Below, piece after piece: positions 1 through 64,000 of a stretch of DNA of 64,000 nt (positions are counted from its first letter, which is position 1; each line of letters starts with the position of its first letter). Source of the stretch: Terriglobia bacterium (GTDB taxonomy: Bacteria; Acidobacteriota; Terriglobia; JAJPHL01; JAPKYU01). Made by a program: the position numbers and the translations under genes. The DNA is taken from contig CBDCVK010000010.1 of assembly GCA_965223005.1 (NCBI GenBank), forward strand, positions 864,001 to 928,000, read 5' to 3'. The notes below the pieces were generated by a model. That model worked only from the letters and a program-made list of their open reading frames with translations, made no database searches and was not told the origin of the DNA.

Positions 1-495
1 CAGGATGACCCGCGCCGCACGCCCCAGGCGGCGCTGGACGAGATCCTGGAGCTCTGGGAAACTGATACCCGTTACCAGCAGGTCTTCCAGAGTACTGTCA
101 TAAGCTACAAGGTAGGCGTCCCTCGGCCCTATAGGCTCAACCACTCCGTGCGTGGCTAGAAAGATATATACCGAATCGCCCGGCTTTACCTTGCGCAGCA
201 GCCAGGAGCCTATGGCGCGCTTCACTTGGGCGCGTGTGGCCTGCTCATTGGTGATGGTGAGCACGTGGTCGGGGAGAAAGTTCAGTCCTTGCCCGCTGGT
301 AACATACTTGGCAAAGCTTTCGGCATCGGCGTCGGCGTACTCCAGCCACTGCTTTTTGGGCAGGACCTGGTAGCGGGAAATCCCGATTACCACCGCCCAG
401 GCTTTCTCGGAACCGGGCGGCGAAAAGAGGTTGTCCGGGAGCTGCCCGGCCAAAAGCGCCGCCGCCAGAAGCAGAACCGCCCCCAAGCGCTTCAT
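1..495 (-). CDS. Caspase-like (peptidase C14) protein with N-terminal signal peptide, partial (runs off the window edge)
   Basis: Manually translated stop-free frame from ATG 495 to position 1: MKRLGAVLLLAAALLAGQ...KAWAVVIGISRYQ...LEYADADAESFAKY...LTITNEQATRAQVKRAI...KPGDSVYIFLATHG...YLVAYDS...AARVIL. These are typical C14 motifs, including the catalytic His-Gly. Not in the ORF track. Confidence 0.85.
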   Translation of the reverse strand, partial: MKRLGAVLLLAAALLAGQLPDNLFSPPGSEKAWAVVIGISRYQVLPKKQWLEYADADAESFAKYVTSGQGLNFLPDHVLTITNEQATRAQVKRAIGSWLLRKVKPGDSVYIFLATHGVVEPIGPRDAYLVAYDSTLEDLLVTGISFPELQDLVQRRLGRAARVIL

Positions 496-833
496 AGTGG
501 TTACCATAACGCATTTGGATCTTTGATGAACAAGGAAGGCGAGTGCTTGTGCGGCAATATCTCACATTGGAGCCCGACGATGGTTGTTATGTTGGTTGGA
601 GGAGTAATTCTGGGGCACCTGGGAATTCCTTAGGAAACTACGACTTAACTGCTTGCGCTGCTCCAGCTCATCCCGATTCGGGACTTTCTCGACAAAGGCT
701 GAACCGGACGCTACACCAAGCAAAGAGGAAAAGGGAAATCTGGCGAGCTGAACTTGAAGCAAGAAGACGGCTGGCCTATGATCTTGCACAAAGGTAAAGA
801 TTGAAGCCGGAAATTCCGGTTAAAAGGTGGTGA

Positions 834-1754
834 GTGATGATCTGTCGGACTGTAACCGCGCTTCTGTGTCTTTGCGCTGCCGCGCAGGCCGCAGCCCCGG
901 TGGGGATACTTTCCACGGTGTCAGGCAACGTACAAATCGTGAGGGCGGGGCAGAAGAGCCCAGTTCCAGCGCGAATTGCCGACTTGATTGCGGCCGGCGA
1001 CCGCGTCCTGACCGGCAAGAGTTCTGAGGCCGCCTTCCTGTTCTGTCCCGAATCGAGCGCTGCCAAGATTCTGGCCAACGCTGACGTCCAGTTCGAGGCG
1101 ACTTCGGTGAAGGTGCGCAAAGGCAAGCTTGGGAACGCGCGCGAGGTGCCCTCCTGCCGCCTGCCCGCCAATCTGACGCTGGCTGGGGCCAGCCAGATGG
1201 AGTCCGCCATGATGCGTCTGCGGGCACCGATCTCGCCGCTGCGCTCTCCTTCGCGCACCAACATTGCCAGCCTCCAGCCCAGGTTCCGCTGGGTTCCGGT
1301 GAACAACGCCGACACTTACGAGGTCAAGTTGATGGACGGCGAAGAGCGCATTCTCTGGCGCCAGAGCGTTTCCTCGACGGAGGTACAGTACCCGTCCGAT
1401 GCCCAAGCCCTAGCCTGGGGCGAGAAATATTGGTGGCAGGTGACTGCTCGGAAGGGCGAAGAACCGCTGACCGAAGCCGGCTCTTACTTCCGGGTGCTGC
1501 TGAGGGAGGAGGCCGAGCGGGTCCGCGCCACCGAAAGCAACTTGCGCCGCGCTTTGCAGGGAAATCCCGCCGACAACGGGCCGCGCTTCCTGCTGGCGTT
1601 TCTTTACGAAGAGAACGGAATGCTAGACGAGGCAGCTTGGACCTACCGCGAACTGACCGACCAGAGGGACCCTCAAGAGTGGATTCGGGCTCGCCTGACC
1701 GAGCTAATGAACAAGCTCGGTTGGGACCAGCTGGAATCCAGGCCGTTCCGCTAG
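834..1754 (+). CDS. Exported protein: FecR-like N-terminal beta domain, DUF928-like Ig/FN3 domain, C-terminal TPR-like helices
   Basis: 306 aa ORF; signal peptide; VGILSTVSGNVQIVR...GDRVLTG (FecR-like); PRFRW...YPSDAQALAWGEKYWWQV (DUF928-like); LLAFLYEENGMLDEA (TPR-like). Confidence 0.65.
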   Translation: MMICRTVTALLCLCAAAQAAAPVGILSTVSGNVQIVRAGQKSPVPARIADLIAAGDRVLTGKSSEAAFLFCPESSAAKILANADVQFEATSVKVRKGKLGNAREVPSCRLPANLTLAGASQMESAMMRLRAPISPLRSPSRTNIASLQPRFRWVPVNNADTYEVKLMDGEERILWRQSVSSTEVQYPSDAQALAWGEKYWWQVTARKGEEPLTEAGSYFRVLLREEAERVRATESNLRRALQGNPADNGPRFLLAFLYEENGMLDEAAWTYRELTDQRDPQEWIRARLTELMNKLGWDQLESRPFR

Positions 1755-2179
1755 TGCGGCAATGCGGCCTTGGTGGGGCGCGCACGGCCGAGCGCGAGTA
1801 CCGCCGCGCCGAGCGGTTATTGCTGGACCAGGGTGACATGGCACGGCATGAGTTGGCTACTTTCTACGCGGACCACGACCGAAACCTCGCCCTGGCGCTT
1901 GACTGGATGCGCCAGGACCTGCGCACCGCCCGCGACATCGCCGCCTTCGACACTCTGGCCTGGGCTGCCTACAAGGCCGGGCTCATCGAGGAAGCCACGG
2001 CGGCCATCGGCCAGGCACTGCGGTTAGACACCCAGGACGCCCGCCTCTACTACCACGCAGGTAAGATTTTCCAGAAAGCCGGAGAAACTGAGAGCGGTAA
2101 GGAATACCTGCAGCGCGCAGTCGAGATCAATCCCCACTTTGACCTGCGCGAGTCGCCGACACTCCGTCGAGCGCTGTAA
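1754..2179 (+). pseudogene. C-terminal part of a TPR protein (5'-truncated remnant, or short CDS from GTG 1754)
   Basis: RHELATFYADHDRNL...DTLAWAAYKAG...DARLYYHAGKIF...LQRAVEINPHFD looks like the C-terminal TPR block of a longer protein. The upstream in-frame sequence is not protein-like and overlaps the preceding gene. Confidence 0.55.
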
Positions 2180-2469
2180 GCTTCCTGGCGAAAGCAGAAC
2201 TCAGCGCGCGGCTCATAGGGAAATCAGAGTAGCGGTGCGTGCGCTGTTCCGCGTCGGACGCTCCCCCTTGCGCCAAAACGAAGTTGGGGGGTTCGGGCGG
2301 ATCCTGACACCGGCATTTTTCACAGCTACTTCCTGAAAGCATAAGGTCTCACTCGCCGACTAGTGGCTCGGCTCTCGTTGTGCTATGTTGCCGCTAGCAG
2401 TACAGCAGTTCCGGTTCCTAGAATGGCGACCGCAGAAAGCGCTTGACGGAACCTACGCCATACTGAGCC

Positions 2470-3570
2470 ATGCCTGGAATGGAACTGGGCGCCAGAATCC
2501 AACAAGCGAAGGCGAAGCTGGATGCGCACGTGCGAGAGATCATCGACTGGCATTTCAATCCCGAAACCGGATGCCCGTTCTGGCTGGAGTTCGCCTCTAA
2601 GCTGAGCTGGGATCCCAGGCAGCAAATCCGCTGCTTTCAGGACCTGAGAAAATTACCGCCTTTCCAGGACGAGTGGCTCCGAGGAGGCCCGCTTCGCCGT
2701 TGGGTGCCCAAGGGCCTCGCCGGTCGGCCGGTTTACGTTTTCGAAACCGGCGGCACAACCGGGGTACCGAAGAGCCGTGTTGCCATTGAGGATTTCCGCA
2801 TCGATTACGAGATGTTCAGCGAAAGCCTGCCGGAGGAACACTTTCCGCACGGGGCGAACTGGCTGATGCTGGGACCCTCCGGTCCTCGTCGGATCCGGCT
2901 CGCGGTCGAGCACCTTTGCCAGCATCGGGGCGGCATTTGCTTCTTTGTGGATCTCGACCCTCGCTGGGTGATCAAGCTCATCAAGCAGGGGCGCGCGGAG
3001 GAGTTAGCAAGATACAGGGCCCATGTCGTGGAGCAGGCAATTACCTTGCTGAACGCGGGACATGAGATCCGGTGTCTGTTCACCACTCCGAAGTTGTTGG
3101 AGGCCCTGGCGGAGGAGATGGAAGAGCGGGGCACGAGCATCCGTGAGATCGGCATCACCGGCATCTTCGCAGGAGGAACGGAGTTTACGCCGCAGTTCAC
3201 TCGCTTCGCCATGGAGGAGCTGCTGGGCGATGGAGTCTATATGACGCCAACCTACGGCAACACCCTCATGGGCCTAGCCTGTTCGAAGCCCGTGACCTCC
3301 GAGGACGGCTACAAGATCACCTACTACGCGCCGCAACCGCGGGCCGTGATCGAAGTCGTCTCCTTCGACGACAACAATCAGGTCGTTGGCTACGGAGAAA
3401 CCGGACAGGTGCGGTTGACCACTCTAACCCGCGAGACCTTCATTCCCGGGTTTCTGGAAAGGGACGAAGGCGAGCGTGAGCCCCCCTGTGAGGCCTATCC
3501 GTGGGACGGCGTCAGCGGGGTCCGGCCATTCCGCCAGCTTGCTGCCGCGACAACCGTGGGAGTTTACTGA
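2470..3570 (+). CDS. Short ANL-superfamily adenylating enzyme, EhpF/GriC-like
   Basis: 366 aa; P-loop FETGGTTGVPK; WHFNPETGCPFW, VDLDPRWV, YGNT, GFLERD and terminal VGVY motifs typical of EhpF/GriC-like proteins. Confidence 0.75.
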   Translation: MPGMELGARIQQAKAKLDAHVREIIDWHFNPETGCPFWLEFASKLSWDPRQQIRCFQDLRKLPPFQDEWLRGGPLRRWVPKGLAGRPVYVFETGGTTGVPKSRVAIEDFRIDYEMFSESLPEEHFPHGANWLMLGPSGPRRIRLAVEHLCQHRGGICFFVDLDPRWVIKLIKQGRAEELARYRAHVVEQAITLLNAGHEIRCLFTTPKLLEALAEEMEERGTSIREIGITGIFAGGTEFTPQFTRFAMEELLGDGVYMTPTYGNTLMGLACSKPVTSEDGYKITYYAPQPRAVIEVVSFDDNNQVVGYGETGQVRLTTLTRETFIPGFLERDEGEREPPCEAYPWDGVSGVRPFRQLAAATTVGVY

Positions 3571-3594
3571 GCGTTTGTTGGGAGCTGAACAGCC

Positions 3595-5025
3595 ATGCTG
3601 AACTTGCCGATCCTGCGCTGGGGGCAGCCGTATACAAGCCTCGATCAGGACACCGTAGTTCACTTCCTGACGGGCGAGACGCTGGCCCGGGTCAGCCAGT
3701 CCAATACCGGCCTTGTGGCCCGTGACATGAAACAGGCGTGGCGCGCCCGCGAAGCCCTCATCAAGATCCCCATCCCGGAGCTGATCGGCATGATGAGGAA
3801 GGCAGCGGATTTATTCCTCAACGGTGTTCTCCCCGTGGGCGACGGCGAGCAGACGCCGGAGGACTTCGCCCGGCAGCAGTCGGCCAGCACCGGTCTGCCC
3901 GAGCGAATGTGCAAGGCCAACATGGAGAAGAACCACTTCGTGTTGTCGAACATCGACAAGATCCTGGACGCGCTGACGCGGCGACTGGATTCGAGCATCC
4001 TGACCCGAGGCTACGGATGGGAGTCCGGCGGGGTCACCGTCAGCTACCAGGTACAGGCGCCAGCCGTGGGGTTGGTGCTGCCCTCCAATTCGCCCGGCGT
4101 GCATACGCTGTGGCTGCCGGTGATCCCCATGCAGGTCGGGCTGGTCTTAAAGCCCGGTCCGCAAGAGCCCTGGACCCCCTACCGCACGGCCGCGGCCTTC
4201 TTCCAGGCGGGCGTGCCCAGAGAGGCGATCTCGATTTATCCCGGCGGTGGAGACATCGGGGCCGAAGTGGTCCAGAGGACGACCCGCTGCCTGATCTTCG
4301 GGGGAACCGCGACCGTCGAGCGATACAAAGGCGACCCACGCGTCCAGGTCCATGGCCCCGGCTTCAGCAAGATCCTGCTTGGCGACGACGTGGTGGACCA
4401 CTGGGAGGACTACTTCGATCTCATGGTGGACAGTGTGTTCCTCAACAGCGGGCGCGGCTGCATCAACTGCTCCGGCATTTGGGCTTCCCGCCACACCCGC
4501 GAAATCGCCGCAGCGTTGGCCGAGCGGCTGGGGCCGGTGGAGCCCCAGCCGCCCGAAGACCCTGAGTCCAGCCTCGCCGCCTTTACCGTGCCCGGGGCGG
4601 CGAGCGCGATTTGGAACACCATCAGGGGACAGCTCCAGGAACCGGGCGTCGAAGACATCACCGCCGGATTCGGTCCGCGGCTCGTGGAACGAGAGCGCTG
4701 CGGTTATCTGCGGCCCATGGTTATTCATTGTGACTCCCCTGATCGGGAACTGGCCAATACAGAGTTCATGTTTCCCTTCGCGAGCGTCGTGCGTTGCCCA
4801 CAGGAACAGATGCTCGGCCGGATCGGCTCCACGCTGGTCTGCAGTGCCATCACTCAGGAGAAGGACTGGCAGCGCAAGCTGATCGATGCGCCCCAGATTG
4901 ATCGACTGAACCTCGGCCCCATCCCCTCCACCAAGCTGGACTGGTTCCAACCTCACGAGGGCAACATCGTCCAGTTTCTCTTCCGTCCTAGATCGTTTCA
5001 GATCCTCGAAGCGGCGACAGTGTAG
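3595..5025 (+). CDS. Aldehyde dehydrogenase-superfamily protein, EhpG/GriD-like (putative acyl-adenylate reductase)
   Basis: 476 aa; PSNSP, LKPG, FGG, HGPGFSK, NSGRGCINCS (catalytic Cys), EFMFPF, PHEG; starts 24 nt after the adenylating-enzyme gene. Confidence 0.8.
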   Translation: MLNLPILRWGQPYTSLDQDTVVHFLTGETLARVSQSNTGLVARDMKQAWRAREALIKIPIPELIGMMRKAADLFLNGVLPVGDGEQTPEDFARQQSASTGLPERMCKANMEKNHFVLSNIDKILDALTRRLDSSILTRGYGWESGGVTVSYQVQAPAVGLVLPSNSPGVHTLWLPVIPMQVGLVLKPGPQEPWTPYRTAAAFFQAGVPREAISIYPGGGDIGAEVVQRTTRCLIFGGTATVERYKGDPRVQVHGPGFSKILLGDDVVDHWEDYFDLMVDSVFLNSGRGCINCSGIWASRHTREIAAALAERLGPVEPQPPEDPESSLAAFTVPGAASAIWNTIRGQLQEPGVEDITAGFGPRLVERERCGYLRPMVIHCDSPDRELANTEFMFPFASVVRCPQEQMLGRIGSTLVCSAITQEKDWQRKLIDAPQIDRLNLGPIPSTKLDWFQPHEGNIVQFLFRPRSFQILEAATV

Positions 5026-5234
5026 CGCAGTTGGGCTTTTCGGACCGAAGGGATCCTCCAAAAGGGGTCGGGGTACTGATCTGTTCTCGGAGGCGCCGCC
5101 AGGCCATCCCACGGTCTAGACGATAGCCCTGAGCTCGAACCCTCATTGAATTTCTTGGGTGCTCGCGCGAGAACGCGCGACCCCGCCGGAACAAGGAGAC
5201 CGGAAATTCGCAGGGGTCAGATTGCTACTATAGA

Positions 5235-6602
5235 ATGTTGCCACCAAAGTCCACAAATCTCATGGATCCGCTTAAAGAAAAAATACGCTCACTAGCCGAG
5301 GCACTACGATCCGGGGCGCTCTCTCATGCGGACTACCGGAAGCAACTGCGGGAGATCTTTGAGAAACAAAATCCCAGGGTCTTCGCATTTCTTGAAGAGC
5401 CGTCCGACCGTTTCGACCGTCTAGGTAGGGAGGCACGGGAATTGGAGGCGCGTTTTCACGACCTCGCGTCGCGCCCGCCGCTCTACGGCATTGCGATCGG
5501 GGTGAAGGACATTTTCGGGGTGGCAGGGATGCCTACCCGGGCGGGGAGCAAGCTCCCGCCGGAGTTGTTTGCCGGGCCGGAAGCCGCCTGTGTGACGGCT
5601 CTCAAAAACGCTGGCGCGCTGATTTTGGGAAAGACCGTCACCACTGAATTCGCCTATTTTGCCGCCGGGCTGACGCGAAACCCATATCAGGTGAACCACA
5701 CGCCGGGCGGCTCGTCGAGCGGCTCGGCAGCGGCGGTCGCGGCCGGAATGTGCCCGCTGGCCTTGGGTTCGCAAACCATCGGCTCTGTCATTCGGCCTGC
5801 TGCTTTTTGCGGGGTGGTGGGTTTCAAGCCGAGCTATGGACGGATTTCGACCGATGGAGTCCTTCCCGTGTCCTCATCGTTCGACACTGTCGGTTTCTTC
5901 ACCTCGGATGTGGAAAGCGCGGAGGTGGCGGCATCCATCCTTGTGGATGGCCTTGTGGATGGATGGTCGCCTGGTTCTTCAACCAGCACGCCGGTCCTGG
6001 GAGTGCCCCAGGGTCCGTATCTGGAACGAACGAGCCAGGAGGGCCTGAAACACTTTCACGAGACCTGCCGGCGGCTTGCAAAGTCCGGAGCGGAGATCAA
6101 AGATTTCCATGCTATGCAGGATCTCGACGACATTGCCGCCCGGCACATCAAACTTATGGCCGCCGAGATGGCCGAGGTGCACCGGGAATGGTTCCCACGC
6201 TACCGGCATCTGTATCATCCCAAAACCGCCGCGATAATCGAGAAAGGGCAAAAGGTCTTGCCGGAGGATTTCAGGGCCGGACTTGCCGGCCGTGAGAAAT
6301 TACGCTCAGAAATCCTGCGCCTGATGGAGCAGCATGGCTTGACGGCGCTAGTGGCTCCCTCGGCAGTGGGCCCCGCCCCCGAGGGGCTCGAGAGCACCGG
6401 CGACCCCATCATGAACCTCCCTTGGACCCACTGTGGGCTCCCGGTAATCAGTCTGCCTTCCGGATTGAGCGGAAACGGCCTGCCGCTTGGCCTTCAAGTT
6501 GTTGGCTGTTGGCAGCAGGATGAAGTCCTACTTCGTCTGGCTGCACGCATTGAGAGAGTCCTTGGGCTGCTGCCTCCGGCACCATCGGGGTTGATGAAAT
6601 GA
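5235..6602 (+). CDS. Amidase signature family protein (start may be ATG 5262)
   Basis: GVKDIF, GKTVTTEFA, TPGGSSSGSAAAVAAG, GSQTIGSVIRPAAFCGVVGFKPSYG: Lys-Ser-Ser triad motifs. Confidence 0.9.
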   Translation: MLPPKSTNLMDPLKEKIRSLAEALRSGALSHADYRKQLREIFEKQNPRVFAFLEEPSDRFDRLGREARELEARFHDLASRPPLYGIAIGVKDIFGVAGMPTRAGSKLPPELFAGPEAACVTALKNAGALILGKTVTTEFAYFAAGLTRNPYQVNHTPGGSSSGSAAAVAAGMCPLALGSQTIGSVIRPAAFCGVVGFKPSYGRISTDGVLPVSSSFDTVGFFTSDVESAEVAASILVDGLVDGWSPGSSTSTPVLGVPQGPYLERTSQEGLKHFHETCRRLAKSGAEIKDFHAMQDLDDIAARHIKLMAAEMAEVHREWFPRYRHLYHPKTAAIIEKGQKVLPEDFRAGLAGREKLRSEILRLMEQHGLTALVAPSAVGPAPEGLESTGDPIMNLPWTHCGLPVISLPSGLSGNGLPLGLQVVGCWQQDEVLLRLAARIERVLGLLPPAPSGLMK

Positions 6603-6653
6603 AGTAAGGCTCACGAAGCCCTTGCAATTCTCTTGCCGCAGGAGGAGACACGT

Positions 6654-8288
6654 ATGAACGGTGCCCAATTGCTCGCGGATGAGCTGCGAAGGCGAGAGGT
6701 GAGGTTTGTAGCCACCTTATGCGGCCACGTGCTTAGCCCGTTTTATGCGGCTTTGGAACAGGCCGGCCTCAGGTTGGTAGATACCCGCAATGAACAGGCC
6801 GCCGCGTACATCGCCGAGGCTCATGGGCGTTTGAGCCGACGAGTGGGGGTGTGCGCTGTGACCAGCGGCGTGGCACATGCGAACGCGCTGACGGGCGTCG
6901 TCAATGCCCATATGGACGGAGCGCCCATGCTCCTCATCAGTGGAAGTGGCCCTCTTCGAACTCGAGGCATGGGTCACTTTCAGGATCTCGACCAAGTGGC
7001 GCTCGCGGCACCGGTTTGCAAATGGGCCCGGACGGTCGAAATACCAGAGCGTATCCCCCAGATGATCGAAGAAGGCTTCGCGGCTGCCACATCCGGTCGG
7101 CCCGGTCCTGTTCATCTCACACTGCCGCTCGATGTCCAGACCGCGGACGTTGACCTCACTCGGGTGGTTCGCTCACCGAAACGCTCAGTCGCAGTGAGCC
7201 TGAACGCCCCGGGCGACCCGCGGCTAATTGCAGAAGCCGCGAATTGGTTGGGCGAAGCGGCGCGCCCGCTCCTGATTGCGGGCAGCGGTGTTTTCTATGC
7301 GGAGGGGGAAGCAGCACTGGCCGAATTTGTGGAAAGCCACGCCATCCCGGTGGTAACTCCCATTTGGGATCGAGGAGCCATTCCCAAACCCCTCAAGGAA
7401 TTTCTGGGAGTTCTGGGTGCACCAACCGGAGAGGCAGTGCTTCTCCCCGAAGCGGACCTGGTCATTCTTGCGGGAGTGGGATTCGACTATCGGATCGGCT
7501 ACCTCCAGCCTCCAGCCGTGCTGGAAAATGTTCGGGTCATTCGAATTGATGTTGATCCGAATGAGCTTCACAGGGGGGTAGGAGTTCACCTGCCCATCCA
7601 GGGGGACGCACGTACTGTACTAGAGCAACTGCACGAAGAATGCCGGCGACGGCAAATCCCCCCCCACTCAGCCTGGCTGAAAGAAGCTCAGTCGCGCAGA
7701 CGAGAATTTCAAACCCGGTGTGTCGCTGCCCGCGAACGAGACAAAGAGGGTTTGCATGCTCTCGATATCCTTCGCGCACTCCAAACCGTGCTAACCGAAG
7801 ACACTGTCCTACTCGTGGACGGCGGCAGCATCGGACAATGGGCGCACCAGATTCTATGCGATCGGTATCCGGGCCACTGGCTCACGTGCGGGGCAAGCGG
7901 CGTGGTCGGCTATGGGCTCCCGGCCGCCATGGCGGCACGGCTGTTTTTTCCGGACCGTCCCGTTATTCTGCTCTCGGGTGATGGAGCACTCACGTTCACG
8001 ATTGCTGAATCGGAAACAGCTGCGCGGCAGGGTTTGAACTTCGTTGTCCTGCTGGCGGATGACGCCGCTTGGGGGATCACCCTCAGCGAACAGCAGCGTG
8101 CGTTCGGCCGCGGTATGGCCAGTGAACTCGGCCCCATCCGTTTCGACCTGGTGGCGGAAGGCTTCGGGTGCCACGGTGTGCGCATTTCAAGTCGAGAGCA
8201 AATTCAACCGGCACTGCGAGAGGGCCTCGCCCGGAAGCAACCTACCCTGATCCATGTTCCCATCGTCAGGAGCTCGCCAATGGGTTAG
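6654..8288 (+). CDS. Thiamine diphosphate-dependent enzyme (acetolactate synthase / benzaldehyde lyase / HACL-like)
   Basis: RBS GGAGGAG before ATG 6654; DTRNEQAAAYIAEA, GRPGPVHL, RIDVDP, GDGALTF...LADDAAWG ThDP motif. Confidence 0.88.
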   Translation: MNGAQLLADELRRREVRFVATLCGHVLSPFYAALEQAGLRLVDTRNEQAAAYIAEAHGRLSRRVGVCAVTSGVAHANALTGVVNAHMDGAPMLLISGSGPLRTRGMGHFQDLDQVALAAPVCKWARTVEIPERIPQMIEEGFAAATSGRPGPVHLTLPLDVQTADVDLTRVVRSPKRSVAVSLNAPGDPRLIAEAANWLGEAARPLLIAGSGVFYAEGEAALAEFVESHAIPVVTPIWDRGAIPKPLKEFLGVLGAPTGEAVLLPEADLVILAGVGFDYRIGYLQPPAVLENVRVIRIDVDPNELHRGVGVHLPIQGDARTVLEQLHEECRRRQIPPHSAWLKEAQSRRREFQTRCVAARERDKEGLHALDILRALQTVLTEDTVLLVDGGSIGQWAHQILCDRYPGHWLTCGASGVVGYGLPAAMAARLFFPDRPVILLSGDGALTFTIAESETAARQGLNFVVLLADDAAWGITLSEQQRAFGRGMASELGPIRFDLVAEGFGCHGVRISSREQIQPALREGLARKQPTLIHVPIVRSSPMG

Positions 8289-8341
8289 ATGCCAGCTGCT
8301 TGACAAAACGCTGAGGAGAAAGTGATCTTTCGTCTGCTGAC

Positions 8342-8389
8342 ATGGAACTCATTTCCATCGACGTGAGCCTCCCAAGTCAAGTCGCGTGA
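8342..8389 (+). pseudogene. 15-codon remnant resembling the N-terminus of a MOSC/YiiM protein
   Basis: MELISIDVSLPSQVA* resembles the MKLISVNVGLPREV start of YiiM-type MOSC proteins; TTGACA at 8300-8305 upstream. Very short match. Confidence 0.3.
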
Positions 8390-8398
8390 CGCGCGTGT

Positions 8399-9745
8399 TT
8401 AGTTTTCTGAGATGCGATAGAGGTGGTGGCGGCCGCGGAGGTAGATTTCCTTATCCACGATAGCAGGGGAGGCGTCAAAGCCATCATCGAGCTTGTTCGT
8501 CCCCAGCACTTTGAACTCGGGGCCGCGCTCGAGAACGACGGTCGCACCCTCCCGGTCGGTCACGTACACGCGCCCGTCGGCGCCGACGGGTGAAGAATAA
8601 ACATCCCCGATCCCCTCCAGCCGCTTCTGTCGATAGTATTCCTGTCCCGTCCGAGCGTTGAAACAGGAGAGAATCCCGGAATTCCGCTTCAGCAAATAGA
8701 GCGTATCTTTGTACAGAAGCGGGGAGGGGGCGTAGGGTGTATCCTGGTCCAGTTTCCAGGCGATGTTCTTTGAATCGGTGATGTCTCCGGCCGCCCCGTC
8801 CAGACGAATGGCAAGCAGCGCGTTCCCTCGGAACCCGCTGGTGACGAAGACTACGCCGCCGGAGGCCACGGGCGAGGGAATGGCGTTCATCGTCATGCCC
8901 GTGGTCTCCCAGATCAACTTCCCCGTCGCCAGGTCATAGCTGCGCACCCGGTTCGTGGCGCTGGTGACGACTTGCGGCTTCCCTCCGTGCTCCACCACAA
9001 CGGGGGTGGCCCACGACGTTTCTTCCTCCCGGCGGGCTCTCCACAGTTCCTTGCCCGTCTTCTTGTCCAGGGCAATCGTGAAGGACGGTCCTTCGTGATC
9101 CCAGTTCAGAACAATTTTGTCGCCGTAGAGGAACGGGGAACTGCCTTCACCGAAGCCGAGCTTGATGGTCATGTCACCCAGGTCTTTTTCCCAGATCAGG
9201 TTGCCCTCCCAGTCCAGGCAATAAAGGCCGCGGGAGCCGAAATAGGCGTAAACGTGTTCACCGTCGGTGACGGGAGAGTTCGAGGCCCAGGTTCCCGTGG
9301 GATGCGTGCCCTCGTGCGGGAGTTCCTCGCGCAGGGTCCGCTGCCAGAGAACCTTGCCACTCTTCCGGTCAATGGCGAAGATTGCGAACTTTTGCACTTC
9401 GGTCGGCTCAATGCCGCGCATATGGAAGCGACGCCCCCGGGCGGTCTGGGAGCCTTTTTTCGGCGGCACGGCCTTTTTCCCCGTTGAGACGGCCGTGGTC
9501 ACAAAGACACGGTCGCCCCAAACGATGGGCGAGGAAGAACCCTTGCCGGGAATCGCGACCTTCCACTTCACGTTTCGGTCTTCGCTCCATTCGACAGGCG
9601 GATCACCGAACGGCGCCACGCCGGTTGCGTGTGGCCCCCGCCACTGCGGCCAGAAGCGTTCCGGCTCCGTGGAAGCACCCGGCCACCAGCCCATCGCCAA
9701 TCCGGAAATCAGACACAAAATCGGGATCGCAGCTATCCGTCTCAT
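8399..9745 (-). CDS. PQQ-binding-like beta-propeller repeat protein (BamB-like), exported
   Basis: Signal peptide; WPQWRGP, SSPIVWGDRVFVT, repeated ALDKKTGKELW / SYDLATGKLIW, ASPAIVD. Confidence 0.88.
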   Translation of the reverse strand: MRRIAAIPILCLISGLAMGWWPGASTEPERFWPQWRGPHATGVAPFGDPPVEWSEDRNVKWKVAIPGKGSSSPIVWGDRVFVTTAVSTGKKAVPPKKGSQTARGRRFHMRGIEPTEVQKFAIFAIDRKSGKVLWQRTLREELPHEGTHPTGTWASNSPVTDGEHVYAYFGSRGLYCLDWEGNLIWEKDLGDMTIKLGFGEGSSPFLYGDKIVLNWDHEGPSFTIALDKKTGKELWRARREEETSWATPVVVEHGGKPQVVTSATNRVRSYDLATGKLIWETTGMTMNAIPSPVASGGVVFVTSGFRGNALLAIRLDGAAGDITDSKNIAWKLDQDTPYAPSPLLYKDTLYLLKRNSGILSCFNARTGQEYYRQKRLEGIGDVYSSPVGADGRVYVTDREGATVVLERGPEFKVLGTNKLDDGFDASPAIVDKEIYLRGRHHLYRISEN

Positions 9746-9958
9746 GGAATACTCCCATCTCTGATTAGGTGGAATCCCATCCTAAGCCGCACCCGAAGGC
9801 GTGTCAACACTTCTGGGCTGCGGGAGTCGAAGCTGTATGCAAACCGGGGTTTCAAGCTTTTCCTTGACTGCGCTGCTGACGGAGGAGGAAAATTCTGCGA
9901 TCGTTCCATTCAAGTTTTGATACAGACTTACATCTTGAGGCGACAGGAGGATTCAGCG

Positions 9959-10993
9959 ATGCATAGACGGACATTCATGAAGGTAGCTGGGGCCGCGGCT
10001 TCGAGTTTGGCGGTCCAGTCCTCGGCCTTAGCGCGAGATTGGGACGATCCTGCTTCGGTTCGCTATCCCGACCCCGCCGTGGAGGTAATCGACCCGCGCT
10101 TCGCGAAATACAAACTCGGCAACGCCGCCGTCGAGCGCTTGTACACCGGAACGCGGTGGGCGGAGGGTCCTGTTTGGTTCGGCGACGGGCGGTTCCTGCT
10201 CTGGAGTGATATTCCCAACAATCGGATTATGCGCTGGGTCGAGGAGACCGGCGAGGTCAGCGTTTTCCGCAAACCCTCGAACTTCAGTAACGGCAACACT
10301 CGCGACAAGCGAGGACGGCTCATCACCTGCGAGCATGGAGCGCGGCGCGTCACGCGCACCGAGCCTTCTGGCGCCATCACGGTGCTGCTCGAGAGCTTTG
10401 AGGGGAAACGGTTGAACGCGCCAAATGATGCCGTGGTTCATTCGAACGGCGGAGTCTGGTTCACCGACCCCGGCTACGGCAGTCTCTTGCATTACGAGGG
10501 GCACAAGGCGGAATTCGAATTGCCGACATGCGTCTATCACATCGATCCGGACACCGGTAAAGCGAAAGTCGTGACCGAAGAAATCGAAAAACCGAACGGC
10601 CTCTGCTTCTCGCCCGATGAATCCAAGCTCTACGTCGCCGAAACCGGAGCGACGCACAAGCCCGATCATCCGCGCCATGTTCTGGTCTATGATGTTGTGG
10701 ATGGGAAGAGCCTCGCCAACGGCCGAGTGTTTTGTGATATGGCGCCGGGTTTGGCCGACGGCATCCGGTGTGACACTGAGGGGAACCTCTGGTCCAGCGC
10801 GGCCTGGGCTGGCGAGGGCTATGACGGCGTCCATGTCTTCGCGCCGGACGGCAAGCTGATTGGCAAGATCCACCTTCCCGAGGTCTGCTCGAACCTGTGC
10901 TTCGGGGGTGCGAAGCGGAACCGGCTGTTCATGACCGGCAGCCAATCTCTCTACTCCCTCTACGTCGAAACTCAGGGCGCGCAGGTCCCCTGA
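9959..10993 (+). CDS. SMP-30/gluconolactonase/LRE family protein with Tat signal
   Basis: RBS GGAGG before ATG 9959; MHRRTFMK twin-arginine signal; WAEGPVW, NAPND, PNGLCFSPD, DGIRCD. Confidence 0.9.
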   Translation: MHRRTFMKVAGAAASSLAVQSSALARDWDDPASVRYPDPAVEVIDPRFAKYKLGNAAVERLYTGTRWAEGPVWFGDGRFLLWSDIPNNRIMRWVEETGEVSVFRKPSNFSNGNTRDKRGRLITCEHGARRVTRTEPSGAITVLLESFEGKRLNAPNDAVVHSNGGVWFTDPGYGSLLHYEGHKAEFELPTCVYHIDPDTGKAKVVTEEIEKPNGLCFSPDESKLYVAETGATHKPDHPRHVLVYDVVDGKSLANGRVFCDMAPGLADGIRCDTEGNLWSSAAWAGEGYDGVHVFAPDGKLIGKIHLPEVCSNLCFGGAKRNRLFMTGSQSLYSLYVETQGAQVP

Positions 10994-11063
10994 CAGCGGG
11001 TCGAGCCGAGGGTAGAATAGTCAACCGAGACGGCTAGGGCAGGGGTAACAGGAGGAATGCCGA

Positions 11064-11861
11064 GTGTCCAATCCCTCATCCCAACAACACGCCGGCGGCG
11101 GACCGTCAACCAACGAAGCCCCGGTTCCAGAGCCCTCCTACGCTGAACGCGCACGCACCCTGGTGTACCTCGGTCGCATTGGCAGCCTGTCGACTCTCTC
11201 CCAGAAACGGGCGGGCTGGCCGTTCGGCTCGGTGATGCCCTACGGGTTGGATCAACTCGGGCGTCCTTCCTTTCTCATAAGCACCATGGCCATGCACACC
11301 CAGAATATTCTGGGTGACTCCCGCGCCAGTCTGCTGGTCACCCAGCCCGACGCGAGCGGGGATCCGCTGGGGGCCGCCCGGGTCACGCTTATGGGAAAGA
11401 CTGCAACGGTTCCGGAGGAAGAGCTGCAACAGGTGCGGGACCTCTATCTGGCGCGGTACGAAAACGCCAGGTATTGGGTGGACTTCAAGGACTTCGCCTT
11501 CTACCGAATGGAGGTGGTCGATGTCTACTACGTGGGAGGTTTCGGCGTAATGGGTTGGGTGGGAGCTGATGAATACGCCCGAGGGGAAGCTGATCCGCTG
11601 GCCGACGCCGCCCCGGGAATCATCCGGCACATGAACACTGACCACGCGGACGCCTTGGTTGTCCTGGCGCGAGGCTTTGCCGGGCTAGAAGCGGAGGAAG
11701 CTAGGATGATATCCGTCGATCGCCTAGGCTTTCACTTGCGGTTGAAAACGGAAGACCGCGTGCATGCGGTCCGGATCCCGTTCACCCGGGAAGTGAGAAA
11801 CCCACAGGAAACGAGAACGGTTCTGGTTGAGATGGTACAGGAGGCGAGGCAACGGGTTTGA
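11064..11861 (+). CDS. HugZ/pyridoxamine-5'-phosphate oxidase-like protein with DUF2470 domain
   Basis: PFGSVMPY, MAMHTQN, RASLLV, ARVTLMG, VGGFG, HMNTDH, VDRLGF. Confidence 0.85.
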   Translation: MSNPSSQQHAGGGPSTNEAPVPEPSYAERARTLVYLGRIGSLSTLSQKRAGWPFGSVMPYGLDQLGRPSFLISTMAMHTQNILGDSRASLLVTQPDASGDPLGAARVTLMGKTATVPEEELQQVRDLYLARYENARYWVDFKDFAFYRMEVVDVYYVGGFGVMGWVGADEYARGEADPLADAAPGIIRHMNTDHADALVVLARGFAGLEAEEARMISVDRLGFHLRLKTEDRVHAVRIPFTREVRNPQETRTVLVEMVQEARQRV

Positions 11862-12001
11862 AGTCACCCCGCCTTACCCCTGGCCAGAACTGCTTACGTC
11901 CCCGGTCCGACCTCCCCTTCCGAGACCCGCTGCGCTGCATGAACTTTGCGGAGTAACGATCGTCCCAATTCCTTTTGCATGGAACTGGTTTTGTGTTCCG
12001 G

Positions 12002-13261
12002 TTACGTGTTCGGTACCGGAGGAACCACTTTTGCGACGACAGCCTTGACGGTCAGGCCCTGTACGACGATAGAAAAGACGACGACGCTATAGGTAATGGC
12101 GAGAATTAACGCCTTCATATCGTTCTCTGGCAGCGAAAAAGCCAGTGCGACGGATATGCCACCCCTCAGGCCACCCCAAACCAACACCGGCACGGCTCCT
12201 TTTGTAAACTTGCCTCGTATAGAGAGCAACAGAATGGGTATCGAGACACTGATCAGCCGAGCTCCTAATGCGATGGGGATGGCCAGTAAGGCAGCTCCAA
12301 GATAGTCAGCGTCAAAGCGCAGCAGCAAGACTTCCAAGCCAATCAGGAGAAACAGGACGGAATTGAGGATCTCGTCAATCAGTTCCCAGAAGTCGAAAAG
12401 GCGGTTACGGGTCGTCTCACTCATCGCAAAACTGGCGCCGTGGTTACCAATGAAAAGACCGGCGACGACAACCGCAATGGGACCACTGACGTGCAGGCGA
12501 AGGGCGATGGCATAGGTAGCCATCACCAAAGCTAGGCTCATGACGACTTCCAGGACGTATTCGTCGATCGCTCTCAGAGCACGGTAGGCAAGGTACCCGG
12601 CCACAATGCCCAACACGACTCCGCCAAGGGCCTCGACGACAAACAATTCAACGACATCGATGGGCCCAACAGTTCCGTGTTCACCGCGAACGGCAATGGC
12701 AAGCACAATCGTAAACACAACGACACCGACCCCATCATTGAACAGCGATTCACCGGCAATTTTCGCTTCCAACGATTTTGGTATCTTGATCGTCTTGAGA
12801 ATTCCCAACACAGCGACCGGATCGGTGGGGCTGATGAGCGAACCGAACACCAAGGCCCAGATGAACGGAATGGGAATGCCGAAGAATTGAAGGACATACC
12901 ACATGGAGGCGCCAATGATGAACGTTGACATCAGCACGCCGACAGTTGCCATCAGAGAGATGGCCCATTTGCGACTAGCCAATTCGGAGAAATCGACATG
13001 AAGGGCTCCGGCGAATAATAGGAAGCTCAACATCCCACGCATGAGGGCTTCGTGGAAATCGATCTGAACCAATGCACCCGATATTGTTGGTCCCACGTGA
13101 ATGGTCGGAACGATCAGATCGACAACAACAATCGTGAGAGACGAGGCCATGGCGATGACAAGGAGCCCAATCGTATGTGGAAGGTGCAGGTAGCGATGAT
13201 TGATGTAGCCGAATACTGCCGATAAGAACAGCAAGATCGCCGAGATATCGAGGAGAGTCAT
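12002..13261 (-). CDS. nhaP: Na+/H+ antiporter, CPA1 (NhaP-type)
   Basis: Multi-TM protein; LISPTDPVAV, AGESLFNDG, WGGLRGGISVALA. Visibly more AT-rich than its neighbours. Confidence 0.88.
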   Translation of the reverse strand: MTLLDISAILLFLSAVFGYINHRYLHLPHTIGLLVIAMASSLTIVVVDLIVPTIHVGPTISGALVQIDFHEALMRGMLSFLLFAGALHVDFSELASRKWAISLMATVGVLMSTFIIGASMWYVLQFFGIPIPFIWALVFGSLISPTDPVAVLGILKTIKIPKSLEAKIAGESLFNDGVGVVVFTIVLAIAVRGEHGTVGPIDVVELFVVEALGGVVLGIVAGYLAYRALRAIDEYVLEVVMSLALVMATYAIALRLHVSGPIAVVVAGLFIGNHGASFAMSETTRNRLFDFWELIDEILNSVLFLLIGLEVLLLRFDADYLGAALLAIPIALGARLISVSIPILLLSIRGKFTKGAVPVLVWGGLRGGISVALAFSLPENDMKALILAITYSVVVFSIVVQGLTVKAVVAKVVPPVPNT

Positions 13262-13439
13262 CAGTCCCCCTTGGAGCCTAACAATTCAGTTCTACTTGGT
13301 CCTCGTTCGAATACCGTCTCTGAATCCGCAAAATGTTACACCCGCCGAACTCCGGATGAAAGCTCTCCAGCTCTACCAACCCTGCTGCAAGTTGACTTGC
13401 CTGCGAACGGGGCGTAGCATTCGCATGATCGGGCGGCGC

Positions 13440-13535
13440 ATGATTGGCCGGACGATTGAGCAATACCGCGCAATACAGCATTGTCGAGAAGCCTGGAGAG
13501 AGCGGGAGAGGCGAGGTCTATCGTGCCACTGAGGC
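13440..13535 (+). pseudogene. Degenerate N-terminal fragment of a Ser/Thr protein kinase
   Basis: MIGRTIEQYR, then after a 10-nt GCAATAC duplication QYSIVEKPGESGRGEVYRATE; matches the MIG.TI..Y.I.EKLGEGGMGEVY.A kinase start with a decayed Gly-rich loop. Confidence 0.65.
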
Positions 13536-13600
13536 GCCCGCCATCCTGTCCGCTAGTATGAAATCGCACTCGATAAGCACATTTCCCTAACGGAGGAGCC

Positions 13601-14131
13601 ATGGCTGACCGAGAACCGGGTGTTTACGCAACGTTTGAGACTACGACGGGACGCATCATCTGCCGACTTTTCGAGGAGCATGCGCCCAAGACGGTGGAAA
13701 ACTTCATCGCGCTTGCCGAAGGGCGGCGGGAGTTCCTGGATGACTCCACCGGGGGCAAGGTCACGCGGCCTTTTTATAACAAGCTGAGGTTTCATCGCGT
13801 CCTCCCCGAATTCATGATCCAGGGTGGCTGCCCCCGGGGCGACGGCACGGGCGGACCGGGCTATAAGTTTGAAGATGAATTCCATCCCGACCTGCGACAT
13901 GACCGTCCGGGAATCCTTTCCATGGCCAATTCTGGCCCGAATACGAACGGAAGCCAGTTCTTCATCACCGTGGTGCCGACTCCCTGGCTTGACAGCCGCC
14001 ACACTGTTTTCGGCTGCGTGGTGGAAGGACAAGAAATCGCCAAACGGATTTCCGAGGCCTCCCGTGACGCCCAGGACAGACCTCGCACCCCGGTTGTTTT
14101 GGAATCCGTCAGCATTGAACGGGTGCCGTAG
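13601..14131 (+). CDS. ppiA: Cyclophilin-type peptidyl-prolyl cis-trans isomerase
   Basis: APKTVENF, FHRVLPEFMIQGG, LSMANSGPNTNGSQFFIT, HTVFG; RBS GGAGGAG. Confidence 0.93.
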   Translation: MADREPGVYATFETTTGRIICRLFEEHAPKTVENFIALAEGRREFLDDSTGGKVTRPFYNKLRFHRVLPEFMIQGGCPRGDGTGGPGYKFEDEFHPDLRHDRPGILSMANSGPNTNGSQFFITVVPTPWLDSRHTVFGCVVEGQEIAKRISEASRDAQDRPRTPVVLESVSIERVP

Positions 14132-14186
14132 GGGAACGAGTGCCGTAGGGATCGAGGAAGGGTTTGATCAAGCCAGGCAGGGACCC

Positions 14187-15155
14187 TTACTCTGCAATCA
14201 GGAGGTTTTCCGCAAAGGGCCACTCGTGGTCCATCCACTGGTCCACGCAGCGGAAACCGGTTTGCTTGGCGATCTCGGTCACTTCCTGGGCACCGAATTT
14301 GATGCTGCTTTCGGTCCAGATGGTTTCACCGCTTTGAAATGTGACCTGGAAGGCAGCCTTGGGGATGGTGACCCTCTGGCGCACCCGCGAGCGGAGATGC
14401 ATTTCAATCCGACGTTGCCGGGCGTCGTAGCGGACCACGTGCTCAAACCGGTTCAGGTCAAAGTCCGCGTCCAACTCGCGGTTCAGGCGGACGAGCAGGT
14501 TCAGGTTGAAGGCCGCTGTGACGCCGAGTGGGTCGGCATAGGCCAGCTCCAGTTGCGGCACGGGCTTTTCTAGATCCGTTCCCATCAACAACGAATCCCC
14601 GGGCAACAGGGTCCGACGAACCTGCTGCAGGAACTCGAGCGCCGCCGCACGATCGAAGTTGCCGATCGTGCTTCCCAAGAACAACACCAACAGATGGTGT
14701 CCGTCGGCGCGGCGCGCGGCCACCTCCAGCAGGCCGTCGAGATACTCCCGTTCGAGGCCCACAATGCTCACGGACTCAACCTGGCCCAATTCGCGCTGAC
14801 ACATGGCCAGGGCGGCGGCGGAGATCTCGATGGGATAATAAGCGGTATGGCTCCTTCGGGCGAGCGCTTCCAGGATCCAGCGCGTTTTCTTGCCGCTGCC
14901 GCTGCCCAATTCCGCTGCCACCACTGGTGAAGGGAGCCGCTCAACAATCGCCTCGGCGTGGGCGCGGAGCACGCGCTCATCGGCGCGCGTGACGCCATAT
15001 TCCGGCAGCAGGCAGATCACCTCAAACAGCGCGCTGCCTACATCGTCGTACAGGTACTTGGAGGGAAGCTCTTTCTGGCCCGGTTTCGACAGGCCCGCCA
15101 CCACGTCTTGCGCCAGATTGGGTACCGGGTGGGAGCTGATCGCTTCGGTCAACAT
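14187..15155 (-). CDS. egtD: L-histidine N(alpha)-methyltransferase
   Basis: KELPSKYLYDDVGSALFEVIC.LPEY, ELGSGSGKKT, FLGSTIGNF, AYADPLGVTAAFNLN, RIEMHL, IWTESS.KF. Confidence 0.9.
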   Translation of the reverse strand: MLTEAISSHPVPNLAQDVVAGLSKPGQKELPSKYLYDDVGSALFEVICLLPEYGVTRADERVLRAHAEAIVERLPSPVVAAELGSGSGKKTRWILEALARRSHTAYYPIEISAAALAMCQRELGQVESVSIVGLEREYLDGLLEVAARRADGHHLLVLFLGSTIGNFDRAAALEFLQQVRRTLLPGDSLLMGTDLEKPVPQLELAYADPLGVTAAFNLNLLVRLNRELDADFDLNRFEHVVRYDARQRRIEMHLRSRVRQRVTIPKAAFQVTFQSGETIWTESSIKFGAQEVTEIAKQTGFRCVDQWMDHEWPFAENLLIAE

Positions 15156-15166
15156 TTTCCAACCTC

Positions 15167-16501
15167 TCAGGCGCCATCCCGGGCGCAGCGAAAGCCCGCA
15201 TACATGTATTGGTAGTGGGGCTGGAACCAGTTTCGGAAGGATCGGCGCAACAGACAGGGTGCCGTCCGAGGCGATCCTCCTTTCAGGACGTAGTGCTTGC
15301 CGTCAAAGAAGTTGGCCGAGTAACCTGGGTAGAAGGGAAAGGGTTGGAAGCCCGGAAAGGGGCTGAACAGAGTCGAGGTCCACTCCCACCCGTTGCCGAG
15401 CAAGTCGGCGACGCCGAATGCACTGGTCCCCGAGGGATAGGCACCTACCGGGGCCGACTCCCCGCGATCAGAATTGAAGTTGCCATGGCGAGTCTCGGGA
15501 GGCCGATCGCCCCAGGGATAGGCGCGCTCGGACCCATCCGGGGCACCCGTTGCCGCCCGATGCCACTGTGCCTCGGTCGGTAGCGACTTACCCATCCAAC
15601 GGGCGTAGGCGCTGGCTTCGGCATGGCTAACATACACCGGCCAATCGAGCGGCAGGGGAATCTCCTCGAACATGCCACGGTAGAACCACTGCTCGCCGCG
15701 GCGGGCCCAAAAGGTCGGATGGTGGATGCCCTGTTTTTCCTTCCATTCCCAATCAGGCTCGCTCCACAGGGTTCGCTCCTGGTATCCACCGGCGGCCATG
15801 AACTCCAGGTACTGCCCGTTGGTCACCTTGTGGACATCCATGGCAAATTCGGCGACGCTGGCCGGGTGCTCTTCGAACTCGTTATCCCAACCAAAGACGC
15901 CGCCGCCGCGCAGCAGCCCCAAGGTGGCGGTGCCGGCGGGAATCTCCGCCATGCGCGGCGTCATCGGAAGCGCCGCTGGCGCCGGCGGAGTTTGCTGCCG
16001 CACTTTGTGCTCAGCCGGCAACTGATGGAACATATACGCCAACGTCTCGGTGTGCATCAGGCGGTGTTCATGGGCCACGTGAAGGCCCAGGCCGTCCCGG
16101 AGCAAGGGCTGGTCGCTCCCCGAGACGGAGATCTTCTCCAAGGCAGCGTCCAGTGTTCGACGGGCCTGCTGGTTATAGGCGCGGACCTGCTCCGCTGATG
16201 GCCAGTCCGAGGGGAGATCGGTTGGCAAGCCGCGGTCCACCGGATCGATTCCGAAGGCGAAGAGCTTGTCAAAGTCCTTGTGAAAGGAACTGAGACCCAG
16301 AGCGCGGATCCCCAGCAGGTTCCAGTCGAAGACCTCCAGGTGCCCGAGGTAAAAGATGATGCGATGGCGCTCGGAGATCGTTCGCTCGTACAGGCTCTCG
16401 GGTCTGACCATAGAGAACAGCTTGTCAGTCAGAGAACGAGCCTCGGCAATCGAGCGAAGCAGATCCTCCAGGCTGGCGCAGACACCTTGAGATTGTTCCA
16501 T
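15167..16501 (-). CDS. egtB: Non-heme iron sulfoxide synthase (EgtB/OvoA family; DinB-like plus FGE domains)
   Basis: RHRIIFYLGH, EHRLMHTET (HxxxH), FGWDNE, PVYVSHAEA, LPTEAQW, GNGWEWT, KGGS, FRNWF...AGFRCAR; 11 nt upstream of egtD. Confidence 0.8.
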   Translation of the reverse strand: MEQSQGVCASLEDLLRSIAEARSLTDKLFSMVRPESLYERTISERHRIIFYLGHLEVFDWNLLGIRALGLSSFHKDFDKLFAFGIDPVDRGLPTDLPSDWPSAEQVRAYNQQARRTLDAALEKISVSGSDQPLLRDGLGLHVAHEHRLMHTETLAYMFHQLPAEHKVRQQTPPAPAALPMTPRMAEIPAGTATLGLLRGGGVFGWDNEFEEHPASVAEFAMDVHKVTNGQYLEFMAAGGYQERTLWSEPDWEWKEKQGIHHPTFWARRGEQWFYRGMFEEIPLPLDWPVYVSHAEASAYARWMGKSLPTEAQWHRAATGAPDGSERAYPWGDRPPETRHGNFNSDRGESAPVGAYPSGTSAFGVADLLGNGWEWTSTLFSPFPGFQPFPFYPGYSANFFDGKHYVLKGGSPRTAPCLLRRSFRNWFQPHYQYMYAGFRCARDGA

Positions 16502-16592
16502 TCTCGCTCTCCACGGGCCGCGTCCTGAAGCGGTCCGTTCCTTGCAGGGCTGCCACCCAGGTTTCCTTCGATTCCCGACGCAAAACCTGCCA

Positions 16593-16622
16593 ATCGTAGT
16601 AGAGCACCATGATATTGGTCAA
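16593..16622 (-). promoter_or_regulatory. Sigma70-like promoter for egtB-egtD
   Basis: Minus strand TTGACC-N18-TACGAT, about 90 nt upstream of the ATG at 16501. Confidence 0.45.
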
Positions 16623-16656
16623 CGAGAACTGTAAAGACCCAACCGCGGTCCCAGCC

Positions 16657-16750
16657 TGGGCCCGGTGTGTAAAAGAGCATGGCCTCCTCACTCTCGCCAC
16701 TGGGGTCTCGCTACTGACGACCGGGCCCAACTCGAAAATGGTCTCGCCAC
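16657..16750. repeat. 10-bp inverted repeat with three TCTCGC(C/T)AC direct repeats
   Basis: TGGGCCCGGT (16657-16666) / ACCGGGCCCA (16720-16729); TCTCGCYAC at 16692, 16706 and 16742. Confidence 0.55.
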
Positions 16751-16823
16751 GCAAGGCCTAGAAGATTGCTCGGTCGTCCGGATCAGGATTCTGGATGCCG
16801 GCGCGGCTTGTGTGTGGGTTGTC

Positions 16824-17381
16824 TTAGCTCCGACGCCGGGGTGACGGCTTCTTCAGCACGGCCAGATGGTCCCGGTAGGCCAAGCGCACGCCAATGAAGT
16901 CCCGGTGCCTGAGCTTAAGCTCGCTTGAGATGTTGCGGATCTCGTGATCTTCCTTTGTGGAAATGGACTTGTCCGAGGAAGAAACGGCGTAGAGACAATG
17001 TAGCAAACCGATCTTCTGCTGGTGGGTGGCGATCTTGTGGAACTCCCGCGTGACCAGGAAATTCTCCGTGCCCCCAAATAACCGGCTCTGGGTCTTGGCC
17101 ATTTGCACCACCAGGATCGCCTGCTCCTCGGGGAGGCCGCTCCGTTCCATGACGATCCGCTCCATTTGGCGCGTCTCCTCCTGGCTGATGTGCATGTCCG
17201 CGTGGGCCACACGGCTTAGCAGGTACGCAAAGGCAGCAACGTACCTGGCCCGCTCCTGCTCCATATGGTCCAGAGCGTCGACGATCTTGCGCACGGTTTC
17301 CGTCTCTGGGGAAGAAGGTTCCCGCGGGTCCTCCTTCTCCAGTTCTTGCTTTTCCAGTCCGAGAAACTTCCAGATCGACAT
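16824..17381 (-). CDS. TerB family (tellurite resistance / DjlA-like) protein
   Basis: LLSRVAHADMHISQEE, LYAVSSSD.SIS..ED.EIRNISSELKL. Confidence 0.8.
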   Translation of the reverse strand: MSIWKFLGLEKQELEKEDPREPSSPETETVRKIVDALDHMEQERARYVAAFAYLLSRVAHADMHISQEETRQMERIVMERSGLPEEQAILVVQMAKTQSRLFGGTENFLVTREFHKIATHQQKIGLLHCLYAVSSSDKSISTKEDHEIRNISSELKLRHRDFIGVRLAYRDHLAVLKKPSPRRRS

Positions 17382-17491
17382 CGTTCCCTCTCACCTCTTT
17401 CCTGACACACTGTATTATGAAGCGTGAACTGCTGTTGTGACAATTGTGGAGGCAATTTCAAGCTCCGGCAGCTGATTGGAACCTCCGCCGC

Positions 17492-17647
17492 GTTGGGTTG
17501 TACCATTGGGTGCGGCAAATTGGTGCAACGAATTGGGTGCAACGACAGGTTCCGGGCGAGCCAAGAGCAACGCCAGTAACCTGAGGTGCCGGGCGGTGCA
17601 GTGAGGCGGGCTCGCAGCTCAGGCTCGTAGCTCACGGTCGCAGCTAT
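17492..17647 (+). repeat. Two degenerate 13-14 bp tandem arrays upstream of the RhaT-like gene
   Basis: GTTGGGTTGTACC / ATTGGGTGCGGCAA / ATTGGTGCAACGA / ATTGGGTGCAACGA (17492-17545); GGCTCGCAGCTCA / GGCTCGTAGCTCA / CGGTCGCAGCTAT (17609-17647). Confidence 0.6.
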
Positions 17648-18695
17648 GGAAGAACAATTTCTAGCTGGTTTAGTCTTAGGCCTGCTGGCTGGTCTGGCAA
17701 ATGGTGTCTTCTTTCTCCCGATGCGCTACACGCGGGAGTGGGAGTGGGAGAACACCTGGATCATTTTCACATTCCTTTCCACTGGTGTTCTGCCGTGGGT
17801 GGCAGCGCTTCTGGCAGTGCCGAACCTGATCGGAGTTTTGTGGGAGAGCCCTTTCAGCTACCTGCTTCCCGGCCTGATTGCGGGCGTTGCTTGGGGTGTG
17901 GCCCAGGTCTTGTATGGGTTGGGGCTTGGCATGGTGGGCATAGCCATCGGGGCTGCTGTGACGGCCAGTACTTCTGTCACGGCAGGAACTCTCGGACCGA
18001 TGATCGTCTACGCTCGCGGCAAAGTTTCCGATGATGCTGTCTTTTATTTTCTCCTCGCGGTGGCACTGATCCTGGCCGGGATTTTCCTGTACGGAAAATT
18101 CGGAGTGCGCAAAGAACGGGAGACCGCAGGAAAAACGGCAGGAAAAGAGGCGGGTGGGCAAGTGGTTAGAGGGAGCTTTCGAACCGGCTTGGTGATCTGC
18201 CTTTCCAGCGGGCCGCTCGGCACGGCATTCATCTACGGCTCGAAGTCGAGCAGTGGACTGGTGGAAAATGCCTTGCAGGCGGGCGCTTCTTCGCAAACCT
18301 TCGCCGAGTTTGCTGCCCTTCTGGTCACCTTCAATGCCGGGATGTTCCCTGGGATTGTGTATTCGATTTATAAACTGAACCGGAACCGGACTTGGGGCGC
18401 CTTTCGGAACAGGCGCGTCTTGTTTCGGAATTTCTCACTGGCGGTGGCGATGGCCGTCCTGTGGTATGGCGGGCTTTTGCTGTACAACTCGAGTGCGGTC
18501 AAACTGGGCAGCGCTATGGGACCGTCCATATCCTTCGCGCTCTTCGCTGGCGGGACCGTGTTTTTTGGCAACCTGTTTGGTTGGCTGGTGGGAGAATGGA
18601 AAGGCGCCAGCGCCAACACGATTCGAGGGTTCATCATCGGCATGGCTTTGATCGTGGCGGCAATCCTGGTGATCGCTTTCAAGGTAAATGTGTAA
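17646..18695 (+). CDS. L-rhamnose/proton symporter RhaT family (DMT superfamily)
   Basis: NGVFFLPMRYTREWEWENTW, AWGVAQVLYGLG, GNLFGWLVGEWKGA; about 10 TM segments. Confidence 0.8.
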   Translation: MEEQFLAGLVLGLLAGLANGVFFLPMRYTREWEWENTWIIFTFLSTGVLPWVAALLAVPNLIGVLWESPFSYLLPGLIAGVAWGVAQVLYGLGLGMVGIAIGAAVTASTSVTAGTLGPMIVYARGKVSDDAVFYFLLAVALILAGIFLYGKFGVRKERETAGKTAGKEAGGQVVRGSFRTGLVICLSSGPLGTAFIYGSKSSSGLVENALQAGASSQTFAEFAALLVTFNAGMFPGIVYSIYKLNRNRTWGAFRNRRVLFRNFSLAVAMAVLWYGGLLLYNSSAVKLGSAMGPSISFALFAGGTVFFGNLFGWLVGEWKGASANTIRGFIIGMALIVAAILVIAFKVNV

Positions 18696-18907
18696 GCGGA
18701 TCCCTCCCCTCGGCGCTTCCAATCGGCGCTTCTAATCAACCGGCAGAAGCCAGGGCTAGCTTTTAGAATACCGGATCCAGGCCATCCCAGCCGGAGTGCT
18801 CTATTGAACCCCGGTGCCGCCGCGGCAAGCGGAACCGTGGCTTGATTTCCCGCAGAATCCGCGGTATTCTAAGGGCTAGCCCTGGTAGGTAGTGGGTCGC
18901 AAGAGAG

Positions 18908-18930
18908 AGTGGGCGCGAGCCCACTTTTTT
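18908..18930 (+). terminator. rimP-nusA leader hairpin/attenuator
   Basis: AGTGGGC-GCGA-GCCCACT followed by TTTTT, 26 nt before the rimP ATG; fits the widespread GAGTGGG...CCCACTT rimP leader. Confidence 0.75.
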
Positions 18931-18956
18931 GTTGGTTTTTTTGGTTGCGCTGGGAA

Positions 18957-19427
18957 ATGCCGGACCAGGTGGTACTTGTGCGAATTCGGGGAATTGTGGA
19001 GCGAGTGGCTACCTCCGAGAGGATGGAGGTGGTAGACGTTGAGCTACGCGGCAAAGGGCCACGGAGTCTGTTGCGTATCTTCATTGACAAGCCCGGGGGC
19101 GTCACCCATCGCGACTGTGAACTGATCAGCAAGCAAGTAGGAGCCATCCTGGACGTGGAGGATTTAATCCCCACCAGCTACACCCTGGAAGTCTCCTCGC
19201 CCGGAGTGGAGCGGCGGCTGAATCGTCCGTCCGATTACGCGCGCTTTGCCGGGAGCAAAGTGCGACTCCGGTTGAAGGAGCCCCTGGGGACGCAGCGGCA
19301 GTTGGTGGGGCGGTTGAACGGGCTGGAAAACGGGGTCCTCACCCTTACGCTGGCCCAGGGCGAGTGCGTTTCGGTGGAATACGACAGCGTCGAGCGAGCG
19401 AACTTAGTCTTTGAATGGAAGTCTTGA
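18957..19427 (+). CDS. rimP: Ribosome maturation factor RimP
   Basis: LRIFIDKPGGVTHRDC, YTLEVSSPGVERRL; precedes nusA. Confidence 0.93.
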   Translation: MPDQVVLVRIRGIVERVATSERMEVVDVELRGKGPRSLLRIFIDKPGGVTHRDCELISKQVGAILDVEDLIPTSYTLEVSSPGVERRLNRPSDYARFAGSKVRLRLKEPLGTQRQLVGRLNGLENGVLTLTLAQGECVSVEYDSVERANLVFEWKS

Positions 19428-19454
19428 TTCGGCGCACGACAACGGGAATGCCTT

Positions 19455-21029
19455 ATGGCATCGCTACTGTACCAGACCATTGACCAGCTCAGCCGGGAGA
19501 AGGGGATTGATCCGAAGATCATCGTCGACGCCATCGAGGACGCCATGGCAGTGGCGACTCGCAAGTATTACAAGTCCGGCGAGGACCTGAAGGCTGAGTT
19601 CAACAAGGAAACTGGAGAGGTCGAAGTTTTCGCCATCCGCAAGGCTGTCGAGACGGTGACCACTCCACTGAAGGAAATCTCCCTGGAGGAGGGCCGGTCC
19701 ATAGACCCCAATGTGGAACTGGACGGCGAGGTGCGGATCAAGAAGCCCACCGACGTGCTGGGTCGGATCGCCGCCCAGACGGCCAAGCAGGTCATTTGCC
19801 AGAAAGTGCGAGAGGCGGAACGTGACACCGTCTACAACGAGTACAGCGGGCGCGTGGGTGAGCTGGTCAACTGCAGCGTCAAGCGGATCGAGGGGCCGGA
19901 CTTGATCGTGGACATTGGTAAGGCCGAAGCCCGGCTGCCGCGCCGCGAGCAGTCGCGCCTGGAGCAGTTCTCGCCCAGCGATCGCTTGCGAGCGATCATC
20001 GTCAAGGTGGAGAAATCCTTGAAGGGCCCGCAGGTGATCGTTTCCCGCGGCGCACCCGAACTCGTGACCCGACTGTTCGCGCAGGAAGTGCCGGAAATTT
20101 ACGACAACACGGTGGTGATCAAAGCCTGCGCGCGGGAGGCTGGGGAGCGCACGAAGATCGCGGTGATCAGCCACGACCGCAACGTGGACCCCACCGGCGC
20201 CTGCGTGGGGATGAAAGGGATGCGGGTGGAGTCGGTCCGCCGCGAGTTACGGGGGGAGAAGATTGACATCGTGGAGCATTCCGAGGACCAGGTGGTCTTC
20301 GCCACCAAAGCCTTGCAGCCTGCCAAAGTCAGCCGAGTGACGGTCCTGGACCCGGTCGCGAAGCATCTGGAAGTGATCGTGGACGACACGCAGCTCTCGT
20401 TGGCCATCGGCAGGAAAGGCCAGAACGTGCGTCTCGCGGCCAAGCTGATGGGCTGTAGGATTGACATCAAGAGCGAGGAGGAGAAGCGCCAGGAAGTGGA
20501 GTGGCAGATGGGACAATTGGTCGGCGGCACGCCGCTGGCCCAGCTCGTTGCGCTCAGTGAGCGCCTCCGCGAAAAGCTCATCCAGCACGAGATCCCGACC
20601 ATCGAGCGGCTCGGTTCTATGACGCCCGAGCAGTTGCAGGAGATTCCCGGCATCGGTCCGAAAATGGTAGAAAAAATCCGTGCTGCCGTGCAGAATTACT
20701 GGGAAGGAACCGAGGAGGCGACAGAAGTCGCGGAAAGCGTCGAGTTGGCGGAAGCCAACGGGGACACCGAGCCGGCCGAAGCGACTGCGGAAGAACTTGT
20801 CGAAACGCAGGCCGAACCCGCCCAGCCTGATTCTGAGGCGCGGGCAATGCCGGACCTAACCGCTGAGGAGCACGCGGTCCCTGCCCAGGGCGGAGAGGCG
20901 GCGCAAGAGTCGCCTGAGCGTGTAGCTCAGGAGGACGACCACCCGGCAGCTGAATCACTCGAACAACCCGGGCTGGAAGGTTCCGGCACGAGCAACAGCG
21001 ACGATGAGGCGGGATCGCCCGAAAAGTGA
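19455..21029 (+). CDS. nusA: Transcription termination/antitermination factor NusA with acidic C-terminal tail
   Basis: GRIAAQTAKQVI, AREAGERTKIAV, GACVGMKG, LSLAIGRKGQNVRLAAKL. Confidence 0.96.
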   Translation: MASLLYQTIDQLSREKGIDPKIIVDAIEDAMAVATRKYYKSGEDLKAEFNKETGEVEVFAIRKAVETVTTPLKEISLEEGRSIDPNVELDGEVRIKKPTDVLGRIAAQTAKQVICQKVREAERDTVYNEYSGRVGELVNCSVKRIEGPDLIVDIGKAEARLPRREQSRLEQFSPSDRLRAIIVKVEKSLKGPQVIVSRGAPELVTRLFAQEVPEIYDNTVVIKACAREAGERTKIAVISHDRNVDPTGACVGMKGMRVESVRRELRGEKIDIVEHSEDQVVFATKALQPAKVSRVTVLDPVAKHLEVIVDDTQLSLAIGRKGQNVRLAAKLMGCRIDIKSEEEKRQEVEWQMGQLVGGTPLAQLVALSERLREKLIQHEIPTIERLGSMTPEQLQEIPGIGPKMVEKIRAAVQNYWEGTEEATEVAESVELAEANGDTEPAEATAEELVETQAEPAQPDSEARAMPDLTAEEHAVPAQGGEAAQESPERVAQEDDHPAAESLEQPGLEGSGTSNSDDEAGSPEK

Positions 21030-21106
21030 AGTCAGAAGGGAGCGGATGAAGAAAGGCATCGCGGTGGCGCAGAGACGGATCGCGGCAAATTAGGTAATGG
21101 GCTCGC

Positions 21107-23968
21107 ATGCGAATTAACGAATTAGCCCGAAAACTAGAGGTGAAGGCGAAGGCGATCCTCGACTTCCTACCCACCCTCGGGATCACCGACAAACAGTCCC
21201 ACTCCAGTTCTATCAGCGAAGAGATTGCGGAGAAGGTGCGCCAGCACTTTGCTGGCACACCCGCTGCAGCGTCCGGCGGGGAGAAGGAAGTAGTGACCGG
21301 CGAAACGGCGGTATCTGCTCCCGCGCCGCCTGCCGCATTGCCTTCCAAACCGGCTGCGCCCGAAGCCGTTGCAGTGCGCGGCGAGAGTCCTGTTTCCGCG
21401 CCGCCTCCGGAATCGCGGCCCGCTCCAACAGCAGCGGGGCACATTTCTGGACCGGTGGCGAGCCCATCTGTCCGCGGCGAACCTCGGCCTCAGTTGGGAA
21501 CCCCGCTGGTGCCCAGACAGTTTTCGGCGGGAGGAGCGCGCACCGTTTTGCGCCCTCCGATTCGCCGGACGGCGGCCCAGCCACCCCCACCCGCGGGAGC
21601 GCCGGAAATAGGTACTGCCGCTTCCCCTCCACCATCGACGGAGGCACCTCCCGTGGTAGAGGTCATGCCAGCCGCCCCGAGTTCGCCTCTCGCTGCTCCG
21701 GCCGAAGCCGGGCCTCAGGCTCAAACGCCTGCCCCACACGTCCCGCGGTTGGGGGTGCAGGGTCCGATGGGCACGCCGCGTCCCGGCGTGCCGGGCCCGG
21801 TGAGTCGCCCCGGTGGTCTGCCGCCCCCAGCCGTGGTGTCACCCCCGGTGCGTCCTGTGTCGCCCCGGGCGCTGGCTCCAGGGCAGCCGATCTATCAACC
21901 GCCTCCAGGAGTTCGGAGGCGGGCTGGGCCGCCGCGCGAGGGTGTGAGCGGGTCGGCCGCTGGTGGGGTGGGGCGTCCAGGCGGGATGCCTCGGACCGTG
22001 CCGGGGCTCCCGGTGCCTCCGGGTCGCTATGAGCGGCGTCCGATGCACCCGACGCGAACGCGTCCCGGCGGTCCGGGCGCTGCGCCCGCTATTGGCCAAC
22101 GGCCGCGTCCCACCCGGTCTCCCATTCCTGTCCGGGATCGAGAAGGGCGGCAACGCGGCGGCCCGCCGCGCCAGGCGCCGGCGATGTTCAAGCCGCTGCC
22201 CATCAGCCGCGAAATCGCCATCGTCGAAGGCATCACGGTCAAAGACCTAACGGAGAAACTGGAGATCAAGGCTAAGGACTTGATGCAACGGCTGATCAGC
22301 CGCGGAATTTTCGCGACCATTAACCAGACGCTGGACGCGCAGGTGGCCACTGAGGTGGCCCGGGATTTCGGAGCCGAGGCTCGCGTCATCAGCTTCGAGG
22401 AAGAGACCCTGGAGGCAGTCAAGCCGGAAAGCGAGGCAGAAGCCGGCGAGCAGGTGCCGCGCCCGCCGGTGGTTACCATCATGGGCCACGTGGACCATGG
22501 GAAGACCTCGCTGTTGGACGGGATCCGGCAGACCCGCGTCAGCGAGCAGGAGGCTGGCGGTATTACCCAGCACATCGGTGCCTATCAGGTGGAAATCAAC
22601 AACCGCCGGATCACCTTCATTGACACTCCTGGTCACGAGGCATTCACGCGCATGCGAGCGCGTGGTTCGAAGGTCACCGACATCGTCGTGCTGGTGGTGG
22701 CGGCCGATGACGGGGTGATGCCCCAGACATTGGAAGCGGTGGACCACGCCCGCGCGGCCGGCGTGCCCATAGTGGTGGCCATCAACAAGGTGGACAAGCC
22801 CGAGGCCAACACTGAGCGGGTGAAGCGACAGTTGTCGGACCGCGATTTGACGCCCGAGGAATGGGGCGGCAAGACAGTGACCGTGGAGGTCTCTGCCAAG
22901 CAGAACAAGAACCTGGACCTGCTACTGGAGATGATCCTGCTGGTGGCCGACGTGCAGGAACTGAAGGCGAGTCCCAGCCGTCCGGGGATGGCTACGGTTC
23001 TGGAAGCCGAGCTGGACCGCGGCCGCGGCCCGGTGGCCACAGTGCTGGTGCAAAATGGTACCCTGCGCGCGGGCGACCCCTTCATCGTCGGTTCCGTGTT
23101 CGGCAGGGTGCGGGCCCTAGTGGACGATCGGGGTCGTGCGCTGGAGGAAGCGCTGCCTGCCACTCCGGTGGAAGTGCTGGGGCTCAGCAGCGTGCCGCAG
23201 GTGGGAGAGCAGCTCCAGGTGGTCCCTGATCTGCTCAAGGCCAAGCAGACAGCCCTTTACCGCGAGCAGAAAGCGCGCGAGGCCGCCCTGGCCAGATACT
23301 CTCGCCTGACCCTGAGCCAGCTCCACGAGCAGATGAAGGCCGGCGTGGTCAAGGAGTTGAACCTGATCCTGAAGGGCGACGTGGGGGGCTCGGCCGAAGT
23401 GCTGGCCGAGACGCTGACCAAGCTGGCCACCGAGAAAGTCAAGGTGAAGATCATCCACTCCGGGGTCGGCGCCATCACCGAGTCCGACGTGCTGCTGGCT
23501 TCCGCCTCCAACGCCGTCATCATCGGCTTCAGTGTGCGCCCGGAACGGAAGGCGCAGGAAACGGCCGAGCAGGAAAAAGTGGATATCCGCCTGCACACCG
23601 TCATCTACGAAGTAGTGGATGAAATTAAGAAGGCGATGACTGGGCTGCTGGAGCCCACCACTCGGGAAGTGGCGCTGGGACGGGCCGAAGTCCGGGAGAC
23701 CTTCCGCGTCACGGGGGTCGGCACGATCGCCGGCTGCTACGTGCAGAACGGCCGGTTCACGCGCGGCGCCGAAGTGCGCCTGCTGCGGGATAACGTGGTG
23801 GTCTACACCGGCAAGGTCGCTTCGCTGCGCCGCTTCAAGGATGATGCCAGCGAAGTGAAGTCCGGCTTCGAGTGCGGCGTCGCCCTGGAAAACTACTCCG
23901 ACATCAAACAGGGTGACGTTGTGGAAGCCTTCGTCATCGAAAAGATCGCCGCCGAAGCGCTGGCCTGA
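21107..23968 (+). CDS. infB: Translation initiation factor IF-2
   Basis: [50 protein letters not shown]; Pro-rich linker. Confidence 0.97.
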
Positions 23969-23972
23969 TGCC

Positions 23973-24254
23973 GTGCCCGTTGGGCTGCTCACCCTGGAAA
24001 TCCACTTGCCTTATGCGCATTCGCTGAAAGAGAAGCGAATGGTTGTCCAGCGGCTCAGGGACCGGCTGCGCCGCAAGTTCAACGTGGCCGTGGCGGAACT
24101 GGATCACCAGGACCTCTGGCAACGTGCGGTGCTGGGGGTGGCCTCCATTTCCAGCAGCGAAGCCAATCTCCGCCAGGTGCTGCGCGGGGCCCAGGCGGAA
24201 AGTGAACACCTGCTGGGGGGCGACCTGGTGGACGCCGCCATCGAAATCCTGTAA
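23973..24254 (+). CDS. DUF503 (YlxP) protein
   Basis: GTG start; [27 protein letters not shown]; conserved position between infB and rbfA. Confidence 0.9.
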
Positions 24255-24319
24255 CCCTCGATTGACCGGCTCATTGGCCATTGACCCCCTCGGCAATGGT
24301 TCAATGACTCAACCATCCC

Positions 24320-24730
24320 ATGCTGATGAAGCCATCCCACCGAGCCGAGCGGTTGGCGGACGAGTTGCGCATGGAGTTGGGCCAGCTTATCAGCCGCATG
24401 CGGGACCCACGCGTTGGCTTCGCCACCGTCACCGCGGTGCGTCTGGCGCCCGACCTCCGGCACGCCCGCGTCCAGGTCAGCGTGCTCGGCAGCGAAGAGG
24501 CCCAGCAGCAAAGCCTTCACTGCCTGCAGGCGGCCCGTCGTTACCTCCGCCACGAGCTGGCCCACCATCTGGCGCTCCGTTTCACCCCGGACCTGACGTT
24601 CGAACTGGACCGCGGCTTCGCCCACACTTCCCGCGTGGAAGAGCTGCTCCGCCGAGCCAGGAAGAAAACGGCCCGCCCGCCCAAGCCGCCTCAGGAGCCA
24701 CCCTCCGAACAAGAGCCGCCAGGCAGCTAG
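24320..24730 (+). CDS. rbfA: 30S ribosome-binding factor RbfA
   Basis: [44 protein letters not shown]. Confidence 0.93.
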
Positions 24731-24822
24731 TCACGCCGGAGCAGAAGCCAAACGGACAGCCAAAGCTCGATGAGAAAAGCCGACGCAAAGCGGTCGTGCT
24801 ACCATCGTCGAGAGGAACCGCA

Positions 24823-26502
24823 ATGACCACCGGGACCCTGAAGCCCCCACCCACGGTTCGCGCGCCTCGTGGGACCCAGCTCTCCTGCCGCGGCTGGCAC
24901 CAAGAAGCCGCGCTGCGCATGCTGATGAACAGCCTGGACCCGGAGGTGGCCGAGAAGCCGGAGGAACTGATTGTCTACGGCGGCTCGGGTCGGGCGGCGC
25001 GGAACTGGGCCTGTTTCGAAGCCATCGTGCGCGAGCTGCAACAGCTCGGCAACGACGAAACCCTGCTGGTGCAGTCCGGCAAACCGGTGGGCGTGTTCCG
25101 CACGCACGAGTTTGCTCCCCGCGTTCTCATCGCCAACGCCAATCTGGTCGGGCACTGGTCCAACTGGGAGCATTTCCACGAGCTGGAACGCGCCGGGCTG
25201 ATCATGTACGGCCAGATGAGCGCCGGAAGCTGGATCCACGTCGGCGCGCAGGGAATCCTGCAAGGCACCTACGAGACACTTGCGGCGGCTGCCAACAAGC
25301 ATTTCAGTGGTGACCTGGCCGGAAAGCTGGTGGTGAGCGGGGGCATGGGCGGCATGGGCGGCGCCCAGCCGCTGGCCGCCACCTTGAATGGCGCTACCTT
25401 CCTGGGCGTGGAGGTGGACCCGGAGCGGGTGAAGCGCCGCCTGCGCGTCGGCTACTGCGACATCATGGTCCACGACCTGGACGAGGCGGTCCGGATCCTA
25501 AAGAGGGCGGTGCGCAAAAAGGAGGCCACTTCGGTGGTGCTGGTGGGCAATTGCGCCGAGGTCATCCCGGAACTGGCCCGCCGCGGCATCGTTCCCGACC
25601 TGCTCACCGACCAGACCAGCGCCCACGATCCCCTCAACGGCTACATCCCGGCCGGCTGCTCGCTCGGGCAGGCCGCCGACCTGCGCCAGCGCGATCCCGC
25701 CGGGTACCGGAAGCGCAGCATGGACTCGATCGCGCGCCATGTCGAGGGCATCCTTGCCTTGCAGAAGCTCGGCGCTGTGGCCTTCGACTACGGCAATAAC
25801 ATCCGCACCCTGGCCAACAAGGCGGGCGTCACGGAGGCCTATGGCTTTCCCGGATTTGTGCAGGCCTACATCCGGCCACTCTTCTGTGAAGGACGAGGAC
25901 CGTTTCGCTGGGTGGCGCTGTCGGGCGAAGCAGCTGACATCGCCGTCACCGACGACCTGGTGTGCCAGCTATTCCCGGAGGACCGCGTCCTCGGGCGATG
26001 GATCGAGCTAGCCCGCCGCCGGGTCCGCTTCCAGGGCCTGCCAGCGCGCATCTGCTGGCTGGGATATGGCCAGCGCGCCACCTTTGGGCTGGCCGTCAAC
26101 GATCTGGTCCGGACGGGAAAGTTGAAGGCGCCGGTGGTGATCGGGCGCGACCATCTGGACTGTGGCTCGGTGGCTTCCCCCTACTGCGAAACCGAAGGCA
26201 TGAAAGATGGCAGCGACGCGGTGGCCGACTGGCCTGTGCTGAGTGCCCTGCTGAACACCGCCTCCGGGGCCAGCTGGGTTTCCCTGCAAAATGGAGGAGG
26301 GGTGGGCATCGGATACTCGCTTCACGCTGGGCAAGTTGCGGTGGCGGAGGGCACCGCGGAAGGCGCCCAACGCTTGGAGCGCGTCCTCGCCAACGACCCC
26401 GGCCTCGGCATCGCCCGGCACGGCGACGCCGGCTACGAGAAGGCACGAGACTTTGCGCAAAAGGCGGGGTTGCGCATCCCTTTCAGCTCTTCTTCGAAGT
26501 GA
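24823..26502 (+). CDS. hutU: Urocanate hydratase (divergent at several conserved motifs)
   Basis: RBS GAGGA before ATG 24823; [57 protein letters not shown]. Confidence 0.88.
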
Positions 26503-26567
26503 CCGCCGGAGTAGCCACAAAGAAACTGGAGAGCTGTTGCGCGACTCTTGCGCTGCCGGTCGTACCC

Positions 26568-27485
26568 ATGCGAACGCTCGTGGAATGCGTGCCTAATTTC
26601 AGCGAGGGGCGTGAGGTGGCCAAGGTGCAGGCCATCGCGGAGGCAATCCGCAGCGTGGACGGCGTCTACGTCTTGCGATGCGAAATGGATGCAGACCACA
26701 ACCGCTCGGTGATCACCTTTGTGGGCAGCCCGGAGAGCGTGGGGGAAGCTGCGGTGCGAGGCGTGGCCCGGGCCGTCGAGGTGATTGACCTAAACCAGCA
26801 CCGCGGCGCACACCCGCGCCTGGGTGCGGCCGATGTGGTGCCCTTCGTGCCGGTCGAGAGCGTCACGCTCGCGGACTGCGTGGCGCTGGCCCACCGGGTG
26901 GGCCAACAAATCTGGGAGCAACTCGGCGTCCCCGTGTACCTCTACGAGGCGGCAGCCACGCGCCCTGAGCGCCGCAACCTGGAGAACATCCGGCGCGGGG
27001 AGTTCGAATGTCTTCGCCAGGAGATCGCCGCCAGCGAAGAACGCCGTCCGGATTTCGGCGAGCCGCGCATGCATCCCACCGCCGGCGCCACCGTCGTCGG
27101 CGCGCGAAAGTTCCTGATCGCCTACAACATTGTCTTGAACACTGCCGATGTCCAGGTGGCTAAGAAAGTGGCCCGGGCAGTTCGCGCCTCCAGCGGCGGC
27201 CTGCCCTCCGTAAAGGCCATGGGAGTGGAACTCAAGTCGCGCACTCTCGCACAGGTTTCCATGAATCTCACCGATTTTGAGCAAACGCCCATTCACCGCG
27301 TCTTCCAGGCCGTGGAGAGCGAGGCAGCACGTTGCGGCGCGGCGGTGGTCGACAGCGAGATTGTCGGCCTCATCCCCAAGAAGGCCCTGCAGCCGGCCGC
27401 TGCGGCGTCCCTGAAAATTGCCAATTTCGACCCTCAGCTCATTCTGGAAAATCGATTGGCCGCTGTGCTGGAAGGCGAAACCTAG
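26568..27485 (+). CDS. ftcD: Glutamate formimidoyltransferase (no cyclodeaminase domain)
   Basis: MRTLVECVPNFSEGR, DADHNRSVITF, HRGAHPRLGAADVVPF, HPTAGA, QVSMNL. Confidence 0.92.
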   Translation: MRTLVECVPNFSEGREVAKVQAIAEAIRSVDGVYVLRCEMDADHNRSVITFVGSPESVGEAAVRGVARAVEVIDLNQHRGAHPRLGAADVVPFVPVESVTLADCVALAHRVGQQIWEQLGVPVYLYEAAATRPERRNLENIRRGEFECLRQEIAASEERRPDFGEPRMHPTAGATVVGARKFLIAYNIVLNTADVQVAKKVARAVRASSGGLPSVKAMGVELKSRTLAQVSMNLTDFEQTPIHRVFQAVESEAARCGAAVVDSEIVGLIPKKALQPAAAASLKIANFDPQLILENRLAAVLEGET

Positions 27486-27503
27486 TGTTCACTCTGTGAC
27501 GAC

Positions 27504-28620
27504 TTATGCGGGCTTGCTGCTGGTGCCGGGGCGGCGGGCCAGCAGGTAGGCGCGGACTAACGGCTCCAGGCCCCCGTCCAGGACACGATCCACGTCGCCA
27601 ATCTCCACCCTGGTGCGGAGATCCTTGACCATCCGGTAAGGCGCCAGCACATAGGAGCGGATCTGGCTGCCGAAGTTAATATCCAGCTTGGAATCCTCCA
27701 CTCGCCGCGCTTCCTCGCGCTTCTTCTCCAGTTCCAGTTCATAGAGGCGCGAGCGTAGAATCTTCATGGCCACGTCGCGGTTTTTGTGCTGGGAGCGTTC
27801 ATTCTGGCACTGCACGACGGTGCTCGTGGGCAGGTGGGTGATGCGCACCGCCGAGTAGGTGGTGTTCACTCCCTGGCCACCGGGGCCGGAGGAGCAAAAG
27901 GTGTCAATGCGCAACTCCTCTTCGCGGATGTTCACCTGAATGGTGTCGTCAATTTCCGGCGAGACAAACACCGACGCAAAGGAGGTGTGACGTCGCGCTG
28001 CCTGGTCAAAGGGAGAGATGCGGACCAGGCGATGCACGCCGATCTCGGACTGCAACAGCCCGTAGGCGTAGTCACCTGTGACAGTGAAGGTGGCCGACTT
28101 GATCCCAGCTTCCTCACCGGCCTGCAGGTCGTTCACGGCGGTCTGGAAGCCCTGCCGCTCGGCCCAGCGCAGGTACATGCGGAGCAGCATCTGGGCCCAA
28201 TCCTGCGACTCGGTGCCGCCCGCCCCGGGATGGATGGTGACGATGGCGTTGCGGGCGTCGTGCTCCCCGCCCAGCAGGACACGCGTCTCCAGGCGGTCCA
28301 CTTCCCCCTGCAGCCGCTCAAGTTCCCGATGCAACTCGCCAGAGACATCCTCACCCTCGCGCGCCAGCTCGAAGAACGTGTCCAGGTCGGAGAGGCGGCG
28401 GGCCAGCTCGCGGTCCGTTTCCACTACGTCGGTCAGGCGCTTCCGCACCTGCATGACTTTCTGGGATTGTTCCGGGTTCTGCCAGAACTCAGGGCGGGAA
28501 ATCCGCTGCTCGATTTCGGCTAACTCTTTGCTGCGCGCCGGAGTGTCAAAGAAAGCTCCGCACGTCGCGGATTTTCTCCTTCAGCGTGTCGTAGTTGCGT
28601 TGCAATTCTTCCATCATCAT
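27504..28620 (-). CDS. prfB: Peptide chain release factor 2, expressed by programmed +1 frameshift
   Basis: N-terminal frame MMMEELQRNYDTLKEKIRDVRSFL ends at CTT TGA C (28551-28545); the +1 frame continues into the ORF with SPF (RISPFD) and GGQ motifs. Confidence 0.95.
28545..28561 (-). promoter_or_regulatory. prfB frameshift cassette (internal SD-like GGAG plus CTT TGA C)
   Basis: Minus strand G CGG AGC TTT CTT TGA C. Confidence 0.9.
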
Positions 28621-30149
28621 GAAGCACCTCCAGCTTTCTCAGGCGCACGGCCCTTCCGCAACCGCCCGGCCCTCACCAGCAGGACCAGGGCAGCCGCAGC
28701 CGCCAGCACCGGGAACCAGTGGCCAAAGGCCACGTAGGGCGTCCGGCCCCCCAAATAACCAAACTTACCGGTGAAGGCAGCCCGCTGGTCCAGGGGAAAG
28801 GTCTGCAGCCGGCCGTAGGGATCTACGATCGCCGTAATCCCCGTGTTGGTGGCCCGCAGCAACCAGCGGCCGTTCTCAATTGCCCGCAGCCGCGACATCA
28901 ACAGCAACTGGTGGCGCGCCGCCGAATCCCCGTACCAGCTGTCGTTCGAGAGATTCACCAGCAGTTCGGCGCCGCCGGCGCTGAACTGCCGCACCAAGTC
29001 CGGGAAAATGCCCTCGTAGCAAATCAGCGCGGCCACCGGGTGTCGGTCGCCCAGCGGCACTGGCCGCGTGCCCGGCACAAAGTCCCCCACCTCGGCGGTG
29101 AGCTTGCCCGCAAAGAAGAACAGATTCCTCAGCGGAACGTACTCGCCGAAAGGGACCAGATGAATTTTATCATACCGGCCGAGGAACTCGCCGGCCGGGC
29201 TGATCAGCGCGGCGGAATTCAGCGGTTCTTTCCGTTCGGCGTCGGCAAAAGCAACGACGTTAACCAGATGATGGCTCTGTGTGAGGCGGGCCAGGTGATG
29301 CAGGCGCGCCCGAAGCAACGGGTCATCGTGGTAGTAAAACGAGGCCGGAATTTCTGGCCAGATCACCAGGCCGGAGCGCGATTGGTTGCGCGCGTAGGCC
29401 GCCAGGACGCGGACTTCCAGGTCCGCGAACAGTTTGTAAACCGACGCCACAGTCCATTCTTCGGCCAGCGAGGCCTGGGCCTGGACCAGGTAGGCCGTCT
29501 CCGGCGCCTCTGGCGTGGGCAGCAGGGTGCCTCCTAAAGATGCGCCGGCCAGCACAAAAAAGGCTGCCGCCAGCGCCATGCCTCGCCGCCGGGTTGGCTT
29601 GCGTATCAGCAGAAGGATGCCGGTATTGAAGAGCACCACCACAAACGACAGCAGGTAGACGCCGCCCAGCCGCGCCAGTTGTGCAGGCAACAAGTGTTCG
29701 GCCAGCGCGTAGCCCAGCAGCAACCAGGGGAAACCTGTGAACAGGTGCGCCCGCAGAAGTTCTATGCCCACCCACAGTGCCGGCAGGCCCCACAGGATAT
29801 ACCTCTCCGGCAGAGCCAGCAGCAGACGGGCCAGCGCAGCGAACGCACCGAAGAAGCAGGCCAGCACGGCCACAAACACCAGCAAAACTCCGGCGGCGGC
29901 CGCCTGGCCCAGTCCCCCGTACTCGAGCATCACCAAGCGAACCCAGTAGATCGTGCCACCGAAGAACACGGCGCCGCAGAGGTAGCCCAGGCCAAAAGCC
30001 GTGCGCACACCGGTGGCGCGCTCGAGGACGAGCAGCAGCGGCACCAGCGCAACCCACGCCAGGAACCCCAGATTCCATTTCGGGAACGCTGCCACCAGCA
30101 GCAAGCCGCTGGCAACGCTCAGGAACCAGGGACGCAGACGGATCGGCAC
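28617..30149 (-). CDS. lnt: Apolipoprotein N-acyltransferase
   Basis: TGFPWLLLGY, IWPE, YDKIHLVPFGEYVP, LICYE, NLSNDSWYG, RAIENGR, ATNTG. Confidence 0.95.
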   Translation of the reverse strand: MPIRLRPWFLSVASGLLLVAAFPKWNLGFLAWVALVPLLLVLERATGVRTAFGLGYLCGAVFFGGTIYWVRLVMLEYGGLGQAAAAGVLLVFVAVLACFFGAFAALARLLLALPERYILWGLPALWVGIELLRAHLFTGFPWLLLGYALAEHLLPAQLARLGGVYLLSFVVVLFNTGILLLIRKPTRRRGMALAAAFFVLAGASLGGTLLPTPEAPETAYLVQAQASLAEEWTVASVYKLFADLEVRVLAAYARNQSRSGLVIWPEIPASFYYHDDPLLRARLHHLARLTQSHHLVNVVAFADAERKEPLNSAALISPAGEFLGRYDKIHLVPFGEYVPLRNLFFFAGKLTAEVGDFVPGTRPVPLGDRHPVAALICYEGIFPDLVRQFSAGGAELLVNLSNDSWYGDSAARHQLLLMSRLRAIENGRWLLRATNTGITAIVDPYGRLQTFPLDQRAAFTGKFGYLGGRTPYVAFGHWFPVLAAAAALVLLVRAGRLRKGRAPEKAGGAS

Positions 30150-30280
30150 CGGTGGCCTCCTCAGGATCGGTGGACTAGGCGGATCTTGCGGATTCTGACA
30201 TGCTCGGAAGCAGTCCCGCGAGTTTTGATTTTATCTGGATCAGCAAGGGACAGCTTGCTCAATTCACCACTAGGATCTGG

Positions 30281-31171
30281 TTAATTGTCAGACCCGCCCA
30301 GTGGTGCTCTTGCTTCAAAGGAATCAAGAACCTGGTCGGCCATGTAAGAACTGCGCACCAGCGGGCCGCTGAAGACGGCCCGGAAGCCCAGTGAAAGACC
30401 GTAGTCGCGGTAGTCGGTGAACGTTTCCGGAGGCAAGTATTCGACCACCGGCAGGTTCCGGCGGGTCGGCTGAAGGTACTGGCCAATGGTGACCACGTCG
30501 CAATCCACGGCGCGCAGGTCATCGAGCAGTTGCTTCACTTCCTCATGCGACTCTCCCAGCCCCAGCATGAAGCCGGACTTGGTCAGCATCTCAGGCGCCA
30601 GCCGTCGGACGGCGGCCAGTAGCTGCAGGGAGCGCTGGTAGTCGGCCTGCGGCCGAACCCGGCAATAGAGGCGCGCCACCGTTTCCATGTTGTGGTTGTA
30701 AACATGGGGGCCGGCGGCCACCACCCTCGCCAGTGCCTCCGGGTTGCCGCAGAAATCCGGCGTCAGCACTTCCACTCGCGCCGACGTCAGCCGCCGGCGC
30801 AAGGCGCAGATGGTGGCGGCCCAATGGGTGGCGCCGCCATCGGGCAGCTCGTCGCGGTTGACGCTGGTGATGACCACGTAGCGCAGGCCCATGCTGGCCG
30901 CCATGCGCGCCACGTTTTCCGGTTCCTCGGGGTCCAGCGCCTCCGGCCGCCCTCGTGGCACCGCGCAGAAGCCGCAACTGCGCGTGCAGGTGTTGCCCAG
31001 AATCATGAAGGTAGCCGAGCCGCGGGCAAAGCATTCATGGAGGTTGGGACACCGAGCCGACTCGCAGACCGTGTGCAGGCGGTGCCGGCGGAGTCCAGCT
31101 TTAAGCTGGTGTAGAGCTATCCAGTTGGTTTGAGGATTTCGGACCCAATCCGGGAGTCGCCCGGCCATCAT
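30281..31171 (-). CDS. lipA: Lipoyl synthase
   Basis: CESARCPNLHEC, CTRSCGFC, TSVNRD, NHNMET, GQYLQP, VRSSY. Confidence 0.95.
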   Translation of the reverse strand: MMAGRLPDWVRNPQTNWIALHQLKAGLRRHRLHTVCESARCPNLHECFARGSATFMILGNTCTRSCGFCAVPRGRPEALDPEEPENVARMAASMGLRYVVITSVNRDELPDGGATHWAATICALRRRLTSARVEVLTPDFCGNPEALARVVAAGPHVYNHNMETVARLYCRVRPQADYQRSLQLLAAVRRLAPEMLTKSGFMLGLGESHEEVKQLLDDLRAVDCDVVTIGQYLQPTRRNLPVVEYLPPETFTDYRDYGLSLGFRAVFSGPLVRSSYMADQVLDSFEARAPLGGSDN

Positions 31172-31184
31172 TCTCTTGATGCCA

Positions 31185-31751
31185 TCATTTCTTCGTGATG
31201 GTCTTGAAGCCTTCCCGTTGCAAACGCTGCTTCGCCCGCTCGACCCCGCTGTCTGAAGTGAACGGACCCACTTGCACGCGATACAGGCGGTCGGCTTGCG
31301 AGGTGACCAGAACCACCGAGAACCCCTTGCCCATCAACAGGCTGAGCAGCGCTTCTGCGTCCTGCTTCTTGCTGAGGGCAGCCACCTGGAGGTGGACAGC
31401 CGGCCCTGTCGTAACTGCAGCAGCGGGACGAGTGCTCGACCGGGTCTGCAACCTGGCCGGGGATCCCTTCTGCTCCAGCGCCTGCTGGAAATTCAACTCA
31501 GAGGCCGGAAGGGCAGAAGCCGCCTGGACATTCGTCGGGTCAGCAGCGCCAGCCGGAGCGAGGGCGCTGCTCTCTCCTGGAACGGGCGTCACGCCTGCTC
31601 CAGCAGGCCCAATATAGCCTGTCGTGTTCTTCCCCACGATGTAGCCGAGAGCGAAGAATACCGCGCACAAGACGACCACGGCGAAGAAGATGATTGTGAT
31701 TTGGCGGTTTTCCAGTAAGACGTCGTATTGCCCCTGCGCTCCTGTACGCAT
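31185..31751 (-). CDS. SPOR domain protein with one TM segment
   Basis: N-terminal TM (FFALGYIVGK); C-terminal LQVAALS...LYRVQVGPF. Confidence 0.85.
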   Translation of the reverse strand: MRTGAQGQYDVLLENRQITIIFFAVVVLCAVFFALGYIVGKNTTGYIGPAGAGVTPVPGESSALAPAGAADPTNVQAASALPASELNFQQALEQKGSPARLQTRSSTRPAAAVTTGPAVHLQVAALSKKQDAEALLSLLMGKGFSVVLVTSQADRLYRVQVGPFTSDSGVERAKQRLQREGFKTITKK

Positions 31752-31891
31752 GACCGTATTCTACTCGTAATCCTGCGAGAGAGACCTGGGTGGCCCGGTC
31801 ACCAGAAAGGCACATTGCAACGTGCTTCTTGGCGGGCTTCTTGGAATGCAGAGCGGGAATTCCAACCCCCGCATTCCACCGTGCGCACCTG

Positions 31892-32671
31892 CTAGGTGCC
31901 GCTGCTCTCCTTGTTCTTCCCCTGGAAAGCGGCCAGAATATCTACCGGCAGGGGGAAAACAATCGTGGTGTTTTGCTCCACGCCGATTTCGGTGAGCGTC
32001 TGCAAGTAGCGCAGGGTGACGGCCGCTGGCTGCTCGGCGATGATGGCCGCGGCCGCTGTGAGGCGCGAGGCAGCCTGAAATTCACCTTCGGCGTGAATAA
32101 TCTTGGCGCGGCGTTCCCGTTCCGCTTCGGCCTGCTTGGCGATGGCGCGCTTCATCTCGTCGGGCAGGTCCACCTGCTTCACTTCGACCTTGGTCACCTT
32201 GATCCCCCACGGTTCGGTGTCCTCGTCGAGAATGGTTTGCAGCCGGGTGTTCAGCTTTTCACGCTGGGCGAGCAGCTCGTCCAATTCCACCTCACCCAAG
32301 ACGCTGCGCAAGGTGGTCTGCGCCAGCTGCGAGGTGGCGTAGAGGTAGTTGGTCACCTTCACCACCGCGTCCGACGCATTCATCACCCGGAAGTACAGCA
32401 CGGCGTTCACCTTGAGAGTGACGTTGTCGCGGGTGATGACGTCCTGCGGCGGGATGTCCATGGTTTCCACGCGCAGCGGGACGCGCACTATTTGATCAAG
32501 CGGCCAAAAGACAAAGATCCAGCCGGGGCCTTTAGACTTCTCCAGCAGCCGCCCCAGGCGGAAGATGACCCCCCGCTCGTACTCCCTCAAGATGTTGATC
32601 GAGTTGAAGAAGTAGATAGCAAGAATGACCGCTACAACCCCTAGTGGGCCGAGTCCTAATGGCATATGCAC
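31892..32671 (-). CDS. SPFH/Band 7 slipin family protein
   Basis: [50 protein letters not shown]. Confidence 0.93.
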
Positions 32672-32691
32672 CTCCGTGCAAAATAGTAGGA

Positions 32692-34116
32692 TTAGATTCG
32701 GGGCCGAGTTTCCTTGGCCGGGACCAGGGGCACGCTGCCGTCCGGTTCCACCCGCAGAAGCAGGCCCTCAATGGCCCGCACCCGCACCCGGCAGCCGCGC
32801 GGCACCGGTGCGCTACTGACCGCCTTCCAGATTTCTCCCTGGATGAAAATCCTGCCCTCCGGCGACAGGTCGGTCTGCGCGGTCCCCACGTCGTCCAGCA
32901 GCCCAGCCTCTCCGGTCACGACTTTGCTTTTCCATGCCTTGAACGCCAGACGGAGCAAGAATACCGTAATCAGGCCCAGGGGCAGGGCAACGGAGAGAGC
33001 GGTGACCAACTTGATCCTCATCTCCGGAATCGGAGTATCCACCAGGATGAGTGCGCCCAGGATCATGGACAGAATACCACCTGCGGCCAGCACCCCATGG
33101 CTCATAAGTTTGGCCTCCAAGAGGAAAAAGGCAAAAGCCAGAATGATCAGGAAGGCGCCCGTCCAGTTGATGGGTAGCAGCGACAAAGCAAACATGCCCA
33201 GTAACAGCAGAATGCCGCCTGCGACGCCGGGGACGATCAGGCCGGGGTTGGAAAACTCAACATACAAGCCCAAAGCTCCCAGTGCCAGCAGAATGAAGGC
33301 GATATTGGGATCAATGATCCGCCGCAGAAAGCGGTAGCGGGCGCTGGGCTCGTAGGCGACCAGCTGGGCGCCGGCCAGGTTGAGCGTGACCGACTCGCCT
33401 CCAAAACGCTGGATGGTCTTCCCATCCATCTTGTTCATCAACTCCTGCGGCGAAGCGGCAATCACCTCAATCAGGCGATTCTCGAGCGCTTCGGTTTCGG
33501 TGAAGGACTTGCTTTCCAGCACCCCCTTCTCGGCCAGTTCCGCGTTGCGCCCGCGCTTGCCGGCGATGGAACGGATGTAGGCGGCGGCATCCTGCTCCAC
33601 CTTCTGGCGCAGCAACTCGTCCATCTTCTGGCCGCCGATGAGCACCGGGTGGGCCGCACCGGTATTCGTGCCAGGGGCCATGGCGGCCACGTCGGCCGAA
33701 AGCAGAATCAGAAAACCGGCCGATGCCGCCCGGCTTCCTCCCGGACCAACCCATGCCAGCACCGGCACCGGCGAGGCAAGAATTTTCTCAATGATTCGCC
33801 GCATGGCGGTGTCCAGGCCGCCGGGGGTGTTCAACCGCAGCAACACCGCGTCGGCCCGTTGCGCTGCGGCAGCCTGCAAGCCACGCTCGATATACTCGGC
33901 GGTGAGCGGGTGGACGATCGTGTCCAGTTCCAGCTTCAGGACGGTAGCATTGCCAGAGCCTGCCGGGGCTGAGGTGGCTGGGGCTGAGCCGGCTGGCAGC
34001 CGCAGCAGCACCACCACCATGACCGGCAGCAAAAAAAACAGCCTGCGATGCCACTGGCGCCAAGCCTGAGGATTTCCCGCTCCGCACTGCGCACTCTGTG
34101 TCATTCTCTCTGTCAC
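32692..34116 (-). CDS. nfeD: NfeD family membrane-bound serine protease (start uncertain)
   Basis: [32 protein letters not shown]; adjacent to the slipin gene. Confidence 0.9.
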
Positions 34117-35744
34117 GGCGTTCGCATCTGGATCGTTTCCAGCACGGAGCGGGCGGCGACATTCTCCGGCTCCACTTCGAGCGCCTGCAGGGCTTGCTGT
34201 TCCGCCTCGGCCACCCGCTCCTGTTCCAGATAGATCTTGGCCAGTAGCAGGTGGGCTTCCAAGGAATTTTCCGAGGTCAAAGCCAGGCGCGCTTCTCGAA
34301 CCGCTTCTTCATGACGGCCACCTCGTTCGTGCAGCCACCCCAGCAGGAGATGGGCCTCCGCCCGATTCGGATTCAGCCGCACGGCTTCGCGCAGTTCGCC
34401 GAGTGCCTCAGCGTCCCTTCGCTCACCCAACAATTCGCGACCTCGCTCCAGGTGCGACTCGGCGTGCTGCTCCTTCGGCAGGCGGGACAGGCTTTCTTCC
34501 CTCAATATTTCCAACACCAACTGAAGCTGGCGAAACCTGCGGCCATGATAGTTTTCTTTGAGGCGCTCCAGACCCTGGAAGGCCCGGTCGTCGAGGTCGT
34601 CGAGGTCGGTGATCCGGACGGCGGCGGGGTCATCAACCAGCAACTGGCGTTCCCTGGCAGCTTCCGCAACGTTACCGGCGCGTTCAAGAGATTTCACCAG
34701 CAAAGCACGGACCTGCCCGTCCTCTGGATTTCTCTCCAGCGCCAAGCGAAATTGCCATGCGGCGCTGGCGTACTGGCCCGACTTCCAATGCCGATAACCC
34801 AGATTGAAGCTGTAGACGGGGTCAGCCGGGTCCCCTTCGGCCGCTTTGCGAAAGCTCTCCAGCGCCGCCGGCTGATTGCGCCGCGACTGCGCCGCCCCCA
34901 GGTTGTTGTAGGCCTCATTCAGGGGAAGACGCTCGGCCACTGTCCGGAAGGCGGCTTCCGCCTTCTCGTACTTTTCGAGGGAGAAGTAACAGATTCCCAA
35001 TAGAAACCGGGCCTCCCCAAAGCCGGCTTTCCCGCTCTTCAGCTTAGTGAGCCAGGGGATGGCAGTCGGACAGTCGCGATTCTGGAAATAGAACTTGCCC
35101 AACTCCAGAGCGGCGCTACCGAAGCCCCGGTCTTTTCGCGCGGCTTCGCGAAAAAGTTTCACCTGCTCGGAGCGCGAGGATGCCAGCAAGCCTCGGATGT
35201 AATTTTCCCAGGCGTCGAGACGGACGCGCGGCTCGGGCATCGGCGCCAGGCCGCCCGGCAAGCTGCCGGGACCGACTTCCAGCGCGCGGGAAATCGCCAC
35301 TGCCAGACGGTCCTGCAGCACCAGCAGCTCCGACAGCGGTCTGGCCTGAGTGAATTTGGACTGGAGCCGGGGCGGGTGCATTTCCAGCAGCCGCGCCCGG
35401 GCCTGAAGCTGGCTGGGGGCCGCCAAAGAGTACTGGCCCAGGATGACATAGTCGGCATCGATGGTTTCAGCCAGCTTGAGGATAGTAGCCCGGCTCAGGA
35501 TTCTGGCCGCGGGGATGCCCAGCAGATCGAAGGCCGCAGCGCGTTCTTCGCGGCTGACAACGTAAAAAGACGGCCCATCCAAGCGCTCAGCCAGCCCTTC
35601 GGCGAAGCTCTCGCTGATCCACTCCAGGTGGGCGTCGCCGGTCTGGTTCTCGAAGGGGAGGATCATGCAGGTGGTGCTGTGCGCTGCCACGGCCAGCAGA
35701 AACCACGCCACCGCTGCCAACCCCAGGGTCTGCCGAACTTTCAT
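34113..35744 (-). CDS. Exported tetratricopeptide repeat protein with TolB-N-like domain
   Basis: Signal peptide; ILPFENQTG...WISES; many TPRs (EAYNNLG, FNLGY). Confidence 0.85.
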   Translation of the reverse strand: MKVRQTLGLAAVAWFLLAVAAHSTTCMILPFENQTGDAHLEWISESFAEGLAERLDGPSFYVVSREERAAAFDLLGIPAARILSRATILKLAETIDADYVILGQYSLAAPSQLQARARLLEMHPPRLQSKFTQARPLSELLVLQDRLAVAISRALEVGPGSLPGGLAPMPEPRVRLDAWENYIRGLLASSRSEQVKLFREAARKDRGFGSAALELGKFYFQNRDCPTAIPWLTKLKSGKAGFGEARFLLGICYFSLEKYEKAEAAFRTVAERLPLNEAYNNLGAAQSRRNQPAALESFRKAAEGDPADPVYSFNLGYRHWKSGQYASAAWQFRLALERNPEDGQVRALLVKSLERAGNVAEAARERQLLVDDPAAVRITDLDDLDDRAFQGLERLKENYHGRRFRQLQLVLEILREESLSRLPKEQHAESHLERGRELLGERRDAEALGELREAVRLNPNRAEAHLLLGWLHERGGRHEEAVREARLALTSENSLEAHLLLAKIYLEQERVAEAEQQALQALEVEPENVAARSVLETIQMRTP

Positions 35745-36224
35745 GCCAGCCTCGCGCCTCCAGTTATTATATCCGAAATCGGAAGCTCGGGTCCGAAGGA
35801 CGAGGCGATGCCGGAGGACGGGCCGGAGGGGAAAGCCGGGGGCGGCGAGGAGTTATTGGCGGGAGCAGTCGTGCTGCGCTGGCGGGACTCGCTTTGGTAG
35901 TAGGTCAGTTTCCGGACAGCACGTTGTACATGCAAGTGGGCTGGGTAGCAGCATGGGTAAACACTAACTGACTAGTGGAGACCTAAGCTTGAGTCGCGAG
36001 AGAGTAGCTGGCGTAGGATCTTGAGTCGAGCGAAGATTGAAATCGAAAATTCTCGCAAATTGGAACTGTGAGGGGCGGCCCGTCGGTGTTCCCCTGTTGA
36101 CGTCTACGACACAGAGGTGGGTTGCGCTGGAGTGAGAGATGAGAAAAAATAGGGGCGGGCAGGGTTTGGAAGCGTAGAACGGCTCCGGATTCCCACGGGC
36201 GAGTTTGTGGTGCAGCCGAAGGGC

Positions 36225-36980
36225 ATGGCAAAGCTGATTCTGAAGTACGAGACCAAGGTGCTCCAAGAAATCCCGCTAACGCGGCCCATTATCACCATCG
36301 GTCGAACCCCCGACAACGATGTGGTCATTGACAACCCGGCGGTCAGCACCCACCACGCCCGCATCTTTTTCGATGACGAAAAATTCAAGTTGGAAGATCT
36401 GAACAGCCTGAATGGCACCTTTGTCAATCAACAGCCCGTCCGCAACGCGTTCCTCAAGAACGGGGATGAGGTCTCGATCGGCAAGCATACTCTGGCCTAC
36501 CAGGACGAGGGTGGGGCAATGCCTACCATGCAGATCCGCACTGAACAGCCCAAGGCCCTTCCCAAGCTGGAAGAGACCGTCGTACTCGACACACAGAAAC
36601 AACGGGAGCTGCTCCAAAAGGCCAGGATGGCCAACGGTTGGTTCTCGCCAGGCCCCGCGAAGGTGGGCACCCTCATTGTCGTGGGGGGCAACACCGGCCA
36701 GATGGAATACAACCTGACTAGCAAACTGACTTTGATCGGCAAATCGCCCCTGGCCTCGGTCAAGCTGAAGGGCTGGTTCGCTCCCGATGTCGCCGCAGTC
36801 ATCAACAAGCGTGAGGCCAGCTACCAGATCGCTCCCTCTGGCAGGGGCAGGCGCAGGGTCAGGCTCAATGGCCAGACGCTAGCCGGTCCGCAGGATCTGC
36901 GGGAAGGCGACCTAATCGAAATCGCCGGCGTCAAGCTGCAGTTCACTCTACATGCGCCAGGGGGCGGACGAAGATCCTGA
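36225..36980 (+). CDS. Tandem FHA-domain protein
   Basis: ITIGRTPDNDVVIDNPAVSTHHARI...DLNSLNGTFVN (canonical FHA); second degenerate FHA LIGKS...LNGQ...LREGDLIEIAG. Confidence 0.88.
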   Translation: MAKLILKYETKVLQEIPLTRPIITIGRTPDNDVVIDNPAVSTHHARIFFDDEKFKLEDLNSLNGTFVNQQPVRNAFLKNGDEVSIGKHTLAYQDEGGAMPTMQIRTEQPKALPKLEETVVLDTQKQRELLQKARMANGWFSPGPAKVGTLIVVGGNTGQMEYNLTSKLTLIGKSPLASVKLKGWFAPDVAAVINKREASYQIAPSGRGRRRVRLNGQTLAGPQDLREGDLIEIAGVKLQFTLHAPGGGRRS

Positions 36981-37027
36981 TGACCGCCAAGCAACTGCTG
37001 GAAATCGCCGGTGGCTCCCTTTGGTAA
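36980..37027 (+). pseudogene. Truncated start of a translationally coupled gene (possibly a PP2C/Stp1 phosphatase)
   Basis: ATG overlaps the FHA stop (TGATG); MTAKQLLEIAGGSLW*. The PP2C identity is inferred from the LEIAG start and the usual FHA-PP2C gene order. Confidence 0.35.
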
Positions 37028-37141
37028 GTAGAGCGGCTCGGCGAGTGGGGTCTTGAAGGGGGGGGGGACGAGTGTGGTTTACTTCCGGTCCACGGTTCCT
37101 CACAAGCTATTCCGAAAGAGGAATCGAATGAGGGGTACCTG

Positions 37142-37681
37142 ATGAAAACGCACCTGAAGTCTTTCGCAGTTTCCGTGGCGCTCTGCTTCTTCGTGGGGGG
37201 GGCGGCACAGGCAGACAAGCATGAGGCGGAGCGCATCGCCGAGGCGGAGAGCGCGGCTCCCAAGGCCATTACCAAGGATGCCACGATCAAAGCGCCGGAC
37301 GGCAAGGTGCTGAGACAGGGGACGAATGGCTGGACCTGCTACCCAGGCTCCGCAGCCATCGGGCCGATGTGTAACCGAACTCAGTGGGATGCGCTGCTCG
37401 GTGCCTTGCAGAAGCGTGAGGCGATCGACGTCAAGGAGTTCAGCGTGTCCTACATGCTGGCCGGCGAGGGAGAGGCCATCGGCGTCAGTAATTCAGATCC
37501 GTTCGCCACCGACCCAACCGCCAAGGACGACTGGGTCAAAGAAGGACCACACCTCATGATCTTGGTGCCAGATCCGGCCACTCTTGAGGGGCTTTCCACG
37601 GATCCGAAGGATCCTGTCTACGTGATGTGGAAGGGCACTCCGTACGCCCACATCATGGTCAAGGTCTCAAAAGAGAAGTAG
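37142..37681 (+). CDS. Exported conserved hypothetical protein
   Basis: Signal peptide (AAQA); AESAAPKAITKDATI, GTNGWTCYP, PMC, SYMLAGE, GPHLMI, YVMWKGTPYAHIM; SD-like GAGGGG. Confidence 0.8.
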   Translation: MKTHLKSFAVSVALCFFVGGAAQADKHEAERIAEAESAAPKAITKDATIKAPDGKVLRQGTNGWTCYPGSAAIGPMCNRTQWDALLGALQKREAIDVKEFSVSYMLAGEGEAIGVSNSDPFATDPTAKDDWVKEGPHLMILVPDPATLEGLSTDPKDPVYVMWKGTPYAHIMVKVSKEK

Positions 37682-37694
37682 GTGCGGACCTGAC

Positions 37695-37778
37695 GGACAA
37701 CGGAACGACCCGGATATCCTCATCGCCGGAGGCGGCATCCAGGGCGTGACACTCCTGCATGAACCGCGGGGTAGGTAG
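37695..37778 (+). pseudogene. Remnant of an FAD-dependent oxidoreductase N-terminus
   Basis: Frame reads GQRNDPDILIAGGGIQGVTLLHEPRGR*: a Rossmann GxGxxG motif with no start codon, stopping immediately after. Confidence 0.55.
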
Positions 37779-38115
37779 AGTAGACCCAGGGCGGCTTCCA
37801 AAGCCACACCGCCACCATCGCGGTACAGTAAGCGCTCAGCTACCTCTTTGTCAGTAGCAGTGCCGGATAGATCGCCCCTAACGGGCTAGCGTTTATCAAT
37901 CCCGGTTTCAGTTGGACGTATAGTCGGCTTATCGGAAACTGACCCACTACCCTCGCTTTTGTTTGAGACGGCACTGGGGCCACGACCAACACAATCCTAT
38001 TTACGCGGCGAACCTCTTGCGATAAAATCCAAGAAGGTGCTTCGAGAGCGGTCTTCTGCCTGAACATTTATCCCGGGTTCCGGCTGCGCTGGCGACTTCC
38101 CGACCTTCCCAGTAG

Positions 38116-38188
38116 GCACAAAATGTTGTGGCCCATTCCTAGAGGACTCAAAATGGAGTAGGTTTTGGCTTTACAAACCCCTACTCCA
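38116..38188 (+). promoter_or_regulatory. Candidate NrdR-box-like palindrome(s) and hairpin upstream of smc
   Basis: GCACAAAATGTTGTGG (38116-38131); weaker ACTCAAAATGGAGTAG (38146-38161); hairpin TGGAGTAGG/CCTACTCCA (38154-38188). Confidence 0.35.
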
Positions 38189-38294
38189 GCGCTACTATCC
38201 ACCCAGTGCCCCGAAGGGATAACTTTCCGCGGCGCCCCTGGGCCAGGCTGAGTTGCGCCATTCTGAGTTGGGGACCAACAAAGGAAGGTTTGCC

Positions 38295-41200
38295 TTGCTC
38301 AAGCTAAAGAAGGTCGAGCTCATCGGGTTCAAATCCTTTTGCGACCGCACCGAGATGGTCTTTAACGGAGCGGGAATCACCGCCGTGGTGGGTCCCAATG
38401 GGTGCGGCAAGTCGAATATCAGCGACGCCATCAGTTGGGTGCTGGGGGAGCAGTCGGCCAAGAGCCTGCGGGGCGGCACCATGCAGGATGTGATCTTCAA
38501 CGGCACGCGAGACCGCAGGCCGACAGGTTTTGCCGAAGTTTCCCTGACGCTGGCCGATACCGATTACCACGCCGAGGACTGCCCCCCGCTGCCGGGAACA
38601 GAGCTGCCGGGAACAGAGCTGGCGGCGATGGCCGTAGCTCCGTCAACTGCGGCAGAAACCCCGGGCACGCCAAGCTATGTGCTCCAAAGCCGCCCGGCCG
38701 AGGAGCCCTCGTTCCGCCCCTCGGCACCAAAGGTCGCACCGAAGGTCGGACCGGAGGTCGTCATCTGCCGCCGTCTGTTCCGCTCGGGAGAAAGTGAATA
38801 CCTGCTCGACGGCAGGCCAAGCCGGCTGCGGGATATCCAGGAGCTGTTCTGGGGTACCGGCCTGGGGCACGGCTCCTACGCCATTATCGAGCAAGGAAAA
38901 ATCGGGCAAATCCTCAACGCCAAACCCTACGAGCGGCGCGCTCTGATTGAGGAGGCGGCGGGAATCACCAAGTACAAGAACAAGCGCCGGCTGGCCGAAG
39001 CCAAGCTGGAAAGCTCCAAGCAGAACCTGAATCGCGTGAACGACATCCTGGAGGAAGTGACCAGACAGGTGAACTCGCTGAAGCGCCAGGCCTCCAAAGC
39101 GCGGCGGTACGCGGAGTTGCGAGAGGAATTCCGTGGGCGGCTGCGCGCCGTGCTGTCCAGCCGGCACGCCGAGATGGAGCGTCAGGCGGTGCAATCGGCC
39201 CTGGAGCTGAGCCTGGCTTCCAACCGCTCGCAAGAGATGGGGGCGCGGGTGGAGGCCTTGGAGCAGGAGCACATCGGGCTGAACCGCGCCGGCTATCAGC
39301 AGGAGGAGGCGCTGCGCCACCAGCGCGACCGCATCGCCTCACTCGACATGGAAGCGGACCGGGCGCGCAATCGTATTTCGTATCAGCAGCAGCAGGCGAA
39401 GGAACTGGAGACCCGTCTTCGCGAGCAGGAGGCGAGACAGACCCAACTCGGGACCCGGCTGGAGTCGCTCGAGCGCGAATTGGTGGAGTGCCGAGCGGTG
39501 CTGGCCGCCGCTGAGGCCGAAGAGAAAATGGCGCAGGCGGAGGTCGAGGGGCGGGCCACTGAGTTGTCGCGCACCGAGCAACAACTGCACTCGCGCGAGA
39601 GTGAGCTGGACAACCTTCGCGATTCCGTGCTTGCCCGGATGGGTGAGCTGGCCGAACTCCGCAACCAGCTGACCCAAGTCGAAGAGTACCTGGCCGGCCT
39701 CCAGCGTCAGGGTGAACGCGGCGAACGCGAGCTGACGGCCGCTGCCGAAGAGCAGGCCGGACTCCGCAAGCAGCAAGGAGCGCTTCTGGCCAAGCAGGCA
39801 CAGCAGCAGCTCGACTTGCAATACGTGAATGCCGAGCGGGCCACGGTGGAATCGAGGCTCGGTGAACTGAAAGTCGAGGTGCGCCGTGTCAGCGGGGAAC
39901 TGGAGCAGCTCCGCGGCGACTACGCCGACGTGCGCGCACGCCGCGACTCGCTGGAGCAAATCCTTTCCCACCGCGCCTATACGGCCGAAGCGGTCAAGAA
40001 ACTATTCGCGTCGAACGGAGAAGGAAACATGCGCCTGCCCGAGGGGTTCCGCCCCCTGGGCATCCTGGCCGATTTCTTGGAGGCCGAGCCGCGTTTTGAG
40101 ACTGTGGTGGAGGATTTTCTGGTCGAGGAGCTGGAGTACGTGGTGGTGAAGAGCTGGGATGCCGCGCAGGAAGGCGTGCACCTGCTGCGTTCCGAGGGCG
40201 AGGGGCGCGCTACCTTCCTGGTGCACCCGGAAGCGCCTCTGCCTCTCGCGGGCAATGGCTTGGGCTCCCTCCCGCCGGGGCTGACTCCGCTGAAGGACTT
40301 TGTCCGGTTGACGAACGGATTGCCGCGGGCAGCCGAGACGCTGTTGCCTAGGCTAGCGCTTAGTTACGTCGCAGATTCGGCCGCCGCAGCCCGCGAGTTG
40401 GCTCTGGCTCACCCGCAATGTTACTTCCTGGCTCCGGAAGGTGAGTGTTTCCACGGCTCAACGCTGACCGGCGGCAAGCGTGCCGGTGCCGGTCCGCTCG
40501 GGTTGAAGCGTGAGCTGCGTCAGGTGACCCAGCAGGCAGGCGAACTCGCGCGGCACATTGACGCCTCTGCCGCCGGTTTGCGTGCCAGCGAAGAGGAAGC
40601 GGCCAGGATTGCGGCTTCGCTGGAGAAGCTGCGCGGAGACGAGGTGGAGCGGGAAAAGCTGGGAGTCGGCCTGGATCAGGAACTGCGCCAGCTTGCAGGG
40701 CAACTGGCGCGTGCCGCCGAGCAACTTTCGGTAGCGCGGCTGGAGCTTCAGCGGCTCGAGCAGGAGCGCGCGCGCGCGGCCGAGCATGCTGAACGCTTGC
40801 GGTCAGAAGCCGAAGGCCGGGAACGCGCCCGCCAGGAGCTGGAAGCGCGCTTGTCGGAAGCCACAGTGGCCGCCGCCGAACTGGGGGAGGCCCGGATTGC
40901 CGCGTCAGCCGCACTGGCCGAGGCACGAGCCCGGGCTGCGGCCTTGCGAGAGCGCCGGAGCGCGGCCGCCGCAACCACCGTGCGCCTCGACGACTTGGTG
41001 GTCCAAGAACGCTCCCAAGCGGAAGAGCTGGAACGCCAACTCGACTCCGGCCGGCAGGAACTGAAACGCCTGGCGCACGAACAGGCGGAGCTGGAGCGCC
41101 GGGCGGCCGAAGCGGTTGCCGGGCGCGCAGCTGCCGAACAGGCCGCTGACGAGCTTCAGAAGGCGCTGGAGGAAGGCCGGCAACGGCTGGCGGGGCTGGA

Positions 41201-42098
41201 AGAGCAGACCCGCATGGCCCGTGCAGAACTGGACGAGCAGCGCGAGCGCAAGTCGGCCGCAGAAGTTGCCCTGGCCCGGCAACAAAGCGCTCTGGGGCAC
41301 CTGGGCGAACTCTGCCGGAACGACCTTGGCCTCGCCCTTGAGGAACTCGCTGCTGATCCGGCCGAACTGCTGGCAGACGAAGCCCTGGCGCAGGCCGAAG
41401 AAGAGACCCGCCAACTGCGCGCCCGGATCGAAGCGATGGGTCCGGTCAACATGATGGCCCTGGAAGAGTATCAGGAGGCCCGGCAGCGGCAGGAATTCCT
41501 CGACACCCAGCGCCAGGATCTGCTGGACGCCATCCGCGACACCCAGCAGACGATTCAGGAAATCGAGGCCGTGTCGCGCCGGCAGTTCCTGGAGGCCTTC
41601 CAGGCCATCAACGCCAACTTCCAGGAAACCTTCCGGACCTTGTTTGGCGGCGGCACAGGGATGATGAAACTGAGCGAGGAAGAGAATCTCAGCGAGAGCG
41701 GCGTGGACCTGATCGCGCAACCGCCGGGAAAGCGTTTGCAGAATGTCCTGCTGCTTTCCGGCGGGGAGAAAGCGCTGGCCGCGATGGCTCTGGTGTTGTC
41801 AATTTTTCAATACCAACCCAGCCCCTTCTGTGTCCTGGACGAAGTAGACGCGCCATTGGATGACGCTAACATCGGGCGCTTCACCAGGCTTGTCGAGCAG
41901 ATGACTCCCAGCACTCAGTTTATTATCATCACCCACAGCAAGAAGACCATGGAGGCGTCTCCGGCGCTGTACGGGGTGACGATGGAGGAGCCGGGGGTTT
42001 CCAAGCTGGTCTCGGTGAAATTGGGCCAGACCGAACTAGACGCAGTGAGCCATCAGCGAGCCACTCCACGGGGACAAGCCGTAGGCGCCATCGCCTAA
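38295..42098 (+). CDS. smc: Chromosome segregation protein SMC
   Basis: TTG start after AGGAAGG; GFKSF, GPNGCGKSN, long coiled coils, hinge GRATF, LSGGEK, LDEVDAPLD. Confidence 0.96.
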   Translation: MLKLKKVELIGFKSFCDRTEMVFNGAGITAVVGPNGCGKSNISDAISWVLGEQSAKSLRGGTMQDVIFNGTRDRRPTGFAEVSLTLADTDYHAEDCPPLPGTELPGTELAAMAVAPSTAAETPGTPSYVLQSRPAEEPSFRPSAPKVAPKVGPEVVICRRLFRSGESEYLLDGRPSRLRDIQELFWGTGLGHGSYAIIEQGKIGQILNAKPYERRALIEEAAGITKYKNKRRLAEAKLESSKQNLNRVNDILEEVTRQVNSLKRQASKARRYAELREEFRGRLRAVLSSRHAEMERQAVQSALELSLASNRSQEMGARVEALEQEHIGLNRAGYQQEEALRHQRDRIASLDMEADRARNRISYQQQQAKELETRLREQEARQTQLGTRLESLERELVECRAVLAAAEAEEKMAQAEVEGRATELSRTEQQLHSRESELDNLRDSVLARMGELAELRNQLTQVEEYLAGLQRQGERGERELTAAAEEQAGLRKQQGALLAKQAQQQLDLQYVNAERATVESRLGELKVEVRRVSGELEQLRGDYADVRARRDSLEQILSHRAYTAEAVKKLFASNGEGNMRLPEGFRPLGILADFLEAEPRFETVVEDFLVEELEYVVVKSWDAAQEGVHLLRSEGEGRATFLVHPEAPLPLAGNGLGSLPPGLTPLKDFVRLTNGLPRAAETLLPRLALSYVADSAAAARELALAHPQCYFLAPEGECFHGSTLTGGKRAGAGPLGLKRELRQVTQQAGELARHIDASAAGLRASEEEAARIAASLEKLRGDEVEREKLGVGLDQELRQLAGQLARAAEQLSVARLELQRLEQERARAAEHAERLRSEAEGRERARQELEARLSEATVAAAELGEARIAASAALAEARARAAALRERRSAAAATTVRLDDLVVQERSQAEELERQLDSGRQELKRLAHEQAELERRAAEAVAGRAAAEQAADELQKALEEGRQRLAGLEEQTRMARAELDEQRERKSAAEVALARQQSALGHLGELCRNDLGLALEELAADPAELLADEALAQAEEETRQLRARIEAMGPVNMMALEEYQEARQRQEFLDTQRQDLLDAIRDTQQTIQEIEAVSRRQFLEAFQAINANFQETFRTLFGGGTGMMKLSEEENLSESGVDLIAQPPGKRLQNVLLLSGGEKALAAMALVLSIFQYQPSPFCVLDEVDAPLDDANIGRFTRLVEQMTPSTQFIIITHSKKTMEASPALYGVTMEEPGVSKLVSVKLGQTELDAVSHQRATPRGQAVGAIA

Positions 42099-42199
42099 CA
42101 CCCCCTAGAAAGGTGTGCCTGCTGCTAGATTGGCGGGGCCTTTCAGCATCCAGCTGGAGCAACTGAACTGTCGCGGGCGCGGTCTCCGTGCTGACGCTT

Positions 42200-42676
42200 T
42201 CACTCGGTGGCCGCGGTCTCCTCGATCTCGGCGTCCCAGGAAATCCCAATGCCACGCTTCACGCTCTGGGCTGCGGGGCAACCTTTCTCGTGGATGCCCA
42301 CCACACGCTCCGCTTCGGCCCGCTTTCCTTCAGCCACGGTCAGGTGATAGTGCACGTGGATAGAGGTAATGAAGGGCTTGCCCTCCACGTTCTCAATCTT
42401 GCCCTCGGCGTCGGCCCACAACCCGTCCTTGGGGACCCGGATGTGGCGCGCTGCCAGCGCGCCGGCTAAGGTGCCGGTCATTCAACCGGCGACGGCGGCC
42501 ACAATGTGGTCCAGTGTGGCTGGCAGATCTTCCTCCGGCTCGAGCCCGTAAAATTTCTTGATTCCGCCGTGAACCCCGTAGTGAACCGGCTCGGGGAAGT
42601 CTTCAATGTAGGCACGACGCACCGGTCCCTTGTCCTTGTAGATGCGCGCGCGCGACGTGTGAATCAAATCTCCCAT
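42200..42676 (-). CDS. OsmC/Ohr-family peroxidase, selenocysteine-containing (158 aa, Sec65)
   Basis: Two abutting same-frame ORFs separated only by TGA 42484-42482: ...DHIVAAVAG-U-MTGTL...; U sits at the position of the first OsmC Cys; second Cys in HEKGCPAAQS; SECIS-like hairpin follows. Confidence 0.85.
42445..42463 (-). promoter_or_regulatory. Bacterial SECIS-like hairpin of the OsmC-like gene
   Basis: GGCGCGCT-GGC-AGCGCGCC, 8-bp stem starting 18 nt after the UGA; loop starts with G. Confidence 0.7.
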
Positions 42677-42852
42677 CTCTCACTCCTTTCCGCTACGGGA
42701 AAGTATATACAAAAAAGTTTTCCCTCCGAAGACCCGCATGCTATGTGAGGTTCCGCAGGTGACATGCACGCAGAGTGCGTCAATGCTGGCTTGCGCGGTG
42801 CTTGACAGAAATTTTGCCGATGGCGCAGAATGCAGGCTCCTCAGAAATGTTC

Positions 42853-43776
42853 ATGGAGAAAACTGGAACCACAACCGTCTTGCTCGAAACGAAGTTCCCG
42901 GGCCTAGCTTCCTTCTCGCGGGGCAAAGTCAGGGACCTGTACGAGGCCAGCGATTCCGCGGGCAACGACGCGCTGCTGCTGGTGGCCACCGACCGCATCT
43001 CGGCCTTCGACTGCGTGCTGCCTACCGGGATTCCCGACAAGGGACGGGTTCTGACTCAACTTTCCCTGTTCTGGTTTGAGTTCCTGGCCGAAGTGGTGCC
43101 CAATCACCTGGTTACCGCCGACCCGGCGAAGTACCCGGCGGCGTTTCATCCATTTCATGAGCAACTGGAGGGCCGCTCTATGCTGGTTCGCCGGGCGCGG
43201 ATGGTTCCGGTCGAGTGCGTGGCCCGCGGCTACCTCTCCGGCTCGGGCTGGAAAGAGTACCGGCAGAGCGGGAGTGTATGCGGCATCCGGCTGCCCGCCG
43301 GGTTGCGGGAATCGGAGCGGCTGCCGGAGCCCATCTTCACTCCGGCCACCAAGGCGGAAACGGGTCATGACATAAATATTTCGATCGAGGAGATGGTGGA
43401 GCGGGTAGGCAAGCAGGCCACCGAGCGGTTGCGTGAGCTGACCCTGGAAATCTACCGCCGCGCCGCCAGCTACGCCGAGCAGCGCGGCATTCTGCTTGCC
43501 GATACCAAGTTCGAGTTCGGCTACGTGGGCGACCAGTTGGTCCTGGGGGACGAGGTGCTGACGCCAGACTCCTCCCGGTTTTGGCCGCAGGCGCAGTATC
43601 GCCCGGGCGGCGCCCAAGTCTCGTTTGACAAGCAGTACGTGCGCGACTACCTGGAGCAAATTGGCTGGAACAAGCAGCCTCCGGCGCCGCCGCTGCCGGC
43701 GGAGATCGCCGAGCGCACTGGAGCAAAATATCGGGAGGCGCTTCGACTCCTGACGGGACGTGACCTGCCGAATTGA
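42853..43776 (+). CDS. purC: SAICAR synthase (start approximate)
   Basis: RGKVRDLY, TDRISAFD, PVECVARGYLSGSGW, FTPATKA, ADTKFEFG, DEVLTPDSSRFW, DKQYVRD. Confidence 0.95.
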   Translation: MEKTGTTTVLLETKFPGLASFSRGKVRDLYEASDSAGNDALLLVATDRISAFDCVLPTGIPDKGRVLTQLSLFWFEFLAEVVPNHLVTADPAKYPAAFHPFHEQLEGRSMLVRRARMVPVECVARGYLSGSGWKEYRQSGSVCGIRLPAGLRESERLPEPIFTPATKAETGHDINISIEEMVERVGKQATERLRELTLEIYRRAASYAEQRGILLADTKFEFGYVGDQLVLGDEVLTPDSSRFWPQAQYRPGGAQVSFDKQYVRDYLEQIGWNKQPPAPPLPAEIAERTGAKYREALRLLTGRDLPN

Positions 43777-44309
43777 GCGCCTGGACCATACTGGATTCGG
43801 TGCTGGTCGGCATTGTGGTGTTCTCGGTGGCGTTCAGCGCCGTCAAGGGATTTACCCGGGAGTTGGTTTCGCTGTTGGCGCTGGCCTGGGGCTTTCTGCT
43901 GGCCTGCTGGCTCTACCCCACCGTGGCGGCACAGCTCCCCCAGGGGCGCGCACCAAACCTGGCAGCGTTGACTGCCTTCCTGGGCATTTTGCTGGTGGCG
44001 CTGATTGCCGGCGCGTTCCTCTCCCGCTGGGCGGGGAGGATGGTAGACCGAGCGGGGCTGCGCTGGTTCGACCGCGTCCTGGGTGTCAGCGTGGGCTTGG
44101 TCCGCGGCTGCTTGTTTTGCATTGTCGTGGTGGTGATCTTGACAGTCTTCGCCCCGGAGGCGCGACCGTTGGTGAGGTCGCGGCTAGCGCCGTACCTGAT
44201 TCACGGGGCACGCGTGTTGGTTTCCGTAGCTCCCTCTGAATTGCGGGACCGCTTCCACAGCGGGTGGGAGCGGGCCCAGGAAATTTGGCGAGGCCAGACG
44301 GAGCGCTGA
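43773..44309 (+). CDS. cvpA: CvpA family protein
   Basis: KGFTRELVSL, four TMs, DRVLG...GLVRG, SRLAPY; follows purC. Confidence 0.88.
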   Translation: MSAWTILDSVLVGIVVFSVAFSAVKGFTRELVSLLALAWGFLLACWLYPTVAAQLPQGRAPNLAALTAFLGILLVALIAGAFLSRWAGRMVDRAGLRWFDRVLGVSVGLVRGCLFCIVVVVILTVFAPEARPLVRSRLAPYLIHGARVLVSVAPSELRDRFHSGWERAQEIWRGQTER

Positions 44310-44387
44310 CTTCGCTGTTGACTGCGGTCGGGTAGCAATGGACAAGGCCCGGCCGGGCAAGCTATTGACCCAGAAGGAGATCGTTCG

Positions 44388-44612
44388 GTGAAAGACCAAT
44401 TGGAATCATTAATCGGGCAATTGGTAGACCGGGGAGTCCCATTCCCGGCTGCCTTGCGGGAATTCGAAGAGAAATACATCCGTCAGGTGATGGCACACAC
44501 GCGGGGCAATCAGTCGCGTGCGGCTCGCCTGCTGGGCATGCACCGCAACACGCTCAGCCGCAAGATGGAAGCCCACCAACTGCACGGGCGAAACGGGAAC
44601 CGCTCTCGCTAA
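44388..44612 (+). CDS. Fis-like helix-turn-helix protein
   Basis: EFEEKYIRQV...GNQSRAARLLGMHRNTLSRKM; RBS AGGAG. Confidence 0.88.
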   Translation: MKDQLESLIGQLVDRGVPFPAALREFEEKYIRQVMAHTRGNQSRAARLLGMHRNTLSRKMEAHQLHGRNGNRSR

Positions 44613-44827
44613 CGGGAAATTCGGAGCAAGATTGCCATCCGGGATACGGATCTCGGCGAAGGAAAGGGCCGGCCGGGCCGTAGCCTTACTCTATTTCAGA
44701 TTCTACGGCAGACTGGGACTCCTTGAGTGAGCCCCGGAACGAGGAGCGCCTTCGATTTCCCTTGTATGAGATGGCACTGGCGATCCCGACGCTTCTTCAG
44801 TTCGTCGCTTTGGCGGAAGGCCCCAGG

Positions 44828-46048
44828 TTACTCTTCCTCGAGGGGGGGGATTTTTCCGTCCACCATAGAAAGCACGAAGGGATCCGGCTGGAACAAGTTG
44901 GCCATACCCGTGAAGCGCACGATTTGCCCGACGGGGACCTTGCGGGTGGGCTCGGCTAAGGCCAGTTCTACGTCGTAGGCTTTAGGGTCCCTCTGGGCAG
45001 TTTCCGCCAACACGACAATGCGCACGGTGCGTGCTCGGCGAGGCCCCGTAGCGGAAATAATGCCGCCCCGAAACTCCAGCGACATGCCTTTCATTTTTTC
45101 CCAGAGTTCTTCCCCCTTGGCTTCCATTTTAAGCAGCATGTCGCGGATCTCGTCAAAGCTCAACTCTTCGGGGACTACCGGGGCGGCTGCAGCGACTTCC
45201 GCCTTGGAAAGGACTTTGAAGCCGGCGGGTGCAAACGGCTGGGCCTTGGCCTGTTGCTTTAACTGCGTGAGTCCTTCTTCGTCCGGGCCGTGGTACTGCT
45301 CGTAGATCTTCTGGAGGTAGGCATCCACCTGCTGGCGTCCCGCAGGCTGTAAGGCGCCGGCGCCATCCAGGCTGGCGGCTCGCGCAAAGGCCCAGAACGC
45401 CTCGTTGTACTTGGGGTCAGGGCGTTGGGCGATATAGGCGTTGCCTAGCCGGTAGAACAGTCCGGCGTCTTGGGGCGATAGTTCGGCTGCCCTTCGGTAC
45501 TCGGATTGAGCCTCGTCGTACTTCTTGCGTATGTCGGCAACCACACCCAGCGCCTGCCGGAAGGTCGCTTCGAAGGCATTCTTCTGTTTCTCCAAATCCT
45601 CGGCGCTGACGTTAGGCACCTGGAATGAGGATAGTTGCTTGACGCCGCGCTGGGCAAATTCCCCACCTTCGGACAGCTTCTTCTCCATCTCCGGGTCGTT
45701 CGGACCGGGCGGCCCCTGATGGAAGAAGTAACTGACCCAGAAGAGAGCACGCAGGTTGTTGGGGTTCACCTCGAGCACCTGGCGTGCGGCTGGTTCGGGG
45801 CTCTTTCCCAGCTGTTGGAGTGTGAACATCTTCAACGTCAGAGCATCTTCCTTCACCACAGTGTCCGGATATTTGGTCAGGAATTGGTCCAGCAACTGGA
45901 GTTTTGTGGCGGGAGTCTTCTCGTTCAACGACGCCATGTAATCGTTGTATTCGGCCACATTGGTAATCTGCTGGCCAGTAACCGGCGCCACGACCAACAG
46001 TGCCATCAGCAAGGTGACCCAAAGCAAGCACACATGATTCGGTTTCAT
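44828..46048 (-). CDS. Exported TPR-containing protein
   Basis: RBS GGAG before ATG 46048; signal peptide; TPR-like LEVNPNNLRAL and ELSPQDAGLFYRLG. Confidence 0.75.
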   Translation of the reverse strand: MKPNHVCLLWVTLLMALLVVAPVTGQQITNVAEYNDYMASLNEKTPATKLQLLDQFLTKYPDTVVKEDALTLKMFTLQQLGKSPEPAARQVLEVNPNNLRALFWVSYFFHQGPPGPNDPEMEKKLSEGGEFAQRGVKQLSSFQVPNVSAEDLEKQKNAFEATFRQALGVVADIRKKYDEAQSEYRRAAELSPQDAGLFYRLGNAYIAQRPDPKYNEAFWAFARAASLDGAGALQPAGRQQVDAYLQKIYEQYHGPDEEGLTQLKQQAKAQPFAPAGFKVLSKAEVAAAAPVVPEELSFDEIRDMLLKMEAKGEELWEKMKGMSLEFRGGIISATGPRRARTVRIVVLAETAQRDPKAYDVELALAEPTRKVPVGQIVRFTGMANLFQPDPFVLSMVDGKIPPLEEE

Positions 46049-46135
46049 AGCCACTCCACTCCTGGTGATTGGATCAACATTCCCGGCGTGCTCCACCGCC
46101 GGATTATACTCGACTGCGCAACAACGTCAAACTCC

Positions 46136-46945
46136 TTACTCACCTGGACTCGCAACTCTGGACGGCTCTCGCTGGCGCTTGGCACGCCGGGCTTTGCGGG
46201 AGTGTACCAGGCGCGTTAAGTAGTGTCGGCGGTTGGCCGGCATGCGGCGGTCTGCGGTCAGGTTGGCCAAGTCGTTCCTCCGAACCTGCTCGACCAGCGC
46301 CAGCACACGTCCCAGCGAGGTGGCTGGATGCCGGATCAGCGCCAAGCGCACCTCGTAGCGAAGAGACCAGCGTGGGTGCGCGGCGATGCACTCGACCACC
46401 TCCGGTGTCAACCTCTCATTCGCCAGACTCTTCACCACGCCTTCCTCGGTCAGCCGCGAGTTCTCCAGCGCCGTGCGGAAGACTCGTCTTTTCGAATCGG
46501 CGAGCAAGGCGCAGGCGATACGAGAGGTCCCCTGGCGGGCCAGGGACAAGCGCTCGCCAACCGACAGAGCGGTGACCCGAGCCGCGACTGCTTCTTCCGC
46601 ACCCCGCCGCACCTCCATGGGCGCCCCCGGCGTGGTGGCCACCTTCAACAGGTCGAACAGGTAAAGGTGCCGCACCAGCGCCAGTGACGTGCTCCGGGGG
46701 GTGTGCGGGTGTCGAACCAGCGCCAGCTTCACCGGATACGAACGCCACAACCAGGCGCGCGCTGCCAGCTCGCCTAGAAACGTTTGGTGCAGGTTCTTCC
46801 GCGACAGCAGCACCTGCAGGTGCTCTTCGGTTAACCGCAGGTTGTCCAGCAGCACGAGCAGCACCTCTTCGGACGAGTCGTAGAGGACCGTGCTCAGCTC
46901 CTTGGCGCTCCCGCTTGCGCGTCGCAATCGCTCCTCTAGCTCCAT
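46136..46945 (-). CDS. Conserved hypothetical helical-repeat protein
   Basis: 269 aa; repeated LLDN.RL / ALEN.RL and YPVKLALVRHPHTP / YEVRLALIRHPATS. Confidence 0.75.
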   Translation of the reverse strand: MELEERLRRASGSAKELSTVLYDSSEEVLLVLLDNLRLTEEHLQVLLSRKNLHQTFLGELAARAWLWRSYPVKLALVRHPHTPRSTSLALVRHLYLFDLLKVATTPGAPMEVRRGAEEAVAARVTALSVGERLSLARQGTSRIACALLADSKRRVFRTALENSRLTEEGVVKSLANERLTPEVVECIAAHPRWSLRYEVRLALIRHPATSLGRVLALVEQVRRNDLANLTADRRMPANRRHYLTRLVHSRKARRAKRQREPSRVASPGE

Positions 46946-47033
46946 GCTCCATCAGGCTAGCACAACTCCAGAGTCACCTCCCCACGTGACCACGGCTGCA
47001 AGCCGTTTTCGCCTGGGTGGTCCTGCGGCATGA

Positions 47034-48380
47034 TTACGGCAGAACCTCCTCCCAGCCTTGGGGAAGTAACTTCACTATGTCGCTGTAGATCACAAAGGTC
47101 GCGAGCAGCACCAGGCACACGAATCCTACCTGCACCATCCGCTCCTTCACCGCCATGCTGAGGTCACGGCGTAGCAAGCCTTCAATAATCAGCAGCACGA
47201 TCATTCCCCCGTCCAGGATCGGAATTGGCAACAGGTTCAGAATCCCCAGGTTGAGGCTGATGGCTGCCATCAGGTTGATGAGTTGCGGGTACCCCCGGCG
47301 CGCCGCTTCCCCGGAGAGCCGCGCGATGCCAATGGGCCCCTCCAAAGTGCGCGGCGACATCTTGCCCACCAGCATCTTTCCTAATAAATCACGGATCAGC
47401 AGAACGTACTTCTTGTTCGTGGTGAGGGACTGGCTCAGCGCAGCGGGAAAGGAAAGACGACGCTCAATCAACTCGTTCTTCAGCTCGATGCCGATGCGCC
47501 ACATTTGTTTGCCGCCCGGGACCTGGGTGAACACCGGCGCCACCCGCACCGGCAGGGTGTGCCCCTGCCTTTGGATCATCAGTTCTATCGGTTGCCCCTC
47601 GCTCTCCTGCACCAAATCCGGTAGACGTGGCCAAAACTTCAGTGGCTCGCCGTTGACGGCCACCACCCGGTCCTCGGGCAGCAGTCCGGCTTTTTCGGCA
47701 GGGTAGGTCGGCTCGACGCGCTTGATGATGGCCGGAAGGTAGGGGCCCCAGCCGGCGATGCCGATGCGGTGGCGCGGCTCGACCTCCGGAGTAATCGTGG
47801 TCTTGAATATTGCTCCTTCGCGACGGGCGACGACCTCCAGCGGCTGGGCAGGACTGGAAATCGCCTCGAGTTCGACTACCTCCCAAGTGGGGTTCTCCAG
47901 CTTGCCGAGCTGAACGATCAGGTCCCCCGGTCGAAGGCCCGCTTTGTCGGCAGCAGAACCTTCCTCCACATGCCCGATTTCGGCCGGCCGCTCCTGGTAG
48001 GCTGCCTTCTGGTACTTGACCATGTACAGACCGGTCAGCAGCACGATGGCCAACACGATGTTCATCGCCGGACCCATCAGGGCGATGATGAAGCGCTGCC
48101 ACCTGGGCTTGGCCATGAACTCGCCGGGGTCGCCGGTGCGTGCCTCGCCCGGGTTTTCCCCGGCCATCTTGACGTATCCGCCAAGCGGTAGCAGGCTGAT
48201 CCGATAGTCGGTGTCGCCGCGCCGCCAACCCCACAGGCGCTTGCCGAATCCGATGGAGAACACGTCTACTCGTACTCCAAACCACTTGGCAGCCAGGAAA
48301 TGGCCCAACTCGTGGATCAGGATCATCACGCCCAGGACCAGCACCACGGCAACTACATTGGTTAAGATAATGTAGGTCAT
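47034..48380 (-). CDS. rseP: RIP metalloprotease RseP with two PDZ domains
   Basis: HELGH, FSIGFG, PLGGYVKMAGE, GPAMN, NLLPIPILDGG. Confidence 0.95.
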   Translation of the reverse strand: MTYIILTNVVAVVLVLGVMILIHELGHFLAAKWFGVRVDVFSIGFGKRLWGWRRGDTDYRISLLPLGGYVKMAGENPGEARTGDPGEFMAKPRWQRFIIALMGPAMNIVLAIVLLTGLYMVKYQKAAYQERPAEIGHVEEGSAADKAGLRPGDLIVQLGKLENPTWEVVELEAISSPAQPLEVVARREGAIFKTTITPEVEPRHRIGIAGWGPYLPAIIKRVEPTYPAEKAGLLPEDRVVAVNGEPLKFWPRLPDLVQESEGQPIELMIQRQGHTLPVRVAPVFTQVPGGKQMWRIGIELKNELIERRLSFPAALSQSLTTNKKYVLLIRDLLGKMLVGKMSPRTLEGPIGIARLSGEAARRGYPQLINLMAAISLNLGILNLLPIPILDGGMIVLLIIEGLLRRDLSMAVKERMVQVGFVCLVLLATFVIYSDIVKLLPQGWEEVLP

Positions 48381-49559
48381 TTACGCGTTGCTCCGTTGCT
48401 GGGTGGTTTGGCGCGCCACCCGCCGCGCTTCCCGGTCGCAGTCCAGAATCTGCTCCAGCGTGGTGGCCGGGCGAGGAGCCACCTGTTCCAGGGTTTGTTC
48501 GATCACGTCAGGGATGGTCAGAAAAGGAATCTGACCGCCCAGGAAGGCCTCCACCGCCACCTCGTCAGCGGCGTTGAGCACGCAGGTACCGGTTCCGCCG
48601 GCCGCCAGGGCTTGGTAGGCCAGATCCAGGCAGCGAAACCGTTGGCGGTCCGGCAACTGGAATTCCAGTTTTCCCAAAGCCTCGGGCTCCAGGTAGTGAT
48701 GATTGGCAGCCACTCTCTCCGGGTAGGTCAGGGCGTATTGAATAGGAATCCGCATATCGGTCGCGGAAAGCTGGGCCAGGATCGAGCCGTCTACGAACTC
48801 CACCAGGGAGTGCACAATCGATTGGGGATGGATCAACACATCCACCTGCTCCGGCCGGAAGCCGAACAGCCAGTGCGCTTCGATCACCTCAAAGCCTTTG
48901 TTCATTAGTGTGGCCGAATCTATGGTGACGCGGTCTCCCATGTGCCAGGTGGGGTGGCGCAACGCCTCTTCAGCCGTAACCCCCCCTAATTCGGTGTCCG
49001 GGGTGCTGCGGAACGGTCCGCCGGAGGCAGTCAGAATCAACCGGCGCACCTCTTCGCGCCGCCCTCCTCGCAAGCACTGGTGCAGGCCGTTGTGCTCGCT
49101 GTCCACCGGCAGAATCTCCATGCCGGAACGCGCGGCGGCGCCGGTCATCAGTTCCCCGGCAGCCACCAGCACCTCCTTGTTGGCCAGTGCCACGCGCTTG
49201 CCAAGACGGGCGGCCTCGTAAGTCGCCGGCAGGCCCGCCACTCCCACGGTGGCCGAAACCACAAGGTCCACTTCAGGGTCCGAAGCCACCGCAACCATGC
49301 CCGCAGGTCCGCTCAGCAACTCCGGCACCGGCACCCCCTCGTTTGTAAGACGTCGGCCGAGGGCGTCCCGATTCGCCTCTTCTTTAATGGACACCAGCCT
49401 GGGGCGGAACCGGGCGATTTGTTCTGCCAGCACTTCCAAGTTGCCGCCGGCTGTCAGCCCCTGGACCCGAAACCGGTCGGGGAAGCAGTTGACCACCTCA
49501 AGAGTGTTCCGGCCGATGGAGCCGGTGCTTCCCAGAATAGCCAGATTCCTCGGTTTCAT
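48381..49559 (-). CDS. dxr: 1-deoxy-D-xylulose-5-phosphate reductoisomerase
   Basis: Start MKPRNLAILGSTGSIG (ATGA overlap with the cdsA stop); LANKE, PVDSEH, TASGGPF, DSATLMNKG, NAADE. Confidence 0.96.
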   Translation of the reverse strand: MKPRNLAILGSTGSIGRNTLEVVNCFPDRFRVQGLTAGGNLEVLAEQIARFRPRLVSIKEEANRDALGRRLTNEGVPVPELLSGPAGMVAVASDPEVDLVVSATVGVAGLPATYEAARLGKRVALANKEVLVAAGELMTGAAARSGMEILPVDSEHNGLHQCLRGGRREEVRRLILTASGGPFRSTPDTELGGVTAEEALRHPTWHMGDRVTIDSATLMNKGFEVIEAHWLFGFRPEQVDVLIHPQSIVHSLVEFVDGSILAQLSATDMRIPIQYALTYPERVAANHHYLEPEALGKLEFQLPDRQRFRCLDLAYQALAAGGTGTCVLNAADEVAVEAFLGGQIPFLTIPDVIEQTLEQVAPRPATTLEQILDCDREARRVARQTTQQRSNA

Positions 49560-50347
49560 TGCAAGGCAGCAAGCAAACGAGGGCTGCGCAGGGAAAGAAT
49601 GTACCACAAGGTGGGCACCGCAAAGAGCAGCGCGTCCACGCGATCCAGCAATCCGCCATGTCCGGGCAGGATGGTGGAGGAATCTTTGACTCCGGCGCTG
49701 CGCTTCAGCGCCGACTCGGCCAGGTCGCCCGCCTGGCCGGCCAAGTTGACCGCCACCGCCGCGGTCGCGCTCCACATGAGCGATACCCCGGCTAGCAGAT
49801 AGGCCGGGTAGAGGATGCCAAAAGCGACGCCCACGGCCAGCGAGGCCAGGGCGCCCTCCCAGGTCTTGCCTGGGCTGATTCGCGGCGACATCCGGTGCCG
49901 CCCCACCAGGCGCCCACCGAAATAGGCAGCCGTGTCGCTGATCCAGGTCAGCAACAGCACGTAGAGCACCCACTTGGGACCATCCGGCAGCCTGCGCAAA
50001 TCGGCTAGCAGTGCCATGGGCAGTCCGATGTAAAGGATGCCGAGGACGGTGGCAGCAGCGCCCGGCAGAACCTTGTCCAAAGATCGCGGCGGCCGCAGAA
50101 CCAGCGCCAACGCGAGCATCACCAGCAGGGGAACGACGGTCCCTACCCCCGGCGGCCAGAGTACCAGAGCCACTACGGCGACAAGTGAGAAAGCCCGCAA
50201 CGGCGCCTGTCCTGCTTTTTCCGCCAGGTCCAGATATTCGCGCAACGCCAGCAGAGCGACCAGGACCACCACCATCTCGAACAGCACCCGCGGCGCTGCT
50301 AACACCAATGCCAGAATGATGGGGATCAGGATTGCGGCCGTGCACAC
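49556..50347 (-). CDS. cdsA: Phosphatidate cytidylyltransferase (start uncertain; frame is open to 50563)
   Basis: WISDTAAYFGG, ISPGKTWEG, GDLAESALKR, KDSSTILPGHGGLLDRVD. Confidence 0.92.
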   Translation of the reverse strand: MCTAAILIPIILALVLAAPRVLFEMVVVLVALLALREYLDLAEKAGQAPLRAFSLVAVVALVLWPPGVGTVVPLLVMLALALVLRPPRSLDKVLPGAAATVLGILYIGLPMALLADLRRLPDGPKWVLYVLLLTWISDTAAYFGGRLVGRHRMSPRISPGKTWEGALASLAVGVAFGILYPAYLLAGVSLMWSATAAVAVNLAGQAGDLAESALKRSAGVKDSSTILPGHGGLLDRVDALLFAVPTLWYILSLRSPRLLAALQ

Positions 50348-50404
50348 CCGCGCCCAGGTGTTACCAGAAGCATTTCCAGGTTTTGGCGTTCTGTCCACAG
50401 ACGG

Positions 50405-50598
50405 TCGCAAAGAAAGCGAACTGCATCCAACGTGTTGCGACAGCGGTGTTGCAACTAGGATACCCGAGTTGCCGTTTCTCGGGCGTGCTGTTCGCCAGGT
50501 TCGTGATCGGCTAATTTTCGTTCTACTCCCCGGCAGCGCCACCGGTCCCGAGCGCAGCGCCACCGCTACGCTGGGGAGGCACTTCTTCAGCCGATCAC
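50405..50598 (+). other. Multi-hairpin structured spacer between uppS and cdsA (candidate ncRNA or inserted palindromic element)
   Basis: GTTGCGACA/TGTTGCAAC (50434-50455); CCCGAG/CTCGGG (50463-50483); 96-nt hairpin GTGATCGGCT/AGCCGATCAC (50503-50598) with inner stem CTCCCCGGC/GCTGGGGAG. Confidence 0.4.
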
Positions 50599-50602
50599 AG
50601 CA

Positions 50603-51394
50603 CTAGCCGCCAGTGGGGGAGGAGAGCCCGCCGTAACGGCGCTCGCGCCTCTGGTAGTCAATGATCGCCTGCAGCAGGTGCTTGCGCGTGAAATCGGGCC
50701 ATAGCGTGTCGGTGACCCAGATTTCCGCATAGGCGATCTGCCACAACAGGAAATTGCTGACCCGGAGTTCGCCGCTGGTGCGGACTAGCAGATCGGGGTC
50801 CGGCAGAGGATGCGTGTACAAGTGTGCAGCAATAGTTTCTTCATCCACCCGAAGTCCGTTGATCCCGTTGTGTCGCACGCGCTCCAGGATAGCGTTAAAG
50901 GCGTCCACCAGCTCCGCCCGGGCCCCGTAGTTGAGCGCCACGCTCAGCAGCGTGCCCGTGTTTTTGGCGGTTTCGGCCACTGCCTCCTGGATATCGTCCC
51001 GAACGGCTCGGGGCAACTGATGCAGGCGCCCGATGACCTGGAAACGGATATTGTTGCGCTCCATTGTAGGCAGTTCGCGCCGCAGGTATTCTCGTAACAG
51101 CTTCCACAACGTGTCCCGCTCCTGCCTGGGCCGCTTCCAGTTTTCAACCGAGAAAGCGTAGAGGGTCAGCGCTTGCAGCCCCAGGCGGGCCGAATATTCC
51201 ACTACCTCGCGGACCGCCCGCGCCCCGGCCCGATGGCCGGCCACGCGGGGCAGCCGCCGCTGCCGCGCCCAGCGGCCGTTGCCATCCATGATGATCGCCA
51301 CGTGGCGGGGCAACCGTCGGGGATCCACCTGGGCCAACAACTCTGCTTCTTCGGCGCTCTGGGGCGCCGGCCATTCGATTGTGCCTACCCGCAC
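50603..51394 (-). CDS. uppS: Undecaprenyl diphosphate synthase
   Basis: HVAIIMDGNGRWA, YAFSVENWKRP, LNYGAR, RTSGELRVSNFLLWQIAY, RRYGG. Confidence 0.96.
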   Translation of the reverse strand: MRVGTIEWPAPQSAEEAELLAQVDPRRLPRHVAIIMDGNGRWARQRRLPRVAGHRAGARAVREVVEYSARLGLQALTLYAFSVENWKRPRQERDTLWKLLREYLRRELPTMERNNIRFQVIGRLHQLPRAVRDDIQEAVAETAKNTGTLLSVALNYGARAELVDAFNAILERVRHNGINGLRVDEETIAAHLYTHPLPDPDLLVRTSGELRVSNFLLWQIAYAEIWVTDTLWPDFTRKHLLQAIIDYQRRERRYGGLSSPTGG

Positions 51395-51640
51395 CGGTCC
51401 ACTCTCTATCGCAAAGCTAATTCCTTAGAATACCACAAACCAGGCTCCCAGCTATCTTCCACCGGCAAACATTTGCTGGCACGGGCTTAGGGCGCAAAGT
51501 CGAAAGCGCGGCCGCGACCAATGCTGGCGTCCGGGATCGCCGTTTCTCGCAGACGGCTTCACCGAAGAGAGCAGTCCACGCGGGCGAATCAGGATTGTGT
51601 TACTCTGGCCGATCCAGTCCCGCGAAGGAGTCTCTAATCT

Positions 51641-52423
51641 ATGGAGTTTAAAGGCAAAGTAGCCATTGTCACCGGAGGTGGCAGAGGAATCGGCGAGGCG
51701 ACCTGTCTCGGCTTTGCTCGGGAAGGCGCAGCCGTTGTCGTTGCTGACATTGAAGAAGTTGGGGGTCGCAAAACCGCCCAGGCGATCGAGAGCAGCGGAG
51801 GACGGGCGTTCTTCGTGAAGACCGACGTCAAGGTCTCAGCCGACGTAAAACGGATGGCTCAGCAAGCAGTCGCCCAGTTTCGGCGGATTGACGTCCTGGT
51901 CAACGTAGCCGGTATTCAGGGCGCGGTTGCCAGTGTGGTGGATCTCCCTGAGGAGGAATGGGATCGCGTCATCGCCACGAATCTCACCGGCACCTACCTC
52001 TGCTCGAAGCACTGTATTCCGGCGATGCTCCAGAACGGAGGAGGGGCCATTGTCAACGTGGCTTCCATGCAAAGCTACTTCAATGTTCCCGGGTCCTCGG
52101 CTTATGCGGCCGCGAAAGGTGGGATCGTTTCTTTGACCAGGTGCACGGCACTGGATTTCGCGGCGCGGGGTATCCGAGTTAACGCCGTAGCTCCCGGGTA
52201 CATCGATACTCCCCTCTTGCGGGGCTTTGCAGAGGCGAGCGGCGATCCGGAGGGGACCATGAAGAAGTGGAGCCGCCGCATCCCGATGCAGAGGTTGGCA
52301 AAGCCGGAAGAGGTGGTGGAGGTGATGCTGTTCCTGGCCAGCCCCAAAGCCTCCGCCGTCACGGGTGTCACTTACGCTGTGGATGGAGGCATTCTGACGG
52401 CCCAGCCAACCTGGACCGACTGA
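51641..52423 (+). CDS. Short-chain dehydrogenase/reductase
   Basis: TGGGRGIG, NVAG, YAAAK, RVNAVAPG, VDGG. Confidence 0.92.
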   Translation: MEFKGKVAIVTGGGRGIGEATCLGFAREGAAVVVADIEEVGGRKTAQAIESSGGRAFFVKTDVKVSADVKRMAQQAVAQFRRIDVLVNVAGIQGAVASVVDLPEEEWDRVIATNLTGTYLCSKHCIPAMLQNGGGAIVNVASMQSYFNVPGSSAYAAAKGGIVSLTRCTALDFAARGIRVNAVAPGYIDTPLLRGFAEASGDPEGTMKKWSRRIPMQRLAKPEEVVEVMLFLASPKASAVTGVTYAVDGGILTAQPTWTD

Positions 52424-52529
52424 GATTCTAGAAACAGTTGCCCAACGTGCCGGACTGACCACCCGCTGCGGCGATGCCCGCTGCGGCGATATAGGGGCTG
52501 CTGCTAGGGGACGAGGCAAGAGGACGAGG

Positions 52530-53567
52530 CTAGATGACGAGAATAGACGGGTGGGCGTCGGCTCGGACTCGCCCGATGATGGCAGCGGGGATTGCCGCCT
52601 CCCGCAGCGCCTGCTCCAGGGCTGGCGCATCGGCTGCTTCCACCGAGATCAGCAGGCCTCCTGAGGTTTGCGGGTCGTAAAGCAGGGCTTCGATTTCCGC
52701 GGCCACCGCGCCACCAAACTCCACCGCAGAGGAAACAAACTCGCGATTGTTCTTCAACCCGCCCGGCTGGTGTCCGGCGCGCGCCGCTTCCAACGCTCCC
52801 GGTAGAAATTGCAGGCGGGTATGGTCAATCTCCAGACCAACGCCGCTAGCGGCGGCCATCTCGCGGCCGTGGCCCAGCAGGCCAAAGCCGGTGACATCGG
52901 TGGCCGAGTGCACCCGGAAGCGCAGCATGATCTCGCAGGTAGCGCGATTCAGAGCCAGCATGGACTCGACCGCAGCCGTGACGCTGGCCGGCTCGGCGGC
53001 TTCCCGCTTCAGCGCTGTGGAGATGACGCCCGTGCCCAGGCGTTTGGTCAGCACCAGTACATCGCCGGTGCGCGCCCCGGAATTGACCAGGATACGGCTG
53101 GGGGAAATCAGCCCCGTGACTGCATAGCCAAACTTGATCTCGTCGTCGCTGATCGAATGCCCGCCCAATACCGCGCAGCCGGCTTCTTCCATCTTCCCGT
53201 GGCCCCCCAGCAATATCTTCCCCAGGATTTCCGTGTCGCCTTTCTGGGGAAAGGCCACTAGCGAAAGCGCTGAGACCGCGCGGCCGCCCATCGCATAGAT
53301 GTCGCTGAGCGAATTCGCTGCGGCGATCTGGCCGTAGACGTAGGGATCGTCCACGATGGGGGTAAAGAAGTCCACCGTCTGGACCAGGGCCAGGTCCGGC
53401 GCGACTTGATACACACCTGCGTCGTCGGCGTTGTCGAAGCCGACCAGCACCTTCGCGTTGCTAATCCGCGGCAGCTTCCTCAGGACGGCGTCCAAAACCT
53501 TTGGACTGAGCTTGGAGGCTCAGCCGGACGCCTTCACCGCCGCAGTCAGTCTCGGTGTTTCTGGCAC
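52530..53567 (-). CDS. selD: Selenide, water dikinase, selenocysteine-containing (345 aa, Sec16)
   Basis: GTG 53567: MPETPRLTAAVKASG-U(TGA 53522-53520)-ASKLSP...; DDAGVY, QTVDFFTP, ANSLSDIYAMGG, TDVTGFGL, DPQTSGGLL. Confidence 0.95.
53490..53506 (-). promoter_or_regulatory. Bacterial SECIS-like hairpin of selD
   Basis: GTCCAAA-GGT-TTTGGAC, stem starting 13 nt after the UGA; loop starts with G. Confidence 0.75.
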
Positions 53568-53635
53568 ACCTAGAGTATACCGCTCAAGCTGCAGGGCGCA
53601 CGGCTTGGGAGCAGGAGAAAATCAGGTGGAGCACG

Positions 53636-55279
53636 CTACTCGGTCAGGGTGACTCCGATAAGGCTCTCCCCGACGTTGTAGCCAAACAGACCGAAGTCCA
53701 GTCCGGACGCCTCGATCCGGCCGCTTTGCAGGTCGGAGAAAAAGTTGGCAGTCAGAAACGTAGCGCCTTCGCTGCTGACTGGGAGCTGGCTGAGCACGCT
53801 GCTGTTGATCGTGATCTGGCCGTCGAAGCACGAGGCTGAGCACATGACGACGCCGAAAAGCAAGTCAGCATCGTTGACCGAAGCCACGAGCACACCGACC
53901 TGTCCATTGAGGTCGAGGCAGCTCCAGGTCATGGTCAGCGGTTGCGCCTGGCTGAAGGAAGTGCCCTGGACCCCGAAGTCGGTCACACTGGACAGGAGCC
54001 CGAAGGCCCCGAGCACCGTGTTGAACGGACCCACATCGGAACCGCCAGATCCGCTCAAAGTCCAGATGCCAGGCCCCAGCGCGCCGTTACCCAGTTCCGA
54101 TTCGTACCCGCCCGGCTGGCTCGGGCCAATTACTCGGGGGGAACCGGCAAAGGGACCATTCAAGGTTAAGGTCCCGGCGTCCAGCGGCTGATCCTTGTTG
54201 ATGAAGTTGATGAAATTGGAGACGCCCGGCGGGTCGTTGGGGTCGAAGCGGTACACGGCCACATTGCAGCCACCATCCACCGGTGGGAACCCGAACTCAG
54301 CCGTTGGGATGACGGCCTCAAAGCGGCGGAAGCTCGCGCTGAAGGTGTCCGGGGGCTGGAACCCAGGCACTGGGACAGGGAGCTGCGTCGTAAACCGGTT
54401 CACGCTGGCCACGCCGAACGATCCGTTGAAGAAGAAGCCGGGCGAGCCGCTGCTAGCCTGGTTGCAATTGCCCCTGAAGCCCCTGGGTTTAGTGACCCCG
54501 ATGGTCACCGTGTTGCTGCTCCCATTTTCGAACGCCACCTGCACCGGCAGGTAGCAGCCCTCGGGCGTGTCGCCCGGCACCCGGGCGTTGATCTGGTACA
54601 GGCCTACGAAGCCGGGAGCCAGCCCGGAGAACTCTACCACCGCCTGCCGTCCGCCGATCATCACGACCGGAGTTGTGGTCGTAGGTTGCCCGGCGCCAGC
54701 GGATCCGTCGGCAGGAGTTTCCTTGACCGGCCCAAGACCAGTGCCAAAGATGAGAACAATGCCGCCGGGGATGGTGGTGAAATCTGCTGTGTTTGTGGGA
54801 GTATTCCCCTGGGCGACAAAATTCAGCACGGCCCCCGGGCCGCGCCCGTTGGCGGCCTGGGAAAACAAGCCAGGAGCCGTTTCCACAACGGATACGTTCA
54901 CTGGGGCGCTGGTTCCCCCTGGCGTTTGCACGGTCACCTGGACCGTGCCCGTCGGCGTGCCCCAGGGCACCTGGGCGTTGATCTGCCCGGCGGACACGAA
55001 AAAAAGCGGCGCCGGCTGCCCACCGATGATCACCCGGGTGCCAACAATAACGGTCGGCAGCGGCAAGCTCACCGAGCCGCCGGTCGCCGACCCTAAATCG
55101 GAGCCGAAGATCGAGATGATCGACCCCTGAGCAATCGCACTTCCCGGGGCACTGCTGGGACGAAAGCTGGCACCATTCACCACGCCGCCCTCAAACACCA
55201 CGGGAGCCTGGGCGAAGAGCTTTCCGGCATTCACTACCAACAACCACAAGCAGGAAAAAACCACCGCTCGGAGCAGCAT
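53636..55279 (-). CDS. Exported IPT/TIG-domain protein (Solibacter TIGR03437-like)
   Basis: GVVNGASF, GSIISIFG, PLFFVSAGQINAQVP, APGLF, FGTGLG, GLAPGFVGLYQIN. Confidence 0.85.
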   Translation of the reverse strand: MLLRAVVFSCLWLLVVNAGKLFAQAPVVFEGGVVNGASFRPSSAPGSAIAQGSIISIFGSDLGSATGGSVSLPLPTVIVGTRVIIGGQPAPLFFVSAGQINAQVPWGTPTGTVQVTVQTPGGTSAPVNVSVVETAPGLFSQAANGRGPGAVLNFVAQGNTPTNTADFTTIPGGIVLIFGTGLGPVKETPADGSAGAGQPTTTTPVVMIGGRQAVVEFSGLAPGFVGLYQINARVPGDTPEGCYLPVQVAFENGSSNTVTIGVTKPRGFRGNCNQASSGSPGFFFNGSFGVASVNRFTTQLPVPVPGFQPPDTFSASFRRFEAVIPTAEFGFPPVDGGCNVAVYRFDPNDPPGVSNFINFINKDQPLDAGTLTLNGPFAGSPRVIGPSQPGGYESELGNGALGPGIWTLSGSGGSDVGPFNTVLGAFGLLSSVTDFGVQGTSFSQAQPLTMTWSCLDLNGQVGVLVASVNDADLLFGVVMCSASCFDGQITINSSVLSQLPVSSEGATFLTANFFSDLQSGRIEASGLDFGLFGYNVGESLIGVTLTE

Positions 55280-55463
55280 AGGACTGTCGCTCGGTGTAGA
55301 AGGAAATGCCGCGCGCAGATTATAGTTAGTTCCTGAAGCCTGGACAATGCCAGATGCGGAGTGGGAGCCTGGAGATGCTGAAGCTACTGGAGATGCTGTC
55401 CAATCGCCTCATCACGAATGGGGAACGCGCTCGGAGTGGCGAGCGATCGCCATAATCTTGCCT

Positions 55464-57854
55464 ATGGTCAGCGAAAGGGAAATCCTGGAGTACATTGCGC
55501 GGCAGCCAGACCGCCAGGCCAGCCTCAAGCAACTGCTGCGGGAGCTAGGCGGCGGAGGAGTGGCCCGCCGCGCGCTGAAGGACGAGCTTGCACGCCTGGT
55601 GCGCCAAAAGGCCTTGGTGAAATCGCGCGGACAGTACTTCACATTGGCTACCGGGGCGACCGGCCGCGCGGCGGGCTCGCGGCCGGAGAAAGGGACCCAA
55701 TTTCTTTCCGGCCGGCTGGTTCGCCACCGCGACGGATACGGGTTCGTGATCCTGGATGAACTTGTGCCCGGCATGGTGGGCGATGTGTTCGTCGGCCAGC
55801 ACAGCCTGGGCGACGCCATGCACGGGGACCGGGTACTGGTGCGGCTGGGCCGGCTGGACGAGCGCGGGCGCGCTGAAGGTCGCATTCACCAGGTGCTGAA
55901 ACGCGCCCACGAAACCGTGGTCGGGCAGTTCCGCTGCGAGCGGCGGGGCAATTTCGTCCTTCCCCACGACGAGCGTCTCCGCGAGGCGATCCGGATTCCC
56001 CGCAGCGAGCCGCTGCCCGGCGACGCAAGACCCCAGGAGTTGGACAACGCCATTGTCAACGTGGAATTGACCCGCTTCCCCACGGCCAGTAATCCAGCGC
56101 AAGGCCGTGTACTGGAAGTGCTGGGGCGGCCCGGCGACTTTGGCCTTGACGTCGAGATCATCATCCGCAAGCACCACTTGCCCCATCGATTCCCGACCGA
56201 AGTCCTGGAGGAGGCCGAGTCGGTGCCCCAGTTTCTTTCTTCGCGCCATCTGGAGGAACGGCTGGATTTCCGCGCTCTGCCGGTGGTGACCATTGACGGG
56301 GAGACGGCGCGGGATTTCGATGACGCGGTCTACGTCGAGCGGTTGGCGAACGGCACCTACGTGCTCCAGGTGCACATCGCCGACGTCAGCCATTACGTGC
56401 GCCCGGCGCGCCCGCTGGACCGCGAGGCGCGGCTGCGCGGTACTTCCGTCTATTTCCCTGACCGCGCCCTCCCGATGCTGCCGGCCGAGCTTTCCAGCGG
56501 CATCTGCTCGCTGAATCCTCATGTGGACCGGCTGGTCGTCTCTTGCCTGATGGAGATTGACGGGCGGGGAGAAGTGGTTGGGCACCAGCTGCGGGAAGGA
56601 GTGATCCGCAGCGCCGAGCGCATGACCTACACCAACGTCAACCTGGTGTTGGAAGGCGACCCGGGCCTGAGCGCCCGCTACGCGCCCCTTATCCCCCCGT
56701 TTGAACGGATGAAGGATCTGGCCTTGATCCTGAACGAAAAGCGCCGCCGCCGCGGCTCGATTGATTTCGACCTGCCGGAAGCGGAAATCCAGTTCGACGA
56801 GCTCGGGCAGATGCGCGCCATTACCCGCTCAGAACGCAACGTCGCTCACCGGATGATTGAGGAGTTCATGCTGGCGGCCAACGAGACGGTGGCCAACCAC
56901 CTGGCCGGGCTGGCGCTGGCTTCGCTTTACCGCATTCACGAGAAGCCGGACCCGAAGAAGGTGATGGAGTTTGAACAGCTTGCCGGCAGCTTCGGCTACA
57001 GCCTGGGAGTGGCGGGCCTGTCGGTCGAACGCTTTCGAATCAGCTCGGGAGAGGGAGCCGGGCGGCGTAGCCGCTTTGGGCGTCCGCGCGGCCCACGGTT
57101 CGCGCAACAGTGGGAGCTGCCTGCCGAAATTCCTGTTACTCCGCGCCACTATCAACGGCTCACCGATGCCATTGCTGGCAAACCGGAAGAGCGAATCCTG
57201 TCCTATCTGATGCTACGCTCTCTCAAGCAGGCGCGGTATTCGGAGCAGAACAGCGGACACTTTGCACTCGCCTGCCCTGACTACACCCATTTCACTTCTC
57301 CCATCCGTCGCTACCCGGATTTGATCGTCCACCGCATCTTGAAAGCGGTGCTGCACGATTGGAAACCGACCGGCGCAGGCCCCCGGGGACGCCGCAGGAA
57401 GCCGGCGGCGCGTCCCGGCCCCACATTCTCAGCCAGTGAAGGCCCAGCAAATGAGGGCTCAGCCAGTGAAGGACCGATCTCGGAAGCAGAGCTGAAACTA
57501 GTGGCCGAGGAGACGTCCGATTCTGAACGACGCGCCCAAGACGCCGAGCGCGAGCTGCTGGAATGGAAAAAAGTGGCCTTCCTGGCGGAGCGAATGGGCG
57601 AGGAATTCGAGGGGTTGGTGGTAAATGTGACCCGGTTCGGCTTCTTCGTCGAACTCACCGAGATGTTTGTGGAAGGCTTGGTTCACGCCGACAACCTCAG
57701 CGACGACCGCTACGTTTTCCGCGAGTCCACTCACGAGTGGGCCGGAGAGCGAAGCAAGCGCCGCTTCCGGCTGGGCGACCGTGTTCGGGTCCTGGTGGAT
57801 CGTGTAGATCCCGTGGCCCGGCAGGTCTACTTTGCCTTGGCTCCTCAGGACTAG
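55464..57854 (+). CDS. rnr: Ribonuclease R
   Basis: HRDGYGFV, TIDGETARDFDDAV, VHIADVSHYV, IEEFML, YTHFTSPIRRYPD, C-terminal S1 domain. Confidence 0.95.
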   Translation: MVSEREILEYIARQPDRQASLKQLLRELGGGGVARRALKDELARLVRQKALVKSRGQYFTLATGATGRAAGSRPEKGTQFLSGRLVRHRDGYGFVILDELVPGMVGDVFVGQHSLGDAMHGDRVLVRLGRLDERGRAEGRIHQVLKRAHETVVGQFRCERRGNFVLPHDERLREAIRIPRSEPLPGDARPQELDNAIVNVELTRFPTASNPAQGRVLEVLGRPGDFGLDVEIIIRKHHLPHRFPTEVLEEAESVPQFLSSRHLEERLDFRALPVVTIDGETARDFDDAVYVERLANGTYVLQVHIADVSHYVRPARPLDREARLRGTSVYFPDRALPMLPAELSSGICSLNPHVDRLVVSCLMEIDGRGEVVGHQLREGVIRSAERMTYTNVNLVLEGDPGLSARYAPLIPPFERMKDLALILNEKRRRRGSIDFDLPEAEIQFDELGQMRAITRSERNVAHRMIEEFMLAANETVANHLAGLALASLYRIHEKPDPKKVMEFEQLAGSFGYSLGVAGLSVERFRISSGEGAGRRSRFGRPRGPRFAQQWELPAEIPVTPRHYQRLTDAIAGKPEERILSYLMLRSLKQARYSEQNSGHFALACPDYTHFTSPIRRYPDLIVHRILKAVLHDWKPTGAGPRGRRRKPAARPGPTFSASEGPANEGSASEGPISEAELKLVAEETSDSERRAQDAERELLEWKKVAFLAERMGEEFEGLVVNVTRFGFFVELTEMFVEGLVHADNLSDDRYVFRESTHEWAGERSKRRFRLGDRVRVLVDRVDPVARQVYFALAPQD

Positions 57855-58020
57855 CCGGACGTCCCGTCCAGGCTGCTTGAGCTCTGGCAGCTATGAAGCG
57901 GTCACTGGAGGTCAGGGCCGGGGCGCAACGGGCTACCGTTGTTCTCCTCCGAAACAAATCCCTGCCCGATGGCCGGGCAGGGCCGATACCTTCCTTGTGG
58001 ATACATCCGGGGGGTTGAGC

Positions 58021-58533
58021 CTACTCCAGTTCGGGCAGCTTCAGGTTCGCTTTGGACAGAGCCCGCTCCACGAGCGCCTCGGCCTGCCGATCCTGCAAGC
58101 GTTTCACAACGGCCAGTTCGCTGATCACCAGGTGGCGCGCCCGGTCGAGCATCTTCTTTTCCCGAAACGAAAGCGGTTTGGAACGGCCCAGCATCAGAAG
58201 GCTTTTCATCACCTCGGCTACATGCGACAAGGACCCGTCGCGCATTTTTTCCGAGTTCTCCTTGAACCGCCACTTCCAGTCGGAATGGCTCCGGCAATTG
58301 CCGTTGGATAAATAAGCGAGGACGCGCCCCACTTCGGCCTCTTTCACGATCCTGCGAAGGCCGACGGTCACGACACCGGCAACGGGGACCATTACCGTCA
58401 GACTGCTGGAATTGATCCGCAAAAGATAAAACTTTTCGCTTTCTCCGGAGATGCTGCGGTTGCTGATTTGTTCGATGGTTCCAACCCCATGATTGGGATA
58501 GACAACTTTATCTCCAACACGGAAATTCACCAT
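58021..58533 (-). CDS. carD: CarD family transcriptional regulator
   Basis: FRVGDKVVYPNHGVG, WKWRF, LSFREKKML. Confidence 0.93.
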   Translation of the reverse strand: MVNFRVGDKVVYPNHGVGTIEQISNRSISGESEKFYLLRINSSSLTVMVPVAGVVTVGLRRIVKEAEVGRVLAYLSNGNCRSHSDWKWRFKENSEKMRDGSLSHVAEVMKSLLMLGRSKPLSFREKKMLDRARHLVISELAVVKRLQDRQAEALVERALSKANLKLPELE

Positions 58534-58833
58534 AATGAGTTATACCCCGCTGCAGACCCGTCTCGGGGAAACTAGGTCTGTCTTCCTGGGCTGGATTTAA
58601 CAACCAGTTTTACACATGAAAGCATACAAATGTCAATGGAAAGAAAAACGAAACCCACGGCGGGCGCTGCTTTCCGGCAACGCGGCCGGTGCCGGCCGCT
58701 CGAACAGTCCCGCTGGCGCAAGGTCGTGATGATGCCGGAGCACCCACTGGGACACTGCCGGTCTAGCTGGGAATTTCTGCTGCGTTTGACTCGGCTGAAT
58801 TTGAGAGGGATGAAAACCGGGCCCGCTATTTGT

Positions 58834-60330
58834 TCAAGGAACCTCGGAGGATTCCAAATGTCGTTTTAGCAGTTCATTTACCAGTGCCGGATTGGCCTGT
58901 CCTCGCGTGGCCTTCATCACCTGACCGACAAAGTAGCCAAAGACACCGGTTTTCCCCCCGCGGTACTGCGCCAGCTGTTTCGGGTTCGCTGCGATCAGTT
59001 TCTGGATCAGCGGCTCCAGCGCCGCCGGGTCGCTGATCTGAACCAGGCCCTCTTCGGCAATCAGTTGGTGCGCCGCCTTACCGCTGGCGAACATTTTCTC
59101 AAAGATATTCTTGGCGATTTTCCCCGAGATCGTACCGTCGCCGATTAAGCGCACCAGTTCGCCCAACTGCTGTGCGGAAACGGGAGCTTCCGAGATTTCC
59201 TTTCCGGCAGCATTTAGGGCGCCGAGCAGCTCCCCCTGGACCCAGTGGGCGGCGGCGCGAGGGTCGCCGGCAGCCTGGGCGGCCTGCTCATAGTAGTCGG
59301 CCAGGGCCCGGCTGGCCGCCAGCACCCCGGCGTCGTACTCGCGCAGCTCGTACTGTGTGAGGAACCGCTGCCGGAGCGCTTCGGGCAGTTCAGGGAGCGT
59401 GGCGCGAACCTGTTCCCGCCACTCGTCGTTGATCACCAGCGGCAGCAGGTCAGGCTCAGCAAAATAGCGGTAGTCGTGTGCGTATTCCTTGCTGCGCATG
59501 CCCACCGTTTTCTGCTCGTCCAGGTTCCACAGCCGGGTTTCCTGCGAGATCGTGCCGCCCGCCTCCAAGACGGCCACCTGCCGGTTGATTTCGTAGTCCA
59601 GTGCTCTCTGGAGGAAACGGAATGAGTTCAGGTTCTTCACTTCAGTCTTGACGCCGAACTCTGGGCTGCCCCGGCGCCGCACCGAGACGTTGGCGTCGCA
59701 GCGCAGGCTGCCCTCCTCCATGTTGCAGTCGCTGACTTCCAGATACTGCAAGATTTCCTTGAGGCGGACCAGATATTCGTGAGCTTCGTCTGAGCTGCGA
59801 AGGTCCGGCTCGCTGACAATCTCAATCAGCGGTACGCCGGAGCGATTCAGGTCCACGTAGCTTCGTCGGTCCGAATCCGAGAAGCCGTCGTGGATGCTCT
59901 TGCCGGCATCCTCCTCCAGGTGGACACGGGTGATGTCGATGCGCTTGGGTTCTCCGGTGGCGCGGATCATCAGATGGCCGTGCTCAGCCAGCGGTTGTTC
60001 ATACTGGGAGATCTGGTAGCCCTTGGGCAGATCGGGATAGAAGTAGTTCTTTCGCGCGAAGCGGGAAAAGCTGTTGATGCGGCAGTGGAGTGCCAGTGCT
60101 GCTTTCATGGCCATCTCCACAGCCGCCCGGTTCAACACCGGCAGAGCGCCGGGCAGTCCCAGACACACCGGGCAGACGTTGCTGTTGGGCGGATCGCCGA
60201 AGCGCGTTGAACAGGCACAGAAGATCTTGGAGTGACTGTTCAACTGCAAGTGCACTTCCAGGCCGATCACCGGCTCATATTGAGCCAGCAGCGCCGGGGA
60301 CACTGTCGTCGGACCTGTGGCCGTGCTCAT
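58834..60330 (-). CDS. gatB: Asp/Glu-tRNA amidotransferase subunit B
   Basis: [51 protein letters not shown]. Confidence 0.97.
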
Positions 60331-60533
60331 AAGCAGTGCGAGCCTCCATTATAGCCTGTCCCGCCGGATGGTCATCAGACCTGAGAAGCTGTTGCCGGAC
60401 TTCGGGGACGGGATGCTGGTATAATCCGCGGGGAAATTGAGCGGCTCGTGCGTCAACCGGCGCGCGATTGTGTCGGCCGGACAGACATCCGAACGGAAGA
60501 AAACTAAACAGACGACTGGGAAAAGAGGAGAAT

Positions 60534-61337
60534 ATGGCTTTGTACCCTGCCAAGCAGAAGCTCGCCGATGGGAAAATAGTTTGCGGAACGATGTTGACCG
60601 AGTGCTTGCGGCCGGAAATGGTGACCGCGCTGGCCGCCTCCGGCGTAGACTTTTTCATCATCGACACCGAGCACTCGCCAGGCGACCTGCACGAGATCGA
60701 AGCGCTGGTGCGGGCGAGCCGTCAGTTCGGCATCGCCCCGCTGGTACGCATCACTGACAACGTATCGTACTTGATTACCCGCGTGTTGGACTGTGGAGCG
60801 GCCGGCGTGGTTGCGCCACGCGTTGACTCGGCCGAAGAGGCACGACGCATCGTCGACGCGGTGAAGTATCCGCCGCAGGGGCGCCGCGGCTTCGGCCTAC
60901 GCGGAATCGTTACCGATTTCCGGGGCGCCAGCACAGCCGAAACCGTCGAGGCCAGCAATCGTGAAACCATTGTGGTGATCCAGGTGGAGAGCGGCGAGGC
61001 TCTGGAGAACCTGGACAAGATCGTGGCAGTGCCTGGCATTGACGCCACCATGATCGGGCCACAGGACCTCTCCATCTCGCTGGGCGTGCCCGGCCAGCTG
61101 GCACACGCCAAGCTGAAGGCAGCCTACAAGCGCGTGGTGGAGGCGTGCCAGCGCAGCCCCGTCGCCGCCGGCATCCACATGGGTGACGCTGCTCGCCTCA
61201 ACGAGCTGCGCGGGGATGGCTATCGCTTGCTGGCCTACTCCACCGACTTGGCGCTGATGATGAAGTCGCTGAAAGAGGGGATCGAGGCCGTCCGTGGCGC
61301 GGGGGCTGCGGCGCCCACCAGCGCCGGAATGTACTGA
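60534..61337 (+). CDS. HpcH/HpaI aldolase family protein
   Basis: RBS GAGGAG; IDTEHSP, RVLDCGAAG, KYPPQGRRG, QVES, IGPQDLS. Confidence 0.88.
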   Translation: MALYPAKQKLADGKIVCGTMLTECLRPEMVTALAASGVDFFIIDTEHSPGDLHEIEALVRASRQFGIAPLVRITDNVSYLITRVLDCGAAGVVAPRVDSAEEARRIVDAVKYPPQGRRGFGLRGIVTDFRGASTAETVEASNRETIVVIQVESGEALENLDKIVAVPGIDATMIGPQDLSISLGVPGQLAHAKLKAAYKRVVEACQRSPVAAGIHMGDAARLNELRGDGYRLLAYSTDLALMMKSLKEGIEAVRGAGAAAPTSAGMY

Positions 61338-61485
61338 GGCAAGAAAGAGTGCTGCGCGGAAGAGAAGCTCGGCAAGATTGCGAGTTCCAGTCTCGTTCGA
61401 TTTCCTCCCAAACTTGAGTGACCAACCCGCGTCCTTAAGCACCCTGGCAGCTCCCTGGTCGGTGTGCCCTCCCTGCGGAGTCTTT

Positions 61486-62682
61486 TTAGGTGGTCTTGCC
61501 CGGCTCGGAGACGCCGGAGGATTTTGGCGACGCGAGAGGAACGCGGAGCAGCAGGCGGGAGCCGTGTCCCGGGTGGGACTCGAGCCGCAGGGAAGCGCCA
61601 AGCTGGCGGGCGCGCTGCTTGATGCTGACCGGCCCGACGCGTAAGCGGTCCAGCTCTTCCAATGTGTAGCTGCCGGAGAAATTGAAGCCCTGGCCGTCGT
61701 CGTCAATAGTGAGCTTCAGCTCCTCCGCCTGTGCGTCCACGGCGATCACGATGTGGCTGGCGCGAGCATGCTTCCGGGTGTTGGCGACGGCCTCGCGGGT
61801 GATCTGGAACACCTCGCGGGAAACCCGGCGAGGCACTTGGACCCGGTGGCTGTCGGCCAACAGCTGGACGCTGATGTCCCCGCTGCGTGCCATCTGCTCG
61901 ACCAGATCACGCATTTCCTGGGCCTGGTTGCGCACCAGCAACTGGAGCTGCTCCAGTTGCTGGACGGCACCGGCCGGGTCGCGCTCCAGCAGCTTCCGGA
62001 TGAACTCGAGATGGACGTCAATGCTGAGGAAGGTTTGAAGCGGCCCGTCGTGGAAATCGTGCGCGATTCGGCTGCGCTCTTCGTCGATGGCCAGTGCCCG
62101 AGCGCGGCGCAACAAGAAAAATTGCTGGGTCAGCGGAGCCAATTCGACAGCGAGCGCCTGCAGGCCGCGCAGCGTGGCCGCGCTCATCTGCTTTGGATCC
62201 AGCACCAATAGGCGGCCGCAGTGCGAACCGCGGGCAAAGCGGACGCTCAGAATGCGCTGAGCTTCCAGACGCTGGCAAAGGGGCGACTCGGCAGGCAATG
62301 CTTCGGCCAATTCCCGGCGGTCCAGGGTGATCCAGGAATCCACCTCGTGCGGGGGCACCTCGAGCGGTGTGGGTTCGGCCTCGCCCTGCCGGTAATCCCA
62401 GCGGTAGAGCTGCTCTTCTTCGCTGTCGTAAAACAGCAGAATGGTGTGACGCACGCGCAGGATTTCGCTAGCGGCGCGCAGGACTCGGCCCAGCAACTGC
62501 CGGGGCTCGTCGCCCAGCCGCATACGACGCAGTTCCTGGACCAGGTCCCCTAAAGAGGAACGCCGACGGCCGGACAGCGGGGACGAGCCGGCCATTAATA
62601 CCATTAGGGTGACCCAGGCAGACCAGGTGGGTGCCGGCGCCAAATCGAGAAGGAGGCCCGAGAGCGAGAAGCTGAGCGGCAT
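61486..62682 (-). CDS. NarX/UhpB-type sensor histidine kinase (HisKA_3), possibly with an internal deletion
   Basis: ERSRIAHDFHDG, REAVANTRKHA, DDDGQGF, ESHPGHGS. Confidence 0.85.
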   Translation of the reverse strand: MPLSFSLSGLLLDLAPAPTWSAWVTLMVLMAGSSPLSGRRRSSLGDLVQELRRMRLGDEPRQLLGRVLRAASEILRVRHTILLFYDSEEEQLYRWDYRQGEAEPTPLEVPPHEVDSWITLDRRELAEALPAESPLCQRLEAQRILSVRFARGSHCGRLLVLDPKQMSAATLRGLQALAVELAPLTQQFFLLRRARALAIDEERSRIAHDFHDGPLQTFLSIDVHLEFIRKLLERDPAGAVQQLEQLQLLVRNQAQEMRDLVEQMARSGDISVQLLADSHRVQVPRRVSREVFQITREAVANTRKHARASHIVIAVDAQAEELKLTIDDDGQGFNFSGSYTLEELDRLRVGPVSIKQRARQLGASLRLESHPGHGSRLLLRVPLASPKSSGVSEPGKTT

Positions 62683-62889
62683 CTCGCAGCTATTCTACCC
62701 AAAGCCGCACCAAAGGTGCTAAAGCTGGGAGCTCCCTAGAATGCGAATGCGGCATTGGGCTGGATAATTGTTTCCCTAGGACGTTACCTTTTTACCAAAC
62801 CCGCCGCTTCAATTTACCTCGTGGGTTCGAACGGCAGTGCCCTAATTCCGTGTTATTCTTCACCAGAAACCTAGATTAGGAGTCCTGGC

Positions 62890-63231
62890 ATGGGGCACAT
62901 GGTGCAATGCATTCTCGACCCACAAGGGCCGCCACAGCCTTGTGCGTACTGTGGATCGCAGACCCCCAATCTGTGCAGGAGCCACAGCCTCTATGTGTGC
63001 CCTGACTGCACGGACTTGCACTTGGATGCTGGACCCTGGGGGCCACGGCTCACCGGGCGATGTGAGCGAGAGGACGGAATCTATCTGCGAGTCATCGTCG
63101 CAGATCAGCCAGCCGTCCTGTTTCGTTCCGATCCCAGCCAGCCGTTCGAGTACTTGCGAGGTGAGGGGCTGACGGATGCCTTGGAAACTTTACCCTGGGT
63201 CGCTGTGGGCTCCCCGGATCTGAGTTCGTGA
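62890..63231 (+). CDS. Small hypothetical protein with putative Zn-binding motif
   Basis: RBS AGGAG; CAYC...C..H...CPDC...H. Confidence 0.6.
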   Translation: MGHMVQCILDPQGPPQPCAYCGSQTPNLCRSHSLYVCPDCTDLHLDAGPWGPRLTGRCEREDGIYLRVIVADQPAVLFRSDPSQPFEYLRGEGLTDALETLPWVAVGSPDLSS

Positions 63232-63299
63232 CTTGTTACGGACACGTCGGCCCGCAACCAGATTCATCGCTTCGCTCGGCATGATAGGAGAGAGTGGCA

Positions 63300-63968
63300 C
63301 TAACGCGCCTGGAAGCCCGGGCTGGCTACCCGCGGGATCTGGATAGGTTCGTCAGCGGCGTCGGGCCAACGGGAGAAGTGGCTGGAAAGATGAACCAGTC
63401 CGTTCGCGGAGGCGCCACTGTCATGGACGCATGCCTCTGGTGAGAGCGGGTAGACCATGGCCACTTCGTCGCAGCAATTAAGGTGTGGGCAGCGCAGACA
63501 GTCCTTCCAGACCTTCAGCGGAAGTGAGCCGCGATCCACCACCCGGAAGCCGCACTTTTCGAAGAACGGCGCCACGTAGGTAAAGGCAAAAACCACGTCC
63601 AGGTCGTATTCGCGCGCCTCCCGGAGAAGCGCCGCGACAATCTTGCGTCCGATGCCGGACGCCTTTGCCGTTTCGACGACGGCCAGCGAGCGCAATTCAG
63701 CCATCTGCGGGGTGTAGAAGTGGAGCGCGCCGCAGCCGGCCAGTTCCCTCGCCGGATTGGGTGCCCCGTCAGGTGGGGAAAGCATTCCTGCCTGCCCGGA
63801 CACGCCAAGGGCTTGTCCCACGTAGGCTACCGAGAAGTCGCGGATGTTCTCGCACATCTCGAATTCGGTGCGAGGCAACATCAGTCCTCCCTGGGCATAG
63901 CTATTGATCAGTTCCAGCATCGCCGACGCGTCGGAGGGGCGGGCCTTGCGGATGTGCACGTCAGGCAT
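63300..63968 (-). CDS. argA: GNAT N-acetyltransferase, short ArgA-type (amino-acid N-acetyltransferase)
   Basis: LINSYAQGGLMLPR, ENIRDF, AELRSLAV, VFAFTY, LPLKVWKDC..C....CDE.AM. Confidence 0.82.
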   Translation of the reverse strand: MPDVHIRKARPSDASAMLELINSYAQGGLMLPRTEFEMCENIRDFSVAYVGQALGVSGQAGMLSPPDGAPNPARELAGCGALHFYTPQMAELRSLAVVETAKASGIGRKIVAALLREAREYDLDVVFAFTYVAPFFEKCGFRVVDRGSLPLKVWKDCLRCPHLNCCDEVAMVYPLSPEACVHDSGASANGLVHLSSHFSRWPDAADEPIQIPRVASPGFQAR

Positions 63969-64000
63969 GTGTCGCTCCCGGAGCGTCCACTCTGGCCAGG
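63961..64000 (-). CDS. Probable 3' end of an upstream gene overlapping the argA start (partial, unidentified)
   Basis: Frame LARVDAPGATHA* with TGA 63963-63961 overlapping the argA start (ATGCCTGA). Confidence 0.3.
   Translation of the reverse strand, partial: LARVDAPGATHA

What the first reader, a model, noticed from the sequence alone, without database searches (positions are those of the whole stretch)
35888..37959. Transposase-free 2-kb cargo element with IS-like ends and a perfect 8-bp target-site duplication
Seen: the ends GGTAGTAGGTCAGTTTCCG (35896) and reverse-complement GGTAGTGGGTCAGTTTCCG (37951) match at 18/19 (21/25 extended). Both are flanked directly by CTCGCTTT. The 2,056 bp between them encode no transposase, only a tandem-FHA gene, an exported hypothetical protein and gene scraps. 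Established: GG-starting short TIRs with about 8-bp duplications are typical of IS1/IS6/IS1595 DDE elements. Inference: this is a non-autonomous gene-capturing element, mobilised in trans, that delivered signalling and envelope genes between the TPR-nfeD operon and smc. An ORF-only annotation would miss it.
Basis: partly seen in the sequence, partly recalled or inferred. Interest (0 to 1): 0.8.

Follow-up and report, generated by a model that had tools for sequence, protein, structure and literature searches.

The report
Transposon frame with swappable gene cargo
A 2-kb gene block bounded by the ends of an IS1-type jumping element and a perfect 8-base duplication sits at a spot where sister genomes keep the same ends but carry different genes, so it is likely a transposon-delivered frame whose cargo is swapped afterwards, probably at 34-base recombination-like sites built into its ends.

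Summary
Observation confirmed: ends 18/19, CTCGCTTT on both sides, 2,056 bp, no transposase; it is the only such pair in the window, with 0 in 20 shuffles. The helper family is identified: IS1-type transposases sit in passenger-carrying elements whose commonest terminus is this 16-mer (42 of 98 ends), with 8-bp duplications (33 of 49 exact). The own genome's only copy lacks a catalytic Asp and has other ends. G001 keeps the same site, duplication and ends around different cargo, and identity breaks inside the right spacer; 8 of 13 orthologous ends differ inside. So the frame likely arrived by transposition and the present cargo was likely swapped in later; the recombinase is not identified. 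The scan noted this repeat family and the dyad before on other DNA of this genome; those notes, as shown, name no transposase family. New variant of a known kind.

The parts
35888..35895 (+). Left copy of the 8-bp target-site duplication CTCGCTTT
   Evidence: also present in G001
35896..35911 (+). Left terminal inverted repeat, 15/16 to the commonest terminus of autonomous IS1-type elements
35905..35938 (+). Left 14-6-14 dyad, L spacer class (spacer GCACGT at 35919-35924); a worn copy with 3 mismatches to the L pattern; its outer arm overlaps the IR
35939..35985 (+). Conserved left inner segment (type j1) shared by many ends in the genus; only 80% identical to the G001 end at the same site, against 92% for the 60-bp flank
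36225..36980 (+). FHA-domain gene (251 aa from ATG 36225; one clear FHA domain, a faint second); a mobile paralog of a chromosomal copy (70% nt, C10:1352815); lies at unrelated places in G001 and G003
37142..37681 (+). 179-aa conserved hypothetical protein with a signal-peptide-like N-terminus; 2,881 relatives, no Pfam family; in G003 it lies in a module ending at an R-type end at another chromosomal site
37692..37764 (+). Gene scrap with a GxGxxG-like start, shared with the G003 module
37838..37908 (-). Conserved right inner segment (type i1)
37909..37942 (-). Right 14-6-14 dyad, R spacer class (spacer GCCGAC at 37928-37923); identity to G001 and G002 stops at 37924, inside the spacer
37936..37951 (-). 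Right terminal inverted repeat, 16/16 to the commonest autonomous terminus
37952..37959 (+). Right copy of the target-site duplication CTCGCTTT
   Evidence: present in G001, one change in G002

Best explanation
This is a transposase-free element with IS1-type ends and an 8-bp duplication whose interior differs between sister genomes; it was likely inserted once by an IS1-type transposase acting in trans, and its cargo was likely exchanged later by site-specific recombination at the two 34-bp dyads in its ends. Shown: the ends, the duplication, the autonomous family with the same terminus, the dyads in two spacer classes, and different cargo inside the same frame. Inferred: transposition in trans; insertion in the ancestor of G000, G001 and G002; exchange by paired L-by-L and R-by-R crossovers, like cassette exchange between heterospecific sites; a tyrosine recombinase, not identified, as the enzyme.
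For: Helper: 49 of 110 transposase loci show an IR pair, 33 of them with an exact 8-bp duplication, and 42 of 98 ends are GGTAGTGGGTCAGTTT. These proteins pass Pfam DDE_Tnp_IS1 (30 and 35 bits, cut-off 24), and plasmid relatives are annotated IS1 family. Family: paired cargo ends show 8/8 duplications in 13 of 32 external rows (one element counted twice) and 7/8 in 5; conservation stops sharply at the terminal GG in 117 ends; none of 114 external loci holds the transposase (34 of them are short). Dyad: 49 copies in G000, 0 in one shuffle; 20 lack any IS end; 0 of 98 autonomous ends continue with CCG. Of 148 sites, 131 had a classifiable spacer; 47 of 47 L sites with a recognisable inner segment carry j types and 52 of 52 R sites carry i types, while outer types mix freely within a class. 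The inner-arm variant AACTG goes with inner i1 (11 of 28) and never with i2 or i3 (0 of 23), behind both outer types. Exchange: G001 has the same flanks, duplication and ends around other cargo; the G001 cargo has a homolog beside an IS-less R site elsewhere in G000, and this window's hypothetical gene with its right end sits in G003 at the site orthologous to G000 C3:129872; 8 of 13 G000 ends with a G001 ortholog in the loci held differ inside. The outer arm matches the XerC-side arm of the class's single-copy dif-like site in register (TTCCGATAA then G) and the IntA att arm TCCGATAAG (PMC4928290, passages).
Against: No cognate recombinase was found: nearby tyrosine recombinases are tRNA-island integrases; serine resolvases lie 400-600 bp from a site in 3 of the 10 loci inspected (of 15 matches), one of them broken; the IntA-like family has its own site. 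The inner arm does not match the XerD-side arm in register. AACTG is also enriched behind the IS-type outer arm (8 of 14 against 3 of 35), so linkage across the spacer is not fully broken. Some 'different' ends may be deletions or secondary insertions rather than swaps (C2:133794 stays alike for about 130 bp; C8:99916 partly). One site switches class, L in G002 and R in G000 and G001, and C10:600843 is R in G000 and L in G001; same-class exchange alone cannot do this. The own genome has no intact helper (genome 96% complete). The direction of the swap is weakly resolved (17 against 11 and 11 informative sites). The site copies are kin, so the tables are not independent events.
Confidence: 0.55

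Rival explanations
1. Same IS1-type frame, but the interior is replaced by homologous recombination or gap repair between the many dispersed 30-110 bp end repeats, possibly after transposase cuts; the dyad is passive or a binding site for another purpose.
For: 62 end-like copies in G000 offer templates; no recombinase was found; class switches at two sites; partial linkage across the spacer.
Against: The dyad is kept at high conservation in two strict classes and occurs without IS ends. Several breakpoints fall 21-36 bp from the terminus, in or beside the spacer, although family homology runs to about 100 bp. L/R pairing recurs in distant genomes: 9 of the 10 elements classifiable at both ends, of 22 (pattern chosen after seeing the data).
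Confidence: 0.25
2. A plain mobile insertion cassette: each cargo was captured and transposed as a unit, and the sister genomes' different interiors come from independent insertions at one target or from later deletions and insertions.
For: Perfect duplication and near-perfect IRs; 5 of 13 orthologous ends keep their interior; G002 has lost the left end by deletion, so decay is common.
Against: The duplications show no strong target consensus, so repeated base-exact reinsertion at several loci is unlikely; this 2,056-bp cargo occurs intact in none of 5 relatives searched; cargo pieces turn up behind other outer ends.
Confidence: 0.12
3. The ends are hybrids of two unrelated elements: a resolvase-type (res-like, multi-subsite) or hairpin-type element nested inside IS1 ends, so that the enzyme is a serine recombinase or a single-strand enzyme.
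For: The ends hold a second conserved motif further in; the arm TGTCCGGTA fits the resolvase half-site TGTCYNNTA (recalled); resolvase genes lie near a few sites; a GTAG tetramer stands at the terminus, as in REP elements (recalled).
Against: G000 has no Y1/RAYT gene and no small resolvase beyond a 67-aa frame; the ends fold weakly as DNA (about -9 to -13 kcal/mol per 100 nt, no shuffle control); 8-bp duplications point to a DDE enzyme for the outer ends; IS1595 ends in these genomes differ.
Confidence: 0.08

Closest known systems
IS1-family elements with passenger genes (tIS; the ISMhu11 group as recalled), e.g. the 3,370-bp element on Mesorhizobium loti plasmid CP050295
   Same: Same terminal 16-mer and 8-bp duplication; single-ORF HTH plus DDE transposase annotated IS1 family.
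   Different: This element has no transposase and carries CCG plus a 34-bp dyad right behind the IR, which 0 of 98 autonomous ends have. The name ISMhu11 is recalled; searches for it found no held paper.
Mobile insertion cassettes (MICs) and TIMEs (PMC4133298, passages)
   Same: Non-autonomous, IR-bounded, gene-carrying, moved in trans; TIME-RES even carries a res site and a resolvase gene.
   Different: The TIMEs read about derive from Tn3-family ends (the origin of MICs was not read). Here the ends are IS1-type, the recombination-like sites sit in both ends in two classes with no recombinase gene, and the interior changes while the frame stays.
Acinetobacter dif modules (pdif; PMC13141974, abstract)
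   Same: [quoted passage not shown]
   Different: The geometry is 14-6-14 with no XerD-type arm in register; the sites are chromosomal, in tRNA islands and IS1-type frames, not on Rep_3 plasmids; enzyme unknown.
Rhizobium etli IntA att sites (PMC4928290, passages)
   Same: The arm TCCGATAAG is shared; bidirectional tyrosine-recombinase site without obligate directionality.
   Different: att is a 23-bp perfect palindrome with a different centre; the nearest IntA-like family tested here has its own site, not this dyad (kinship of that family to IntA is recalled, not tested).

Membership tests
IS1 family (autonomous member) | Encodes an IS1-type DDE transposase | tested here: not met
   No transposase in 35896-37951
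IS1 family (non-autonomous derivative) | Terminal IRs match those of elements that encode an IS1-type transposase | tested here: met
   16/16 and 15/16 to the commonest terminus, 42 of 98 ends
IS1 family (non-autonomous derivative) | Target duplication of the helper's length (8 bp) | tested here: met
   8/8 here; 33 of 49 exact among autonomous elements, 6 more off by one G of register
IS1 family (non-autonomous derivative) | The helper transposase belongs to the IS1 family | tested here: inconclusive
   Above the Pfam PF03400 cut-off and annotated IS1 in plasmids, but 56-87 bits against the NCBIfam NF033558 cut-off of 100
ISMhu11 group (recalled) | Assignment by ISfinder transposase clustering | not testable with these tools
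   No ISfinder copy; the papers tried are not held
MIC (mobile insertion cassette) | IR-bounded passenger genes, no transposase | tested here: met
MIC (mobile insertion cassette) | The same cassette moves as a unit and is found at more than one site | tested here: not met
   Whole cargo single in G000 and in pieces at separate sites in 5 relatives; other cargo inside the same frame
MIC (mobile insertion cassette) | Mobilised in trans by a cognate transposase | not testable with these tools
   Needs a transposition assay; the own genome's copy lacks the second Asp
dif module (pdif, XerC/XerD) | Inverted pair of two-armed sites around genes | tested here: met
   L+ ... R- is the commonest neighbour arrangement; with its mirror image, 13 of 30 neighbour pairs
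dif module (pdif, XerC/XerD) | 11-6-11 site with a XerC arm and a XerD arm like the host dif | tested here: not met
   Outer arm XerC-like; inner arm unlike TTATGTNAACT in register
Integron cassette (attC) | Direct-oriented attC sites and an integron integrase | tested here: not met
   Sites are inverted, in two classes; no integron integrase among 149 of 268 genes near the ends that were scanned; no Rfam match in the element
REP/REPIN with RAYT | Y1 (RAYT) transposase in the genome; no target duplication | tested here: not met
   No PF01797 match in G000 or G003; 8-bp duplication present
IS6, IS1595, IS256 | Ends shared with these families' elements in the same genomes | tested here: not met
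   IS256 has its own ends; IS1595 IRs, seen in 2 of 6 loci, differ; no IS6 in G000

The most novel reading that the evidence does not exclude
A two-tier natural gene-shuffling system of Acidobacteriota: an IS1-type transposase scatters landing frames whose ends carry two heterospecific recombination sites, and an undescribed recombinase swaps gene modules among these frames and the IS-less site arrays of tRNA islands. This would be natural recombinase-mediated cassette exchange; the back-to-back ends 8 bp apart would be fossil circle junctions carried along as spacer modules.
Probability: 0.4. Interest if true: 0.82.

Novelty: new variant of a known kind. Interest (0 to 1): 0.64.

Why it matters
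It also shows that IR-plus-duplication frames can outlive their cargo: dating or assigning a gene's arrival from its flanking duplication would be wrong here. If the dyads are recombination sites, this is a cassette system outside Acinetobacter with two spacer classes and an enzyme still to be found, and a possible new cassette-exchange tool. ORF-based annotation sees none of it.

Tried and rejected
IS256 and IS1182 copies near the ends have their own ends. IS1595, IS6 and Y1/RAYT as helper were rejected. The 596-aa tyrosine recombinase beside one junction, and the stumps near other sites, are tRNA-island integrases. Clustering the ORFs of 114 external loci gave no recurring enzyme; 5 recombinase ORFs turned up in 4 of 113 loci, with no common family. 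The 324-aa Xer-like family of L034 has its own site: no dyad in 27 loci, and none at E<=1e-40 in G000. Serine resolvases are only loosely associated. Host XerCD: the geometry is not met; G000's own dif was not found in the assembly. The dyad pattern gave nothing in viral contigs or in 300 phylum-wide genomes, but matched 36 of 301 class genomes at 2 mismatches. Three external hits (L087, L102, L103) were read for a transposase and had none; L087 and L102 look like chance matches in coding DNA. Rfam and the promoter scan gave nothing useful inside the element. Literature: ISMhu11 0 papers; the end and dyad words matched 11 papers, and the 10 listed look unrelated by title (listing only); some searches gave background only. 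The Atlas gave only unnamed clusters for the hypothetical protein. Raw reads were not examined, so excised circles and an exact empty allele remain open.

Full report
Observation. The ends, the duplication and the length are exactly as described: 18/19, 21/25 and 31/43 identity between the ends, CTCGCTTT at 35888-35895 and 37952-37959, and 2,056 bp between. It is the only IR pair with an exact 8-bp flanking repeat in the window; 20 shuffles gave none. The cargo is an FHA gene (one clear domain; the second faint), a 179-aa conserved hypothetical protein (2,881 relatives, none of the 120 listed with a Pfam family) and scraps. The host looks like an Acidobacteriota member (Solibacter-type domains; most record titles).

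A family, not a single case. G000 has 62 end-like profile hits. The 19-mer with up to 2 mismatches occurs 41, 13 and 28 times in the three same-genus genomes, 8 times in G005 and not in G004 (72% complete); reversed controls gave 0 or 1. In 117 distinct ends conservation stops at the terminal GG. Where both ends were held, 13 of 32 rows have an 8/8 duplication and 5 have 7/8 (one element counted twice). None of the 114 loci holds the transposase named below (34 loci are short).

The helper. Family searches of five genomes pointed to weak IS1/IS6-type hits beside end-like sequences. In G005 (L217) such a transposase lies, with passengers, between two GGTAGTGGGTCAGTTTG ends and a perfect 8-bp duplication; G001 has similar elements. 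Of 110 loci of this transposase (80, 30), 49 showed an IR pair; 33 have an exact 8-bp duplication, 6 more were scored one G out of register, and 42 of 98 ends begin with the same 16-mer as the window's right end. The protein passes Pfam DDE_Tnp_IS1, falls below the NCBIfam IS1 cut-off and is annotated IS1 family on plasmids, for example in a 3,370-bp Mesorhizobium loti element with this terminus. It is found in 74 of 151 class genomes. G000's single copy (C10:1264134-1264859) lacks about 43 residues including the second catalytic Asp, and its ends differ at 4-5 of 16 positions, so the frame is probably immobile now. The group name ISMhu11 is recalled, not tested.

Behind the IR, autonomous ends go on with GA mostly, never CCG (0 of 98); cargo ends go on with CCG and a 14-6-14 dyad. 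G000 has 49 copies (0 in one shuffle): 27 with spacer GCCGAC (R) and 22 with GCGCGT or GGGCGT (L); 17 have the IS end as outer arm, 20 have no IS end, 6 have a mutated IR, mostly in back-to-back junctions with an 8-bp spacer, and 6 are other. The window element is L at its left end and R at its right. Across G000 and the G001 and G003 loci I held, 148 sites were scored and 17 dropped as unclassifiable; inner segments never cross class (47 of 47 L, 52 of 52 R), while outer types mix freely within a class. Earlier notes of the scan on other DNA of this genome described the same dyad as a candidate recombination site and the same transposase-less family. They strengthened this reading and are not counted as evidence.

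Frame and cargo have separate histories. G001 has the same flanks (95-96%), the same duplication and both ends, but a 1,406-bp element with a methyltransferase-like gene (faint FkbM match); G002 shares that cargo and has lost the left end. Identity to G000 stops at 37924, inside the right spacer; the left inner segment is only 80% identical. G003 has 39 bp between the flanking matches and no CTCGCTTT, and G004 has TPR and smc adjacent without the element, so the insertion postdates them, but no exact empty allele was seen. The G001 cargo has an 85% homolog in G000 beside an IS-less R site, and the window's hypothetical gene, scrap and right inner segment lie in G003 at the site orthologous to G000 C3:129872. 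The FHA gene lies at two further places in G001 and G003. Over all orthologous ends in the loci held, 12 of 18 pairwise comparisons, and 8 of 13 G000-G001 ends, differ inside. Several break 21-36 bp from the terminus, but some may be deletions or later insertions, and two sites switch spacer class. A site count slightly favours G000 and G001 as sisters (17, 11, 11), which would make the FHA cargo the newcomer; this is weak.

Mechanism. Best reading (0.55): an IS1-type transposase, in trans, inserted the frame in the ancestor of three genomes (inferred from ends and duplication), and later paired crossovers at the L and R sites exchanged the interior (inferred from breakpoints, assortment and wandering cargo). 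The outer arm matches the XerC-side arm of a single-copy dif-like site found in 19 of 61 class genomes and the IntA att arm (PMC4928290, passages), which suggests a tyrosine recombinase; the inner arm is not XerD-like in register, and no cognate gene was found. Rivals: homologous gap repair between the repeats (0.25), a plain cassette with independent insertions or decay (0.12), a nested resolvase or hairpin element (0.08).

Comparison and verdict. It works like a MIC or TIME (PMC4133298, passages) for insertion and like Acinetobacter dif modules (PMC13141974, abstract) for exchange, but it fails a defining feature of each: the cassette does not move as a fixed unit, and the site lacks a XerD arm. 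PMC7986276 (passages) was read only for the term tIS; the main IS reviews were not held. My searches of the held library found no description of these ends, which does not cover ISfinder or subscription journals. Verdict: a real feature, first reading partly supported, new variant of a known kind, interest 0.64; if the exchange is shown to be site-specific, about 0.8.

Noticed in passing
G000:C2:224258/224267 and 8 or so similar places; also G001, G003: Back-to-back junctions of a mutated IR (starting CGTAG) and an intact IR separated by the same 8-bp spacer CCCGCCAG, as a circle junction would look; in G003 L228 a 10.9-kb block is flanked by this 8-mer on both sides.
   Followed up: partly
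G000:C10:1263469-1266115 (L495): IS1-type element with passengers, perfect 17-bp IRs, no matching duplication and an internally deleted transposase.
   Followed up: yes
L114:4001-4037, L071:3929-4019, L171: Miniature 37-91 bp elements made almost only of the two IRs (MITEs of the same family).
   Followed up: no
L135:3281-3991, L078:7497-7994, L072:3394-3825: Proteins next to these ends in other genomes that resemble, by eye, the window's 179-aa hypothetical protein; possibly a favoured cargo family. Not aligned.
   Followed up: no
L443, L444, L445, L452-L467: Single-copy dif-like site of the class, consensus TAACGTCTGATAA-GATATA-TTATGTAAACT, in 19 of 61 genomes; not found in the G000 assembly.
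   Followed up: partly
G000 C8:237560-240164 and other contigs: Recent IS256 (about 7 near-identical full copies) and IS1182 expansions, one pair lying inside a cargo element; some IS1182 copies interrupt IS256.
   Followed up: partly
G000:C10:1352815-1353543 (L065): Chromosomal FHA paralog next to a PP2C-type phosphatase gene, the likely source family of the mobile FHA copy.
   Followed up: partly
window 54953-55286: 334 bp 76% identical to DNA inside the cargo element at G000:C8:237226, upstream of an IS256 copy.
   Followed up: no
L345-L371: Xer-like 324-aa recombinases with a small dyad (GATAA-N6-TTATC) just before their start codon, in G001, G003 and other class members.
   Followed up: partly
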